Source: Waddliaceae bacterium (GTDB lineage Bacteria; Chlamydiota; Chlamydiia; Chlamydiales; Waddliaceae). Taken from it: a DNA stretch of 64,000 nt. Below, in pieces: positions 1 to 64,000 of the stretch. The stretch is taken from assembly GCA_963724325.1 (NCBI GenBank), contig CAVRUH010000001.1, positions 1,047,178 to 1,111,177 of the forward strand. The letters are read 5' to 3'. The notes under the pieces are model-generated. The model was not told the DNA's origin, did no database searches, and saw nothing but the letters and a program-made list of their open reading frames with translations. The position numbers and the translations under genes were made by a program. Positions within the stretch are counted from its first letter, which is position 1. Each line of letters opens with the position of its first letter.

Positions 1-3000
1 ACTCAATTCAATATTTCGAGAATAAGCCAAATTGCCGATGAAAAAAATGTGACTTACATCGACAAATTAGTGAAAAAGGTTGAGAGAAATGGAGCAAGAA
101 TAATCAATAGTTTTCGAAAAGACGAAATCATCAATCAAGTTGACAGCCTAAAAATCATTGGCGATAATACTGAGGCAATCAGGGATAATCTAACCAAAGT
201 AAAAGCTCGCTACCATAATTGTAATAGCACTGTAGAAAAAGAAATATTACAGGAATTAGATAGCATTGAACATGTTCAAATGAATCCTAAACTTCGAATT
301 CCTAATGAACACCTGAGCAGGCTAGTCAGTATAGCCACAGCACCTGACAAAGAAGTAGCTATAGACGGACATTTCTTCAGGGGGGTCCTCACTGAAATGG
401 GCGGTACGATATTATTCGATTATGATCGAATGCATTCAACCTCAGATGAATTTTACAAAAAAAACTGGGAAGAAAAAATTATTGAAATTGCTGATTTTCA
501 CAACATACTCCCTTCCGAATATATTAAAGAGTTACCCGTCCCAGGTCCACTCGATCAAAATTTTAGCGGATGGTATGGCGAATTGTTAGATGTCATAGGC
601 ATGGTAGCAGATTCCAGAGAGGCACATCCAGAGTTGCCAAAAGACAAGATGGATGAATATGTTCATGAAGCCCTTACAAAATCCTTCGAGGATTTAACTC
701 AATATCCAGAAATTCTCGAAAAATTAATTTCAGGACATTATGAAAAATCGGGAATTGGAAATGAGGAAGTGGTAAAAAGAGGTCTCGTCAGCTTTCTCGA
801 TCAAAAAATAGGGGATAATAATCCCAATTTAAAAAATAATTTATTGGAAGTTTTGGATCCTAACGGCCCTCTAGGCCATTATGGTTTAGTAAAAATTATC
901 ATTCCAGCCGTTGGTAGGCTTATCGATGACTACGAAAAAAATCCAGAGACCTTGCGCCGGATGAGTACTGGTGAGTTGTTAAGCAAGATAAGCGAAAGAT
1001 GTATTTTAGTTGAGACAATGAGAAATGAAAGAATCTTGAATGACAATGAAGCCAAATGGTTTATAGAATTAAACACTGGAAGAGGCAGCGACATATCTGA
1101 ACCTTTATTTCGAAATCTTTTTTCCTTGATGTCCCAAGTGGGATTATGCAAGGAACGAGATGCAACTCGCAGGGGAGTTATCGAAATAATTTTAAGTGCC
1201 TCAGTTAAAGCAAAGAACGAGGGATTTACCGATGATACCATTTTTGGTTCTATATCCAATCTATTAATTAATCAAGAGACAGAAGAGCCCGACTGTACAA
1301 AATGGGACCTTAGCTCCGATTTTAGCAAGGAAGTGCAAAATCCTTACCTCGCCATATCAAATCAATCTAAAGAACCAGAATATTTCCAGAAGTGGAATAC
1401 ATTTTTAAAGTCAAAGGAATCACGCAGTAATGGCGGCCTCACCGAAGCCTTTTTAAATGAATTTGGTTATGGTATTCCTTGCTCTGAATACGCTTTGGGG
1501 TGGCAAGCGCGAGATGTTATAGTCAACTTATTTAAAACTGCAGACAGCTTTGCTAAAAATTATCCGCAATATGATAAGAAAGCTGTTGTGCAGGCTTTAC
1601 GGGAAAATTTCCTTTATAAGATTGAAGTCCAAGAAAAAAACGATGCAGAATCTGTTAAAAAAACATCAAATAACATAAAAGAAAGCGACTTAATCAAGCT
1701 CGTAAACCGGCATGAAATTGAGATTCTCTCTGATGAAAAAGGTATAAAAAAACTAGGAGTCCTTTTGTATGGCATGATGTTCACCGATCCAAACACTCCT
1801 CTGAATGCACATGGAAAGAAAAATTTAGATGCATTGCTAACACTGATGGAAAATTTTTCTAAAAACGAGGAATGGCCCGATGGCATTATAGAAAAAAAAA
1901 TGGCGCAGGCTTTAAGGGAACCCGCTCTTCAAAGGTCAACAAATATCAGCAAACTTAATGAATACTCCGACACACAAATAAATGCCCTAATTAGCAGCCT
2001 CAACGCCAGAATGGAAGCTGCCGATGTTTCAGTCTCTTTGACCGAAGTGAAATCAAATCTACAAAATCACCCAAACAAAGCTCTAGAAGCAATACTAAAA
2101 AATATTTCCTCTGAGTTCGAGAATCCTGAATCTGCTGAGAAGACATTAGAGACTATTTCCAAGGATATGCGCAACATAAGTGAAAACCCTGAACAGATGA
2201 AAATGGCAAAAGAGGGTATTTCTCTAATATTAAGAACAATATTACCTGAAAATATCACAGGAGTCGGTGGCTTTGCTCAATTAAAGGGCGAGGGAATTTC
2301 TATTCCAGTTTCCGAGGCAATGAATGGCCTTATAGATGCTTTTAAGGACTATGAAGGACCTAGTGCAAATCGAGAAGAATTAGACAAACTACCTTGGTCT
2401 AAACAAGTTGCAGAGATCATCGTTCCGGGCATTATCGGTGTTGTGAAAAAGGCTAGAATTGAACATTTCGAAGGAGGAGAAAAGAGCTCATTCACCGAAT
2501 TAGTAGAGAATACATTTCCAAAATTGATTAATCCAAGTCCAATTGCCCGTTTATTTATGTGGGCTGTTAAAAGTAATCCAAAGCTGATGTCCGGCATAGC
2601 AAAGCGCTTTCAAGGATTTATTGTAAGCCTCGCCGGGAAGCACCTAAAAGCAGCTGTTGAAGAATCTAAAATTGAAGCTGCGAAAACTGAAGGGGTAAGG
2701 AAAGTAAAAAAAATGCAATTCAAGGCGCAAATTCCCTCAGGGCTAGGGGTCTTGGAGCTTCTAACCGTAATACATGAACCACTAATTAAGGTAGGCATCA
2801 GAGCTTTGCCAACATTAATACAAAATCACGATCTCAGCCGACATAATGATCTAATCAAAAATATATACGATGCTGTCACAGGCCAGGACCTCGACGAGGA
2901 AAAATTACAAGCCTCCCTGTTGGAAAGTCTCATAGTCCTAGCAGAAGAGTCTAAAAAGTACGACGGTCTTATCAACAATATCGTACAAGATTTAATTAAA

Positions 3001-3009
3001 CCGGAGTAA
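1..3009 (+). CDS. Large hypothetical helical protein, 5'-truncated by the window edge (possible secreted effector)
   Basis: Frame is open from base 1 to TAA at 3007-3009, so the GTG at 49 need not be the start; >1000 codons, no recognisable motif. Confidence 0.75.
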   Translation, partial: TQFNISRISQIADEKNVTYIDKLVKKVERNGARIINSFRKDEIINQVDSLKIIGDNTEAIRDNLTKVKARYHNCNSTVEKEILQELDSIEHVQMNPKLRIPNEHLSRLVSIATAPDKEVAIDGHFFRGVLTEMGGTILFDYDRMHSTSDEFYKKNWEEKIIEIADFHNILPSEYIKELPVPGPLDQNFSGWYGELLDVIGMVADSREAHPELPKDKMDEYVHEALTKSFEDLTQYPEILEKLISGHYEKSGIGNEEVVKRGLVSFLDQKIGDNNPNLKNNLLEVLDPNGPLGHYGLVKIIIPAVGRLIDDYEKNPETLRRMSTGELLSKISERCILVETMRNERILNDNEAKWFIELNTGRGSDISEPLFRNLFSLMSQVGLCKERDATRRGVIEIILSASVKAKNEGFTDDTIFGSISNLLINQETEEPDCTKWDLSSDFSKEVQNPYLAISNQSKEPEYFQKWNTFLKSKESRSNGGLTEAFLNEFGYGIPCSEYALGWQARDVIVNLFKTADSFAKNYPQYDKKAVVQALRENFLYKIEVQEKNDAESVKKTSNNIKESDLIKLVNRHEIEILSDEKGIKKLGVLLYGMMFTDPNTPLNAHGKKNLDALLTLMENFSKNEEWPDGIIEKKMAQALREPALQRSTNISKLNEYSDTQINALISSLNARMEAADVSVSLTEVKSNLQNHPNKALEAILKNISSEFENPESAEKTLETISKDMRNISENPEQMKMAKEGISLILRTILPENITGVGGFAQLKGEGISIPVSEAMNGLIDAFKDYEGPSANREELDKLPWSKQVAEIIVPGIIGVVKKARIEHFEGGEKSSFTELVENTFPKLINPSPIARLFMWAVKSNPKLMSGIAKRFQGFIVSLAGKHLKAAVEESKIEAAKTEGVRKVKKMQFKAQIPSGLGVLELLTVIHEPLIKVGIRALPTLIQNHDLSRHNDLIKNIYDAVTGQDLDEEKLQASLLESLIVLAEESKKYDGLINNIVQDLIKPE

Positions 3010-3020
3010 CAATTCAATCC

Positions 3021-3085
3021 CATATGCACAACTTAAAAAATTTTTAACACCGAGTTCACAGATAAAACAGAGGGAGCATTGAGTT
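3021..3085. repeat. Truncated left half of MITE-like family B
   Basis: CATATGCACAACTTAAAAAA...AACACCGAGTTCACAGA matches the left parts of the copies at 26899 and 61360. Confidence 0.7.
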
Positions 3086-3088
3086 TAA

Positions 3089-4105
3089 TCATTGCTCCGG
3101 CATGCACCAAATATATAGCAGAGCATCACGGTAAAGTGCCGCTTTGATGGGGTCATGGGTCATGTTTCTTATATATTCCCTCAATTCTTTTTCATAAGCC
3201 GCAACGGTTTTTTTATCGTAAAGGTCCCACCTTCTTACTACCAAGTGTGAATAAGGGTTTAATGTGTACTTGTTATCCAATAGAAGTCTGAGCTGAGGCG
3301 CGATATCAGAGCGTTTGGAGATATACGATTTAGTCATAACATGTTGATAATGATACGATATTGGGGACTTGCCATAAAGATGCCCACCCCTTTTTGCCGG
3401 ATAACAATGCTCGTCAGCAAAATTGTATGCCTCCTGATTCAAATCACTCAGGTGCGAATTTTCAGAAATCTGAAGCAGAATACCACCTTCTTCATCTAAC
3501 CATTTTTTTCCAATGAGGAATAATCCATGGAGATATTTATGATTAATCCCAAGTTTATTGAAAAAAGGTTTTAAATTCTTGGCGTAATCAATTTTTGTTC
3601 GCGACTTGTCCTTGACAAACAGGCCGATTGAAGAGGATCCAGTGCTGTCAAAATTTGAATATATTCCAAAGTTCAAAGAAAGCAACTGTTTAGCTCTCAC
3701 GTCATTTTTATTGTCAATGTGTTCACCCCAATAATAGAGAAACTCTTTAAATGTTTGGACGTTAAGGTCTTTATCCCCAGGGACTCTTAGAAAATGAAAA
3801 TCATCTCTAATCGGAATGTTCACAATTTCCTCAAGTGTAATACGGATGATATCCTGATATATACGATATCCCTGATTAGCTCCATGATATCCTATATGTC
3901 CCCAATCTTCATTTTCGGCAATTTTATTAAAAAAAGGAATGAGCTCTAAGGGCACCTTCAACTTTTTTATTTTTTCAGAAATCCTCTTCATACCCTCGCG
4001 CTTAATTTCGCACTTAGTCGGTCCACGATAATTACTGTGCATCGGAATTCCAGCCGAAAGTACAGAACTGATTAACAACAATGTGTATAAGAGATATTTT
4101 TTCAT
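3089..4105 (-). CDS. Hypothetical secreted protein
   Basis: 338-aa ORF with Sec signal (MKKYLLYTLLLISSVLSA); contains an IGYHG motif. Confidence 0.75.
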   Translation of the reverse strand: MKKYLLYTLLLISSVLSAGIPMHSNYRGPTKCEIKREGMKRISEKIKKLKVPLELIPFFNKIAENEDWGHIGYHGANQGYRIYQDIIRITLEEIVNIPIRDDFHFLRVPGDKDLNVQTFKEFLYYWGEHIDNKNDVRAKQLLSLNFGIYSNFDSTGSSSIGLFVKDKSRTKIDYAKNLKPFFNKLGINHKYLHGLFLIGKKWLDEEGGILLQISENSHLSDLNQEAYNFADEHCYPAKRGGHLYGKSPISYHYQHVMTKSYISKRSDIAPQLRLLLDNKYTLNPYSHLVVRRWDLYDKKTVAAYEKELREYIRNMTHDPIKAALYRDALLYIWCMPEQ

Positions 4106-4248
4106 AATGACATCATAAAGATGCGAAGCATAAAAATCAATGTTTTTGCTCTGGAAAAATTAAATCCAAACCTTTAAACTGATCTTGTGAAAAAAATAAT
4201 TGTTGAAAAGGCAAAAGAATGGTAAAACTGGGAAAGTCCTAAAACCAA

Positions 4249-6105
4249 GTGAGACAGAACATTAAACTAGAACAAGAAACAGTCAAGACTGAAGGTGTAA
4301 GCGGAGCCAAAACGCTGGGAGATTACACACTTATCAAACAAATTGGCCATGGTGCCCTTGGAGCGGTATTTCTTGCAGAACACCGTTTTATGAAAAAACA
4401 CTTCGCCATCAAAGTCCTACCCCCAGATTTGAGCACCGATAGAACCTTTATTCAACGTTTTGAAGAAGAAGTAAGTCTTCTAGCTACTCTCGATCATCCC
4501 AATATCGTAAAAATCCATAACATTTCTTACGCAGATGGACAGTATTTTCTTGTCACAGAATGTATTGTGGATGGAGATGGAGAAACCACAAATCTTGCAC
4601 AATATATGCTCAGTCGAGGCGATTCCCTCCGCGAAGAAGAACTCTTTAATCTGCTCAGCCAAATCGCACAGGCGCTCGATTATGCGCACCATCTCAAAGG
4701 TAATGGCAAAGGAATTGTCCACCGCGGAATCAAACTAAATAACGTCCTGGTGAGCAAAGGTCAAAACGGGGTCAATTTACTTCTGTCTGATTTCGGCCTT
4801 TCTCGAATTATGGGCTCAGGTACCTTTTTAACAAGAACCTTCAAGGCAGTTTCTGAAGCACTAGGAGTCTCCAAAGGATCAGCTGAAATCGAAAAGTTAA
4901 CTCCACTCCATACCTCATTTTTACAAGGCTTTAACTTCCTAGCTCCTGAACAAAAAAGAATTGGTGCGACAGAAAAAGTTGATATGAAAGCTGACGTCTA
5001 TGCTTTCGGCATCCTCGCCTATTATATGATCATGGGATACCTTCCTGAAGGGTATTTTGAAATGCCTTCCGATAAGCATCTCATGGAATGGGATTGGGAT
5101 CTCCTCATCAAAAAGTGCCTCAGCCGCGACCCTGAAAACCGTCCCGAGTTCTTAATGCAGACTCTAGATTTAATTAAAACCATTCCTGAGGGCAGCGTGA
5201 TAAATCCCTTAGCCGAAGAACTCCTGCAGCAAACAACAAATGAAGTTAAATCACTCAAACCAATTATCCAACGCGAATCAATTGAACGACCAAGGGTGGA
5301 TCCCGATCCTGCTTCGATTTTCCAAATTGATACCGCAGTCAAACATTACATCCCAGAAGAAAAGATCGTCAAACATGTAGAACCCATCCAAACAGATATG
5401 GTGGTTATTAAGGGTGGAACTTTTTGGAGAGGCAGCGATGATGGCAGCAGAGATGAGCAGCCTGGTCATAAAATTACCATTTCAAGTTTTGCAATCGACA
5501 TCCATCCCGTCACCAATGAGCAGTTCGTTAGGTTCCTCGAGGTTATGGGAGCAGTAAAAGACAGCAATCATAATGACATCATTCGACTCAGAGATTCCAG
5601 AATCTTCAGCAGTGCAGGAAAATTTAGTATCGAATCAGGATATTTAAAACATCCTGTTGTAGGGGTAACCTGGTATGGCGCCGTAGCCTATGCCCGTTGG
5701 GTAGGAAAACGTCTTCCAACAGAAGCTGAATGGGAAATTGCTGCCCGTGGAGGCATCGAGAATGCCCTCTATCCTACTGGCGAGGACATCGAAAAGCCGC
5801 AAGCCAATTTCTTTAGTTCAGATACTCTAGCCGTGATGAGCTATGCTCCAAACGGTTATGCCCTTTTTGACATGGCAGGAAACGTTTATGAATGGTGTCA
5901 AGATTGGTATGGATATAACTACTATGAAACTTCAGTGCAAGAACCCATTAATCCAAAAGGGCCTCGACAAGGGGAATACCGTGTCCTTCGAGGAGGCTGT
6001 TGGAAGAGCTTAAAGGATGATTTGCGTTGCTCAAGAAGGCACCGAAATAATCCTGGAACAGTAAACAGTACCTACGGTTTCCGCTGCTGCACCGATGTCG
6101 AATAA
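4249..6105 (+). CDS. pkn1: Pkn1-like Ser/Thr kinase domain fused to a C-terminal FGE-sulfatase (SUMF1-like) domain
   Basis: GHGALGAV, FAIK, DFG and APE motifs; C-terminal [35 protein letters not shown]; start codon uncertain. Confidence 0.85.
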   Translation: MRQNIKLEQETVKTEGVSGAKTLGDYTLIKQIGHGALGAVFLAEHRFMKKHFAIKVLPPDLSTDRTFIQRFEEEVSLLATLDHPNIVKIHNISYADGQYFLVTECIVDGDGETTNLAQYMLSRGDSLREEELFNLLSQIAQALDYAHHLKGNGKGIVHRGIKLNNVLVSKGQNGVNLLLSDFGLSRIMGSGTFLTRTFKAVSEALGVSKGSAEIEKLTPLHTSFLQGFNFLAPEQKRIGATEKVDMKADVYAFGILAYYMIMGYLPEGYFEMPSDKHLMEWDWDLLIKKCLSRDPENRPEFLMQTLDLIKTIPEGSVINPLAEELLQQTTNEVKSLKPIIQRESIERPRVDPDPASIFQIDTAVKHYIPEEKIVKHVEPIQTDMVVIKGGTFWRGSDDGSRDEQPGHKITISSFAIDIHPVTNEQFVRFLEVMGAVKDSNHNDIIRLRDSRIFSSAGKFSIESGYLKHPVVGVTWYGAVAYARWVGKRLPTEAEWEIAARGGIENALYPTGEDIEKPQANFFSSDTLAVMSYAPNGYALFDMAGNVYEWCQDWYGYNYYETSVQEPINPKGPRQGEYRVLRGGCWKSLKDDLRCSRRHRNNPGTVNSTYGFRCCTDVE

Positions 6106-6592
6106 ATCTCATTCAATACTTTTTGTGTGTTTAGCCAATATATGCCGTTCTCCAGCCGCTCAAGGCACGTTGCTCCATCTTGCCAAAGGAACGGAACTTG
6201 AAGAATTGATTTATGTTGAGAGCTGTGGATTAGGAGATTGGCATCAGGGTAAACTTCCAGATCAAAGAATGCGAGAAGCTGCTATGCAAAGAGGAATTGC
6301 CCTTGCAAGCAGAGCACAAGGGATCCAACCCGATTTCTTTTATCGCTTTGATTATATATTAGCCGCTGACCATTCTGTCCTAAATCAGTTGTATGATTTA
6401 GCGAGTTCACCTGAACACAAGGCAAAAATCCATCTGATCACAAAGTTTAGTCGCTCCTTCCCCAATGAGGAGATCCCCGACCCCTACTACGAAGGGCAGA
6501 TGTCCTTTGACCTTGTTCTGGATATGCTCGAAGATTCCTGCAAAGGCCTCCTCGAGGAACTCAACAAAGAACAAAAAAATGAACAAAACTAA
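6095..6592 (+). CDS. Low-molecular-weight protein tyrosine phosphatase
   Basis: CLANICRS P-loop and DPYY motif; overlaps the kinase stop codon. Confidence 0.92.
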   Translation: MSNKSHSILFVCLANICRSPAAQGTLLHLAKGTELEELIYVESCGLGDWHQGKLPDQRMREAAMQRGIALASRAQGIQPDFFYRFDYILAADHSVLNQLYDLASSPEHKAKIHLITKFSRSFPNEEIPDPYYEGQMSFDLVLDMLEDSCKGLLEELNKEQKNEQN

Positions 6593-6813
6593 CAATTCAC
6601 AAAACTATAAAAACACGAGCTCGAATCGCATTTCAAAAAACTTTTTACAATCCCATTTTTTCTTATCCTGCTTATCCTGCCGCCTGCGATCATGCATATC
6701 CTGTTCTTTTAAGGGATAACAGGATATGCATGATCGCAGGCGGCAGGATAAGCAAGATAAGAAAAATTTTAAATGCGATTCGAGCCCGCGTTTTTATAGT
6801 TTTGTGAATTGTT
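6591..6813. repeat. Nested ~220-bp palindrome containing REP-like family A, between convergent genes
   Basis: Outer arms AACAATTCACAAAACTATAAAAAC...GAATCGCATTT and its reverse complement; inner arms ATCCTGCCGCCTGCGATCATGCATATCCTGTT and AACAGGATATGCATGATCGCAGGCGGCAGGAT. Confidence 0.9.
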
Positions 6814-7375
6814 ATTTAGTATGCGCTTCTGATGCGATTTTGCAGAATGTGGCAGCTGCGATAACTTTTACAATCTCACCAGGGATGAATGGGAAAAAGC
6901 CCATAATAGGTGCGTTTTTTGTGCCTACAAAAGTGGCTAACCAAAGTGTTCCCAATCCGAGCTGAATTAAACTCACGGCAAATAGTGAAGGAAGAAGCAT
7001 CATAGATGAAAGCTGACCTCTTTTTTCAAAAATCCAACCTGCAAGGTAAGCTTGTATAGCCATTCCAAATAGATAGCCCGCACGTGGGCCTATTAAAGCC
7101 AGTGAGTCAGACATTCCGCCTGCACAAAAAGGGAGTCCGGCGCTGATTTGCGCTAGGTATGCGATAGCTGCCATGGCTCCCTTGCGGGGACCCAGCATGC
7201 CGCCGATAATCATGATAGAAAGCGTCTGTAAAGAAAGGGGGACAGGAGTAAACCAAAGGGGAATTTTAATTTGAGCGCAAAGGGCAATAAAAAGAGAACT
7301 GCCAATTACCTGGATCACATTCCATGTATAGCGCTCGTTTTCTTGGGTATGACTTAGCAAAAGACTGTTATTCAT
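6812..7375 (-). CDS. bioY: Biotin transporter BioY
   Basis: AQIKIPLWFTPVPLSLQT, GLPFCAGG, GPRAGYL, PFIPGEIVK motifs; hydrophobic. Confidence 0.92.
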   Translation of the reverse strand: MNNSLLLSHTQENERYTWNVIQVIGSSLFIALCAQIKIPLWFTPVPLSLQTLSIMIIGGMLGPRKGAMAAIAYLAQISAGLPFCAGGMSDSLALIGPRAGYLFGMAIQAYLAGWIFEKRGQLSSMMLLPSLFAVSLIQLGLGTLWLATFVGTKNAPIMGFFPFIPGEIVKVIAAATFCKIASEAHTK

Positions 7376-7426
7376 AGGGAAACTCCATCAAAAGTTACAC
7401 CATTATAGTCAAACTTTAAATGGTTG

Positions 7427-7762
7427 TCAATCGGGTTTTACCATCAATTCGTAGGACCAGTAGGATTCCTTTCTGAGGTCTTCTTGTGTAACAGTTCCGA
7501 TGCTTCCTTTTTGATCAGGTTCAACAATGATTGTGAACTTGATTAGGTTGTCAAGGGTGTTGTAAGCATCGGTCAACTTGATGCTGAAGCGTATAGGGAA
7601 GTCATTTTGATTATGGATGAAGTACTCCTCACCATAGTTGTGGCCTTTTGTATTGACCATTTCTTCGAGTAGGAGGTCGATGTTGTTGTTAGATTCAATC
7701 ACTTTCATCTCTGCAAACAGAGAGGTTGAAACGCATGTAAATAACAGTAAAAATTTCTTCAT
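7427..7762 (-). CDS. Small secreted hypothetical protein
   Basis: 111 aa with signal peptide MKKFLLLFTCVSTSLFA. Confidence 0.7.
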   Translation of the reverse strand: MKKFLLLFTCVSTSLFAEMKVIESNNNIDLLLEEMVNTKGHNYGEEYFIHNQNDFPIRFSIKLTDAYNTLDNLIKFTIIVEPDQKGSIGTVTQEDLRKESYWSYELMVKPD

Positions 7763-7831
7763 AAATATACCCCTGTATAATCTCTAACTTTTATCAAATA
7801 TCCTTTTATTGTACAAGTGATTTCTTATCAC

Positions 7832-9043
7832 CTACACTAATTGTGAAAGAAAAGTTCTCGCGGGAACTATAATGGGAACATTAGAACTAAAGCAGTCTTT
7901 ATTGACATAAGGCATATCTATTACAACCTGAAAAGCATGGGGGACTTTTAATTGCTCCTGAAAATAATAAAGAGAAGGGGAAATTCCCTTGTTGTCAGAG
8001 TACTTGGCCTCAACTAAAAACCATGGTTGACGATTTTTAGTCACGATAAAATCGACCTCCCGCTTGTTCTTGTCCCTTAAATAGTGCAATTCATATGTTC
8101 CAAATCCTATATCTGTCCAATAATGCACAGCCTTGAGCAAATGTGAAGCAATAAAATTTTCAGCTCTTTTTCCATTTTCACGGCATAACGACCAATCCCA
8201 AAGATAGTATTTGGGTTCTTTTATGAGTGAACGCGAAACATTTTTTGACCAAGGAGATAACTCATAAGTGAAGTAAAGTGCTTTCAATATTTTTAACCAA
8301 CTTCGCACCGTTTTATCTGAACATTGCAGTTCATTGGCCAATGAGCTAAATGAAACGTGTTGACCAGCTCTTTCAACCATCATCTCTGCCAAAACCTCTA
8401 TTTGACCAATCTCTTGAATCCGTGAAAGATCTCTAATGTCTTCGTTAAACAGTTGTTGAAAACGTAGCCTATTCCAACGATTGAAAAATTTTAAGTTTCC
8501 TTTAAGATAGGGATCTGGAAAACCACCAAATTTCCACAGCCGAGAGAAACTATCCTCATCAAGATGTTTTGGAGATTTTCTAATTTCGTCATCAGGTAGA
8601 TTTTGATGAAGGAGTTCGGCGATTGATAATGGATGAAAGCGAAAATAAAAATATCTTCCCATGAGGCTATCTCCGCCCTTTTTGTAAACATCGAGCCTCG
8701 CGCTTCCTGTAACTAGGATATGTGCTTGACTAGGATAACTATCATACAATCCTTTCAGGAGAATTTTCCAATTTTTATACTTATGGATTTCATCGAGAAT
8801 AATAACAGGAACTTCTTCAGCAAGGGAATTTAAAGATGCGAATTCAGCGATTCTAGATGCACCTCCCAAAATGAGATGACGGTGATCGGAATTATCCCAA
8901 CTTAGATAGTAGACTTTTTGCCACATTTTATCTAAGGAAAGACTGGTCGTAGTTTTTCCTACTTGTCTTGGTCCCATTAAGAAAATCATCTGGCGATTAT
9001 TCTTAAAATTTTCTGTGATGACATCAAGGTAGAATCTTTTCAT
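7832..9043 (-). CDS. AAA_14 ATPase with C-terminal DUF4143 (COG1373-like, PD-(D/E)XK-like tail)
   Basis: GPRQVGKTT Walker A, LDEIH Walker B, VTGSA, GGFP, EVDF...VEAK. Confidence 0.9.
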   Translation of the reverse strand: MKRFYLDVITENFKNNRQMIFLMGPRQVGKTTTSLSLDKMWQKVYYLSWDNSDHRHLILGGASRIAEFASLNSLAEEVPVIILDEIHKYKNWKILLKGLYDSYPSQAHILVTGSARLDVYKKGGDSLMGRYFYFRFHPLSIAELLHQNLPDDEIRKSPKHLDEDSFSRLWKFGGFPDPYLKGNLKFFNRWNRLRFQQLFNEDIRDLSRIQEIGQIEVLAEMMVERAGQHVSFSSLANELQCSDKTVRSWLKILKALYFTYELSPWSKNVSRSLIKEPKYYLWDWSLCRENGKRAENFIASHLLKAVHYWTDIGFGTYELHYLRDKNKREVDFIVTKNRQPWFLVEAKYSDNKGISPSLYYFQEQLKVPHAFQVVIDMPYVNKDCFSSNVPIIVPARTFLSQLV

Positions 9044-9077
9044 AACCTAATATTACGAAAATATACCAATTTATTCA

Positions 9078-9143
9078 ATGACTTTTTCGGAGTCTTATCC
9101 GAAAAAGTCATAACTTTTTCGGAGTCTTATCCGAAAAAGTCAT
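9078..9143. repeat. Two tandem copies (32-bp period) of palindrome ACTTTTTCGGA-GTCTTA-TCCGAAAAAGT
   Basis: Copies start at 9081 and 9113, between the 9169 gene stop and the ATPase start. Confidence 0.9.
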
Positions 9144-9168
9144 GCATTAGCTTGTTGCTTGGATGAAA

Positions 9169-11733
9169 TTAAGTGTATAGAATGTTCACTAATCGTCCTA
9201 AGGAATTTTCTTTTACAATAGTACTGTTGTCTTTCAATTTCTCTTCTATCGATTTGTAAATATCTGCTTGGGTTTTTCCTTCTGAAAGGAGGGTTTGAAT
9301 GATTCTCTCTGCCTCCTCTTGATTATAATTTTGATCATTAATAATTTCATCATATAATTGGAATAGTTGTGCTTCTGCCGCACCGCCAGTGATATCTACT
9401 TGCATCTGCATTTCGTGTGCTAATTTTTCATCTTCTGAGGTGTCCATTTCAAATATGAATGGTGCATCAAGTTTCAAATGTTGATTAATTAATTCCCAGT
9501 TCTCTCCAAATACTTTTATTGCTTCTGGGACATCATTTTCTACTTTGTCTAGTTCAATTTTTGGCATTTCATCATTTATTCTATTAATGAAATCAACTAA
9601 TTTTTTATGAATCTCTTCTGGAAGCTTGACTAGACCCTCTTCTTCATTAGGCACGTATTGTTGGATATGATCCCAAGCAGCGGTTGTGTTTATAGCAAAA
9701 ACTGGAAAATCAATATTTCCTTGTTCGATCAGTGTTAGAATATGCCCTAGAGATTGGAGTCCTTCTTCTAGCTTATCATCGTTATCTTTTTTAACTTGTT
9801 CAACGCGTGCCACTTCGGCGGCTTCCGCAGCTGCTTTTGCATCTATTTCTGCCTGTTCAGCAGCAGCTTCATCAACTTTTTTCTTTTCGGCTATTTGTCT
9901 TAAGATATCTTGTATGCGTTCTTCCCTAGCTTTCTTTGCTTCATCTATCTTATTTTGAAGTGTTGGAGCTAAAGTTTTTCGACCTCCGGGAAAATTAATG
10001 GTATTACTCGAATTCTTGTCCAGTATGGACAGCACTTTATTAGCTATTTCATTTGCTGAAAAAGTTTTTGAGTATTTCAACAGTAGCTCCCATAGGGCTT
10101 TCATGTTTTCTGCATTTTTTATGTCATCTTGAGTTTTAAGGTGTGCTAGCTCATTATCGAGATCTTCTAGTTTTATTTCTTCCTCAGCTTGTACTTCAAC
10201 TGTTTCAGGGACTTCTACCTCCTCTACTGCATGGGGTTTTGCCAATTCTTCTTCGGCTTTCTTTTGAGCAGCTTGTGCCAATCGCTCACGCATTATTCTA
10301 ATATTTTCTTCTGCTGCGGCTTTTTGTTCCATTGCTAGTTTTTCATCTTCACTAGGTGGTTTATTTGCTTCTTCTTCCTCAAGTCGTTTCTTTTCGGCAT
10401 CTTCGATTAGTCTCTTTTCATCAGCGATTTTGTTTTCTATCGCATTGGCTACTCCACCTTGAAAGTGAAGTTGTTTGGCCAAGAGTATGCTGTTAACTTT
10501 AGTTTCTATTTCCTCTGGTGTAAAACCAGCTTTGTGGTATTCCATAAATATGTTGATTAAATCGGCTTTCTTGCTCCTCATTTGTATGAAATCATTATTG
10601 TTTAGGAAAGCTAATTCTTTGTCTAATTCATCCAGCTTAGAGGCTTTGACTACGACTGGTTCAGGTTCTATCGCCTCTACTTTTGGGGGTTCAACAACTT
10701 CTTCTGGTTGAGCAGGGATATTTTCCCATTTTTCTCTAAGAATTTTTTGTTCTTCAGACACCTGTGGTGGATTTTCAGCTACGCTTGATGCGACTACTGG
10801 TTGATCGTGTGGAAGTTCCACAACTTCTTCTGGTTGAGCAGGGATATTTTCCCATTTTTCTCTAAGAATTTTTTGCTCTTCGGACAGCTGTGGTGGATTT
10901 TCGGCTATGCTTGGTGCGACTGCTGGTTGCTTTTTTTCTTCTTCTGAGGAGCTTTCGCTTGAGGCTTGTTTGTCTGCTTTCTGATCCTGTTCAAGTTTTT
11001 CCTTTTCGGCATCCATTCGTTTTGTTAATGCGGCAGTAACATTTACTGGAAAACCCATTTTTTCCCGATTCAATATACTCCCTACGTGTTGACGTATGGC
11101 TGATGGTGTAAAATTCTTCGTGTATTTCATGAACAGATCAAGTAATTTATCTTTGTCTTCCGCGAGTATTTCATAAGATTGATAGGAAAGCAAAATGCCA
11201 TCTAAGTCTTCGAGATTATCATATTTTTGTGGTTCTTCTTCCTCTCGTATTATAGTTGTTGAGGTAGATGTTCTTGCAGGGGCTCCTCGTCCTAAATCAT
11301 CATCTTCACTTTCATCAGATGAAGAATCGGAGGCTTCGTCTTTTCTGGATGAGGGTGGTGTTGTAGGAAAATGTGTTGAAGTTCGAGCTGGGGGTGGTGT
11401 AGGTACACGTGTTGAAGTCCGAACTGGGGGAGTTGTTCTTGAGCTGGGAAAAATTTGATCGAAATTTACGTTATTTAAGTCAGCTTTGATGACTGAAGCG
11501 GAGAAGTTATGTTTGCTAAGATGTTCCAGATTAGCGGCTTTTAAGCTTTGATGGTACAAATCGCGTACTTTTCTATCTGCCAAGCCGAATGTGACAATAT
11601 TTACAATTAATCTTAAAATCCAATTACCGATTCCATTGACTTTTTCTAGTTTTCCGTTTTTTGCGTTGAAGCTTCTAAAATTAGGATCATTTTTAAGTTC
11701 TTGTAAATTAAATTTTGCAGTTAATAGATCCAT
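9169..11733 (-). CDS. Large acidic coiled-coil protein with internal repeats (effector-like)
   Basis: 854 aa; N-terminal hydrophobic patch (WILRLIVNIVTFGL), Pro/Thr/Ser repeats, 126-bp-period internal duplication. Confidence 0.8.
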   Translation of the reverse strand: MDLLTAKFNLQELKNDPNFRSFNAKNGKLEKVNGIGNWILRLIVNIVTFGLADRKVRDLYHQSLKAANLEHLSKHNFSASVIKADLNNVNFDQIFPSSRTTPPVRTSTRVPTPPPARTSTHFPTTPPSSRKDEASDSSSDESEDDDLGRGAPARTSTSTTIIREEEEPQKYDNLEDLDGILLSYQSYEILAEDKDKLLDLFMKYTKNFTPSAIRQHVGSILNREKMGFPVNVTAALTKRMDAEKEKLEQDQKADKQASSESSSEEEKKQPAVAPSIAENPPQLSEEQKILREKWENIPAQPEEVVELPHDQPVVASSVAENPPQVSEEQKILREKWENIPAQPEEVVEPPKVEAIEPEPVVVKASKLDELDKELAFLNNNDFIQMRSKKADLINIFMEYHKAGFTPEEIETKVNSILLAKQLHFQGGVANAIENKIADEKRLIEDAEKKRLEEEEANKPPSEDEKLAMEQKAAAEENIRIMRERLAQAAQKKAEEELAKPHAVEEVEVPETVEVQAEEEIKLEDLDNELAHLKTQDDIKNAENMKALWELLLKYSKTFSANEIANKVLSILDKNSSNTINFPGGRKTLAPTLQNKIDEAKKAREERIQDILRQIAEKKKVDEAAAEQAEIDAKAAAEAAEVARVEQVKKDNDDKLEEGLQSLGHILTLIEQGNIDFPVFAINTTAAWDHIQQYVPNEEEGLVKLPEEIHKKLVDFINRINDEMPKIELDKVENDVPEAIKVFGENWELINQHLKLDAPFIFEMDTSEDEKLAHEMQMQVDITGGAAEAQLFQLYDEIINDQNYNQEEAERIIQTLLSEGKTQADIYKSIEEKLKDNSTIVKENSLGRLVNILYT

Positions 11734-11917
11734 AATGCCCCCATCTAAAATTATTCATGCTATTTTCAATTCTGATTATATTAAAATTATCAGTTTATGA
11801 GCAATGTTTATTTTACTGATTTTGTTGAACCTAACCGTTTTAAGGTCAAAAAATATATTGATTCAGAGTGTAAAATATGCTATCACCTGAGGATTAAATA
11901 ATTTTATTTTGGATATT

Positions 11918-12706
11918 ATGAGAAATTTTTTGAGAGTCGCAATTTTGGTCCTTTTTGTCCTTTTTGTCCCTTTTTCTGAGGCTCTTGTGGTGAATAGCCT
12001 TACCTATAATGGCAAATTCGATCCGGGGGAAATGAGACGCATAGAAGTGACTGTGACTAATGAAAAGGATGAAGTTGAGCAGGTGGAATTAAAGCTAGTT
12101 GATTATTGGACCAATGCTGAGGGACAGCATTTCTTTGAACAAAGTAAAGATCAACAGAGATCCAATGTGCCATGGGTGAAACTTGGGGTTAATAGGGTTA
12201 CTTTGCAGCCCAAAGAGTCGGCAACGATTCACTATACTGTAAATGTGCCTAATGATCCCAATTTGAAGGGAAGTTACTGGAGTGTTATCATTTTTGAACC
12301 TGCGGATCCAATTGCAACTAAAGAGCGTAAAGAAAATGAATTCCAGTTGTTGGTCAAAGTGCGTTATGCATATCATATTGTCACGGACATAGATCAGGGG
12401 GAATCTAATTTAAAGATTCTGCAGAAAGACTTTAAAAATTTTAATGGCAAGGAATTATTATGCATTGATGTTGCCAATGTTGGGGAGGTATTTCTTAATC
12501 CGCAGATGACGTTGAAGTTGTATTCAGAAGCCGGGATTCTAGAAAAGACCCTTGACGGAAGAAAGGAACGTCTCTATCCAGGCAGCTCTTCCCGATATTT
12601 TATAGATCCTGATGGCGTGGAAAAGAAAAATTACAAAGTATTTATGCTATTGGATAATGCTGATGGTAACATGTTTGGAGAAGCTTTTGATTTGCGGTTC
12701 CCATGA
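11918..12706 (+). CDS. Periplasmic chaperone-like protein (PapD/DUF916-like two-Ig-domain architecture)
   Basis: Signal peptide; PGE..IEVTVTN, WV..RVTLQPKESATIHYTVNVP..GSYWSVIIFEP; second domain with NVGEVFL and LYPG. Confidence 0.65.
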   Translation: MRNFLRVAILVLFVLFVPFSEALVVNSLTYNGKFDPGEMRRIEVTVTNEKDEVEQVELKLVDYWTNAEGQHFFEQSKDQQRSNVPWVKLGVNRVTLQPKESATIHYTVNVPNDPNLKGSYWSVIIFEPADPIATKERKENEFQLLVKVRYAYHIVTDIDQGESNLKILQKDFKNFNGKELLCIDVANVGEVFLNPQMTLKLYSEAGILEKTLDGRKERLYPGSSSRYFIDPDGVEKKNYKVFMLLDNADGNMFGEAFDLRFP

Positions 12707-15318
12707 AAAGATTAATACTATTGATGTTGTGTTGCTGGGTATTCTTGCATGCTGAGTTTGAGCTTACGTCTCCCGCTATACTTGAGGTTGACCCTGGAGA
12801 ATTCATTTACATAAGCGGTTTGTCGAAAGAGGTAGAAGACGTACGCTTGCAATGCCCTGAGAATTGGAAGGTTGTCTCGGGATTTGTCCCAGGCACTGTT
12901 CAAATCTTTTGTGTGAAGGTGCCGCAAGAGGCATTAGCAGGTGAATATGAAATTGCCATTGCTGCTCAAACCATTCGTGTAAAAGTCCTTCCAAAAGAAG
13001 ACTTTTCAGCTAGGGTTGAGAATATACAATCGAGTTATCTTCCTGATGATCCGATTCATTTGAACTTAGTTTGTTTGAATCGAGGAAATATCTCTATGAC
13101 AATACAGGTCGAGGTAACATCGGATCCGATATGCGACCTTGAATGTTCAGATGAGTGTCTTGAAATTCAACCAAGTGATTTAATATCTATTCCACTTCAC
13201 GTAAAACCTAAAGCCAATTTTGAAATTGAGAGGCAATTTGTTTTATTAAAGGTTAATGATGTAAAAACTGGAAAATATATTTATCAGACGACGTTAAATC
13301 TAAATGTTGTTCTTCCAGGCGCATCTGAAGATGATATGTATGTAAGAATACCTTCGGCTGTTTCGGCAATGGTGCTTGGAGATAGTAGCAGCACGGCATT
13401 CGCAGTCAAATGGGAGGGGGGTGGAATTATTGATCCAACGCGGGATCGTTATTTAGAATTTCTATTTCTAATTCCTACAAAAAATAATAACGTCATTTAT
13501 TCAAGTGATCAGGTTCTCTATTTGGCCATGAGTGAGCCTACTTGGGACTTTCAAATAGGTGATAGCATATATAATTTAACCCAACTTTCACAAAATTATG
13601 TTTATGGGAGGGGCATTGAATTAGATTTGTATGGCGATGTCTGGTCGGTGGGAGCGCATTACAATCAGGATTCTTGTGATAGGAGTCCTAATCTTAAGGA
13701 AACATGTGGATATATCGAATATGCCCCTACTCCTATTTTTAGTATGTCGGGGAATTACTTACATAAGAATCAAAAAGACTTTTGTGATGCGAATATTGCT
13801 ACTCTTTTGACCGATTTCGAATTCCCTTCCAAAGTATTCACAGAAATAGAAATTGCTAATAATTTTGTGAAAGAGACTAAATTGAGAAATTCCGGAGCTT
13901 ACAGAATTGAAACTCAAGGAAAATGTGGAAATGATACTTGGTTCGGCATAGAGCAAGTGGGAGCTGGTTCAAAATTTAATGGAAGTTATGAAAATGTAGA
14001 TTCCACATCAGCAATCATTGATTTTCCGATTAGAAATCTTGTCAGAGGAAACCTGAGTTATACACGTCTGAGACAAAATTTTATAAATTACTGCAGCAAT
14101 GAAGGGACCCTAGAGCCTCGTCAATATCAAATCAATGGTAATTTGAATTATAATATGATTTGCGGGGGCATATTGGGGCTTAATGCTTTTATTTTGCGAG
14201 CGAAGGACGTTGGTAAAAGAGAACAGTTTAATTTTTTGCAAAAGTGGATAGGAGCCTCGTTTTCCAGAAATTTGCGAGATTATATTTTCAATTCTAGAAT
14301 AGCTTTTGGAGCACAAAATGATTTTTTATTGCATCATTCTGTTGACAATTTGAAGAGTTTCTACTTTTTTCTCGGCAAAAATTTTACTCAAAATTGGCGT
14401 GGAGCCATTTTTTATGATGGAGGAAATACAAACTATTATGACCCTAAGCCTTGGCGGGATACTTTTGGGGTATCGACACAATTTAGATATGGCTCTGGTT
14501 CCTATTTAGATTTATATGTCCGCAATGTAAAAACGAGTCCCAATAAATTTAATTTTTTGGAGTGGGGGGTGAACTATGTGCATTTTTTTAAAAACCGACA
14601 TCAGATTCAGTTGGCAGCACAAAATATAAGGTATCGTTCTTCCATTAAAGATGATTTTCAATTTTTCCTCTCTTACACTATTCCTCTTTCTTTACCTGTT
14701 GGGAAAAGAAAGGATGTAGGATCTGTCAGTGGATATGTTTATGATGATTATGAGAGAAAAGCAGTCCCTTTTGCTACAATCAATTTAAACGGAAAAAAGG
14801 CTGTCACGGACGCAGAAGGGTATTTTAATTTTTCATCGACACCCGTGGGTATGCATGCTCTAAAAACAGAAAATCTTCCCCAAAATCTCTTGGCACAATA
14901 TGAGATCTCCCAAAATATCAATGTTTTAGGTGGAAAAAAAGTTGAAGTCCCAATTTCGGTAGTACAAGCTTGTTCTATTAAGGGGACAATCAAACTTTAT
15001 GTCTTTGACGACACTATCCCGCCTTGGGAAGAATCAGAACCACATATTATTGAAAAAGAAGTTGTCGCAGGCCTTAGAATATTTATTAGCAGTGAAAACG
15101 GAAAGGAAGTTTATACAACTATTTCAGATCGAGAAGGTTCTTTTGAATTCGCGATGCTTCGACCAGGGAAATGGACTATTAGCATCAATAATAATCAAAT
15201 TGCCTCTTCACATTTTCTAGAAGAAAAAGAGTTAATCTTAAATGTTAAACCTAAAGAAGATAAGGTTGTTAATTTAAGGGTTCTTCCTAAAACTCATAAA
15301 ATCAAACGTTTTCAGTAA
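12703..15318 (+). CDS. Usher-like outer-membrane protein (N-terminal Ig-like domains, central beta-barrel, two C-terminal carboxypeptidase-regulatory-like domains)
   Basis: Signal peptide; ATGA coupling to the chaperone; aromatic amphipathic beta-strands; GSVSGYV...TDAEGYFNF and SDREGSFEF...RPGKW. Confidence 0.6.
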   Translation: MKRLILLMLCCWVFLHAEFELTSPAILEVDPGEFIYISGLSKEVEDVRLQCPENWKVVSGFVPGTVQIFCVKVPQEALAGEYEIAIAAQTIRVKVLPKEDFSARVENIQSSYLPDDPIHLNLVCLNRGNISMTIQVEVTSDPICDLECSDECLEIQPSDLISIPLHVKPKANFEIERQFVLLKVNDVKTGKYIYQTTLNLNVVLPGASEDDMYVRIPSAVSAMVLGDSSSTAFAVKWEGGGIIDPTRDRYLEFLFLIPTKNNNVIYSSDQVLYLAMSEPTWDFQIGDSIYNLTQLSQNYVYGRGIELDLYGDVWSVGAHYNQDSCDRSPNLKETCGYIEYAPTPIFSMSGNYLHKNQKDFCDANIATLLTDFEFPSKVFTEIEIANNFVKETKLRNSGAYRIETQGKCGNDTWFGIEQVGAGSKFNGSYENVDSTSAIIDFPIRNLVRGNLSYTRLRQNFINYCSNEGTLEPRQYQINGNLNYNMICGGILGLNAFILRAKDVGKREQFNFLQKWIGASFSRNLRDYIFNSRIAFGAQNDFLLHHSVDNLKSFYFFLGKNFTQNWRGAIFYDGGNTNYYDPKPWRDTFGVSTQFRYGSGSYLDLYVRNVKTSPNKFNFLEWGVNYVHFFKNRHQIQLAAQNIRYRSSIKDDFQFFLSYTIPLSLPVGKRKDVGSVSGYVYDDYERKAVPFATINLNGKKAVTDAEGYFNFSSTPVGMHALKTENLPQNLLAQYEISQNINVLGGKKVEVPISVVQACSIKGTIKLYVFDDTIPPWEESEPHIIEKEVVAGLRIFISSENGKEVYTTISDREGSFEFAMLRPGKWTISINNNQIASSHFLEEKELILNVKPKEDKVVNLRVLPKTHKIKRFQ

Positions 15319-15389
15319 AAAAAATATTGCATATATTCTTTACAAATACTACACCTAAGGCAGAAGTAAAACTTTTTTTTAAGGAGTAT

Positions 15390-15872
15390 ATGAACAAAAA
15401 ACTGATTTTCGTCGGACTAGCTACTTTGGTATTAACCCAACAAGCTTTGTTCGCATCAACAACCGCAACAGCCACGGTTACATGGACAGTTGCATCCATT
15501 GATGCTATTTCAGTTTCCGGAAATCCAGGAACATTGACTGTTAATTCTGCAACCGCCGGTAGTGCCCCTTCGAGTGCTGCTGATTCAACAACTACTTATT
15601 CCGTGACAACGAATAATACAGCTAGAAAAGTTACAGGAGCTGTAGGCGTTGCCATGCCTACGGGTGTTACTTTGAGTGTTAACTTGGCGGCGCCTACAGG
15701 TGGAACTTCAATAGGAAGCGTTGGTTTGACAACAACTGCACAAAGTTTGGTTACAGGAATAGCCAATCTTGCACAGTCAGCGTTAGGAATTACGTATACT
15801 CTCGCTGCAACAGTAAGTGCGGCCCAAGCTTCTGCACAGACAGCGACCGTCACATACACTGTCGGACCCTAA
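15390..15872 (+). CDS. Pilin-like secreted subunit (Thr/Ala/Val-rich beta protein)
   Basis: AAGGAG RBS before ATG 15390; signal peptide; alternating N-terminal strand ATATVTWTV; C-terminal TATVTYTV; paralogues at 61544 and 62023. Confidence 0.7.
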   Translation: MNKKLIFVGLATLVLTQQALFASTTATATVTWTVASIDAISVSGNPGTLTVNSATAGSAPSSAADSTTTYSVTTNNTARKVTGAVGVAMPTGVTLSVNLAAPTGGTSIGSVGLTTTAQSLVTGIANLAQSALGITYTLAATVSAAQASAQTATVTYTVGP

Positions 15873-15879
15873 ATAATAC

Positions 15880-15906
15880 AACCCCGCTTTATTCCAAAGC
15901 GGGGTC
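15880..15906 (+). terminator. Hairpin, probable terminator of the pilin gene
   Basis: ACCCCGCTTT-ATTCC-AAAGCGGGGT immediately after the stop codon. Confidence 0.6.
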
Positions 15907-15940
15907 TCAAGCATAGCTTTACGCATAAGTTCATCCTCAT

Positions 15941-16045
15941 TTTTTCTTATCCTGCCTATCTTGCCGCTTGCGATCATCCATATCCTGTTCTTTTAAGGAA
16001 TAACAGGATATGGATGATCGCAAGCGGCAAGATGGGCAGGATAGG
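15941..16045. repeat. REP-like palindrome, family A
   Basis: ATCTTGCCGCTTGCGATCATCCATATCCTGTT ... AACAGGATATGGATGATCGCAAGCGGCAAGAT between convergent genes. Confidence 0.9.
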
Positions 16046-16058
16046 AGTCAGAGAATTT

Positions 16059-17378
16059 CTAGAAAAATTCGCTGCCGTCTATGGATTGAATCACATAATA
16101 ACTGAAGTTTTCCGCCCAGATGATGGTTGCATCGCCCGTGCTGTCTATAACAATCGCTGGGGTGATGGCATCTAACGTTGGATCAGAATGATCTACAGAT
16201 GAACTCCAAGAGCCGCCAAACGGCAAAGTGGCAGTTTGAAGAACAAAATTCGTGCCATTTAATCTGGTCCATACTGCTATTGCATTCCCGCTAGGGTCGA
16301 CAGCTACCATGGGTGATGCTGAATCTTGACCTGAATCAGAAAGACTGACTGGATCCGTCCAAAAATAACTATTTAACGTAGCGCTATAATTTGAAAATAG
16401 ACTTGAGCTTTCGACGAGTAGGTTTTCTCCATCATTGCGTGTCCAAATGGCGACGCCATTTCCTGATGGATCGATTGCAACTTGTGCGTTGTACGCATCT
16501 TCACCGGGTTCAGAAAGATACATTGGGAAGCTCCAGTTGCCATTGGAAGGCAAAATTGAAGCTTGGGTTATGAAGTTGTTACCATCAAATCCGCTCCAAA
16601 TTGCTACGGCACTTCCGTAATTATTGATAGCCACTTGGGGGTTCATAGCATCGTACCCTTGTATAGAAAGGTAGGTAGGATTTGACCAAACACCGTTGAT
16701 TGAATAGGATGCACATTCTGTATTAAGATTTGTGCCATCAAAACCGGTCCAAATGGCGATTGTGCTTCCGGTTGAATTAGTTGTTACTTGAGGCTGGAAA
16801 GCATATTCATAGGGTTCTGAGATATCTTCAGGAGCGCTCCAAACACCATAGTAGGTTCTTCGTATAGCTTGAATTCCAACGGAATCACCATCATATTTTT
16901 CCCAAACGACAACTATGTTGCCTATGCTATCGATGGCTACTTTAGCGTTGGCTGCAGAGATGCTAGGGTCAGAAAGAATCACAATATCTGACCAGCTCCC
17001 TCCAAATTCCCTCATTTTAACATTAATTTTGGAATTGGATACGCTATAGCTTTCCCATACCACTACGGCATTTCCAGCAGCATTCATGGCTACCATTGGA
17101 TTATAGCTATCTTCACCAATGGTTGAGAGGTCTGTGATGCCTGACCATCCTGCATTTGATGATTTTGTTGCGGATCGTATTTTGATGTTTTGTCCATTAA
17201 ATTCAGACCAAACCGCAATAGCGTATCCTGTGGCGTTTACTGCGAGATCTGGTGTTGTGGCCTGGTTTGCGTATGACGTAAGAGTCACAGGACTTGACCA
17301 TGATGCCATTAGAGGGGTTCCATTAAATATTGCGACCATTGTGATGACAGCATAAATCGAGATGCTAAGTAAATTCAC
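16059..17378 (-). CDS. Secreted repeat protein, probable 8-bladed beta-propeller
   Basis: Signal peptide; eight ~51-aa repeats W..P..LS..G.DA..P.VA.D..GNA.AVW. Confidence 0.8.
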   Translation of the reverse strand: MNLLSISIYAVITMVAIFNGTPLMASWSSPVTLTSYANQATTPDLAVNATGYAIAVWSEFNGQNIKIRSATKSSNAGWSGITDLSTIGEDSYNPMVAMNAAGNAVVVWESYSVSNSKINVKMREFGGSWSDIVILSDPSISAANAKVAIDSIGNIVVVWEKYDGDSVGIQAIRRTYYGVWSAPEDISEPYEYAFQPQVTTNSTGSTIAIWTGFDGTNLNTECASYSINGVWSNPTYLSIQGYDAMNPQVAINNYGSAVAIWSGFDGNNFITQASILPSNGNWSFPMYLSEPGEDAYNAQVAIDPSGNGVAIWTRNDGENLLVESSSLFSNYSATLNSYFWTDPVSLSDSGQDSASPMVAVDPSGNAIAVWTRLNGTNFVLQTATLPFGGSWSSSVDHSDPTLDAITPAIVIDSTGDATIIWAENFSYYVIQSIDGSEFF

Positions 17379-17468
17379 GTGAATACCTCTTTTGTTGAAG
17401 GTTAAAGAATTTCAATAGCATCTATTTCTATATAGAAATCCATTTCTTTGCAAATGTTTTTTTGCAGG

Positions 17469-17505
17469 GCTGTGGTTCTGCCGTCTCAGGCAGCAGAACC
17501 ACGGC
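17469..17505. terminator. Hairpin between the two propeller paralogues
   Basis: GCTGTGGTTCTGC ... GCAGAACCACGGC just downstream of the 17516 stop codon. Confidence 0.5.
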
Positions 17506-17515
17506 ATGAAGAATC

Positions 17516-18826
17516 TTAGAATAATGTTGTTCCGTCGACAGACTGGATTACATAGTAATTGAAATTTTCAGCCCAAATGATTGTTGCATCTCCGGCACCA
17601 TCTATCACTACGGAGGGAGAAACAGCATCCAAGTGTGGATCTGATAAGTCTTGCGGAGCTGACCATGAGCTTCCGAATGGAAGAGAGGCTGCTTGTAAGA
17701 CGAAGTTTGAGCCATTTAATCTTGTCCATATTGCTACGGCGTTGCCGAAGGGGTCGACAGCTATGGCAGGGTTTGCAGCTTCACTTCCGGAGGCTGATAG
17801 ATTTACGGGGATTGTCCAATATAGACTTCCTTGGGTGGCGCTGTAATTTGAGTAGAGAGTGGATGACTGTGCAATATAATTATTCCCATCATTTCTTGTC
17901 CATACAGCGACAGCGTTTCCACAAGGATCTATAGCTACTTGTGCATTATATGCATCTTGTCCATCTTCTGATATCACCATGGGCATTGACCAGTATTGAT
18001 ATGAGTCTAAATAGGCAGCTTGAATAGTGAAATTACATCCATCATATCCGCTCCAAACTGCAATTGCTTCGCCGTCGCAATTGATATCTACATCTGTGCC
18101 CATTGAGTCAAATCCATATTCAGACAAGTATTCAGGGAACGACCAAAATCCGTAATCGTAAATGGATGCTTCTGTGTATAAGTTAACACCATCGAATCCA
18201 GTCCAAACTGCTACAGACATTCCTGTAGTATTTGAAACGATTTGGGGTTGAAAGGCATATTCGCCAGGAATTGATATGTCTTCGGGGCATCCCCAGACTC
18301 CATAGTATGTTCTTCGTATTGCTTGAATTGATACAGCAGCGCCTTCGTATTTTTCCCAAACTACGATGATGTTTCCAATGCTATCTATAGACACTTTGGG
18401 ATTAGCAGCATTTGCTCCGTCCTCTGAAAGAACAAGGATATCGGACCAGCTGCCTCCAAAGGGCTTTAGTCTGGCGCTTACGAGATAACTTTCTCCGTCG
18501 AAGCTTCCCCACACTACGATGGCATTTCCTGAAGCATTCATTGCAATTTCTGGGCTGTATGAGTTTATTCCGTCAGGGGTTAGGTAGGTGCAGGCTGACC
18601 AACCAGCGCCCGTTGTATGTGTTGATGATCGAACTTTTATATTTTGTCCGTTGTACTCAGACCATACACCAATTGCATATCCCGTGGAGCTGACAGCGAC
18701 GTTGGGGTTTGTGGATTGGTCCGCATAGGACGTTAAGGTTACAGGTTTTGACCATCCTGCTATTAGCTGGGCTTCGCTGAATAAAGTTAAAGCAGCAAAC
18801 AAAAATGCAATTCTTAGGTAATTCAT
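17516..18826 (-). CDS. Secreted repeat protein, probable 8-bladed beta-propeller (paralogue of 16059)
   Basis: Collinear with the 16059 protein over its whole length; same eight repeats. Confidence 0.8.
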   Translation of the reverse strand: MNYLRIAFLFAALTLFSEAQLIAGWSKPVTLTSYADQSTNPNVAVSSTGYAIGVWSEYNGQNIKVRSSTHTTGAGWSACTYLTPDGINSYSPEIAMNASGNAIVVWGSFDGESYLVSARLKPFGGSWSDILVLSEDGANAANPKVSIDSIGNIIVVWEKYEGAAVSIQAIRRTYYGVWGCPEDISIPGEYAFQPQIVSNTTGMSVAVWTGFDGVNLYTEASIYDYGFWSFPEYLSEYGFDSMGTDVDINCDGEAIAVWSGYDGCNFTIQAAYLDSYQYWSMPMVISEDGQDAYNAQVAIDPCGNAVAVWTRNDGNNYIAQSSTLYSNYSATQGSLYWTIPVNLSASGSEAANPAIAVDPFGNAVAIWTRLNGSNFVLQAASLPFGSSWSAPQDLSDPHLDAVSPSVVIDGAGDATIIWAENFNYYVIQSVDGTTLF

Positions 18827-18894
18827 ACATACACCTCACTTGTTATATGTAATATACTTTTATAATTTATATCTTTTCATTGCAAATAAAAATT

Positions 18895-20910
18895 TTATTT
18901 TTTGTTTTTTCTCCAGAAGAGCAGGATGCTGCCAAGTGCGACGATAAGTCCTCCGGGGTAGGTTAAAAAATATTTAAGAGGATCGTGATTTACGGCAAGT
19001 TGCACCCTTTTAACGGCAGTTTCATTTTGGGGGGAGATGTTTGATAGATAGAAACGGTAGCCTTCCCAGGTTTCGTGGACACGGTTCATGCTGATTGTTT
19101 TGTCTTCGCCGGAAATTTGCAGATCTGCTTCGTAGCTGAAAGTTTGCGAGGAATTGGCATAATTAATTTGCCTGGCATTTCGAAGTCTTACGCGGTAGGG
19201 TATGGAAAGGCTTTTTGGCTGAAATCGGAAAAGATATTCTCCATCGAGTCCTGGGATTTTAATTCCTGTTCCTACCATGTTATAAACAAGAGAAATATAA
19301 TCGACGTTTGGTCCATTTCGAATTTCTAATGTTATCTTAGGTATGTTTTCTTCAATTTTGTTCATAGGCGGCATGGCTTTGCTACGAAGAGTCAGGGGAG
19401 CTTCAATAAAGACCGCATCGGCTTCGTTCGGAATATTTGGTTTAAAGTCGCCTAAATGGATTTCGCAGGCCCGAAATAAAGCGGATAGAAGCCTCCCTTT
19501 GCGTACTGGCGCCTCATGGGGTGCTGGAAGCATGTTGCCTGCGGCAAATATTTGTTGAGTTATGACGTTTAGGGGATTATCTCCTGCTGGAAGTTGATAT
19601 CCGCTTGATCGAAGAAATTCGATGGGTTCATCATCGACAAATAATTTATCAGCCCAATAGCAGCTGGCCAAAAAAGGAGCCTCAATAACTATTTCGGACT
19701 CTCCCGCGAAAGCTGGACCCTGTTCTGGATAGAGCCAGCATCCAGAGTTATCCCAGTTGACAAGGTATTCAAGACAGGTTTTTGGAAAGTCGGCTCCAGA
19801 TTTTACGCATGCCTGTTTGAGGATTTCCAAAGGCGGCGACAATTCTACATTATTTTCTGATGCATTTCTGAGTTCGCTTTCGATAATTTTGTGTATTTCG
19901 GCCTCGATTTCCTTTCGAGATTTGAGTGAAGTGATTTTTTCTTGCACAGCATAGCCGCCGAAACCTTTATCGTAGACAATGAGAGAATCCAAAGTATTAG
20001 CTCGATACAGGTTTTTTTGGATTTCTCCATGGGCACCATAGAAATAGAGTTGGATATCACCATGCATATCTTGGAAAAATGCTAGTTTAGGCTTGCGTTC
20101 GAGGTCAATGAGAATTTTTGATTTATTTACGAGGGCATTTGGGCCTTGCAGGGCAATGCTGACTCCATCAACAACTAATTCAAGTGAGCCGTAAATTAAA
20201 TCGATATCAATATTTTCTAAATCACCTGTGATGTCTCCCTTGTATATAATTTTTCCTGTGCTCCTTTCTGTAAGGGTGATTGTCAGATCTTTGAAATACT
20301 CTTTTTTGACTTCGTATTCTGTATCGTTCGTCTGACGGTGGATGGCGGACCAACCTTGAGGAACTCCTGTGAGAAAAAGTTGATCGTTTTTGATCCATGT
20401 TTCCATTCTTTCGTAGGCGTTTGGAGCATATTCAACGATTTTTATTTCCAACCCAGGAAAAGGGGAGAGCCTTTTTTCGAGGTCATATTCTCCGTAGATT
20501 ACTCCAAAAGCTTTTTTTGGATCTTTTTTTTCGATTTTAATGACATGAGTATTAGGAAGAAATATTTCCTGGCTTGCACTTCCTTCGGTTACGAGCATAA
20601 TGCCCTGAGTGCCAAAGCAGCTTTTGACCAGGCATCCTGTCAGGATCATCAAGAGGCCCAAATGGGTGGTCAGAAAGGGGATATGTTTCTTCTTGAAGGG
20701 CCATCTTCGCAGGGATGAAAATAGAATATTAATGAAAAATCCCAAAAGCATGACCTTGAATATTGGATTGCTGTAGGTAAGTGCCGCTGCATACAGATGG
20801 GATTCTGTAGCAGATTCGATGAATGTGCCGGCAATGACAAAAAGAGCTGTGGCGGCTATGAGGAAGATGGCGAAGTAAATGCTGCCGAGAAAGTGGTATA
20901 ATCGTCTCAT
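18895..20910 (-). CDS. ResB/Ccs1-like cytochrome c biogenesis membrane protein
   Basis: N-terminal TM helices with GTFIES and THLGLLMIL; C-terminal ISMN...WEGYRFY, VNHDP..LTYPG. Confidence 0.7.
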   Translation of the reverse strand: MRRLYHFLGSIYFAIFLIAATALFVIAGTFIESATESHLYAAALTYSNPIFKVMLLGFFINILFSSLRRWPFKKKHIPFLTTHLGLLMILTGCLVKSCFGTQGIMLVTEGSASQEIFLPNTHVIKIEKKDPKKAFGVIYGEYDLEKRLSPFPGLEIKIVEYAPNAYERMETWIKNDQLFLTGVPQGWSAIHRQTNDTEYEVKKEYFKDLTITLTERSTGKIIYKGDITGDLENIDIDLIYGSLELVVDGVSIALQGPNALVNKSKILIDLERKPKLAFFQDMHGDIQLYFYGAHGEIQKNLYRANTLDSLIVYDKGFGGYAVQEKITSLKSRKEIEAEIHKIIESELRNASENNVELSPPLEILKQACVKSGADFPKTCLEYLVNWDNSGCWLYPEQGPAFAGESEIVIEAPFLASCYWADKLFVDDEPIEFLRSSGYQLPAGDNPLNVITQQIFAAGNMLPAPHEAPVRKGRLLSALFRACEIHLGDFKPNIPNEADAVFIEAPLTLRSKAMPPMNKIEENIPKITLEIRNGPNVDYISLVYNMVGTGIKIPGLDGEYLFRFQPKSLSIPYRVRLRNARQINYANSSQTFSYEADLQISGEDKTISMNRVHETWEGYRFYLSNISPQNETAVKRVQLAVNHDPLKYFLTYPGGLIVALGSILLFWRKNKK

Positions 20911-21488
20911 GATGGTGGAATCTCGTGAATGAGTTCAAAGCTTCGAGCAAAAGATATAATTTCGAGGCGATGCTTTTGGATCAGTTCCTTGGGACCTTGG
21001 GCTTTAATTGTGATATCTGATCGCCATTCCTGTGGTACATCAGGGAGGGTAAGGCGGCTGTATTGTTCTGTCCCTAACTGCATGATCCAACCCATGACCC
21101 CATTCTTTTCATTGCTTGCTTCAAATAGGAAGCCCGCGTAGCCCGAAAATGATTGTGGGGTGATGTATTCCGCTGTCGGAACAATTTGCTGCCTCCAACG
21201 GGCGATTTGGAGCCCTGGTGGGATCCGATCATTGATCTCATAGGATGGAAAATTGTGTATGGTGATTCGGATTTCATCGATATTGAATTCACAAATAGCT
21301 AACGTTGTGTCTGTCGGGGGGGACTTTGGATCGTTTCTGCTCCAGGTGTGTGGAACTTTGATTCTGTATATTGAATCGAAATTTCTACCTCTAAGTTCTT
21401 GATATCGTGATGCATGCGATTCTTCGGGAGACGAACAGCCGCACAACAGAATGATTAAAAGTAATAGCAAAGGTTTCATACTCTGCAA
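20907..21488 (-). CDS. Hypothetical lipoprotein
   Basis: Lipobox-like LLCGC; QIARWRQQ; coupled to the ResB-like gene. Confidence 0.7.
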   Translation of the reverse strand: MQSMKPLLLLLIILLCGCSSPEESHASRYQELRGRNFDSIYRIKVPHTWSRNDPKSPPTDTTLAICEFNIDEIRITIHNFPSYEINDRIPPGLQIARWRQQIVPTAEYITPQSFSGYAGFLFEASNEKNGVMGWIMQLGTEQYSRLTLPDVPQEWRSDITIKAQGPKELIQKHRLEIISFARSFELIHEIPPS

Positions 21489-21566
21489 AGCATATCAAAT
21501 TTGACAAAATAAATACCTTTAAAATTATTCATACTTAGGGTAAATCTCGATTGATAGGAGAATTGC

Positions 21567-24209
21567 ATGTCATACCTTGACGGACTAAACGATAATTTGC
21601 CTCTGCTGGAAGATTTGTATGAAAAATACCTGCAAGATCCAAGTTCTATAGATCCTTCGTGGCATCCCTATTTCGATCATATGGATGTGGTCGCTTATCG
21701 CGAGGTTTCGGCTGATATTCGGATTCGCGATTTGATCAATGCGTATCGTACCTATGGCCATCTTGAGGCTAAGTTCAATCCAATTGAAATAAAATCACGG
21801 GAAAAATCGCCTGAACTAAGTCTGGAACATTTAGGATTCAGCACAAGTGAGCTTGGTGAAACATTTCCTACTAATGGACTGATGGAACATCCTACGGCAA
21901 CTCTCCAGGAAATTATCGATTCTCTACGCAAAGTATACTGTGCAAATATCGGCATAGAATATACCCCTTCGGAGGAACTTAATGCATGGTTGCAACACCG
22001 CTTTGAGCAGCATCCACAAAGCAGTCTTACCATTGAACAGAAGAAAATGCTTCTGCAGCATCTCAATAAGTCAGAGCTGTTCGAAGTCTTTTTGCATACA
22101 AAATACGTTGGACAGAAACGATTTTCACTTGAAGGGGCAGAAACGCTCATTCCTATGTTGGCTGCAGCTATCGATTTGGGTTCACTTCTTGGTATTGAAG
22201 ATTTCGTCTTGGGGATGCCTCATCGAGGCCGTCTAAATGTTCTGTGTAATATCCTAGATAAATCATATTCGACTATTTTTGCTGAATTCGATGAGGGCTA
22301 TATACCAGTCTCATTTGAGGGGAGCGGCGATGTAAAATATCACAAAGGATTTTTCTCCAGCTACGAGACCATGCATGGAAAAAATGTGAATGTCTCATTG
22401 ACTCCGAACCCGAGCCATCTAGAATCAGTAGATCCCGTTGTCGAGGGAATTGCTCGAGCCAAACAAACCTTAAAAAACAAAAAAAAAGTCATACCCGTTT
22501 TAATTCATGGAGATGCCGCAATTGCTGCTCAGGGAGTAGTCTACGAAACCCTGCAAATGTACAATCTCGATGGATTTTCCACCGGTGGAACAATCCATTT
22601 CGTGGTAAACAATCAAATTGGGTTCACAACAAATCCAAAAGATGGTCGCTCAACTCGCTACTGCACAGATATCGCTAAAGCTTTCGGAGCCCCAGTATTC
22701 CATGTCAATGCTGAAAATCCCGAATCGTGTGTTTTCGTGACCAATTTAGCTGTAGAAATTCGACAAAAATTTAACTGTGATGTATTCATCGACTTGAACT
22801 GCTATAGAAAATATGGCCATAACGAATCGGATGAACCGGCTTTTACACAGCCTCTGGAATATAAATTGATTCGAGAAAAGCGTCCAATACGAGAAGTGTA
22901 TCGCGATGCACTTATTCAAGAAAATATCCTGGAAAAGAAAATCGTTGATGCGTTTGAAGAAGAATTTAAAGAATCCTTGCAAACACAAATGGCAATCAAA
23001 AATGAAGAAAAAGCTGCAAAAGATGTTATAGAAAAAACAGCTCGAAAACCGGAAATATCGAAACAAATACTGCTCGATGTTACAAAAGCATTGTCACATC
23101 TCCCTGAAGGATTTAGTATTCACCCAAAGCTCGATCGTCTCGTTAAAGAACGCCTCGCCATGGTAGAAGAAGATAAACCAATCGACTGGGGGATGGCTGA
23201 GACATTAGCTTACGGTACCATACTTTGGGAAGGGGGCAATATCCGCATCAGCGGCCAAGATGTCTGCCGTGGAACATTCAGCCACCGTCATGCCCTATGG
23301 ATGGATCAAGTCAAAGAACAAGCTTACTTTCCACTACAACATCTTAAACCAAATCAAGGTCGTTTTGATATTTATAATTCACCCCTGACTGAATATGCCG
23401 GCCTCGGTTTTGAATACGGATACAGTTTGGTCTCGCCAGATGATTTAGTCATCTGGGAGGCACAGTTCGGTGATTTTTGTAATGGCGCCCAAATTACCAT
23501 AGATCAATATATCTCTTCCGGAGAACAAAAATGGGGACATAAAAATTCTATAGTTATGCTCTTGCCACATGGCTATGAAGGGCAAGGTCCCGAACATTCA
23601 TCGGGTCGGATGGAACGCTTTTTGACCCTTTGCGGAAACAATAACATGCGGATTGTTTATCCAACTCTTCCTGCTCAAATCTTTCACGTACTTCACCGCC
23701 AAATCGAAAGCGCAGAACTAAAACCACTCATTGTATTTACTCCAAAAGGTCTCTTAAGACATCCAGAATGCATCAGCAAAGTCGACGACCTCATTAAAGG
23801 TTCCTTTGAAGAAATTATAGATGATCCTTTACACCCCAGAAATGCAAAACATGCAATCTTTTGTACCGGAAGAATTTATTACGATCTTCTCGCAGAAAGA
23901 TCCAAACGAAAGCTAGACAACCTAGCCATTATCCGTATTGAGCAACTCTATCCATTAAATATGGAAAAAATTAAAGAGATCTTAAAGCAATATACCCAAG
24001 CAGATCGATTCACCTGGGCCCAGGAAGAGCCAAAAAACATGGGAGCCTGGTCCTTTATTCATCCCTATTTGCAATCATTGATGCCCAAAATCGAATACAC
24101 AGGTCGTGATTTCAGCGCCTCGCCTGCTGCCGGCTCATACTATTTGCACAAAAAAGAGTATGCGGCAATCATGCAAAAAATATTTAACGATTCGGAACAA
24201 AAAAAATGA
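21567..24209 (+). CDS. sucA: 2-oxoglutarate dehydrogenase E1
   Basis: [46 protein letters not shown]. Confidence 0.97.
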
Positions 24210-25309
24210 AAATAGAAATCAAAATACCAGCTATGGGAGAATCCATCTCCGAAGCAACCATCGGAACACTACTAAAAGCCTCCGGTTCAAAAGTCGCCAT
24301 GGATGAAGAGGTCCTAGAACTAGAAACCGATAAAGTAAACCAAGTTCTCCATGCCCCGCAAGCAGGTATTTTTACAGCAACAGTCAAAACCGGTGATATT
24401 GTCAAAATTGGTCAAGTGGTCGGCTTCGTCGATACCGAAGGGGCTCCTGTTGAAGCTCCAAAACCTGAAAAAATTGTTCCTCCACCTCCCCCTCCAGTTG
24501 TTCCAAAAGCAATAGCAGGCACTGCCAGATATTCAAAAGAATCCTTTGTAGCGGATCTTAAAAAACCGCCAAAAACAGCGGCGACTCCAAAACCAGCTCC
24601 TGTCACCAATGGTCGCGAAACACGGCGTCCCATGTCGAAAATCCGAAAAGTAATCGCAAGCAGGCTCTTAGATGCGCAACAAACTACTGCAATGCTCACA
24701 ACTTTTAACGAGGTGGATATGAGCGCTGTCATCGAAATGCGAAATAAATACAAAGATCTCTTCCAAAAAGAACATGGTGTCAAATTGGGATTCATGTCCT
24801 TCTTTGTGAAAGCAGTCGTTTCTGCTCTTCAAGCCGTTCCAGGCATCAACTCCTACATCGATGGCGAAGATTTGGTCCATCGTGACTACTACGATATCGG
24901 CGTCGCCGTTGGGACCGACCGAGGTGTTTTTGTGCCAGTCGTCAGAAACTGCGATCAATTTTCCTATGCAGATATCGAACGTTCCATCGAAGGATACGCA
25001 AAAAAAGCCCGCGAAGGAAAATTGGTGGTTGATGATTTACAAGGGGGTGGCTTCACCATCACGAATGGCGGCGTCTATGGATCCCTCCTTTCAACACCAA
25101 TTTTGAACCCCCCTCAAAGTGGAATATTGGGAATGCACAACATCCAAAAGCGTGCTATCGTTATCAAAGACGAAATTGTCATTCGTCCAATGATGTACCT
25201 TGCCCTCAGCTACGATCACCGCGTAGTCGATGGAAAAGAGGCCGTGACTTTTTTGGTGCATGTCAAAGAATATCTCGAAGATCCATCCCGATTTCTTTTG
25301 GGGGTGTAA
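24206..25309 (+). CDS. sucB: Dihydrolipoamide succinyltransferase E2
   Basis: Lipoyl [22 protein letters not shown]. Confidence 0.97.
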
Positions 25310-25310
25310 A

Positions 25311-26684
25311 GTGAAGGAATACGATGTCATTGTCATCGGAGCAGGGCCCGGAGGATATATTGCAGCAATCCGTGCTGCAGAACTAGGTTTAAAAACTGCC
25401 TGCGTCGATAAAGGAAAAACACTCGGAGGCACCTGCGTCAATGTCGGCTGCATCCCTTCAAAAGCACTTCTACATACATCTGAAAACTACTATTTTATGA
25501 AAAACGAAAGCGCCGAAATTGGAATCACATTCTCTGATGTGAATTTTAACTTCGACAAAATTATGCAACACAAAACCGAAGTCGTCGACGGTCTATGCAA
25601 ATCCGTAGAAGGGCTCTTTAAAAATAACAAAATCGATCGAATCCAAGGGACGGCACAATTCATCAATCCCAACACCATTCAAGTTGAAAATGAACAACTT
25701 TCTGCAAAAAACTTTATCCTCGCAACAGGTTCCGAACCAATCCCTCTTCCTTTTGCACCTTTTGACGAAAAAATAATCGTTTCCTCAACCGGCGCTCTAA
25801 GTCTTAAACAAGTGCCCAAAGATATGGTCGTGATTGGAGCAGGTGTTATCGGCGTCGAACTTGCCTCAGTATATTCACGACTAGGCAGCCGCGTAACTGT
25901 TGTCGAAATGCTCGATAAAATAACCCCAGCCTTCGAGGATGCCCTGAGCCGAGCCCTTCTACAATCTCTCAAAAAACAAGGCATTACCTTTCATCTCGCT
26001 GCCAAAGTGACCAAAATTGAATCCAAGCAAGTCTATTTTGAGGTCAATAATGAAGCTTTGACACTTCCCGCCGATGTTGTCCTAGTTGCCATCGGAAGAC
26101 GTCCCTATACCAAAGGTCTTGGACTAGATAAAATTGGCGTAGAGAAGACAGAAAAAGGATTTGTTGTCATTAATGCAAATTTTCAAACAAATATTCCAAA
26201 CATCTATGCCATTGGAGACATCGTAGATGGCCCAATGCTGGCTCACAAAGCTTCAGACGAAGGGATAGCTGTCGCCGAAATCATCGCCGGTCTCACTCCA
26301 AAGGTCAATTATGCAAATATTCCCAACGTGGTATACACCTTCCCCGAACTAGCTTCCACAGGCCTGACTGAGGCAGAGGCAATAGCGATGAAACTGAGTG
26401 TCATTATAGGTACAACATACTACAAAGGCAACCCCCGCGCCCGCTGCAGCAACTACAAAGATGGTATTGTAAAAGTAATTGGCGACGCCTCCACAGGTCG
26501 ATTGCTTGGAGTCCACATCTTCGGCGCCCACGCCTCAGAGATGATCGGAGAAGCCGTCGTTGCCCTTCAAAAACAAGCATCCCTAAAAGACCTCGCAGAT
26601 ACCTCGCACGCTCATCCCACCCTCAGCGAATCCATCAGAGATGCATGTCATCAGGCTTATCAATCTTATCAAGCTAAGAATTAA
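25311..26684 (+). CDS. lpdA: Dihydrolipoamide dehydrogenase
   Basis: GAGPGGY, GGTCVNVGCIPSK, HAHPTLSE; probable GTG start just after the sucB stop. Confidence 0.97.
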   Translation: MKEYDVIVIGAGPGGYIAAIRAAELGLKTACVDKGKTLGGTCVNVGCIPSKALLHTSENYYFMKNESAEIGITFSDVNFNFDKIMQHKTEVVDGLCKSVEGLFKNNKIDRIQGTAQFINPNTIQVENEQLSAKNFILATGSEPIPLPFAPFDEKIIVSSTGALSLKQVPKDMVVIGAGVIGVELASVYSRLGSRVTVVEMLDKITPAFEDALSRALLQSLKKQGITFHLAAKVTKIESKQVYFEVNNEALTLPADVVLVAIGRRPYTKGLGLDKIGVEKTEKGFVVINANFQTNIPNIYAIGDIVDGPMLAHKASDEGIAVAEIIAGLTPKVNYANIPNVVYTFPELASTGLTEAEAIAMKLSVIIGTTYYKGNPRARCSNYKDGIVKVIGDASTGRLLGVHIFGAHASEMIGEAVVALQKQASLKDLADTSHAHPTLSESIRDACHQAYQSYQAKN

Positions 26685-27037
26685 CAGGATATGCAGGCAA
26701 ATGCATCAACATAAAATATCTTTGATTAAGGAGAACACAGAAAACATAAGAGAGATCATTGATATCTTGTTATTTCTCTAACAAAAAAACAGGATATGCA
26801 AGATCGCAAGCGGCAGGATATGAATGATTTATGCAACTTCTTACCTTGCTTTATAATAAAAAGTAATTGACATGATCTTCCTATAATCCTTCCTAACCCA
26901 TATGCATCAACTTAAAAAAAATAACACCGAGTTGACAGAGAAAACAGAAGGAGCACAGAGCTATTTTATACTCAATGACCTCTCTTGTGTCCTCTCGTGT
27001 TCTCTGTGGTAAAAAATATTTTAGGTTGATGGGTATG
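26683..27037. repeat. Mosaic of family A arms, an inverted half family B element, one diverged copy of the 164-bp array unit and a full family B element (26899-27037)
   Basis: Direct comparison with 47981-48144 and 61360-61501. Confidence 0.8.
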
Positions 27038-27084
27038 GAGGCATGATAAGAGAGGAGAAGTATGAAACAGTCCTGCCTTTTTAA

Positions 27085-28488
27085 TCAATAGTATATAAAT
27101 ACCTGGTTTATTTCCATGGTAAATGTAATTTTTAAAATTGTATTATCAAAAAAATCAAAACTATCTTTATTAATTTTTTTGAAGTCTTCCGAATATGCTC
27201 CCATTTCCTTTACGACCTCATTATAAAATTTCACCTTTAATTTATCTTGGTTATTTTTGTCGTCTTCGTCCGCAAGTTTTAACAAAATATCATATGAATC
27301 CGGCGCAAGTGACTGAAAGTTTTTAATCTCATCTTCGTTAAGTTTTCCCATGTCCTCTTTCAGGTCTTTGCTTACACAAGCGATCACTAGTGCCGCTTTA
27401 ACTGCTTCCTTCGGGAAAACATCCTCTTCTTCATCAAAAATTAGATGTGCCTGACGTATTGATTCAAAAAAACTAATTTCTCGAAATAGAACATTCAGAG
27501 TCTTCAAATTTAGAGGGTTTAAATCTATTTCATGCTTTTTCAATTCAATTGCAAATTGAACAAATAATTCTAACTTTAATTTATCTTGATTATTTTTGTC
27601 GTCTTCACCCGCAAGGTTTACCAAAATTTCATATGACCTCGGTAAAATCGACTTAAAGTTATCGAGATGTTCTTGTTTAATTTTTTCCATGTCAGCTTCA
27701 AGGTCCTTGCTATCACAAGCAATCAATGCGTCCTTTTGAGTTTCAGTGAGTGATTCTATGAGTTCTTCCAGGGGTTCTTCCTGTTCCTGTAGAAATTCTT
27801 TATCTCTAGATGCCTCAAGTACTTGATTGAAAAATGTAAGTTTTGATAGTAGACTGCTCAAAGCAATTGTCTCATTTTGCTTGCCGGCTAACTTAAGCTT
27901 TAACCTTTCCATTGAATACTCAAAAAAGAATTCTAATTTTAATTTATCCTGTTTATTTTTGTCGTTCTCATTCGCAAGTTTTAACAAAATCTTATATGAC
28001 TTTGGCATATTTGACTTAATGTTTTTGATCTCATCTTTATTAAGAATTTTCATTTCACTTTTAAGGTCTGTGCTATCAGAAGCTGTTATAATTACCCTCG
28101 GAGCATTTGAAAAGAAGTTCTCTTTAAATTCTTTGACATCAAATTTGCCTCCAAAAAACCTTCGTAGAGCCGTAAGAAATTTTAAGACAGTACCTTTTAA
28201 GCTTTTTTCCTTACTGAGATCTATATTCCCTTGCTCATTTAATGTGGCTATAAATTTCTTTGCCCGCTCAATTGTAGGATTGGTTGTGCTAGAATCTTTC
28301 ATTAATTCATAAAATTTCTTAGCAATGTCTTTTAGTGCGACATCTCCCGTTAGTCCACGATGACCCGACGCCCCTTCAACGAATCTTCTTCCACCCATTT
28401 TTCCGATTTTTGGTTGTATATCTTTCAATAAATTATTAAAATCAACCATTGTATCGCATTTGTTGATTGCATCTTTAATTGTTGTCAT
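27085..28488 (-). CDS. Effector-like protein, type A (three C-terminal helical modules)
   Basis: MTTIKDAINK...PKIGKMGGRRF N-terminus; three copies of A.DS.DLK.DM.K...SY.IL..LA.E.DKN.QDKLK. Confidence 0.8.
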   Translation of the reverse strand: MTTIKDAINKCDTMVDFNNLLKDIQPKIGKMGGRRFVEGASGHRGLTGDVALKDIAKKFYELMKDSSTTNPTIERAKKFIATLNEQGNIDLSKEKSLKGTVLKFLTALRRFFGGKFDVKEFKENFFSNAPRVIITASDSTDLKSEMKILNKDEIKNIKSNMPKSYKILLKLANENDKNKQDKLKLEFFFEYSMERLKLKLAGKQNETIALSSLLSKLTFFNQVLEASRDKEFLQEQEEPLEELIESLTETQKDALIACDSKDLEADMEKIKQEHLDNFKSILPRSYEILVNLAGEDDKNNQDKLKLELFVQFAIELKKHEIDLNPLNLKTLNVLFREISFFESIRQAHLIFDEEEDVFPKEAVKAALVIACVSKDLKEDMGKLNEDEIKNFQSLAPDSYDILLKLADEDDKNNQDKLKVKFYNEVVKEMGAYSEDFKKINKDSFDFFDNTILKITFTMEINQVFIYY

Positions 28489-28640
28489 AAAAATATCCTC
28501 TGATAAACTATTTAATTTTCTTATCTATTTGTTATTAAAGCATTATTTTTATTTTGAGTCAAACACAAAAACGGTTGCCCCCTGCCTTCGATTTGGGACA
28601 AAGCGGGGGTCATGCCAAATGGGATACGGAATGGCATGAT

Positions 28641-29405
28641 TTATGCTGATTCTGTGACAAAGCCGTCAAGTAAATTAGATAAATTATCACTTAAAAATTT
28701 GACATTATCCAGATATTTTAAATGTGATTGAAGTGCTTCAAATTTTTCCTTTGCCTCATCTGGGTGTTTGGTACTATAAATGCCAATTTTTACATATAGT
28801 TCAATGACAAGCTCAATTACAAATTCTTCTTTTAATTTATTTATCTTGTTTACATCACTTTCATTTGCAAGTTTTGATAATGCACTATAACTGTTTGGAA
28901 TACCATTTTTAATGATATTTATTTGATCCTTACTCAGTTTACTCAAATCTTCTTTAAGTTGTGATGTGTCAGCATCTAGTATCATTGCTTTTTCACCAGG
29001 TGTAAATGAATCTAAATAGAACTTTTTGATTTCAAATTTTCCTCCAAAAACTCTTTTTATTGCAGTTAGAAATCTGATGCAAAAACCTTTAAAGCCCCTT
29101 ATTTCGCTAAGTTTTTCATTTGCATCTACATCAAATTTTTGTATAGACATTCTTGCTTTCTGTATTGCAGTCTCGTCTGTGTTTGGTTTTTTCATTAATT
29201 CCTGAAACTTCTTTGCAATGTCTTTTATTGCAACATCACCTGTTATCCTTTGCCTACCAGCCACTTCATTTGCATTGTTAGAGCCACTGTCTACTACGAT
29301 CCTTCTTCCACCCAATTTGCCGATTTTAGGTGTTAAATTTTCCAATAACTCACCCAGTTCTTCAATTGATTCAAAACTATTTAGTACTGCTCTAATTGTT
29401 GTCAT
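28641..29405 (-). CDS. Effector-like protein, type B1 (one module)
   Basis: MTTIRAVLN...PKIGKLGGRR; paralogous to neighbours; AGAGG RBS. Confidence 0.8.
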   Translation of the reverse strand: MTTIRAVLNSFESIEELGELLENLTPKIGKLGGRRIVVDSGSNNANEVAGRQRITGDVAIKDIAKKFQELMKKPNTDETAIQKARMSIQKFDVDANEKLSEIRGFKGFCIRFLTAIKRVFGGKFEIKKFYLDSFTPGEKAMILDADTSQLKEDLSKLSKDQINIIKNGIPNSYSALSKLANESDVNKINKLKEEFVIELVIELYVKIGIYSTKHPDEAKEKFEALQSHLKYLDNVKFLSDNLSNLLDGFVTESA

Positions 29406-29527
29406 AAAAACCTCTTGATATAAATTATTTAACTCACATTTCTAATTGCTATTAGCACTTTGCACATATTGTAACCCAATAGCGCACTTCAACTTTAATT
29501 TATCCTGTTTATTTTTTGAGTCAACCA

Positions 29528-30295
29528 TTAAGAATTTTTAAGGTGATCATAGCCATTTAGAAAATTATTTATATTATTATAAATAAATTTGACCTCGTCC
29601 AGTGGCTCTAAACACTGAATAGTTGGTTGTAGTCTTTCCTTCGCCTCAACCTTGTCTTTGTCATTATAATAACCACTTTTTACACAAAGTTCAATGACAA
29701 GCTCAATTACAAATTCTTCTTTTAATTTGTTTATCTTGTTTACATCGCTTTCATTTGCAAGTTTTGATAATGCACTATAACTGTTTGGAATACCATTTTT
29801 AATGATATTTATTTCATCTTTACTCAGTTTACTCAAATCTTCTTTAAGTTGTGATGTGTCAGCAACTAGTATCATTGCTTTTTCACCAGGTGTAAATGAA
29901 TCTAAATAGAACTTTTTGATATCAAATTTTCCTCCAAAAACTCTTTTTATTGCTGTTAGAAATCTGATGCAAAAACCTTTAAAGCCCCTTATTTTGCTAA
30001 GTTTTTCATTTGCATCTACATCAAATTTTTGTATAGATATTCTTGCTTTCTGTATTGCAGTCTCGTCTGTGTGGGGTTTTTTCATTAATTCCTGAAACTT
30101 CTTTGCAATGTCTTTTATTGCAACATCACCTGTTATCCTTTGCGTACCAGCAACTTCACTTACATAGTTATAGCCACTGTCTACTACGATCCTTCTTCCA
30201 CCCAATTTGCCGATTTTAGGTTTTAAATTTTCCAATAAAACACCTAGTTCTTCAATTGATTCAAAACTATTTAGTACAGCTTTAATTGTTGTCAT
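29528..30295 (-). CDS. Effector-like protein, type B2
   Basis: Start moved to the MTTIK ATG (AGAGG RBS, alignment with the 28641 paralogue). Confidence 0.8.
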   Translation of the reverse strand: MTTIKAVLNSFESIEELGVLLENLKPKIGKLGGRRIVVDSGYNYVSEVAGTQRITGDVAIKDIAKKFQELMKKPHTDETAIQKARISIQKFDVDANEKLSKIRGFKGFCIRFLTAIKRVFGGKFDIKKFYLDSFTPGEKAMILVADTSQLKEDLSKLSKDEINIIKNGIPNSYSALSKLANESDVNKINKLKEEFVIELVIELCVKSGYYNDKDKVEAKERLQPTIQCLEPLDEVKFIYNNINNFLNGYDHLKNS

Positions 30296-30391
30296 AAAAA
30301 CCTCTTGATATAAATTATTTAACTCACATGTCAAATTGCTATTAGAACATAGCACATATGAGTCGAGTATATATATGCTCACACATATGAG

Positions 30392-30811
30392 TCAACAACG
30401 AAAAATTGTTTGTTGAAAAAAGGGCTTGGCAATCGGACATTTGATCGAATCAAATATCCGGATGCCAAGCCCTTTTCTTGCCCGTACCCAAATTTGTGCA
30501 TCCCGTGGGGATGCCTTCAATAATAGCCCATGATGTAGCGCTGTAAGCGCAAATCGTGGGTCAATGCAAAAAATAACCTTTGCCGCGTAGCGGCACCTAA
30601 TATAAGATAAATAGCCGCTACGCAGCTTGGGATATATTGTGGCATTACCCATGATTTGCGCTTACAGCGCTACATCATGGGCTATTATTGAAAATAATCC
30701 CTACGGGATAAAGGGCAAGAAATTCCACCAGCAAAAGGTGTCAGGCTTGGCATTCGGACATTTGATCGAATCAAATGTCCGAATGCCAAGCCTGAACCTT
30801 GAGCAAAAGTG
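30392..30811. repeat. Palindromic cassette: hairpin C (30421-30473), ~210-bp palindrome D (30500-30709), hairpin C (30741-30795)
   Basis: C = GGCTTGGCA.TCGGACATTTGATCGAATCAAATGTCCG.ATGCCAAGCC; D has AATAATAGCCCATGATGTAGCGCTGTAAGCG arms ending in TCCCTACGGGAT. Confidence 0.9.
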
Positions 30812-31978
30812 TTAAAATGCCTGGTTTATTTTTGCGATGAATCTAATTTTTAACATTGTATTCTGCAAAAAATCAAAATTTTCTTTATATATTTTTTTGA
30901 AGTCTTCAGAATGTGAATCCAATTCCTTTCGGATCTCATAATAGAATTGCACCTTTAATATATCTTGGTTATTTTTGTTGTCTTCATTCGCAAGTTCTAA
31001 TAAAATATCATATGAATTCGGTATAAGTGACTGAATGTTTATAATTTCATTTTTGTTAAGTTTTTCCATGTCCTCTTTAAGGTCTTTGCTATCATAAGCA
31101 ATCAATGCGGCCTTTTGAGTATCAGTGAGTGATTCTATGATTTCTTCCAGGGGTACGTCCTCACCCTGGATAACTTCTAGGGGTCCTTTCTCTTTAAGGG
31201 GTACATCCTCTTGCAGGAGATCTTCCAGGGGTACGTCCTCTTTCAGGAGGTCTTCCAGGGGTACTTCTTCGTTCAGTAGATCTTCCTTTTTACCAAATGC
31301 AGTAGCTATTTGTTTAATGAATGTAAGTTCTGCTACTAGAACATTCATTGCAGCATCCAGCTTATCTTCCTTGCTGCCTAACGTAAGCTTTTCATTTTCA
31401 ACTCCAAACTCATAAGTAAATTCTAACTTTAATTTATCCTGCTTATTTTTATTGCCTTCATTCGCAAGTTTTAACAAAATCTCATATGACTTTGGCATAT
31501 TTGACTTAAGGATTTTAATATCATCTTTTTTTAGATGTTTCATCTCAGTTCTCAGGTCTGTGCTATCACAAGCTGTTATTATTGCTTTCTGAGTTTTAGT
31601 AAGTGATTTCATGTCAAATTCTTTCCTATCAAATTTGCCTCCAAAAAGCCTTCGTAGAACCGTTAGTAATTTTATAACAACACCTTTAAAACCTTTTTTC
31701 CCACTGACATCTATATTTGCTTGATTATTTAATTTAGCTATAAAGGTCTTTGCTTGATTCATTGTATGTTCGGTTGTGCTAGGATCTTTTATTAATTTGT
31801 AAAACTTCTTAGCAATGTCTTTTATTGCGACATCTCCTGTTAGTCCACGATGACCCGACGCCCCTTCAACGAATCTTCTTCCACCCATTTTTCCGATTTT
31901 TGGTTGTATATCTTTTAATAAATTGTTGAAATCAACCATTGTATCGCATTTGTTGATTGCATCTTTAATTGTTGTCAT
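30812..31978 (-). CDS. Effector-like protein, type A' (two modules plus an acidic 10-aa tandem repeat)
   Basis: N-terminus nearly identical to the 27085 gene; EDVPLEDLL repeats. Confidence 0.8.
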   Translation of the reverse strand: MTTIKDAINKCDTMVDFNNLLKDIQPKIGKMGGRRFVEGASGHRGLTGDVAIKDIAKKFYKLIKDPSTTEHTMNQAKTFIAKLNNQANIDVSGKKGFKGVVIKLLTVLRRLFGGKFDRKEFDMKSLTKTQKAIITACDSTDLRTEMKHLKKDDIKILKSNMPKSYEILLKLANEGNKNKQDKLKLEFTYEFGVENEKLTLGSKEDKLDAAMNVLVAELTFIKQIATAFGKKEDLLNEEVPLEDLLKEDVPLEDLLQEDVPLKEKGPLEVIQGEDVPLEEIIESLTDTQKAALIAYDSKDLKEDMEKLNKNEIINIQSLIPNSYDILLELANEDNKNNQDILKVQFYYEIRKELDSHSEDFKKIYKENFDFLQNTMLKIRFIAKINQAF

Positions 31979-32048
31979 AAAAATATCCTCTGATAAACTA
32001 TTTGATTTTCCTATCTATTTGTTATTAAAGCATTATTTTTATTTTGAG

Positions 32049-33155
32049 TCAATCACAAAAACCGGACAAATTGGGAACATGTTGACCCCCCTCTCCAGGG
32101 AAAAACTGACTTCTATATAATTTATCGAGATCAACTATAGGTGTAAATAACACGGACGGGCTAATATTTCTATCTTCTGTTATTATTTGTACAGGTGTCT
32201 TAGCTTTTTTAGAAAAGTTAGGTCGCGAAAAATTATAGAAATTTTGATACATTTGAGTCTTTATGAAGAAATCATCCCTTGAACTGAACTTCTCTAAATC
32301 AAAAAATTCAACTTCAATCGTATTGTGTATACTTTCGACATCTGCATTCGCATTGCTCATACTCGGAGGAATATAATTATGCTTGGCACCAAACCGACTC
32401 TCTATAAGATCGACAAATCCATCCACCTTTACACCGCGTTGCCTTCCACCACCAAATTCGCTTCCATTGTCCGTCTGCACAATTACTTCACTCAAATCAA
32501 CCTTGAAATACTTTAGCCAATCTAAATAAAACGAAGTGAATAGTATTGAATACTGTTCACTGTATTCATCAGCGAATCCTAAAACTGTACCACCACTTTT
32601 CGTATCTCTAATCGTATATTGATATTTAGGAAGGCCTAGTGATTGCATTTGTGTCCAATAATACGGAATGTCCTTCAGATGCTTAACATCTTCTTGATGG
32701 TGTGTGAGTGCTTTATATTTTGCCTTAATTGCTCGGAGATCGTTTTTTGTATGGTGCTTTTTCTTTCGCTTTCTTGCCAAGCCCCTGGACTTAAGAATCC
32801 TTCTTATAGCATCTTCAGAAGCCTTAATCTCAAAAAACCATTTCAGTCGTTTCGGTCCGTAACACGGAACTTCCTTGCGACACTTAACGATATAATCTTC
32901 GTCTTCCTGAGATGTTTTATGTGGAATATTCTTAGGGGCCCGGCTACGATTAACTAGTCCGGAACGTCCTTCAATTTTATATCTTTCAACCCAAAGATCA
33001 ACAGTATTTTTGCTACACCCAAATTTCTTTTCGGTAGCATTTTTCCCATGTTTTTCGGCATATCTCACCATTTGCAAGCGAATTGCCTCTTGTTCTGCTT
33101 TACTTCTTTTGTTAACCATATTACAGTACGGTGTTGGTTCATGTTTTGACTTCAT
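32049..33155 (-). CDS. DDE transposase (HTH + rve integrase core, IS481-like)
   Basis: N-terminal HTH, SRAPKNIPHKT, YGPKRL, QEDVK / QTDNGSEF / NADVESIH catalytic triad. Confidence 0.9.
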   Translation of the reverse strand: MKSKHEPTPYCNMVNKRSKAEQEAIRLQMVRYAEKHGKNATEKKFGCSKNTVDLWVERYKIEGRSGLVNRSRAPKNIPHKTSQEDEDYIVKCRKEVPCYGPKRLKWFFEIKASEDAIRRILKSRGLARKRKKKHHTKNDLRAIKAKYKALTHHQEDVKHLKDIPYYWTQMQSLGLPKYQYTIRDTKSGGTVLGFADEYSEQYSILFTSFYLDWLKYFKVDLSEVIVQTDNGSEFGGGRQRGVKVDGFVDLIESRFGAKHNYIPPSMSNANADVESIHNTIEVEFFDLEKFSSRDDFFIKTQMYQNFYNFSRPNFSKKAKTPVQIITEDRNISPSVLFTPIVDLDKLYRSQFFPGEGGQHVPNLSGFCD

Positions 33156-33893
33156 TACGGATGCCTCCTTTACTCGAAGGTCATCCTAGTAATGAAGTCT
33201 TTTTTTTTAAAACAAATTCTTGATATAGATATGCATATTGCATGCCAATTTGGAGGTAGAAGTATGCATCTGAATAATACCAGTAAAACCAACGAAATCA
33301 CAGCAAGTCACCCTACAAATTAACCGCGGAACAAAATAGGGTATATTTATGGCTAAAGGAGCAAAAGCTTAATGTAGATGATGACACTCTTAATTATTGG
33401 ACAAGAAAGTACCATTCACAACGCTTAGTAGATGTAGTGAGATTTGCCTATAGAAGAGTACACGAAGGAAAACAAATCAAAAATATCGGGGGGTGGATAC
33501 ATAAGCTACTCAAAGACGGCTCTCCCGTAGTAACCGATAACTGTCATAACAATCTCGGATTTCTCAAGATATTTATGAAAGATCATCATTGGCAAAGCCT
33601 GAACGTTTATGAGAAGTATGTGAAAGATGAAATAACAGGGGATGATTTATCGCTAACCATACAACCAGCAGAATTTCGCAGGGCGTGGTAGGCAATACAC
33701 AATCGAAGCCAACTTTAATTTTCATTGCCTTATTATATTCAAATTTTTTAAATTTTAAAATTTATTTTTATAGTTCTTGATAGTAAACTTTCATTGCATA
33801 CATTAATTTCTTCTTTATATTTAGAACCTAAACAATATAATTTAATATTTTTGTATGAAGTAGGGGGGGTCAACATGTGCCCCTACTTTCCCG
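32063..33893 (-). mobile_element. IS481-like insertion element (~1.83 kb) with passenger DNA
   Basis: Imperfect terminal IRs CGG.....ACATGTTGACCCCCC; direct repeat GTCAATCACAAAAAC at 32048-32062 and 33894-33908; empty paralogous site at about 28555-28580. Confidence 0.88.
33264..33691 (+). pseudogene. Frameshifted passenger gene inside the IS (~140 codons)
   Basis: GGAGG RBS + ATG at 33264 closes after 19 codons; a second frame is open from 33287 to 33691. Confidence 0.5.
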
Positions 33894-33973
33894 GTCAATC
33901 ACAAAAACGGTTGCCGGGCCACGATTTAGGACAAAGCGGGGGTCATGCCAAGTGGGATGCGGAATGGCATGTT

Positions 33974-34738
33974 TTATGCTAATTCTGGGACAAAGCCGTC
34001 AAGTAAATTAGATGCAATATCCTCTAAAAATTTGACGCGTTCCAGAAATTTAAAAATTGGTGCGAGTGTTTCGAATTTCTCATTTGTCCTCTCCGTGTGT
34101 TTGGTACTATAGGTGCCAATTTTTTCATATAATTCAATGACAAACTCAATTAGTAATATTTCTTTTAATTTATTTTTCTTGTTTATATCTCTTTTATTTG
34201 CAAGTTGTGATAGTATAATATGTGTCTTTGGTAAAAATGTTTTGAGGTTATTTATTTCATCTTTACTCAGTTTACTCAAATCTTCTTTAAGTTGTGATGT
34301 GTCAGCAGCTAGTATCATTGCTTTTTCTTCAGATGTAAATGAGTCTAAATAGAATTTTTTGATTTCAAATTTTCCTCCAAAAACTCTTTTTATTGCAGTT
34401 AGAAATCTGATGCAAAAACCTTTGAAGCCCCCTATCTCGCTAAGTTTTTCATTTGCATCTACATCAAATTTTTGTATAGATATTCTTGCTTTCAGTATTG
34501 CAGTCTTGTCTGTGTGTGGTTTTTTTATTAATTCCTGAAACTTCTTTGCAATGTCTTTTATTGTAACATCACCTGTTATCCTTTGCGTACCAGCAACTTC
34601 ATTTGCATTGTTAGAGCCACTGTCTACTACGATCCTTCTTCCACCCAATTTGCCGATTTTAGGTGTTAAATTTTCCAATAAATCACCCAGTTCTTCAATT
34701 GATTCAAAACTATTTAGTACAGCTTTAATTGTTGTCAT
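33974..34738 (-). CDS. Effector-like protein, type B1'
   Basis: MTTIK start; C-terminal tail like the 28641 gene. Confidence 0.8.
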   Translation of the reverse strand: MTTIKAVLNSFESIEELGDLLENLTPKIGKLGGRRIVVDSGSNNANEVAGTQRITGDVTIKDIAKKFQELIKKPHTDKTAILKARISIQKFDVDANEKLSEIGGFKGFCIRFLTAIKRVFGGKFEIKKFYLDSFTSEEKAMILAADTSQLKEDLSKLSKDEINNLKTFLPKTHIILSQLANKRDINKKNKLKEILLIEFVIELYEKIGTYSTKHTERTNEKFETLAPIFKFLERVKFLEDIASNLLDGFVPELA

Positions 34739-34835
34739 AAAAACCTCTTGATATAAATTATTTAACTCACATGTCAAATTGCTATTAGAACATAGCACAT
34801 ATGAGTCGAGTATATATATGCTCACACATATGAGT

Positions 34836-35484
34836 CAACAACGAAAAATTGTTTGTTGAAAAAAGGGCTTGGCAATCGGACATTTGATCGAATCAAATGT
34901 CCGAATGCCAAGCTCTTTTCTTACCCCTGACCAAATTTGTGCATCCCATAGGGATTATTTTCAATAATAGCCCATGATTTGCGCTTACAGCGCTACATCA
35001 TGGGCTATTATTGAAAATAATCCCTACGGGATAAAGGGCAAGAAATTCCACCAGCAAAAGACACAGCCATTAATGTCACCCTTTATATCGAAAAAGACTT
35101 TAATACTAAAAAAGTGTCAGGCTTGGCAATCGGACATTTGATCGAATCAAATGTTCGAATGCCAAGCCCTTTTCTTGACCATGCCCAAAATTTGTGCATC
35201 CCATGGGGATGCCTTTAATAATAGCCCATGATGTAGCGCTGTAAGCGAAAATCGTGGGTCAATGCAAAAAAATAACCTTTGCCGCGCAGCGGCACCTAAT
35301 ATAAGATAAATAGGCGCTACGCGACTAAGGAAATGTTTTGGCATTACCCACGATTTCGCGTTCAGCGCTACATCATGGGCTATTATGAAAAAAATCCCTA
35401 CGGGCAGCAAAAGACATAGCCATTAATGGCACTAATTTTATCGAAAAAGACTTTAATTTACCTTGGTTTTTTTTGAGTCAACCA
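34836..35484. repeat. Palindromic cassettes: C (34861-34919), internally deleted D (34943-35032), C (35120-35168), D (35198-35404)
   Basis: Same sequences as 30392-30811. Confidence 0.9.
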
Positions 35485-36252
35485 TTAAGAATTTTCAAAG
35501 TGATCATAGCCTTTAAGAAAATAATGCACATTATCATGAATAAATGTGACCTCGTCCAGTGGGTTTAAACACTGAATAGTTGGTTTCATTCTTTCCAGCC
35601 CCTCAGCCTTATCTTTGGCACTATAAAAACCAGTTTTTACAAAAAATTCAATGACAAATTCAATTAGAAATTCTTCTTTTAATTTGTTTATCTTGTTTAC
35701 ATCACTTTCATTTGCAAGTTTTGATAATGCACTATAACTGTTTGGAATACATTTTTTAATGGTATTTATTTCATCCTTACTCAGTTTACTCAAATCTTCT
35801 TTAAGTTGTGATATGTCAGCATCTAGTATCATTGCTTTTTCACCAGGTGTAAATGAATCTAAATAGAACTTTTTGATATCAAATGTTCCTCCAAAAACTC
35901 TTTTTATTGCTGTTAGAAATCTGATGCAAAAACCTTTAAAGCCCCTTATCTCGCAAAGTTTTGCATTTGCATTTATATCTAATTTTTGTATAGATATTCT
36001 TGCTTTCTGTATTGCAGTCTCGTCTGTGTGGGGTTTTTTCATTAATTCCTGAAACTTCTTTGCAATGTCTTTTATTGCAACATCACCTGTTATCCTTTGC
36101 GTACCAGCAACTTCACTTACATAGTTATAGCCACTGTCTACTACGATCCTTCTTCCACCCAATTTGCCGATTTTAGGTGTTAAATTTTCCAATAAATCAC
36201 CCAGTTCTTCAATTGATTCAAAACTATTTAGTACAGCTTTAATTGTTGTCAT
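35485..36252 (-). CDS. Effector-like protein, type B2'
   Basis: MTTIK start; C-terminal tail like the 29528 gene. Confidence 0.8.
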   Translation of the reverse strand: MTTIKAVLNSFESIEELGDLLENLTPKIGKLGGRRIVVDSGYNYVSEVAGTQRITGDVAIKDIAKKFQELMKKPHTDETAIQKARISIQKLDINANAKLCEIRGFKGFCIRFLTAIKRVFGGTFDIKKFYLDSFTPGEKAMILDADISQLKEDLSKLSKDEINTIKKCIPNSYSALSKLANESDVNKINKLKEEFLIEFVIEFFVKTGFYSAKDKAEGLERMKPTIQCLNPLDEVTFIHDNVHYFLKGYDHFENS

Positions 36253-36348
36253 AAAAACCTCTTGATATAAATTATTTAACTCACATGTCAAATTGCTATT
36301 AGAACATAGCACATATGAGTCGAGTATATATATACTCACAGATATGAG

Positions 36349-36735
36349 TCAACAACGAAAAATTGTTTGTTGAAAAAAGGGCTTGGCATTCGGACATTTG
36401 ATCGAATCAAATGTCCGAATGCCAAGCCCTTTTCTTACCCCTGACCAAATTTGTGCATCCCATGGGGATGCCTTTAATAATAGCCCATGATGTAGCGCTG
36501 TAAGCGAAAATCGTGGGTCAATGCAAAAAAATAACCTTTGCCGCGCAGCGGCACCTAATATAAGATAAATAGGCGCTACGCGACTAAGGAAATGTTTTGG
36601 CATTACCCACGATTTGCGCTTACAGCGCTACATCATGGGCTATTATTGAAAATATCCCTACGGGATAAAGGGCAAGAAATTCCACCAGCAAAAGACGTAG
36701 CCATTAATGTCACCAATTTTATCGAAAACGACTAT
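36349..36735. repeat. Palindromic cassette C (36375-36433) + D (36457-36666)
   Basis: Same sequences as the other cassettes. Confidence 0.9.
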
Positions 36736-36756
36736 AAATTGGGTGTTGTGGTTTGA

Positions 36757-38055
36757 CTATAGAGAAGGGGAGTCCATCAGGAGTTTTTCTAGGGGTTGCT
36801 CGGCTTCCCTTCGGGCGATGTTATCTAGCTCTTCCATGAGTTTTGCCTGTTCACTGGCATCAATACCTTCGTATTCGACGATCAATTCGTGAATTTTTTC
36901 GTGAAAATTTGATACGAAAGCCACATTGTGTTCGTCGATGAGCTCGTATATTTTTTGTGAAACCTCGCTCAATTGCGCCTCTCTTTTGCCTGCAATCTCA
37001 TGCAGTTTCCAGTGCAAAGCTTTCCGATCAGTTTCGATCACTTCATCTTCTTCGGGTTTTTCGACAATACGACTTGTTAAAACAATGCCATCGTCATTGA
37101 ATCTGATATAAGCTACGGTCAATTTATCTTCAGGAATGTAGATGGATAGACTTTTTATTGCTTCTGTCGCCGTTTCGACTCCTTTTGATGAATACAATAC
37201 CAGATTTGGGAATTGCATCAGGGACTCGACCTCTTGTTGAAATTCGTACGCTTGTTCTTGTGAAGGCGGCGTTTTCTTTAATTCTATTGCCTTGTTCACT
37301 ACGGATTCCCCAAATGGAAAGAATCTAGGGGCATTATAGACATAATTTTCGGCGCCGGGTCTCGAAGCTGCCAACCCTTTTGGAGGAGAAAATCCCCATC
37401 TGTTTTTTTTCCCTGCTAGCGATGCCAAAGACATGATTTTTCCTTGCTTGACCAGTTTTGAAACTTCATCGCCATTAGCGCCGGAAAGGGGATTTTGATT
37501 AGCCAGAAGTCTATTCAAATTCTTTAAATCGGAAATTTTTCGAAGTTCCATGTTTCTTGAGTCTATTACAATGGCTTTTTTGTGGATGATCCATTGAAAT
37601 AAATTGGGTGCAGGTTGTGCGATCACAAGAAACTGTGACATATCGCCTTTTGTATAGACCCTTAAAAGATATGGATAGTTATTGAATTGACCTTGTGAAT
37701 TGATGACAGCTTGGGGGTCTAAGTCGGGGGAGACCACTTTTGTGATGAGTGAGTTCAGAAATTCGGGATCGGACCAGTTCTGTTTATTGGGAGCGTGGTG
37801 ATTGAGTTGTGAATAGATAAGTGCCATAGCAATGTCGGCGACGCCGGCTGCGACCTTTTTTTCTTCTTGGCTATTTTTTCCGCTTTCTCGAAAATAAAAT
37901 CCGCTTGCTAGAACAGTGCAGAGGGTCATCAAAGCAAAAAAACTGGCGGCGATAAACCTCCAACTTTTATTTACAAAGACGGTATCCTCGACAACGGCCT
38001 TAGGGCCTTCCTGCTGCCAGTTTTCGGTTTCATCTTCAAACTCATCTATTATCAT
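36757..38055 (-). CDS. Hypothetical single-pass membrane protein
   Basis: Long ORF with one TM segment (FIAASFFALMTLCTVLASGFYF); start at 38055 or 38103. Confidence 0.7.
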   Translation of the reverse strand: MIIDEFEDETENWQQEGPKAVVEDTVFVNKSWRFIAASFFALMTLCTVLASGFYFRESGKNSQEEKKVAAGVADIAMALIYSQLNHHAPNKQNWSDPEFLNSLITKVVSPDLDPQAVINSQGQFNNYPYLLRVYTKGDMSQFLVIAQPAPNLFQWIIHKKAIVIDSRNMELRKISDLKNLNRLLANQNPLSGANGDEVSKLVKQGKIMSLASLAGKKNRWGFSPPKGLAASRPGAENYVYNAPRFFPFGESVVNKAIELKKTPPSQEQAYEFQQEVESLMQFPNLVLYSSKGVETATEAIKSLSIYIPEDKLTVAYIRFNDDGIVLTSRIVEKPEEDEVIETDRKALHWKLHEIAGKREAQLSEVSQKIYELIDEHNVAFVSNFHEKIHELIVEYEGIDASEQAKLMEELDNIARREAEQPLEKLLMDSPSL

Positions 38056-38137
38056 CAACACATCCCTAAAAAGTAGTAAATGGGGTATCCGCTCTTCTAG
38101 CATATATCGACCATCCGAGTCAAGCTGAATATATCGC

Positions 38138-38167
38138 TTGATAAAATAGATGACAATGGTGTATAAT
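38138..38167 (+). promoter_or_regulatory. Sigma66/70-type promoter for the F-box/LRR gene
   Basis: TTGATA-N18-TATAAT, followed by GAGGA RBS and ATG at 38191. Confidence 0.55.
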
Positions 38168-38190
38168 GTTAAGCAAAATTGAGGAATGAT

Positions 38191-39365
38191 ATGATTACAT
38201 TAACAAAAGAATTTACTGTTAATATTTTTCTAAGAGAAATAAAAAGTAATGGTTCCAAGGGATATGTTAATATCCGTAGTGTTCCAAAAACTGGAGAGAA
38301 TGTGCCGATTTAGCGTGGAACATCTTTAACGGAAACAATTATGTAGTCATTGATGGTGAATTTCCAGAAAAATTCAAGCTAATCCACACTATTCAACCCA
38401 ATCTTAAATACCTGGATTTGAAAAATCATCTGTATGATTTTACAGAGATTTTAAAATTATATCCTGGTTTAAAGGGAATAAAGAATGGATGTAAAGGTAT
38501 CTATGAGTATTGTCATGATTTAGAAGAGTTGCATGTTCGGGGTTTGAATAAAATAGATTCCACTGCGATGAAAAATCTAAGTAAACTCAAATCTTTAACT
38601 GTGTTTTATGCTTGTTCACGCTCTCTTGACTTGCCCAAATCAATAGAAAGTATAATTTTAAAAGAGGGCGATGAATGCGAATTTCTAATCCCGGAAGATG
38701 CAACAATGAAGCACTTGGAGATGGTTTTAATACATGGAAAAAAAGATGTTGTTCGAGACTTATCTTCCACTGCCTGGAGAACTCTGGAGACTCTCAAACT
38801 CATCAATGTCCTTAATATGAAAGTTTTAAAACTACGTTCTGATATGGAGATGCTCCGTTCTATTGAGCTTGAGAATTGTCCTAGTCTTTCCGGAATAAAT
38901 TTTACAATATCGAAAGCGAATCATCTAGTAAATTTTGAGATAACGACATTGGCTATTGAGAATCTCGAACTACCTGAAGAAATGCCTCAACTGAAAAATT
39001 TGAAAATTAATTGTTGCAAAATTCAGAAATTAACTTTGCCCGAGACGTTTCCAAGTCTAGAGCACCTCTACTTTTCGAACTTTGATAACTGCCCGGCTGC
39101 TTTACAATTAGAATCTTCAAAATCGCTTATCTCTCTTAAGTTGCTTAAAATTGCCGGCCTGATACGCATAATATTTCCACAAACCTCTACTAGTCTTGAG
39201 AGTGTTGAGATCTATCAAGAAGGAGCGCTGGAAGTCGTCGGAATTAATGAGATTGCCCGCAATGTCAAAAATGTGTCTATGTCAGCAGAGCCTCTGCGTG
39301 AGCTCAAAGCTTCAGTAAAACGTCGCAAATATGACCTTGACAAGAAGGGCATTTCTATAGTATAA
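38191..39365 (+). pseudogene. F-box-like + leucine-rich-repeat protein with a 1-bp frameshift near 38282 (pseudogene or sequencing error)
   Basis: Joining frames gives LTKEFTVNIF...NIRSVSKNWRECA, followed by LxxLxLxxC repeats. Confidence 0.7.
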
Positions 39366-39366
39366 T
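39337..39366 (+). promoter_or_regulatory. Consensus promoter for uhpC
   Basis: TTGACA-N18-TATAAT overlapping the LRR gene stop; GAGG RBS follows. Confidence 0.7.
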
Positions 39367-39385
39367 CGTTGCTTTGAGGTGAAAA

Positions 39386-40747
39386 ATGAATATACTAAGA
39401 AATATTTTTAGTCACGCTCCTTATATAGAAGAAATTAAGGACCCAGAAAAGATCGATAAAGATTACAAATACTGGCGTATTCGTATTATTTATTCAACAC
39501 TTCTAGGATATGCTCTTTTTTATTTCACACGCAAAAGTTTTACAGTAGCTATGCCGGGACTTATCCAAGATTTAGGATATGACAAAGGCGATTTGGGAAT
39601 GTTGGCCAGCATTTTTTCTATTGCATATGGCATGAGCAAATTCACTAGCGGAATCATCACTGATAAGTCTAATCCACGATATATCATGGCCATGGGGCTC
39701 TTCCTCACTGGAGTTATCAATATTTTATTTGGCATGTCCTCAAGTCTGATTGTTTTTTCCGTTTTTTGGGGACTTAATGGCTGGTTTCAAGGGTTTGGAT
39801 GGCCTCCTTGTTCTCGGTTTCTGACACACTGGTATTCGCAATCTGAGCGGGGCAGGTGGTGGTCGATTTGGAATATTTCTCACAATATCGGGGCTTTTAC
39901 GATTCCGTGGATTGCAGGCTTTGCCTTGCAGTATTGGGGTTGGCGTTATGCTATGTATGTTCCAGGTGTCATTTGTATTCTTGGATCATTCCTTCTGGTG
40001 AATCGCCTGAGGGATACACCGCAATCTCTTGGACTTCCGGCTATTGAAAAGTATAGAAATGACTATGCTGGGACTACGAAGGAAGAGGTGAGTCATGAAC
40101 ATGAGCTTACCACTAAGGAAATTCTTTTTGAATATGTGCTTAAGAATAAATATATTTGGATGCTCGGGGCTGCTTACTTTTTCATCTATTTTGTGAGAGT
40201 GGGGGTCAGTGACTGGACCGCATTGTATCTTATTGAGGCTAAAGAATATAGCAGAATTGGCGCCAATGGATGCGTCTCATTGCTTGAAGTAGGTGGATTT
40301 TTCGGCAGTTTGACAGCTGGGTGGTCATCGGATCGATTTTTTGGAGCCAAGCGTGGGCCGGTGAATGTTCTTTTTGGCTTGGCATTGCTAGGATCTATTA
40401 CGTTATTTTGGCTTGTTCCACCGGCGTATCCGTGGGTGAATTCAGTGGCGATGTTTATGATTGGATTTTCTATATTTGGTCCGCAGATGTTGATAGGAGT
40501 TGCTGCGGCTGAGTTGTCGCATAAGAAGGCTTCTGCCACGGCGAACGGTTTTGTGGGCTGGATAGCATATTTAGGTGCTGCTACTGCTGGTTATCCATTA
40601 GGCAAGTTGACAGAGGTGTTGGGATGGGAAGGTTTCTTTATGGGCCTAATGGCCTGTTGCGCCCTGGCAGTCATTATCTTGCTTCCTATGTGGGGTGTCC
40701 ATAAGCGTCCTCAATCCGCTTCCGAAATGAAACCCAAGCTAGCCTGA
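39386..40747 (+). CDS. uhpC: Hexose-phosphate MFS transporter (UhpC/GlpT family)
   Basis: YFTRKSF, NGWFQGFGWPP, WNISHNIG, FGPQMLIG; adjacent to dnaE as in chlamydiae. Confidence 0.9.
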   Translation: MNILRNIFSHAPYIEEIKDPEKIDKDYKYWRIRIIYSTLLGYALFYFTRKSFTVAMPGLIQDLGYDKGDLGMLASIFSIAYGMSKFTSGIITDKSNPRYIMAMGLFLTGVINILFGMSSSLIVFSVFWGLNGWFQGFGWPPCSRFLTHWYSQSERGRWWSIWNISHNIGAFTIPWIAGFALQYWGWRYAMYVPGVICILGSFLLVNRLRDTPQSLGLPAIEKYRNDYAGTTKEEVSHEHELTTKEILFEYVLKNKYIWMLGAAYFFIYFVRVGVSDWTALYLIEAKEYSRIGANGCVSLLEVGGFFGSLTAGWSSDRFFGAKRGPVNVLFGLALLGSITLFWLVPPAYPWVNSVAMFMIGFSIFGPQMLIGVAAAELSHKKASATANGFVGWIAYLGAATAGYPLGKLTEVLGWEGFFMGLMACCALAVIILLPMWGVHKRPQSASEMKPKLA

Positions 40748-40925
40748 CTATAGACCCAAAGGACCTAAAAGCTTTTTTGGTCCTTTATGTCCCTATTACT
40801 AGACTTCGGCTGCAACCTAATGAATTATCTTGTATTATTGGGTTGTAACCGAAGAGGCGGGGGGTAATCATGAATAAGCTGTTCGATATTCAACAAATAA
40901 TTATAGTGCAGTTTGAAAGGCAGCC

Positions 40926-41135
40926 ACGAAACTAAACAACAGGATATGAAGGATCGCAAGCGGCAGGATGTGAAGGATGGGAAGAAGATAAATGGGCTAT
41001 TGGTTTAATTTCGTCCAAGGCCATTTATCTTCTTCCTCTTCTTCCCATCCTTCATATCCTGCCGCTTGCGATCCTTCATATCCTGTTGTTTAGTTTCGTG
41101 CATACCCTGTTGTTTAGTTTCGTGCATACCCTGTT
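40926..41135. repeat. REP-like palindrome, family A (outward arms, with a 24-bp direct duplication on the right)
   Basis: CACGAAACTAAACAACAGGATATGAAGGATCGCAAGCGGCAGGAT and its reverse complement at about 41056-41100. Confidence 0.9.
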
Positions 41136-41195
41136 TTTTTTGGTTATGTGCATCACTGCTTGATTTTCAGCAAGCGATAGACTATCATACATGCT

Positions 41196-44100
41196 ATGTG
41201 GGTTCCATTACATGTACATTCTCAGTATTCGATATTAGATGCTTTGTCATCTGTGGATGATCTTGTCCAGAAAGCGGCGGCATTTCAGATGCCTGCTGCG
41301 GCATTGACTGATCATGGCAATTTGTTTGGAGCTGTCGAATTTTATAAAGCGTGCAAGGGGGCCAAGGTAAAGGCCATTATTGGGTGCGAGTTGTATATTT
41401 CGCCTGGGGCTCATACAGAAAAAAGCAAGGGGCGGGGGGACAGAACATCTTTTCACCTAACACTTCTCGCAAAAAATAATGTAGGATATCAAAATCTGTG
41501 TAAACTGAGCTCGATTGGCTTTACAGAAGGATTTTACTATAATCCAAGAGTTGACCTAGAAACCTTGGAAAAGCATTTCGGAAGGATTAATTTGTTTGTC
41601 TGGCTGCGCTTATAGCCGCTTGAGTTATGAAATTTTATCTGGAACAGCCGCAAGTGTTTTGGAGGTGATCGAATGGCATCGCCGAGTATTTGGCGAAGAC
41701 TACTATTTCGAGCTCCAGCGCCATCCTATGACAGATGAACAGCTCCGGTTGGATGGCATCGATCAGGAAACATGGCTGCAGAGGCAATACCATGACTTTG
41801 TGTTAAATCAAGAAAAGGTCAATCAAACCCTTGTGGAGCTCGGCAAAAAGCTTAACATTAAGGTTGTCGCCACTAATGACAGTCATTATATCGACCGCCA
41901 CGACTGGAAGCCTCACGAAATTCTGTTGAATGTTCAGTCGGGAGAGACGGTCGAAATCGTTGAAAATGACTCGGAGGGGAATCCGAAGTTTAGAACAGCC
42001 AATCCAAAGAGACGGACCTATCCCTCCCATGAGTTTTATTTTAAGTCGCCTGATGAAATGATTGCTCTATTTAGAGATATTCCCGAGGCTATTTCGAATA
42101 CTTTGGAGGTGGCGGGAAAATGTAATGTGGAAATTGATTTCAAAGCGAAGCATTATCCTGTTTATGTTCCACCCGACTTGTCAGGAAAAGAATATACGCC
42201 TCAGGAACGTGCTGAAGAGGTGGTAAAATTCTTGTGGAAGTTGTGTGAAGAGGGGATTCCAAAGAGGTATACTCCGGAGCGCCTAGCGAAGGTCCAAGAA
42301 ATTTATCCGGGCAAAGATCCAATGACAGTGGTGCGTGAGCGATTGGCCTATGAAATGAATGTGATTGTCCCAAAGGAAATGTGCGATTATCTTTTGATTG
42401 TTTGGGATTTTATTCATTGGGCAAAAAGTCATAGTATTCCGGTGGGTCCTGGGCGGGGATCGGGTGCCGGTTCGATTGTTTTGTATTTGATTGGGATTAC
42501 GGACATTGAACCTTTGCGCTTTCATCTTTTCTTCGAACGATTTATTAATCCAGAACGTATTTCCTATCCCGATATCGACGTTGACATTTGCATGGATCGA
42601 CGTGGCGATGTGATTCAATATACTCTGCAGAAGTATGGAAAGGACAACGTAGCGCAGATCATCACTTTCGGCACGATGAAAGCTAAAATCAGTCATTCGA
42701 GATGTGGGACGGGTACATTGAATGTTCCATTGCCTAAAGTAATGGCGATTGCCAAGCTCGTTCCCGAAGATCTCAATATCACCCTTGAAAAGGCTTTGGA
42801 GAAAGATCCGGATCTTGCGCGCATGTATGCCGATGATGAAGATGCTCATAGAATTATTGACTTTGGGAAGCGCATGGAGGGATCGATCCGGAATACTGGC
42901 ATTCATGCTGCGGGTATCATTATTAGCGGCCGGCCATTGACGGATTTGATTCCGATATGCACTGCTAAAGATTCTGAGATGCCAGTGACTCAATTTTCGA
43001 TGAAGCCTGTAGAACAGGTGGGCATGTTGAAAGTCGACTTCTTGGGCCTTAAAACATTGACCGCGATCCAAATATGCGTCGATGCTGTCAAGGCAACGAC
43101 AGGGGAGCACATCGATTGGATTAATTTGCCTCTAGATAATGGTCCTACCTTTGACCTGCTTAATCAAGGAAAAACGATGGGGGTGTTCCAGTTGGAATCG
43201 CCCGGAATGCAGGACCTTGCGCGCAACTTGCACCTCGACAAGTTTGAAGAAATTATCGCTGTGGGAGCTCTCTATCGACCGGGTCCAATGGACATGATTC
43301 CTTCCTTTATCAAGCGGAAGCATGGCCGTGAGCCTATTGAATATGATCATCCGTGGATGAACGAAATTCTCTCTGAAACCTACGGGATTATGGTGTATCA
43401 AGAGCAAGTGATGCAAATTGCGAGCAAGCTTGCGAAATATACTCTTGGCGAGGGTGATGTGCTTAGACGTGCTATGGGAAAAAAGGATATGGCGCAAATG
43501 GCAGAGCAACGGGAAAAGTTCCGCCAGGGTGCAGTGGAAAATGGAATTGACTCAGATACAGCCACTCAGATTTTTGATAAAATGGAAAAATTTGCAGCCT
43601 ACGGATTCAACAAGTCGCATGCTGCTGCCTATGGCTACCTTTCATATGTAACAGGATATTTGAAGGCGAATCATCCGAAAGAATGGATGGCGTCGTTAAT
43701 GACCTGCGACAGTCACGACTTGACTAAGGTGGCAAAAATCATTCGGGAATGCAAATCGATGGGGATACCTATGCTTCCTCCAGACGTGAATGAAGCAGGT
43801 GTCACCTTTGCGGCGACCTCTGAGGGCATTAGATTTGCTATGTCGGGAATCAAAGGTGTCGGCACAGGTGTTGTTGAAGCAATTGTTGAAGAAAGAAACA
43901 AGAAGGGCCCTTTTACAGGATTTTATAACTTCTTCGAACGAATTGATACCTCTCGCGTTGGCAAGAAAGTGATTGAGAGTTTGGTTGATGCTGGAAGTTT
44001 TGATTTTACAGGGTGGTCACGAGATGCGCTTAGGCAAAGCATTGACGCCATGTACGACACGGCGATGAAGGAGCAGAAAGAGAAAAATTGCGGCGTGATG

Positions 44101-44931
44101 TCTCTTTTTTCTCTCATGGGGGACAAAACGGCGACTCATTTTGCGAAGCCGCCGGTGGTTAAATTGAAATCATCGAAAATTGATATCTTGCGCCGAGAGA
44201 AAACTTTATTGGGTTTCTTCCTTACGGGCCATCCGATGGACGAATACAAAGATATTCTGAAAAGGCTCTCTTGTGTGTCTCTGCAGCATGCTTCCGAGAT
44301 GGCTCATGATGCCGTTTTCCGCGCTGCATTTATTGTCGAATCGGTAAACGTGCGGATTTCGGCAAAAACTCAGCGCAAATTTGCTATCCTCATGATCAGT
44401 GATGGCGTTGAATCTTTTGAACTCCCAGTTTGGTCCGAACTTTTCGAGGAAAAGCACCATCTATTGTTGGAAAATCAGCTCCTTTATGCTGTATTGCAAA
44501 TAGATAAGCGCGATGAAACTACTCGTCTTTCCTGCCGTTGGTTCGACGACCTCACACGGGTGACTGAAGCAATGGTGCAGGCCTGCGATCAGGCTCTTGA
44601 CAAAGCAAAGCAGCAGGCGACCCGTTTCGCCCATTCTAAATCAAAACCTCAAACACCGGCAAAACCAGTGAAACAAGAAAAAATATCTAAGTTGATTTTA
44701 AACCTAAATGCCAACAAAACTCGTTTAGGGCATGTGTTAAACCTAAAAAATCTGTTTCAACAGCATAATGGTAAGAGCCCCGTAGAAATTCATTTTGAAG
44801 TAGAGGGTAAACCCATAGCAGCAATTATGATCGACTCCAAATGGGGTGTCAACATTGGCGCCGACCTGCAAAAAGCGGTCAAAGAACTACCAGGCTTTGC
44901 CTCTATGAAAACCCAGGAAATAAATCAATGA
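41196..44931 (+). CDS. dnaE: DNA polymerase III alpha subunit, split by an apparent +1 indel at 41576-41578 and with a compensated local frameshift at 42685-42717
   Basis: PHP motifs HVHSQYS and LTDHGN in the first ORF; GRGSGAGS, PDIDVD, YGFNKSH in the second. Confidence 0.95.
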
Positions 44932-46301
44932 CTACAATCGATAGCTTAAAAAAATACTACAATGCCAACAAAGAAAAGGCCCTTCAGGAATACTTTACAC
45001 TGCTAAAGTTTCAGTCGGTTAGCACAGACGACGCTTATAAAGGTGAATTGACAAATTGTGTCGAATGGCTCCGCAAATATCTTTTGGATTTAGGGTTTGA
45101 TGTTGAATTATGGGAAACAAAATATCAGCCGGTGTTATTTGCATCCTATTTAAAGGCGGGCCCCGACAAGCCAACTCTTTTAATCTATAATCATTACGAT
45201 GTCCAGCCCGTCGACCCAATAGATTTATGGGAGTCACCTCCATTCGAACCTACAATTAGGGATGGCGAGGTGTATGCCAGAGGAGCCCAAGACAACAAAG
45301 GACAACTTTTTTACGTCTTGCAAGCTCTCAAGGGCATCCTCGAAAGGGATAAACAGTTTCCAATCAACATCAAACTGTGCATAGAAGGTGATGAGGAATC
45401 TGGAAGGGAGGCTCTTTCGGCAATTCTTCCTGGAAAAAAAGAGAAACTTAAGGCTGATTATCTCGCCATTGTTGACTCAGGAATTTATGCTCCTGATGCA
45501 CCTTCTGTAACTGTTGGTGTTCGAGGAATCATTACCATGGACGTTGATGTCGTGGGTTCAAATACCGACCTGCACTCGGGCACAAATGGAGGATTGGTTT
45601 ATAATCCTTTACATGCACTTGTGGAAGTACTTGCCAAGCTGCGTGATTCCAACGGAAAAGTAACCATTCCTGGATTTTATGATGATATCGTTGAAGCATC
45701 TAATAAGCATCTTTTGAATTTGCATTTAGATGTAAAACAGTTCGAGGAGACTTTTGGAGCCAAGACAACGGGCGGAGAACAGGGTATTTCTCCTATGGAA
45801 AGAATTGGCTTGAGGCCTACGATTGAAATCAACGGTATTTCGGGTGGATATTCCGGACAAGGATTCAAGACGGTCATACCTGCTGTTGCAAATGCGAAAG
45901 TCTCATGCCGATTGGTGGCAAATCAAGATCCGGAAAAGATCAAAAAAATAGTGAAAAATTTCATTGAGTCAAATGCGCCCGGCGGAGTTTCAATTAAGGT
46001 GACAATTCATGAGGGGGGTGGAAGGCCAGTGTTGTCTGCTCCTGATTCGACGGTTGTAAAAGCATTCGCGAAAGCCTATGAAGAAATCTTCCAAAAGCCA
46101 TGTCAATACACCCTAATGGGAGGCTCCATTCCAATTTCGACAGAATTGGCTAAAGCCAGCGGCGCCGAGCTTGCTTTTTTGGGCCTAGGCCTCATAACGG
46201 ACAAGATTCATGCCCCAAATGAACACTTCGGCCTCGACCGCCTCGAAAAAGGCTACTTGCTAATTACCAAGGCAATAGAGAATTTGGTTTTTTTCCCTTG
46301 A
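44928..46301 (+). CDS. M20 family dipeptidase (ArgE/DapE-like)
   Basis: YNHYDVQP, ARGAQDNKGQ, EGDEESG, IHAPNEH; ATGA overlap with dnaE. Confidence 0.92.
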   Translation: MTTIDSLKKYYNANKEKALQEYFTLLKFQSVSTDDAYKGELTNCVEWLRKYLLDLGFDVELWETKYQPVLFASYLKAGPDKPTLLIYNHYDVQPVDPIDLWESPPFEPTIRDGEVYARGAQDNKGQLFYVLQALKGILERDKQFPINIKLCIEGDEESGREALSAILPGKKEKLKADYLAIVDSGIYAPDAPSVTVGVRGIITMDVDVVGSNTDLHSGTNGGLVYNPLHALVEVLAKLRDSNGKVTIPGFYDDIVEASNKHLLNLHLDVKQFEETFGAKTTGGEQGISPMERIGLRPTIEINGISGGYSGQGFKTVIPAVANAKVSCRLVANQDPEKIKKIVKNFIESNAPGGVSIKVTIHEGGGRPVLSAPDSTVVKAFAKAYEEIFQKPCQYTLMGGSIPISTELAKASGAELAFLGLGLITDKIHAPNEHFGLDRLEKGYLLITKAIENLVFFP

Positions 46302-46350
46302 ACTATACAAGCCAGGTGACATACAATCGTTGTGAATCTGTGAGGGATAT

Positions 46351-47310
46351 ATGAAAATAAAAAATAGTCTGATTTTAGCTTTAAATTGCTGTGCTTTAAG
46401 TCTTTTTGCATCGGAAAACGTTGAAAATGCGCCTATGATCAATGCGGCGCCGGAAAACCTAGTCTCATTACCCGTTGAACAACACTATCAACTGGCCTGC
46501 GAAGCCTTCAATAACAATAACTGGCCAGAAGCGGCGCGAAACTTCTACATTGTCTCATCCAACTTCCCTGAAACCTCATTTGGTCAAGACGCTGCTTTCT
46601 ACCTCGCCATCTCCTACTATCACCTCGGAGAATTCGATTTGGCCAACGATTGCCTGAATAACTACCTAAAAGATCACAGAAATCCCCACTATTTTCTCGA
46701 AAGCATGCAATATAAAGTAGCCATCGCTGAACAATTTCGAATGGGGGCAAAGCGACACTACTTTGGCACAAAATATATGCCCAAATGGGGCAGCGGCTCC
46801 GATTTGGCCCTGGAATTATACAACGAAGTTATCGCAGCCATGCCAAGTCACGAAATGGCTGCCCAAGCATTATTCTCTAAAGGATGCCTGCAATGGGATC
46901 TCAAATCATATAACGATAGCATTGAATCGTTTCAAATGGTCATTAGAAGATTTCCCAAAAATGAATTGGCTCCTGAAAGCTATCTGTTTATAAATAAAAT
47001 ATATTTGGAAAAATGCAAGAGAGAATTGCAAAACTCCGATCTACTTGCGCTTGCCCAAATCAATTTAAGACGGTTTAAAGAGGATTTTCCCAAAGAAGAT
47101 CGTTTGGTTGAAGCTGAGGCTGATGTGATGGCAATTAAGGAAATGTACGCTAAGGGCCTATATGAAACAGGACAATTCTATGAAAGAATTTCACAACCCG
47201 TCGCAGCTTCGTTATATTATAAAAAGGCAATGCACGATTTCCCCGATACTCAAATTGCTTCCATTTGCAAGGTACGTGTTGTGGTATTAAATCCGGATTC
47301 TCAGATTTGA
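46351..47310 (+). CDS. bamD: BamD-like TPR outer-membrane assembly protein
   Basis: Signal peptide; TPR pattern with FP.S/T motifs; GQFYER...A.LYY; next to an lptE-like gene. Confidence 0.7.
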   Translation: MKIKNSLILALNCCALSLFASENVENAPMINAAPENLVSLPVEQHYQLACEAFNNNNWPEAARNFYIVSSNFPETSFGQDAAFYLAISYYHLGEFDLANDCLNNYLKDHRNPHYFLESMQYKVAIAEQFRMGAKRHYFGTKYMPKWGSGSDLALELYNEVIAAMPSHEMAAQALFSKGCLQWDLKSYNDSIESFQMVIRRFPKNELAPESYLFINKIYLEKCKRELQNSDLLALAQINLRRFKEDFPKEDRLVEAEADVMAIKEMYAKGLYETGQFYERISQPVAASLYYKKAMHDFPDTQIASICKVRVVVLNPDSQI

Positions 47311-47315
47311 ATCAT

Positions 47316-47924
47316 ATGAAAGGGGCCTTCTATCTATTGCTTGTTCTTCTCACATCCTGCGGCTATCATGCCGGACAAGGGGAACTTGCTTCGAAGTATT
47401 CTACAATAACTATACCCTACGTTGAAGGGGATGAATATGGAGAATTAACAGCTGTTCTTGTCAAAGAAATCTCGCGTACTGGCACTTTATCGTACCAGAG
47501 ATCCTACGCTGATCTTTCGTTAAATGTCTCGATTATCGATTGTACATATGACAACATCGGATTCCGTTATGATCAAAAACATAATAGTGAACCATACCGT
47601 TCTTCTGATAGCCGCAGTAATGAATCGAACCATTCTTCTGACAGGGATAATGTTAGTGATGACATTATTCCTGTTGAAACAAGGGCGCAAGTCATAGCCG
47701 AGGTTTCGATAACAGAATGCGCCACAGGTGCATTGGTGCTGGGGCCTGTGCAGATCAGGGCGACACTTGATTTTGATCACGATTATTATTATAGCCGTCA
47801 CTATGTGAATAATTTTTCTATGGGGCAGTTGACAGATTACGATTCTGCTGTTGACGGCAGTTTTAAACCCCTCTACACCAATCTAGCGCATAAAATCGCC
47901 GACTACGTCTACGATTCCTGGTAA
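47316..47924 (+). CDS. lptE: LptE-like lipoprotein
   Basis: Lipobox LTSCGY; ITIPYVEGD; C-terminal LA.KI helix. Confidence 0.6.
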   Translation: MKGAFYLLLVLLTSCGYHAGQGELASKYSTITIPYVEGDEYGELTAVLVKEISRTGTLSYQRSYADLSLNVSIIDCTYDNIGFRYDQKHNSEPYRSSDSRSNESNHSSDRDNVSDDIIPVETRAQVIAEVSITECATGALVLGPVQIRATLDFDHDYYYSRHYVNNFSMGQLTDYDSAVDGSFKPLYTNLAHKIADYVYDSW

Positions 47925-47980
47925 ACACATCTCCTCCCATCATTATTAACCTGCCTACAAAAGGAAAACAGGATATGAAG

Positions 47981-48979
47981 GATCGCAAGCGGCAGGATAT
48001 GAATGATGCATGTAACTTCTTACCCTGCTTTAAAATAAAAAGTAATTGATATCATCTTCCTATAATCCTTCCTATCCTGCCGCTTGCGATCCTTCATATC
48101 CTGTTTTCCTTTTGCAGGGAAGTTAACAAGGTATTAATATCAATGATCGCAAGCGGCAGGATATGAATGATGCATGTAACTTCTTACCCTGCTTTAAAAT
48201 AAAAAGTAATTGATATCATCTTCCTATAATCCTTCCTATCCTGCCGCTTGCGATCCTTCATATCCTGTTTTCCTTTTGCAGGGAAGTTAACAAGGTATCA
48301 ATATCAATGATCGCAAGCGGCAGGATATGAATGATGCATGTAACTTCTTACCCTGCTTTAAAATAAAAAGTAATTGATATCATCTTCCTATAATCCTTCC
48401 TATCCTGCCGCTTGCGATCCTTCATATCCTGTTTTCCTTTTGCAGGGAAGTTAACAAGGTATCAATATCAATGATCGCAAGCGGCAGGATATGAATGATG
48501 CATGTAACTTCTTACCCTACTTTAAAATAAAAAGTAATTGATATCATCTTCCTATAATCCTTCCTATCCTGCCGCTTGCGATCCTTCATATCCTGTTTTC
48601 CTTTTGCAGGGAAGTTAACAAGGTATCAATATCAATGATCGCAAGCGGCAGGATATGAATGATGCATGTAACTTCTTACCCTGCTTTAAAATAAAAAGTA
48701 ATTGATATCATCTTCCTATAATCCTTCCTATCCTGCCGCTTGCGATCCTTCATATCCTGTTTTCCTTTTGCAGGGAAGTTAACAAGGTATCAATATCAAT
48801 GATCGCAAGCGGCAGGATATGAATGATGCATGTAACTTCTTACCCTGCTTTAAAATAAAAAGTAATTGATATCATCTTCCTATAATCCTTCCTATCCTGC
48901 CGCTTGCGATCCTTCATATCCTGTTTTCCTTTTGCAGGGAAGTTAACAAGGTATCAATATCAATGATCGCAAGCGGCAG
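47981..48979. repeat. Tandem array of six 164-bp palindrome-containing units plus a partial seventh
   Basis: GATCGCAAGCGGCAG starts at 47981, 48145, 48309, 48473, 48637, 48801 and 48965. Confidence 0.97.
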
Positions 48980-49027
48980 AATAGAAATGATAGGAATGAT
49001 AGGAGGTGATGGTGTTGGGCTTTATCT

Positions 49028-50236
49028 TTAAAATTGGTAGATCATGTTTAAGAAATAGCCTTTGTAGTTTTTTTGACCCCATTTGTATGTGAATCCAGCT
49101 GAGAGGCAATCGTAGTCGAGGCAGCGATTGAAGTGAGTGGTAATTAAAGATATTCCTACTTCGTCATAATGTCTGATGAAAAGGGTCTCTCCGGCAAAAT
49201 AGGAATCGACAAAGGTCACATTAAAATTAATGGGTCGTTTGCAGAGAGTATATCCTTTGCAAGAGGTCAGTGATAGGCCATTTTTGAAGACGGTATTGTG
49301 AAGATGATAGTTGAAGTTGAGGCCTGTCAACCAAAGATTTGAAGAGGTAAAATATCCGGCATAATTTACCATGGATAGGACATAATCTGTCATCTTATAA
49401 TTGTAAGTGCTTGTAAGCCCTCCGGTAATAAATCCGCCTGAAGTGCACAAATCGAGCGATCCCCCTGCACCCAATCTGAGAATGGGAGTAAGAATCCAAG
49501 CACATGTTACAGGGAGTCTAGCTCCAAGACCTACTGAACCTACAACAGAGGAAGCCCCCCCGTTTCTAATATAGGCTAAGGGGGCATCTAAGATTAAGGC
49601 CCAGCTTGCATTTGGAGAATAAGAATACCTTGTGGGGAGATTGATGATTGTTGCATCGTAACCATCTGAAAAGGTTCTTCCTATATCGGCGCCTAATTGG
49701 AATTGATGTCTGACGGGCTGTGAATTCCAGCAGCAGTCGCATCCATCCAGCAAGGAAAGGTGTGCTAGTGCATAGTCAGCATCGGCCATTTGTGCCATCA
49801 GGCTATTCGGATTGCCAGCGATGGGATCAATGGGTGAGTATTTTCTATATCCTTTTAGAATTTTGGCAAGAGATTTTCCTTCTTTTATGAAGTCTTTAAA
49901 AAGGATTAAACTTTGATCACGAGTGCCTCCGTCAAAGGAAACTGTGATATCTAAATTGGGAATAACGACGACTAGGGTTGTAGAATTTGCAGCGAATGCT
50001 GCATTTGCCAAAAGGCCGCGCAGATTTATGCCGAAAGAAACAGGTGAGACAGGTGTATAATGTACGAAGAGATCTTCGAGATTACTCGTAGACAAATCAT
50101 TACTCAGATCGACCAAGTTTGAAGCGCTGACATTTGCAGTGTCGGTATTGACGGTCACTTTAGCATGATAGGGCTGGCGAGCATGTAAAAAGGTAATTTG
50201 ACAAAGGCAAATTAGCGTGATAAATAATTTATTCAT
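49028..50236 (-). CDS. Putative outer-membrane beta-barrel protein
   Basis: Signal peptide; amphipathic beta-strands in the C-terminal half; ends in YQF. Confidence 0.65.
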
Positions 50237-51227
50237 GTTGCTCCATTGTTATTTCTGATTTTGCGCATCTGAATCCTAGGTGGTTTAGACTTGTGTCTGG
50301 ACATGTTTTCATCCGGGCTGAGATGCGATACCCTTTGCAATAGCTGCTGTGGCACAGAAAAGATCCGCCTCGGTGCACGTGTTTTACTGCAAAAGGCTCT
50401 CGTGGATCAAAGCTGCTTTCTGGACCTTTGGGATTGATAACTATGCCTCGCCGGGCCTCTTCCTGGTAATATGAAGCATGGTAGAGGTCCGAACACCATT
50501 GCCAGACATTACCTGCCATGTCATAAAGGCCATAAGGATTTGGTTTGAATTGAGTGACGGGGGTAGTGCCGATAGCTTTTTCGCTTTTGTAAGGAAAAGT
50601 GCCCTGCCAAATGTTTGCTTGCGGGTGTTCTTCCGAAAATTCTTCGTTACCCCATACATAAGTAATCTCTTTCCTACCTCCATAAACTGCAAATTCCCAT
50701 TCTGCTTCCGTTGGGAGCCTTTTCCCTGCCCACGCGGCATAGGCATTGGCATCGTACCAGCTCACTTGTACAACAGGGTGATCCTCTTTTCCTTCAATCG
50801 AGCTTCCTGGACCTGCAGGGTGACGCCAATTTGCTCCAGGTTTCCAATCCCACCAGACAAAGCTGTTTGTAAGAGGAACTGGTCCATTTGTCGGTTTAAA
50901 TACAAGAGAAGCAGGAACGAGAGCTTCAGGGGATGGGGGAGGAGTCCCTGGTGGAACTTGACTCATGATTTCTTCTAATGCAGGGGCCTTTTCCGCTGTA
51001 GTTACATAATTTGTTGCGTCGACAAAAGCTTTGAATTGCCTGTTTGTTACAGGAGTTGCATCCATCCAAAATCCATCGATTTTAACCCTATGTAAAGGTT
51101 GTTCATCCGGTCTGGCTTCTTCACTTTCTGAGCCCATTGTGAATTCTCCGCCAGGAATCCAGACCATTTGTTGTCCAAAACAAACGGTTGCAATGGTGCA
51201 AAATAAGAAGATAAATTTTTTGATCAT
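50229..51227 (-). CDS. Formylglycine-generating enzyme (SUMF1/FGE)
   Basis: Signal peptide; [29 protein letters not shown] (both catalytic Cys), GFRC. Confidence 0.92.
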
Positions 51228-51342
51228 GTACAGTCCAAATTCATATTAATATCTTGAACGTATACCATGTTCAATATATATGGGAAAATACAAAATAAAA
51301 AGAGAGCATAAACAGGGCTCTTCAATCATGCATATCGAGCCA

Positions 51343-51768
51343 TTAGACATCTTTGATGTTTTTGATGAATGCTTCGTTCTCTTGGATTTCATGGAGAAAT
51401 TTCTCTAAAATCCTTAGAACAAGACGAGACGTATTATAAACCCCCGATGTGACAAAACAAAGTTCCAAATGAGGATGATCCCCTTGATTTAGTGCTATTA
51501 ATGTGCATGTAAAATGCTCATCTTCAATCTTTTCGGGTACAATCCATACTACAAACTCATCATTGACCAGAGTGATCTTTTCATTGGACTCAATCACATG
51601 AAAATAACGGGTTAATCCATTGTCTGTTGAATCCTTTCTATTGTAATTCAACAAATCAAACCTCTTCAGAAGTTCAATGTCAACATTGATAATACCCTCT
51701 GGCAAGTGGTCCTGGATGTTATCCATGTACTCAAGATAATACTTTTCTAGCAATTTAAGATCATACAT
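51343..51768 (-). CDS. Conserved chlamydial hypothetical protein
   Basis: 141-aa ORF with RBS, divergent from dacC. Confidence 0.7.
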   Translation of the reverse strand: MYDLKLLEKYYLEYMDNIQDHLPEGIINVDIELLKRFDLLNYNRKDSTDNGLTRYFHVIESNEKITLVNDEFVVWIVPEKIEDEHFTCTLIALNQGDHPHLELCFVTSGVYNTSRLVLRILEKFLHEIQENEAFIKNIKDV

Positions 51769-51907
51769 ATCTCACCCCACAACTTTATTATAGCATTTTT
51801 CTATTTCATTTTCAAAATAATATTATGCAATTCTTGTGCCAAATCTTATTGGTGAAAATTGAAGATTTTGATAGAATCGCGGTTTTAAAGCTAAAACCCT
51901 GAGATTT

Positions 51908-53167
51908 ATGAAATTTTTATCCTTTTTCTTTGTTTTTATTTTGAGTACTGAAGTATCTGCAAAACAACTACCTTTCTCTACAAAGGCTGACTCCTACATC
52001 CTAATAAATGCCGACACGGGAGCCGTACTTTCGGAAAAAAACTCAAAAAAACTCCAATATCCAGCAAGTTTAACAAAAATCGCCACCTGCAGCTATGCAA
52101 TTAACCAAGCAGGAGACAAATTAGACGTGGTTTTCACAGCAGAGCGGGATGCCTTAGTTACAATTACCGAGGCGGAGATGAAGAAAATGAATTATACTCA
52201 TCCCCACCACTGGCTTGAGCCTGTTGCCACCCATATTGGGTTAAAAGTGGGTGAAAAAATGAGCTTACGAGACCTATTATACGGAGCAATGATTGCATCA
52301 GGAGGGGATGCATGTAACGTTATCGCACAAAATATCGGTGGTAATATCCCTAATTTTATGGAAGGCCTCAATAAATACCTAAATTCCATTGGATGCAAAG
52401 ACACTGTTTATTATAATACACATGGAATAAACCACCCCAACCATCAAACGACTGCCTACGATTTATCCCTTATGACAAAAGAAGCCCTGAAAGACCCTTT
52501 CTTTCGCAAAATTGTTAAATCGACCTCTTTTAATCGTCCAGAAACAAATAAACAAAAAGCTACAATTTATGCTCAATCAAACCGATTGCTTAGAAAAGGG
52601 ACATATTATTACCCAAAAGCCATCGGCGTTAAAACAGGTTTTCACACACCAGCCAAGCACTGTCTTGCCGCAGCTGCAACTCAAGATGGTCGGACACTTA
52701 TTGCTATTTTCTTAAAGCATCCTGAGCGAGGAGAAGCATTTGTGGATGCAAAATTGATATTCGAAAAAGCTTTTCAGGAGAAAAAAGTACACCGGACCCT
52801 AGTTCAAGCAGGTCCTCAAAAGCATACAAAGTTAGTTATAGGCGGAGCAAGCCCGCTCACAACCTATGTCGATGAACCAGCGATCATTTCCTATTACCCT
52901 GCTGAAGAGTCAATTCACAAATGTTTCCTATGCTGGGATGAATTGACGCTCCCGATCAAAAAAGGCGAACGAGTCGGAGAAATATCTATTAAAGACGAAT
53001 CAGGTCATATCGTAAAAAGAACCATACTATTAGCCGACGCAGATGTCCACCCGACCTTACTCACACGCATCAAAGAATCACCCGTCCTTGTGGGGGTCTT
53101 TGTATTGCTGGCTGGCTTTGCTGTTTGGTGGTTTTTTCGGGGGGCGAAACCAACTCGCAATTCATAA
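51908..53167 (+). CDS. dacC: D-Ala-D-Ala carboxypeptidase (peptidase S11)
   Basis: PASLTK, SGG in place of SxN, GVKTG; C-terminal TM anchor. Confidence 0.88.
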   Translation: MKFLSFFFVFILSTEVSAKQLPFSTKADSYILINADTGAVLSEKNSKKLQYPASLTKIATCSYAINQAGDKLDVVFTAERDALVTITEAEMKKMNYTHPHHWLEPVATHIGLKVGEKMSLRDLLYGAMIASGGDACNVIAQNIGGNIPNFMEGLNKYLNSIGCKDTVYYNTHGINHPNHQTTAYDLSLMTKEALKDPFFRKIVKSTSFNRPETNKQKATIYAQSNRLLRKGTYYYPKAIGVKTGFHTPAKHCLAAAATQDGRTLIAIFLKHPERGEAFVDAKLIFEKAFQEKKVHRTLVQAGPQKHTKLVIGGASPLTTYVDEPAIISYYPAEESIHKCFLCWDELTLPIKKGERVGEISIKDESGHIVKRTILLADADVHPTLLTRIKESPVLVGVFVLLAGFAVWWFFRGAKPTRNS

Positions 53168-53272
53168 AACTTTTTCTTCTTTGTGCCTTTGTTTCTTTAT
53201 GTTGAAGATTTTAATAGATGACGATTTTGTTTTTAGGGACAGAAAATTGTCTAATGAGGTAAGATATTTTGT

Positions 53273-54247
53273 ATGAATACACCTATCGCTGACTTGCATT
53301 GCGATCTTCTTGTATACCTGCAAAATGGAACAACAAGATCCCCACACGACCCAGCCTCTCGCTGCTCCATCGAACAGATGCGCGAAGGAAATGTACGCTA
53401 TCAGATTCTTCCCGTATATGTAGAAACTAATCCTCGCTCATCCATTCAAGGCGCTGAACAAGTCGATATCTTCCGAAAACTGCCTCACCTATATCCTGAT
53501 GCTTATAAAATCATACGCGATATGAATCCAAAAGAACAAATTGGCATCGGTTTAGCCTTTGAGAATGCTGCAGGTCTGTGTAACGAAGAGGAGCCTCTTG
53601 AAAAGGCATGGAAAACACTCGACAAACTTGAACATGATTCCATTAAGGTAGTATATATCAGTATGACATGGAACGAGGAAAATCGCTTTGGCGGGGGTGC
53701 CCACACTAAGATTGGTTTGAAAAGCGATGGGATGAAATTGCTCGATTTTCTCCATCAAAGAAAGACTGCAATAGACCTTAGCCACACCTCTGATCCATTA
53801 GCAGAACAGATTCTCAACTACATTGAAAAGCGAAGTTTAGATATTCCTGTTATCGCAAGCCATTCTAATTTCAGAGCGGTCGAAAACGCCCTTAGAAATC
53901 TTCCAGACTACCTTGCCAAAGAAATCTTTAGGCGCAACGGAATCATAGGCATGAACTTTGTCAGATATTTTATAGGTAAAGATTCTACAGATAACTTCGT
54001 AAGACAGCTAGAACATGGATTCAAGCTTGGTGGACAGAATCAAATCTGTTTTGGGGCCGATTTTTTCTTTGGAGATGACGTTTCTGCGGTTCATAGGAAG
54101 CCGCCTGAAGTCCTTTTTTTCCCAGATTTTGATAATTCTAGCTGCTATCCACGTGTATTAGAGCTGTGGAATCTCCCTGCAGCTATTGCGGATCAAGTAG
54201 CACACCAAAATCTCAAACACTTTTTACAAACACAAATATTTATATGA
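53273..54247 (+). CDS. Membrane dipeptidase (M19)
   Basis: DLHCD, IDLSH, ASHSN, RNLPD, GADF. Confidence 0.9.
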   Translation: MNTPIADLHCDLLVYLQNGTTRSPHDPASRCSIEQMREGNVRYQILPVYVETNPRSSIQGAEQVDIFRKLPHLYPDAYKIIRDMNPKEQIGIGLAFENAAGLCNEEEPLEKAWKTLDKLEHDSIKVVYISMTWNEENRFGGGAHTKIGLKSDGMKLLDFLHQRKTAIDLSHTSDPLAEQILNYIEKRSLDIPVIASHSNFRAVENALRNLPDYLAKEIFRRNGIIGMNFVRYFIGKDSTDNFVRQLEHGFKLGGQNQICFGADFFFGDDVSAVHRKPPEVLFFPDFDNSSCYPRVLELWNLPAAIADQVAHQNLKHFLQTQIFI

Positions 54248-55473
54248 AAAATTCATTCCTCGCCCAAATACTCTTTGCGATGTTTCTAGCAGTCATTGCA
54301 GGAATGTTTACGGGACCCAACATGGAGATTGCCGGAGTGCCCATTGTTCGTATTTATGATCTGATCGGCCATCTATTTCTGAACGGCTTGAAATTATTAA
54401 TTGTTCCATTGGTAGTTTCCTCAATTATTACAGGCACAGCTCGTGTGGGGGCAGATCAGAGTTTTGCTTCTCTGGGTGGAAAAACCTTTGGCTATTTCTT
54501 TTTAACGGGAATCCTTGCTGTCCTCATCGGCTTTGCCGGTGCTGTTATGTTGCAGCCTTGGGTATCGCAGGATTTAGTTAAAACACTCACTGCGACAAGT
54601 GCTAACATAGCCGTGCCTATCCCTGGAGGTGCTTTCGATAGCATTGAAGGTATATTATTCCGGCTGATTCCAACGAATATATTTCAGGTAGCTGCAGAAG
54701 GGCAAATGCTTGGACTGATATTTTTCAGTGTTATTTTTGGCGTTTTCAGTGCACGTATTGATTCAGAGTTTTCTACTACGGTAATGAACTTTTGGAATGG
54801 CGTGTTTCAGATTATGATGAAGATGACTCATCTCGTGATGAAGGCAATGCCCATCGGAGTTTTCGGTCTCATGGCAAAAATGGTAGCAACCACCGGTTTG
54901 GAAGCAGTACGTCCTGTAGCCGCATTTTTCGGGGTTGTGATTTTGGGATTATCCGTTTTTACGTTTATTGTGCTGCCGCTTCTTCTTCGATTTATTGCAG
55001 GTGTTAGCCCCCTGGCCCATTTTCGTGCGGTTGGCCCGGCATTATTGACAGCTTTTACGACAAGTTCATCGGCTGCCACCTTGCCTATTACTTTGGAATG
55101 CATGGAAAAAAGGGCAAATATTCCCAATCGATTTTGTAGTTTTATCCTTCCTTTGGGGACGACAGTTAATTTGACCGGTTCTGCTCTTTATGCTACGACC
55201 GCCGTATTGTTTATTGCTAGGTGTTACGGAATCGACTTGGCATTTGGCGGACTGGTTACGGTAGGGCTTCTTTGTCTTTTTACAGCTCTTGGAATGGTTG
55301 CTGGCATTCCTTCGGCGACCTTCGTGGCCATCACACTCATTTTGCAGTCCATTGGACTGCCTTCGGAAAGCATCATCCTCATTCTTCCTGTCGAGCGTAT
55401 TCTTGATATGTTCCGCACCACCGTCAATGTCTTCTGCTCCACCTGCGTCACCGTCCTCGTTGCTAGAAGATAG
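54244..55473 (+). CDS. Dicarboxylate/amino-acid:cation symporter (DAACS)
   Basis: AFTTSSSAATLP, LPLGTTVNLTG, RILDMFRTTVNV; ATGA-coupled start. Confidence 0.92.
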   Translation: MKNSFLAQILFAMFLAVIAGMFTGPNMEIAGVPIVRIYDLIGHLFLNGLKLLIVPLVVSSIITGTARVGADQSFASLGGKTFGYFFLTGILAVLIGFAGAVMLQPWVSQDLVKTLTATSANIAVPIPGGAFDSIEGILFRLIPTNIFQVAAEGQMLGLIFFSVIFGVFSARIDSEFSTTVMNFWNGVFQIMMKMTHLVMKAMPIGVFGLMAKMVATTGLEAVRPVAAFFGVVILGLSVFTFIVLPLLLRFIAGVSPLAHFRAVGPALLTAFTTSSSAATLPITLECMEKRANIPNRFCSFILPLGTTVNLTGSALYATTAVLFIARCYGIDLAFGGLVTVGLLCLFTALGMVAGIPSATFVAITLILQSIGLPSESIILILPVERILDMFRTTVNVFCSTCVTVLVARR

Positions 55474-55481
55474 TGCTAAAT
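55453..55481. repeat. Direct repeat X (29 bp), copy 1; copy 2 at 57044-57072
   Basis: GTCCTCGTTGCTAGAAGATAGTGCTAAAT identical at both sites. Confidence 0.9.
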
Positions 55482-55572
55482 ATCAGCACATTTTATATCC
55501 CCAAATTGGATTTTTCTTGATTTGGGGATAGTTTTTTGCTAAAATAGGGATACTTATATAGGAGATTACTGG

Positions 55573-57018
55573 ATGGGATCTAATAACAGGTTTGTGGGGC
55601 GCGAGGCTGAACTTGCGAGATTAAGGGGTTTTCTTGAAAAAAGAAGTGCCAGTCTTATCGTTGTGAGAGGGAGGCGTCGCATTGGAAAAAGTAGGCTTCT
55701 TAAGGAATTTGGCAAACAGATGAAAAGTTTTTTCTTTTCGGGTTTGCCCCCTAAACTTAAAACCAAAATTACAGATGCTGCCCAAAAGAAAGAATTTGTT
55801 AATCAACTCCAACAACAGGGGATTCCAGGTGTAAGTCCGGATGATTGGAGCAATCTCTTTTGGCATCTTGCACAACATACAAAAGATGGTCGTGTGCTCA
55901 TTGTTTTAGATGAAATATCATGGATGGGTAGTAAGGATCCCAATTTTCTCGGAAAACTCAAAAATGCTTGGGACTTATATTTTTCAAATAACCCTGAACT
56001 GATTTTGATTCTATGTGGATCAATTTCATCATGGATTGAGGAAAATATTTTAGCTAGCACAGGTTATCTTGGACGTGTTTCATTGGATTTATATCTTGAA
56101 GAGCTTCCTTTAGCGGACTGTAATGCATTTTGGGAACCTAATAAAGATCGAATTTCAGCATATGAAAAATTGAAATTTCTTTCCGTCACCGGAGGTGTCC
56201 CCTTATATCTAGAACTTCTTAGACCGGAGCTTTCTGCAGAGGAAAATATTAGAGATATCTGCTTTACTCGCGGGGGTTTGCTTGTCAGAGAATTTGAGCA
56301 AATTTTTTCAGATCTCTTTTTGCGACGAAGTGATAGTTATAAGAAAATTGTCGAATGTTTAGCTGATGGACCGAAGGATCTACCTGAAATCTGCAAAGTA
56401 CTTAAGAAAAGTAAGGGGGGCGTGTATAGCGAATACATTGACAACTTAGTGGAGGCTGGATATGTGAAAAGGGATTTCAGTTGGCATTTAGATACTGAGA
56501 AGATTTCTAAGTTAACTAAATATCGTTTAAGTGATAATTATCTTAGATTCTATCTTAAGTATATTGGTCCCAATCAGATGCAAATTGAAAGTGGATTATT
56601 CGCCTATCCATCTTTGGCATCACTTCCAGCATGGGAATCAATGATGGGACTGCAGTTTGAAAATTTAGTTGTGCATAATCGTAGAGTAATTTGGAAAATA
56701 CTCGGGATAGATCCAAGCGATATTGTTATGGAAGGGCCTTTTTTCCAAAGTCATACAAAAGGCCGACCTGGATCTCAAATTGATTATCTCATACAAACCC
56801 GTTTTCACACACTTTACTTGTGTGAAATAAAGTTTTCTAAAAATCCCGTGAGTATAAAAATTATCGAAGAGCTTGAAAGGAAGCAAGAAAGACTTGTTAC
56901 TCCAAGGCATTGCTCGATCAGGCCAATTTTAATCCATGTTAATGGAGTTGAAGACAGTGTTATTGACTCGCGTTATTTCGATAAAATCATAGACTTTGGC
57001 AGATTATTATCAATTTGA
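55573..57018 (+). CDS. Archaeal-type ATPase (ATPase_2) with wHTH and DUF234/PD-(D/E)XK-like tail
   Basis: FVGREAEL, GRRRIGKS, LDEI, LCGS, TGGVP.YL, QIDY...LCEIK. Confidence 0.9.
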   Translation: MGSNNRFVGREAELARLRGFLEKRSASLIVVRGRRRIGKSRLLKEFGKQMKSFFFSGLPPKLKTKITDAAQKKEFVNQLQQQGIPGVSPDDWSNLFWHLAQHTKDGRVLIVLDEISWMGSKDPNFLGKLKNAWDLYFSNNPELILILCGSISSWIEENILASTGYLGRVSLDLYLEELPLADCNAFWEPNKDRISAYEKLKFLSVTGGVPLYLELLRPELSAEENIRDICFTRGGLLVREFEQIFSDLFLRRSDSYKKIVECLADGPKDLPEICKVLKKSKGGVYSEYIDNLVEAGYVKRDFSWHLDTEKISKLTKYRLSDNYLRFYLKYIGPNQMQIESGLFAYPSLASLPAWESMMGLQFENLVVHNRRVIWKILGIDPSDIVMEGPFFQSHTKGRPGSQIDYLIQTRFHTLYLCEIKFSKNPVSIKIIEELERKQERLVTPRHCSIRPILIHVNGVEDSVIDSRYFDKIIDFGRLLSI

Positions 57019-57025
57019 ATATTCC

Positions 57026-57043
57026 ATTTTGCTATTTTTGACA
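57026..57043. repeat. Direct repeat Y (18 bp), copy 1; copy 2 at 59460-59477
   Basis: ATTTTGCTATTTTTGACA identical at both sites; abuts repeat X. Confidence 0.8.
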
Positions 57044-57066
57044 GTCCTCGTTGCTAGAAGATAGTG

Positions 57067-58611
57067 CTAAATTTCCAAGGTAGATGCATCAAATCCAAAT
57101 CGATCCTTCAGAAATTTAATGGTATCTTCCTTGCCAGTAAGACGTATAGTTTCAAAATTTTTCTCTTCTCGAGGTCCACCTAGTGTTGCGTAATTGTTAT
57201 AATCAATTGCCCGCAGAAGCCATTTTGCACCCTTGTTCAAGTCCACTGCAAACCTACCAGAATCTCCAAACAAGTAAATATTGGCTAAGTAATCGCAAGC
57301 TTTGGCGTCTTTCTGCTCCGCAGCTCGCTCAAACCATTTAATTATTTCATTTGGATCTCTGTTACTACCGAGGTATTTCGATTCCCAGTAAAGTTCGAAG
57401 CCCGTGAAGAACATAGCATCTGCATTTCCTTTGTTAGCAGCAAGTATATTCAAATTAAAGGCCTTCAATGGATGCTTAGTTTCAATTTCTTTTGCAAGTG
57501 CACGAAGATTTTGGTGTGTTGGTTCGGACCCTGCGATATCCACTTCGACAATTCTTTCATTTTCAATGTAGACGTCAGCTAGGACTTCATTAAGAGAGGA
57601 ATTAATCCATGAGTCTTCATTGTAAAATTCTTCTAAGAAATCAAGAGCATCACTTTTGTCCTCAAGTAGTTTTTCTGAATTCATATCGATTTTTACATTT
57701 CTAGCTCCATTAACAAATGCTAAAAGAAGGTATTTAACTGCCTCTTTTCGATCTTCATGGGCCGCATTGTGCATACCTAAATAATATCTGGCCAGTTGGA
57801 TGCAGGCCTCAGGGTGTTCTTTTTCGGCTGCTTGTTTATACAATTCAACGGCCCGACTATTTGCATTTTCCCCATGATCTGTAAATAACTCAGCCATCGC
57901 AAACATGGCCTTAGCGCTCCCTTTGTCCGCAGCCATGTTCATAATGCGGATGTATTCGTATGTATTTACATTTAAAAATTTTGTAATTTCATAAAGTTCA
58001 TCGGCTTCAGGATCAATCTCTTGATTATTTTTGTAAATGTCCAATAAAAGTTTACTTGGACGTTCTAATGTATAGTCTAGCCTTACCAAGGATGAATCAC
58101 CTGCCTTTATTCCCTCTTTTAACCAAGGGACAGCCCTGCTGATGTTCTTTTCAACGGAGTCTTCAGGGGTGTCACCATCGTCTCCCAATAGGTACATTTG
58201 TGCTATTTCGTTGCATGCTTCGCCTTTTTCTACATTATCTGATGCAGTTGCTGCAATATTTTCCAATAAATCAAGTCGATCCTTTGGTTTATCTGCTGCA
58301 AGTGCTCTATTTATTGCATCATACTGTGATGGCTTTGCTTGCGGAGGAGTTATATTACGAGTCACTGAATCGGATTGTCTATTTTGTACGATGTTGTCAA
58401 CTTTGGATTCTGTTCCTGATGGTACTGTGATATGTTTAACATTGCGGTATTTTATCAAACAGACGAGGTAGACTATTCCTAAGCTAAGTATGCCAAGTAC
58501 TACGCTCGCAATGAGGGCTTTGCGGCTATCTTTTTCGGAGAGACTAGGATCTTTTGGATGAAATATATAATTTGAAAAAAATTCTTTAGAATTAATACTT
58601 AAATTTGACAT
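57067..58611 (-). CDS. Sel1-like repeat protein with N-terminal TM segment (effector-like)
   Basis: AVELYKQAAEKEHPEA, IKWFERAAEQKDAKA; TM segment LIASVVLGILSLGIVYLVC. Confidence 0.85.
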   Translation of the reverse strand: MSNLSINSKEFFSNYIFHPKDPSLSEKDSRKALIASVVLGILSLGIVYLVCLIKYRNVKHITVPSGTESKVDNIVQNRQSDSVTRNITPPQAKPSQYDAINRALAADKPKDRLDLLENIAATASDNVEKGEACNEIAQMYLLGDDGDTPEDSVEKNISRAVPWLKEGIKAGDSSLVRLDYTLERPSKLLLDIYKNNQEIDPEADELYEITKFLNVNTYEYIRIMNMAADKGSAKAMFAMAELFTDHGENANSRAVELYKQAAEKEHPEACIQLARYYLGMHNAAHEDRKEAVKYLLLAFVNGARNVKIDMNSEKLLEDKSDALDFLEEFYNEDSWINSSLNEVLADVYIENERIVEVDIAGSEPTHQNLRALAKEIETKHPLKAFNLNILAANKGNADAMFFTGFELYWESKYLGSNRDPNEIIKWFERAAEQKDAKACDYLANIYLFGDSGRFAVDLNKGAKWLLRAIDYNNYATLGGPREEKNFETIRLTGKEDTIKFLKDRFGFDASTLEI

Positions 58612-58759
58612 AAATCCTCAAAATAATATTTTTTATATACGCTTATTATACCAAATCTAGATAATTTATGTCAAAATTGTTCTTGAGACCGGGCCTGAAG
58701 AACAGGTAGGATTTGCATAAAGAAAAGTTCCACATTTGCGAACTCGCCAAGGGACACTG

Positions 58760-58986
58760 ATGGGTAATATTTTTTTTATGTTGATTAAAAAGCCCAAATA
58801 ATCTAAAAAGGAGCTATCGATTAGTGCCTCGTTGATAGTAATGATAATTTTGTATGTGCTATAAAAATAGCTCATGGTAAGAGGACAAAAGAAGAAGTTA
58901 TAGCTTATAGTGTTCACAAAACTGAGCAGGAATTTAAAAAGAGAGGTTTATTATGGCCACCGAAAAAGAAATCAAAGAGCATTTGA
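58760..58986 (+). pseudogene. Degraded small basic gene, possibly a HicA-like toxin
   Basis: Frame 58825-58986 reads CLVDSNDNFVCAIKIAHGKRTKEEVIAYSVHKTEQEFKKRGLLWPPKKKSKSI, preceded by in-frame stops; overlaps the next start. Confidence 0.4.
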
Positions 58987-59351
58987 AAATTGCTTTAAAA
59001 GAAGTCGGAGAAATAAAGCCATGGTTTGATAAAGATTTTGATGTATGGATCTTCAGCCATCCTCTTTACCCAGTAGATTATGCGGGTGAGAGTGCTAAAG
59101 AAGTCATTAAAAATTATCCTCTTTATCTTAAAGAATTCATCAAACATAGATTAGATAATAATCTTAATGCACTCACTGAAAAAGAAACTAAAGGTCGTGG
59201 TGGTAAACGTCCAGGTGCTGGCAGGCCTGTAGGGACATTAAAAGAGCATAAAACTCGAGTTTATGTTCCTGATGATATTGCGACATGGATCAGAAATCCC
59301 CAAGCAATTGAACAAGTTCGTAGACTCATGAGAAGAAAACAGACGGTATAA
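58953..59351 (+). CDS. Small HicB-like antitoxin / DNA-binding protein
   Basis: GAGG RBS; YAGESAKEV motif; RGGKRPGAGRP plus an RHH-like C-terminus. Confidence 0.55.
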   Translation: MATEKEIKEHLKIALKEVGEIKPWFDKDFDVWIFSHPLYPVDYAGESAKEVIKNYPLYLKEFIKHRLDNNLNALTEKETKGRGGKRPGAGRPVGTLKEHKTRVYVPDDIATWIRNPQAIEQVRRLMRRKQTV

Positions 59352-59471
59352 AAGACATAAAAGCATCATTTATGACGTTACTCAATAGTTCAGAAAAATG
59401 TGTTTTTGCCTTTGATGGGCTAATGTGTTTCATTTTATTCTCCTCAAGAGAAGTAGTCTATTTTGCTATTT

Positions 59472-59500
59472 TTGACAACTATTGTGTGTTGAGGTACAAT
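59472..59500 (+). promoter_or_regulatory. mnmA promoter
   Basis: TTGACA-N17-TACAAT. Confidence 0.65.
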
Positions 59501-59508
59501 GTCTTAGT

Positions 59509-60588
59509 ATGAAAAATGTTAAAGGTAAAACAGTTGTGGTTGGCATGTCGGGAGGAGTGGATTCCTCAGTAACAGCCCTTTTGCTCAAGCAGCAGGGGTT
59601 TGATGTCATCGGCATGTTCATGAAAAACTGGGAAGAAAGCGATGCCGAAGGCGTTTGCCAATCAGCTGCCGATTTCGAAGATGTCGTCAGGGTTTGCAAT
59701 AAAATCGATATCCCATATTACTCTGTCAATTTTGCAAAAGAATACTGGGACAACGTCTTCGCCCATTGCATTGAAGAATTCAAGAAGGGGAACACCCCCA
59801 ATCCAGATGTCCTTTGCAATCGTGAAATCAAATTCAAGGTCCTCTTCGACAGGGCCATGGAACTTGGAGGCGACTTCCTCGCCACCGGCCATTACTGCCA
59901 AATTCGTCAAAATAATGACAGAACTTTCTTGGCAAAAGGAGCTGATCCCAACAAAGATCAAACCTATTTTCTCCATATGGTCAATGAGGTCACCTTGCAA
60001 AAGGTTCTTTTCCCAATAGGTGCCATGTTAAAACAAGAAGTCCGCGATATCGCTCGGAAACACGATCTCCCTGTAGCCGAAAAAAAAGACAGCACGGGTA
60101 TTTGTTTCATTGGCGAACGGAAATTTAAGGACTTTTTGACTCAATTCATTCCTCAAAATCCGGGATGTTTCGAAAATACGCGAGGGGAAGTGATTGGAAA
60201 ACACGACGGCGTTTCATTTTATACCATCGGTCAGCGCCGCGGCCTAGGAATCGGCGGACCAGGTGAAGCTTGGTTTGTGGTGAAGAAAGATGTCGAGCGT
60301 AATGTGGTTATTGTAGAGCAAGGAGCCGATCACCCAGCATTATTTGCAAATGAACTGGCGGCGACCGATTTAAATTGGATTTCATATTCCGGAGCACCCG
60401 CATTGCCTTATAAGTGCGCCTCGAAAATTCGATACCGCCAAAGCGATCACCCCTGCATGATTGAAAAGATCGAAGAGGGGATGGCTATGGTATCATTTGC
60501 AACTCCGCAGAGGGCAGTAACACCCCATCAGTCGATTGTTTTCTACGACGGTGATATATGCCTCGGCGGCGGAATTATAAAATTCTAA
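59509..60588 (+). CDS. mnmA: tRNA 2-thiouridylase
   Basis: GMSGGVDSS, TPNPDVLCN, ATGHY, KDQTYFL, KKDSTGICFIG. Confidence 0.97.
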   Translation: MKNVKGKTVVVGMSGGVDSSVTALLLKQQGFDVIGMFMKNWEESDAEGVCQSAADFEDVVRVCNKIDIPYYSVNFAKEYWDNVFAHCIEEFKKGNTPNPDVLCNREIKFKVLFDRAMELGGDFLATGHYCQIRQNNDRTFLAKGADPNKDQTYFLHMVNEVTLQKVLFPIGAMLKQEVRDIARKHDLPVAEKKDSTGICFIGERKFKDFLTQFIPQNPGCFENTRGEVIGKHDGVSFYTIGQRRGLGIGGPGEAWFVVKKDVERNVVIVEQGADHPALFANELAATDLNWISYSGAPALPYKCASKIRYRQSDHPCMIEKIEEGMAMVSFATPQRAVTPHQSIVFYDGDICLGGGIIKF

Positions 60589-61262
60589 AACCAGCGAGCG
60601 ATGCCTATTTTGCCGCCGTAGCCGCGGATCCCATCTTTAGTTTCACCCATGCTTTCGTTGTAGGCGATACCGACATTGACTGACCAGCATTTGTTTAGGT
60701 CGTATTCATATTGGGCGCCGTAGCTAGGGCCGTTGCTCCAACTTTTGTTGTCCAGTACATGTTTAATTTTTGTGTGCGTATGGCACCAGGCCCATTGGAA
60801 CGTCCCGGTAACACGCATGTTGTCTGCAATACTATAGGTCAATTCAAGGCAGAGGTATGGGGAAATAGAGCGGAAATTATCTTCAAATTCCATGTAAACT
60901 TCAGGAGCAACTTCAGCAGTTATGGGTGTGTTGAGGTTTGCCATAGATACTCCTGCCGAAGGGGTGAGAAAAAAGCAATCTCCAATGGGAAGGCAGTGGC
61001 CGAAACCAATTGCGCCCGTGATGAGTTCTCCTTCATTTTTTCCATACATGAACATCGGCTTGACGCACCAGCCGCCGCCAAATATGACGACTCCATCTGC
61101 GCGGATGGCAGGCAGATCAAGTTCTTTTGCTGTGTGCCCTTTTTCGAGTACGTCAAGGTGAATATAAGCGGGAGCAAGCTCCACTTTTCCCCAGATTTTC
61201 GCTGCCAAATTTTGTTGGAATAGGCTAAGAGCTGTTACAGTAACAATGATCGTGCGATACAT
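60585..61262 (-). CDS. Small outer-membrane beta-barrel protein
   Basis: GGAGG RBS before ATG 61262; signal peptide; amphipathic strands; terminal Phe. Confidence 0.75.
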   Translation of the reverse strand: MYRTIIVTVTALSLFQQNLAAKIWGKVELAPAYIHLDVLEKGHTAKELDLPAIRADGVVIFGGGWCVKPMFMYGKNEGELITGAIGFGHCLPIGDCFFLTPSAGVSMANLNTPITAEVAPEVYMEFEDNFRSISPYLCLELTYSIADNMRVTGTFQWAWCHTHTKIKHVLDNKSWSNGPSYGAQYEYDLNKCWSVNVGIAYNESMGETKDGIRGYGGKIGIARWF

Positions 61263-61344
61263 GAGATACCTCCATCTTAATAAGGCTCGATTATCTCTCA
61301 CACTGATGTTTTTTGGCTAGGACAAAAAAACACTATGGGCAGAG

Positions 61345-61541
61345 ACAGGATATGTAGGCCATATGCATCAACTTAAAAAAAATTAACACCGAGTTCACCG
61401 AGAAAACAGAGTTAGCAGAGAGAATTATTTTACACTCAATGAGCTATCTTGTGTTCTCTCGTGATCTCCGTGGTAAAAGATATTTTAGGTTGATACGTAT
61501 GCCTTCATATCCTGCAGCTCGCAATCCTTTATATCCTGTTT
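61345..61541. repeat. MITE-like family B element (61360-61501) nested between family A arms
   Basis: TIRs CATATGCATCAACTTAAAA / TTTTAGGTTGATACGTATG flanked by ACAGGATATGTAGG and CCTTCATATCCTG. Confidence 0.8.
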
Positions 61542-61543
61542 TT

Positions 61544-62020
61544 TTAGGGGCCGGCCATGATTGTAAATGTGGCGGTATTTGTTGCTGATGTCACGGGAGC
61601 TGCGGATACCGAAGCAGTTAAGGTGTAGGTGAGTGTTCTACCAGTCTGATTTGTAGCCTTCATGGCATTGCAGAGTGTGCTTGCGGTTGTACTTAGAGTT
61701 GGAGTAAAAACAGTCGCTCCTGTTGGAGTTAGTATAGTTAGTGTTAATGTGGTGTCGGAAGGCATATTAGAACTTAAGCCGACAGTGATTTTCCTTGCAG
61801 CTGTATTTGTTGTGTAGCTAATAGAGGTTGAGGTATTGGTTACGTCGGCTGGCGAGGAACCTGCCGCTGGCACCGTTGTTGTCATTGTTGGACCTCCGGT
61901 GACAGATATGGCATCGATTGCGTTTACGACCATTGTTACAGACTGTGTAGCTGTAGTACTGGCCGCATTTACAAAAGAAATGTGAGAGATGCATATAAGT
62001 AAAAGCAGTTTTTTTTTCAT
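61544..62020 (-). CDS. Pilin-like secreted subunit (paralogue of 15390)
   Basis: Signal peptide; ASTTATQSVTMVVNAIDAISV, TTN..ARKIT, TYTLTASVSAA. Confidence 0.75.
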   Translation of the reverse strand: MKKKLLLLICISHISFVNAASTTATQSVTMVVNAIDAISVTGGPTMTTTVPAAGSSPADVTNTSTSISYTTNTAARKITVGLSSNMPSDTTLTLTILTPTGATVFTPTLSTTASTLCNAMKATNQTGRTLTYTLTASVSAAPVTSATNTATFTIMAGP

Positions 62021-62022
62021 AT

Positions 62023-62457
62023 CTACATAATGGTCAGTGTTACAGTAGTTGATGTTGTTCCCGTCGCTGCAGCGCTCGTTGCAGAAAACGTATATGTTAT
62101 TGTATTAGAAGCTGTTGTGATGGGAAGGGAGGTTTCAAGACTTTGGGCTGTGGTGCTTAGTGATACAATAGCAGAAGAGGCTCCTGCAGCTGCTCGCAAA
62201 TCTATTTTCAAAGTTCTTCCTGTAGCAAGGGCTGGAGAACAGCTTCCCGTGATTTTATTCAAACCAGTTCCTGTATTTGTAAAAGTATATGTCGTTGAGG
62301 CGTCTGTTACTGCCGTGGGGGCTGATCCAGCAGTTGCCGATGAAACAGTCAGTGTGCCCGGATTTCCTGATACAGATAAACTCATGGCGGCAGCATTGAT
62401 ATATGTGGAAAATGTGCAAAATAACAGAATAGAAATGCCTAGATACGAGCGATTCAT
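62023..62457 (-). CDS. Pilin-like secreted subunit lacking the N-terminal extension
   Basis: SVSGNPGTLTV.SATAGSAP nearly identical to the 15390 protein. Confidence 0.75.
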   Translation of the reverse strand: MNRSYLGISILLFCTFSTYINAAAMSLSVSGNPGTLTVSSATAGSAPTAVTDASTTYTFTNTGTGLNKITGSCSPALATGRTLKIDLRAAAGASSAIVSLSTTAQSLETSLPITTASNTITYTFSATSAAATGTTSTTVTLTIM

Positions 62458-62586
62458 GAAAGACCTACGTTTATGCTGAATGGATATATTCTAAATATTC
62501 TAAATTGTCAACCTCGTAGGTTGACATTGAAATAAAAATTTGCTATTTCTTGTCCCAGATCTGAAAAAAACAAGGGAAAGGATGCT

Positions 62587-63492
62587 ATGTTAAAGATTTT
62601 AATGATTGCTGTGTTGTGCTTCCAGAGCCTCTATGCGCTGGATGTAGAACAAGAAAAGAAAGCTATTGGAGAAAGGCTGCACAAATTTGCAGAAGCTGTC
62701 AATAAGGATAAACCAGAAGTATATTCGACCTATTGGACCGAAGATGCTGAGTTTTTCACACCGATAACGGGTGAACTTATCGAAGGGAAAAAAGATATTA
62801 CTGAATTTATGAAGAAAAGAACCAAAGAAATTAAGGATCGAAACCTTCAATTCAGTTTTAAACCAACGAAAATCGAGATTCCCGACGTAAACACGGCTAT
62901 TGTTGAGGGTGTTGTGGAAGTTACCGATAAAGGTAAACTTATTCAGCGTACAGCCCGTCGTATTGAACTGGCAAAGGTAAATGGTGAATGGGATCTGGAT
63001 ATGGTTAGCGAAATTGAAGTCCCACCCCCTCCAGCATTATATGTTCACCTAAAAGGTCTAGAATGGCTGGTTGGAAACTGGGAAGATAATGATGAGGATG
63101 TAAATATCACTTTTGCAACCAACTGGGATAAATTTAAGAATTTTATTACACAACGCTTCACCATGGAAGTTTATGGGATGGATGCAATTGAAGGCTTCCA
63201 AATTATTGGATGGGATCCCATTGAAAAGAAAATCCGCTCTTGGGTATATGACTCTGACGGTGGTTTTGGAACAGGTCTCTGGAGCATGAAAGGGAACAGC
63301 TGGCAAGTAGAACTGGATTACACCTTAAGTGATGGTACAAAGGGTACGGCTACGAACATATATACAAAAGTGAATGACAATAGTTATACATTCGCTTCAA
63401 TCAATCGGAAGATTGGCACAGAAAAACTGCCAGATCTTGAGCCTGTAACTGTTCCATTCCGTCGCGCATCCCGCCAAATGTTGGCGCGCTGA
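62587..63492 (+). CDS. Secreted NTF2-like protein (SgcJ/EcaC, DUF4440-type); last ~13 codons derive from foreign high-GC DNA
   Basis: Signal peptide; WTEDAEF, LEWLVGNW, IIGWDP..IRSWVYDSDGGFG. Confidence 0.8.
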   Translation: MLKILMIAVLCFQSLYALDVEQEKKAIGERLHKFAEAVNKDKPEVYSTYWTEDAEFFTPITGELIEGKKDITEFMKKRTKEIKDRNLQFSFKPTKIEIPDVNTAIVEGVVEVTDKGKLIQRTARRIELAKVNGEWDLDMVSEIEVPPPPALYVHLKGLEWLVGNWEDNDEDVNITFATNWDKFKNFITQRFTMEVYGMDAIEGFQIIGWDPIEKKIRSWVYDSDGGFGTGLWSMKGNSWQVELDYTLSDGTKGTATNIYTKVNDNSYTFASINRKIGTEKLPDLEPVTVPFRRASRQMLAR

Positions 63493-64000
63493 CCAATCTC
63501 GTGGATTTTCAAACCGCGCCGTTCCCCTACCACGGCATGACGCCCGGATCGGGCCGACCGTTCCTCAACGCCGGCGAAGAGGGCCATCGCGGCCATACCA
63601 GTTTCCGCGGCCATTCGCTTTGGGAGTCGCAGACTTTCAGCGATGACCGGGTGTTGTTGCACATCCCGCCCGGCTTCGACCCGCGACGTCCGGCGGTCAT
63701 CGTTGTGTTCTTTCATGGCCATGGAGCCACCCTGGCGCGCGACGTGCGCGATCGCCAGCAGGTGCCGGCGCAGATCACGGCGGCCGGCGCCAACGCGGTA
63801 TTGGTGGCGCCACAATTCGCCGTCGACGCGGCCGATTCCAGCGCTGGAAAATTCTGGGAGGTGAACGGCTTCAAGCGATTCCTCGACGAAGCCGCGGTGA
63901 AGCTCGCCTATATGTACGGCGATCCGCGCAGCGCCTTGATATTTGCGAAAATGCCGATCGTGATCGTCTCCTATAGCGGCGGCTTCGGTCCGACTTTGTC
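63456..64000 (+). CDS. Partial alpha/beta-hydrolase-like gene in high-GC DNA, open to the window end
   Basis: Frame reads LVDFQTAPFPYHG...VLLHIPPGFDPRRPAVIVVFFHGHG...LVAPQFAVDAADSSAGKFW...IVSYSGG. Confidence 0.75.
   Translation, partial: MPSRIPPNVGALTNLVDFQTAPFPYHGMTPGSGRPFLNAGEEGHRGHTSFRGHSLWESQTFSDDRVLLHIPPGFDPRRPAVIVVFFHGHGATLARDVRDRQQVPAQITAAGANAVLVAPQFAVDAADSSAGKFWEVNGFKRFLDEAAVKLAYMYGDPRSALIFAKMPIVIVSYSGGFGPTL

Follow-up and report, generated by a model that had tools for sequence, protein, structure and literature searches.

A candidate donor-strand fibre system with a WxL-type chaperone and a predicted plug-less outer-membrane pore in a Waddliaceae bacterium

The window, a 64,000-nucleotide stretch of a Waddliaceae genome, contains an operon of three genes that encode a predicted chaperone, an usher-like outer-membrane protein and a likely major pilin (Table 1). 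As originally predicted, the three open reading frames are co-oriented on the plus strand, the chaperone and barrel genes are coupled through an ATGA overlap, and each product carries an N-terminal hydrophobic stretch (best 10-residue Kyte-Doolittle means of 3.6, 3.0 and 2.8), with cleavage sites placed by eye. Judged from the sequence, the trio is not a chance find because full-length homologues exist for all three proteins and adjoin one another in other genomes. NCBIfam provides no name for the chaperone, the barrel or the pilin, and the operon harbors no sortase or LPxTG gene. Two claims about expression signals fared less well. The pilin gene is preceded by TAAGGAG, but the 'strong' ribosome-binding site proposed for it is unproven, the spacing to the ATG being 3 nt. 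The hairpin read as the pilin gene's own terminator is real, but no U-tract follows it on the plus strand, and a terminator scan calls it on the minus strand alone, the side of the T-tail; it is thus more likely a terminator for the convergent gene at 16059-17378. Terminator-like sites (5 vs 4.5 in shuffles) were counted alongside promoter-like sites, which are at chance level (18 vs 17). A look-up listed no RNA holder for the operon, a result that is neutral as to its expression.

Table 1. Features of the three-gene locus and of the distant pilin paralogues (positions within the window)
Feature	Position	Strand	Details
Chaperone gene	11918..12706	+	262 aa, predicted signal peptide; alternative upstream TTG at 11909
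Predicted chaperone donor strand	12335..12370	+	residues 140-151; end: invariant Arg149 (Arg in 50/50 rows)
Usher-like outer-membrane protein gene	12703..15318	+	871 aa; ATGA overlap at 12703-12706
Predicted barrel	13339..14706	+	26 consecutive strands without inserted plug domain; DSSP on model
Two CarboxypepD_reg-like sandwiches	14716..15288	+	in place of usher CTD1/CTD2
Shine-Dalgarno-like TAAGGAG	15380..15386	+	3 nt upstream of pilin ATG; from sequence
Likely major pilin gene	15390..15872	+	160 aa, about 138 mature
Pilin N-terminal segment	15456..15491	+	unpaired in monomer, outside chaperone interface in complex model
10-bp hairpin	15881..15905		between operon and convergent gene; T-tail on minus strand only
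Distant pilin paralogue with donor strand	61544..62020	-	158 aa; pilin profile E 1e-39
Distant pilin paralogue without donor strand	62023..62457	-	144 aa; pilin profile E 3e-35

Is the trio conserved as a unit? When loci were retrieved with the pilin as the sole query, 40 of 49 also contained the chaperone and the barrel, which bears out the predicted co-conservation, and these complete loci come from many diderm phyla. All three proteins occur in 24 of 400 genomes sampled from the host's phylum; 25 genomes of this sample bear a pilin match (a weak one in G206, E 2e-4), and all but one of them have both partners as well, by a manual intersection of the lists. A chlamydia-specific system was rejected, given the spread over many phyla and the small share of carriers in the host's own. 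A first tree of 67 rows left the chlamydial rows unresolved. Six genomes (three inspected) match neither chaperone nor pilin yet contain a shorter relative of the barrel, and the barrel can therefore, by sequence matches, occur apart from its partners. Deinococcus deserti is a cultured carrier of the system. The literature searched contained no description of this three-gene arrangement.

The chaperone is likely a soluble two-domain protein related to WxLIP/DUF916, its function being predicted from sequence and modelling. It matches PF06030 (WxLIP/DUF916) at 34.5 bits against a cut-off of 27.3, and in a direct comparison that covered one Bacillota DUF916 protein its profile aligned with 96.9% and an E value of 1.8e-10 over 205 columns. 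The PapD-type chaperone originally envisaged thus gives way to one of the WxLIP/DUF916 kind, and PapD_N (PF00345) matches none of 50 homologous chaperones. Classical PapD/Usher membership was likewise rejected, as PF00345 and Usher PF00577 have no match in the genome and both controls are detected in E. coli. At E<=0.01, PF06030 is found in eight and PF11797 in one of the 50 chaperones, and PF11797 is absent from the chaperone of the operon at E<=1. A C-terminal hydrophobic helix is absent from all 50 (maximum 19-residue hydropathy 1.02 vs 2.47 in a DUF916 control). Glu127 and Arg149 are invariant and Arg218, Arg226 and Tyr239 conserved, with several of these residues at the modelled pilin interface. 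A search of PDB sequences with the chaperone profile was uninformative (best E 0.14).

The small protein is likely the major pilin, as suggested by its modelled fold. Its mature form is rich in Thr (22%), Ala (18%), Ser (12%) and Val (11%), and it contains both alternating strands noted originally, ATATVTWTV and TATVTYTV. The AlphaFold2 monomer (pLDDT 95.9) is a seven-strand sandwich with residues 1-15 unpaired, in agreement with the expected incomplete Ig-like fold with a free N-terminal strand. The N-terminal segment follows the pattern small-x-[GAQS]-x-[VI]-x-[FYW]; this motif is present in 101 of 128 rows and missing in a distinct paralogue class. Foldseek places CfaB first (E 0.009, prob 0.99) with many donor-strand pilins in the list, and VIA gives the best Z of 7.5 to a cannula, followed by 7.2 for CfaB and CooA. 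No fold match reaches E<=0.001 or Z>=8, TM values are about 0.4-0.55, and the list of matches also includes integrin and further Ig-like rows. In sequence, the pilin profile has no match below E 0.26 among PDB chains, and WxL PF13731 matches none of 139 pilins (E<=0.05) and none of 25 minor subunits (E<=0.1). The nearest Pfam-bearing Atlas cluster is 20% WxL (score 0.90), which is a lead only.

The predicted chaperone-pilin complex connects these two proteins, as the modelling check originally suggested. The complex model scores 0.88, compared with 0.00 for the best of three controls; its runs share at least 95% of contacts, and partner pLDDT is at least 89. Of 157 solved pairs, 116 attained the score mark, compared with 2 of 215 mismatched ones, figures that apply here only roughly. 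The modelled donor strand of the chaperone is paired with the last pilin strand (residues 126-138) in a parallel register, and the free pilin N-terminus stays unengaged. In the model, such parallel pairing is the geometry of donor-strand complementation. The complex model may, however, pass through its likeness to solved chaperone-pilin complexes.

The 871-aa protein was modelled by AlphaFold2 (pLDDT 86, pTM 0.59) as two N-terminal Ig domains that resemble the chaperone itself, a 26-strand barrel and two C-terminal sandwiches, a layout that bears out the domains originally described; the pTM leaves the placement of these domains unsure. All 26 predicted strands alternate in hydrophobicity, and we infer from the model that the barrel closes. 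In 39 homologous rows, the barrel spans 430-487 aa with short and long loops in alternation and a longest loop of 34 aa, and none of the 39 contains an inserted plug domain. The wide plugged barrel of the original prediction thus did not stand: the strands number 26 rather than 24, and no plug is embedded. This absence tells in part against a canonical usher, though not against the mechanism. PF13620 is present in all 39 barrel-family members, and the 25 families listed for them, of 27 in all, do not include Usher PF00577; the barrel profile retrieved only generic Ig and transthyretin-like domains from PDB sequences. By structure, FimD/PapC ushers occupy the first 11 places in the Foldseek list (E 2e-15 to 2e-11), with TM values of only 0.22-0.33. 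VIA alignments to PapC 7lhh and FimD 9fy9 continue through the C-terminal sandwiches (rmsd 9-12 A), and among the 50 VIA rows listed usher chains alone extend into the C-terminal domains.

Which subunit would start the fibre? The donor-strand-less paralogue, located 46 kb from the operon inside the window, is likely the tip or first subunit, as judged from its sequence. Its match begins at pilin profile position 31, and 14 residues separate its h-region from the SG motif. This distance is 11-15 residues in 11 of 138 rows, which form the donor-strand-less class, and 21-35 in most. Of 20 genomes with at least two pilin matches, 15 contain just one match that begins at profile position 31-39 (counted by hand). 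The Waddliaceae genome yielded no match to the second family of minor subunits that occurs in other phyla.

We propose that the trio probably builds a surface fibre by donor-strand exchange, with the help of a WxL-type chaperone that is soluble and of a plug-less outer-membrane pore predicted to have 26 strands. The system likely works in the manner of a chaperone-usher pilus, yet outside the curated families. Of the divergent donor-strand pilus originally put forward, the core of chaperone, usher-like barrel and pilin stands, on co-conservation, folds and the complex model; the plug, the strand count and the chaperone type do not. The N-terminal hydrophobic stretches suggest Sec export of the three proteins across the inner membrane. 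The chaperone strand would then complete the pilin fold, running parallel to the last pilin strand and leaving pilin residues 1-12 free. By analogy with usher architecture, the periplasmic Ig domains of the barrel protein may accept chaperone-pilin pairs, and the donor-strand-less paralogue, near one per genome, would enter first as the tip. The N-terminal strand of each incoming pilin would oust the chaperone from the previous pilin, and the chain would exit via the barrel, as in known systems. A predicted 26-strand pore without a plug would threaten membrane integrity, a difficulty that the model leaves unexplained. Without an embedded plug, the resting pore would need another closure and, speculatively, is most likely closed by a terminal Ig domain or a stalled tip subunit. 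Adhesion to surfaces in general or between cells is the most likely role of the putative fibre. The host or amoeba attachment originally suggested found no support: the trio is spread over many phyla, few genomes of the host's phylum carry it, and no two-domain adhesin was seen.

Three other readings were weighed against this fibre. The trio could belong, as an ordinary though highly diverged representative, to the alternate or archaic chaperone-usher classes, its plug being mis-modelled as barrel strands. The best pilin fold matches (CfaB, CooA and CS17) fit this reading, as do a weak CooC_C match in a Deinococcus homologue (E 0.27) and two domain-2 arginines (mature 196 and 204, each 46/50) at the modelled chaperone-pilin interface, where domain-2 residues act in non-classical chaperones (PMC4654587). 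However, the alternating strands and loop rhythm leave no space for an inserted domain in the 39 rows, PF00345 and PF00577 are silent in the genome, and the chaperone scores with PF06030 instead, making an ordinary member unlikely. Slightly less credible is that the same machine, instead of a long adhesive pilus, produces a coat resembling a capsule or a matrix protein in short oligomers. No adhesin domain was seen, the likely tip is one small domain, tipless and maybe structural WxL operons have been noted (bioRxiv 10.64898/2026.10.17.759780), and the Caf1 capsule is the product of a chaperone-usher system. By contrast, the pilin paralogues, up to eight per genome with one donor-strand-less member, fit an ordered fibre, whose length lies beyond sequence. 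LptD has 26 strands, and its plug is a separate protein. A transporter of the LptD/AlgE kind, with the small protein as a separate plug or chaperone-escorted cargo and no polymer, would match that strand number and plug, the presence of LptD in the Foldseek list (E 3e-7), the tied VIA Z values (AlgE 17.7, FimD 17.3, OprD-type porins) and the barrel-only relatives, but is highly improbable because the conserved free donor-type strand, paralogues lacking exactly that strand and several paralogues per locus are needs of a polymer, not of a plug, and ushers rank above LptD by eight orders of magnitude in Foldseek.

The proposed donor-strand fibre resembles chaperone-usher pili (FimC/FimD/FimA and PapD/PapC; alternate CfaA/CfaB and CooA; archaic CsuC) in gene set and order, in a two-domain chaperone that gives a parallel strand in the model, in a modelled Ig-like, incomplete pilin with a free N-terminal strand, and in a barrel followed by two sandwiches whose best Foldseek matches are FimD and PapC. 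Unlike the chaperone-usher ushers, which form a 24-strand barrel with an internal plug (PMC13721041), the predicted barrel has 26 strands and no embedded plug, and it is preceded by two chaperone-like Ig domains; the locus also differs in lacking PF00577 and PF00345 matches, in the absence of a recognizable two-domain adhesin and in a variable pilin C-terminal tail. In the alternate and archaic classes, an invariant Arg on strand F of domain 1 and Tyr/Arg of domain 2 of the chaperone anchor the subunit carboxylate. A pilin tail that varies from 1 to 5 residues in sequence does not resemble strict anchoring by a carboxylate. Models of usher gating and activation give the plug a central part, and a widespread plug-less version tests its necessity.

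Archaeal cannulae, TasA, TLP-1 and CPR Pam pili are donor-strand filaments of a similar pilin fold class. Cannulae are reported to polymerize chaperone-free, unlike the chaperone-bearing trio, and CPR Pam operons contain chaperone-like genes, as here, but their pilins are said to be restricted to CPR bacteria; a link with Pam pili was rejected, as was one with the CT pilus of Microcystis, which has a different fold according to its authors.

The WxL (Elr) pilus of Enterococcus and other Bacillota is reported to be usher-less and Bacillota-only, with a donor strand of the form [S/T]-x-[G/A]-x-[V/I]-x-F, and its chaperones are treated as a family disjoint from chaperone-usher chaperones (bioRxiv 10.64898/2026.10.17.759780). 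The present system shares with it a chaperone homologous to DUF916/WxLIP and a similar pilin pattern, small-x-small-x-[VI]-x-aromatic. It differs in a soluble chaperone without C-terminal helix or PF11797 match, in a pilin without PF13731 match and in diderm hosts with an outer-membrane barrel in place of sortase anchoring; true WxL membership was rejected on these missing matches and the missing membrane helix. The WxL and chaperone-usher pathways may share ancestry because a WxL-type chaperone is joined here to an usher-like pore. The system provides a candidate surface fibre for environmental chlamydiae and many uncultured phyla that annotation pipelines have missed. More tentatively, and with some doubt, it could represent a third lineage of chaperone-guided pili, ancient and present early in Chlamydiota, with a pore class of its own (26 strands, plug-less and gated by the chaperone-like N-terminal module), and could be the diderm source from which Gram-positive WxL pili arose via pore loss and chaperone tethering.

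The operon encodes a predicted chaperone, usher-like barrel protein and pilin, and this three-gene set is real, conserved and unannotated. Sequence inspection confirmed the three ORFs with their lengths, as well as the ATGA overlap and both strand motifs, and all three proteins carry predicted signal peptides, judged from hydrophobicity. A ribosome-binding site does precede the pilin gene, but its claimed strength is not established, with only 3 nt to the start codon; nor is a terminator of its own established for this gene, given that the T-tail of the candidate hairpin is found on the other strand. Two paralogous secreted proteins of ~437 aa, with repeats that look propeller-like by eye and no Pfam match above cut-off, converge on the operon. 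A palindromic repeat of ~100 nt that looks REP- or MITE-like is also found here; it has ~97 copies genome-wide, including six in tandem near 48 kb at a spacing of 164 nt.

Coordinates of the operon, its surroundings and related loci
Location	Strand	Feature	Remark
11918-12706	+	chaperone	262 aa
12703-15318	+	usher-like barrel protein	871 aa
15390-15872	+	pilin	160 aa
15881-15905		hairpin	
15945-16046		palindromic repeat	48-nt arms, 94% complementary
6657-6766; 26754-26828; 48065-48996		palindromic repeat	further window sites
16059-17378; 17516-18826	-	secreted repeat proteins	
60585-61259	-	small outer-membrane barrel-like protein	downstream of distant pilin pair; matches OMP_b-brl weakly (E 0.001)
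61544-62020	-	pilin paralogue	with donor strand
62023-62457	-	pilin paralogue	without donor strand; adjoins another pilin
G000:C5:93060-93821		second chaperone paralogue (window's genome)	no pilin or barrel nearby
G000:C1:332548-333018		orphan pilin paralogue (window's genome)	adjoins Tad/Flp-looking cluster
G000:C1:326217-332136		Tad/Flp-looking cluster	secretin, ATPase, TadE-like; names given by eye from the translated genes
L083:4947-10520		four-gene version, Deinococcus sp. NW-56 plasmid	more distant; different small subunits
L084:2854-4773; L085:4955-6730; L086:4414-6057		shorter barrel relatives	547-639 aa, without C-terminal sandwiches

The gene content and conservation of the system are established by its distribution. 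A pilin alignment scanned against one genome per species retrieved 49 loci, in which the other two proteins were then sought by profile. The trio is co-conserved, with all three genes together in 40 of the 49; the remainder hold the pilin alone (7), with the chaperone (1) or with the barrel (1), and several of these come from short contigs. Among the taxa named in the record titles are Chlamydiota, Armatimonadota, Atribacterota, Zixibacteria, Nitrospirota, Ignavibacteriota, Dictyoglomota, Krumholzibacteriota, Synergistota, Spirochaetota, Verrucomicrobiota and Proteobacteria, and the cultured Deinococcus deserti VCD115 carries the set on a plasmid (DEIDE_RS15110-15125). The Deinococcus sp. NW-56 version matches the chaperone at E 4e-29 and the barrel at E 3e-19.

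Across the window's phylum, 400 genomes were scored (one more was unscored); the chaperone is matched in 29, the pilin in 25, the barrel in 34 and all three in 24, the intersection being counted by hand. The system was not found in the six other genomes of the same family as the window's genome or in 29 genomes of family f4, whose listed members have 1.0-1.2 Mb; Chlamydiaceae genomes are 1.0-1.2 Mb in size. In a quick unrooted tree of 55 chaperones, a branch with support 95 separates the 27 chlamydial rows from all others. Left out of this tree were three chlamydial rows on long branches, two distant rows from plasmids, three duplicates and seven near-duplicates; the row L002 is called chlamydial from its tree position alone, which is circular. 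A fuller 67-row tree leaves the chlamydial rows unresolved. The window's chaperone groups with a record titled Parachlamydiaceae (support 99); this grouping and the titles of homologue records point to a probable chlamydial origin. The second chaperone of this genome lies on a different branch. An old residence in chlamydiae with many losses is allowed rather than shown.

The AlphaFold2 model of the large protein (pLDDT 86, pTM 0.59) consists of a pair of Ig domains, a run of 26 strands and a pair of sandwiches. The strands alternate in hydrophobicity, and short turns alternate with longer loops. Because no loop exceeds 34 residues in any of 39 barrel rows, the protein lacks the embedded plug of the wide plugged barrel originally predicted. 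LptD has 26 strands and a separate plug protein, and it appears in the Foldseek search at E 3e-7; FimD and PapC fill the top 11 places there (E 2e-15 to 2e-11, TM 0.22-0.33). VIA Z scores do not set ushers apart from AlgE or porins; usher barrels align across ~350 residues at rmsd 4.2-5.8 Å and, among the matches listed, only ushers reach into the C-terminal domains. PMC13721041 describes the textbook usher as a barrel of 24 strands that holds an internal plug. PF00577 has no match in the window's genome, which is 84.6% complete. The N-terminal Ig pair resembles the chaperone profile (90.7%, E 1e-6, 174 columns) without the chaperone hairpin, a likeness that may reflect shared ancestry or a generic fold. 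Six genomes of family f7 carry shorter barrel relatives that have neither a chaperone nor a pilin close by and are possibly a repurposed pore.

The chaperone scores above the cut-off of PF06030 (WxLIP/DUF916). Among 50 homologues, PF06030 is found at E<=0.01 in 8, PF11797 in 1 and PapD_N in none, and a C-terminal membrane helix is likewise seen in none of 50; the family profile aligns with a Cohnella DUF916 protein over 205 columns (96.9%). PF06030 also exceeds its cut-off in the control genome of Thermotoga maritima, outside the Bacillota range stated for WxL chaperones.

How might the chaperone hold its subunit? The proposed chaperone-pilin complex was modelled with a score of 0.88 against 0.00 for the best control, at least 95% of contacts agreeing between runs and partner pLDDT at least 89. 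The score mark is reached by 116 of 157 solved pairs and 2 of 215 mismatched pairs, counts that apply only roughly here, and likeness to already solved complexes may be the cause of the passing score. In the model, residues 140-151 of the chaperone lie parallel to the last strand of the pilin, the invariant Arg149 contacts pilin residues 133-136, and pilin residues 1-12 are left free. This pose, a prediction like the protein folds, is that of donor-strand complementation, which PMC13721041 and bioRxiv 10.64898/2026.10.17.759780 describe for chaperone-usher and WxL systems.

The pilin has no name in Pfam or NCBIfam. Its AlphaFold2 model (pLDDT 95.9) shows seven strands and leaves residues 1-15 unpaired. 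Foldseek gave no match at E<=0.001, with CfaB topping a list dominated by donor-strand pilins; a broad VIA search points the same way with modest Z scores (cannula 7.5, CfaB and CooA 7.2; none at Z 8 or more). The N-terminal pattern small-x-[GAQS]-x-[VI]-x-[FYW] is present in 101 of 128 pilin rows having all five columns. A distinct class lacks the donor strand: the h-region lies 11-15 residues from the SG motif in 11 of 138 rows and 21-35 in most others, and exactly one match begins at profile position 31-39 in 15 of 20 phylum genomes with at least two pilin matches (hand count). Beyond the operon and the distant pair, the window's genome has one more pilin, its fourth, and another chaperone elsewhere, with one barrel in all. 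In non-chlamydial loci, the pilin and chaperone genes usually flank a member of a second small family (29 loci by our count, 25 aligned); this family is related to the pilin across the last 75 columns (86%, E 5e-6) and, by eye, apparently also lacks the donor strand. Three chlamydial loci (L087, L088 and L089) have five to eight pilin paralogues, some acidic or Cys-containing, on both strands around one chaperone and barrel.

We infer that subunits would be joined by donor-strand exchange and that the fibre would pass through the barrel, whose pore would be gated; the paralogue without a donor strand would likely form the tip. No published description was found in the literature searched, mostly openly accessible papers. 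The WxL preprint (bioRxiv 10.64898/2026.10.17.759780) required both chaperone modules and an above-threshold WxL match for inclusion and reported the WxL system as confined to Bacillota; such a requirement explains how the present family would be missed and that confinement reported. The system most probably works like the chaperone-usher pathway, but it departs from the curated chaperone-usher families in the defining features of strand number, plug and profiles, and from WxL pili in those of PF11797, membrane anchor and PF13731.
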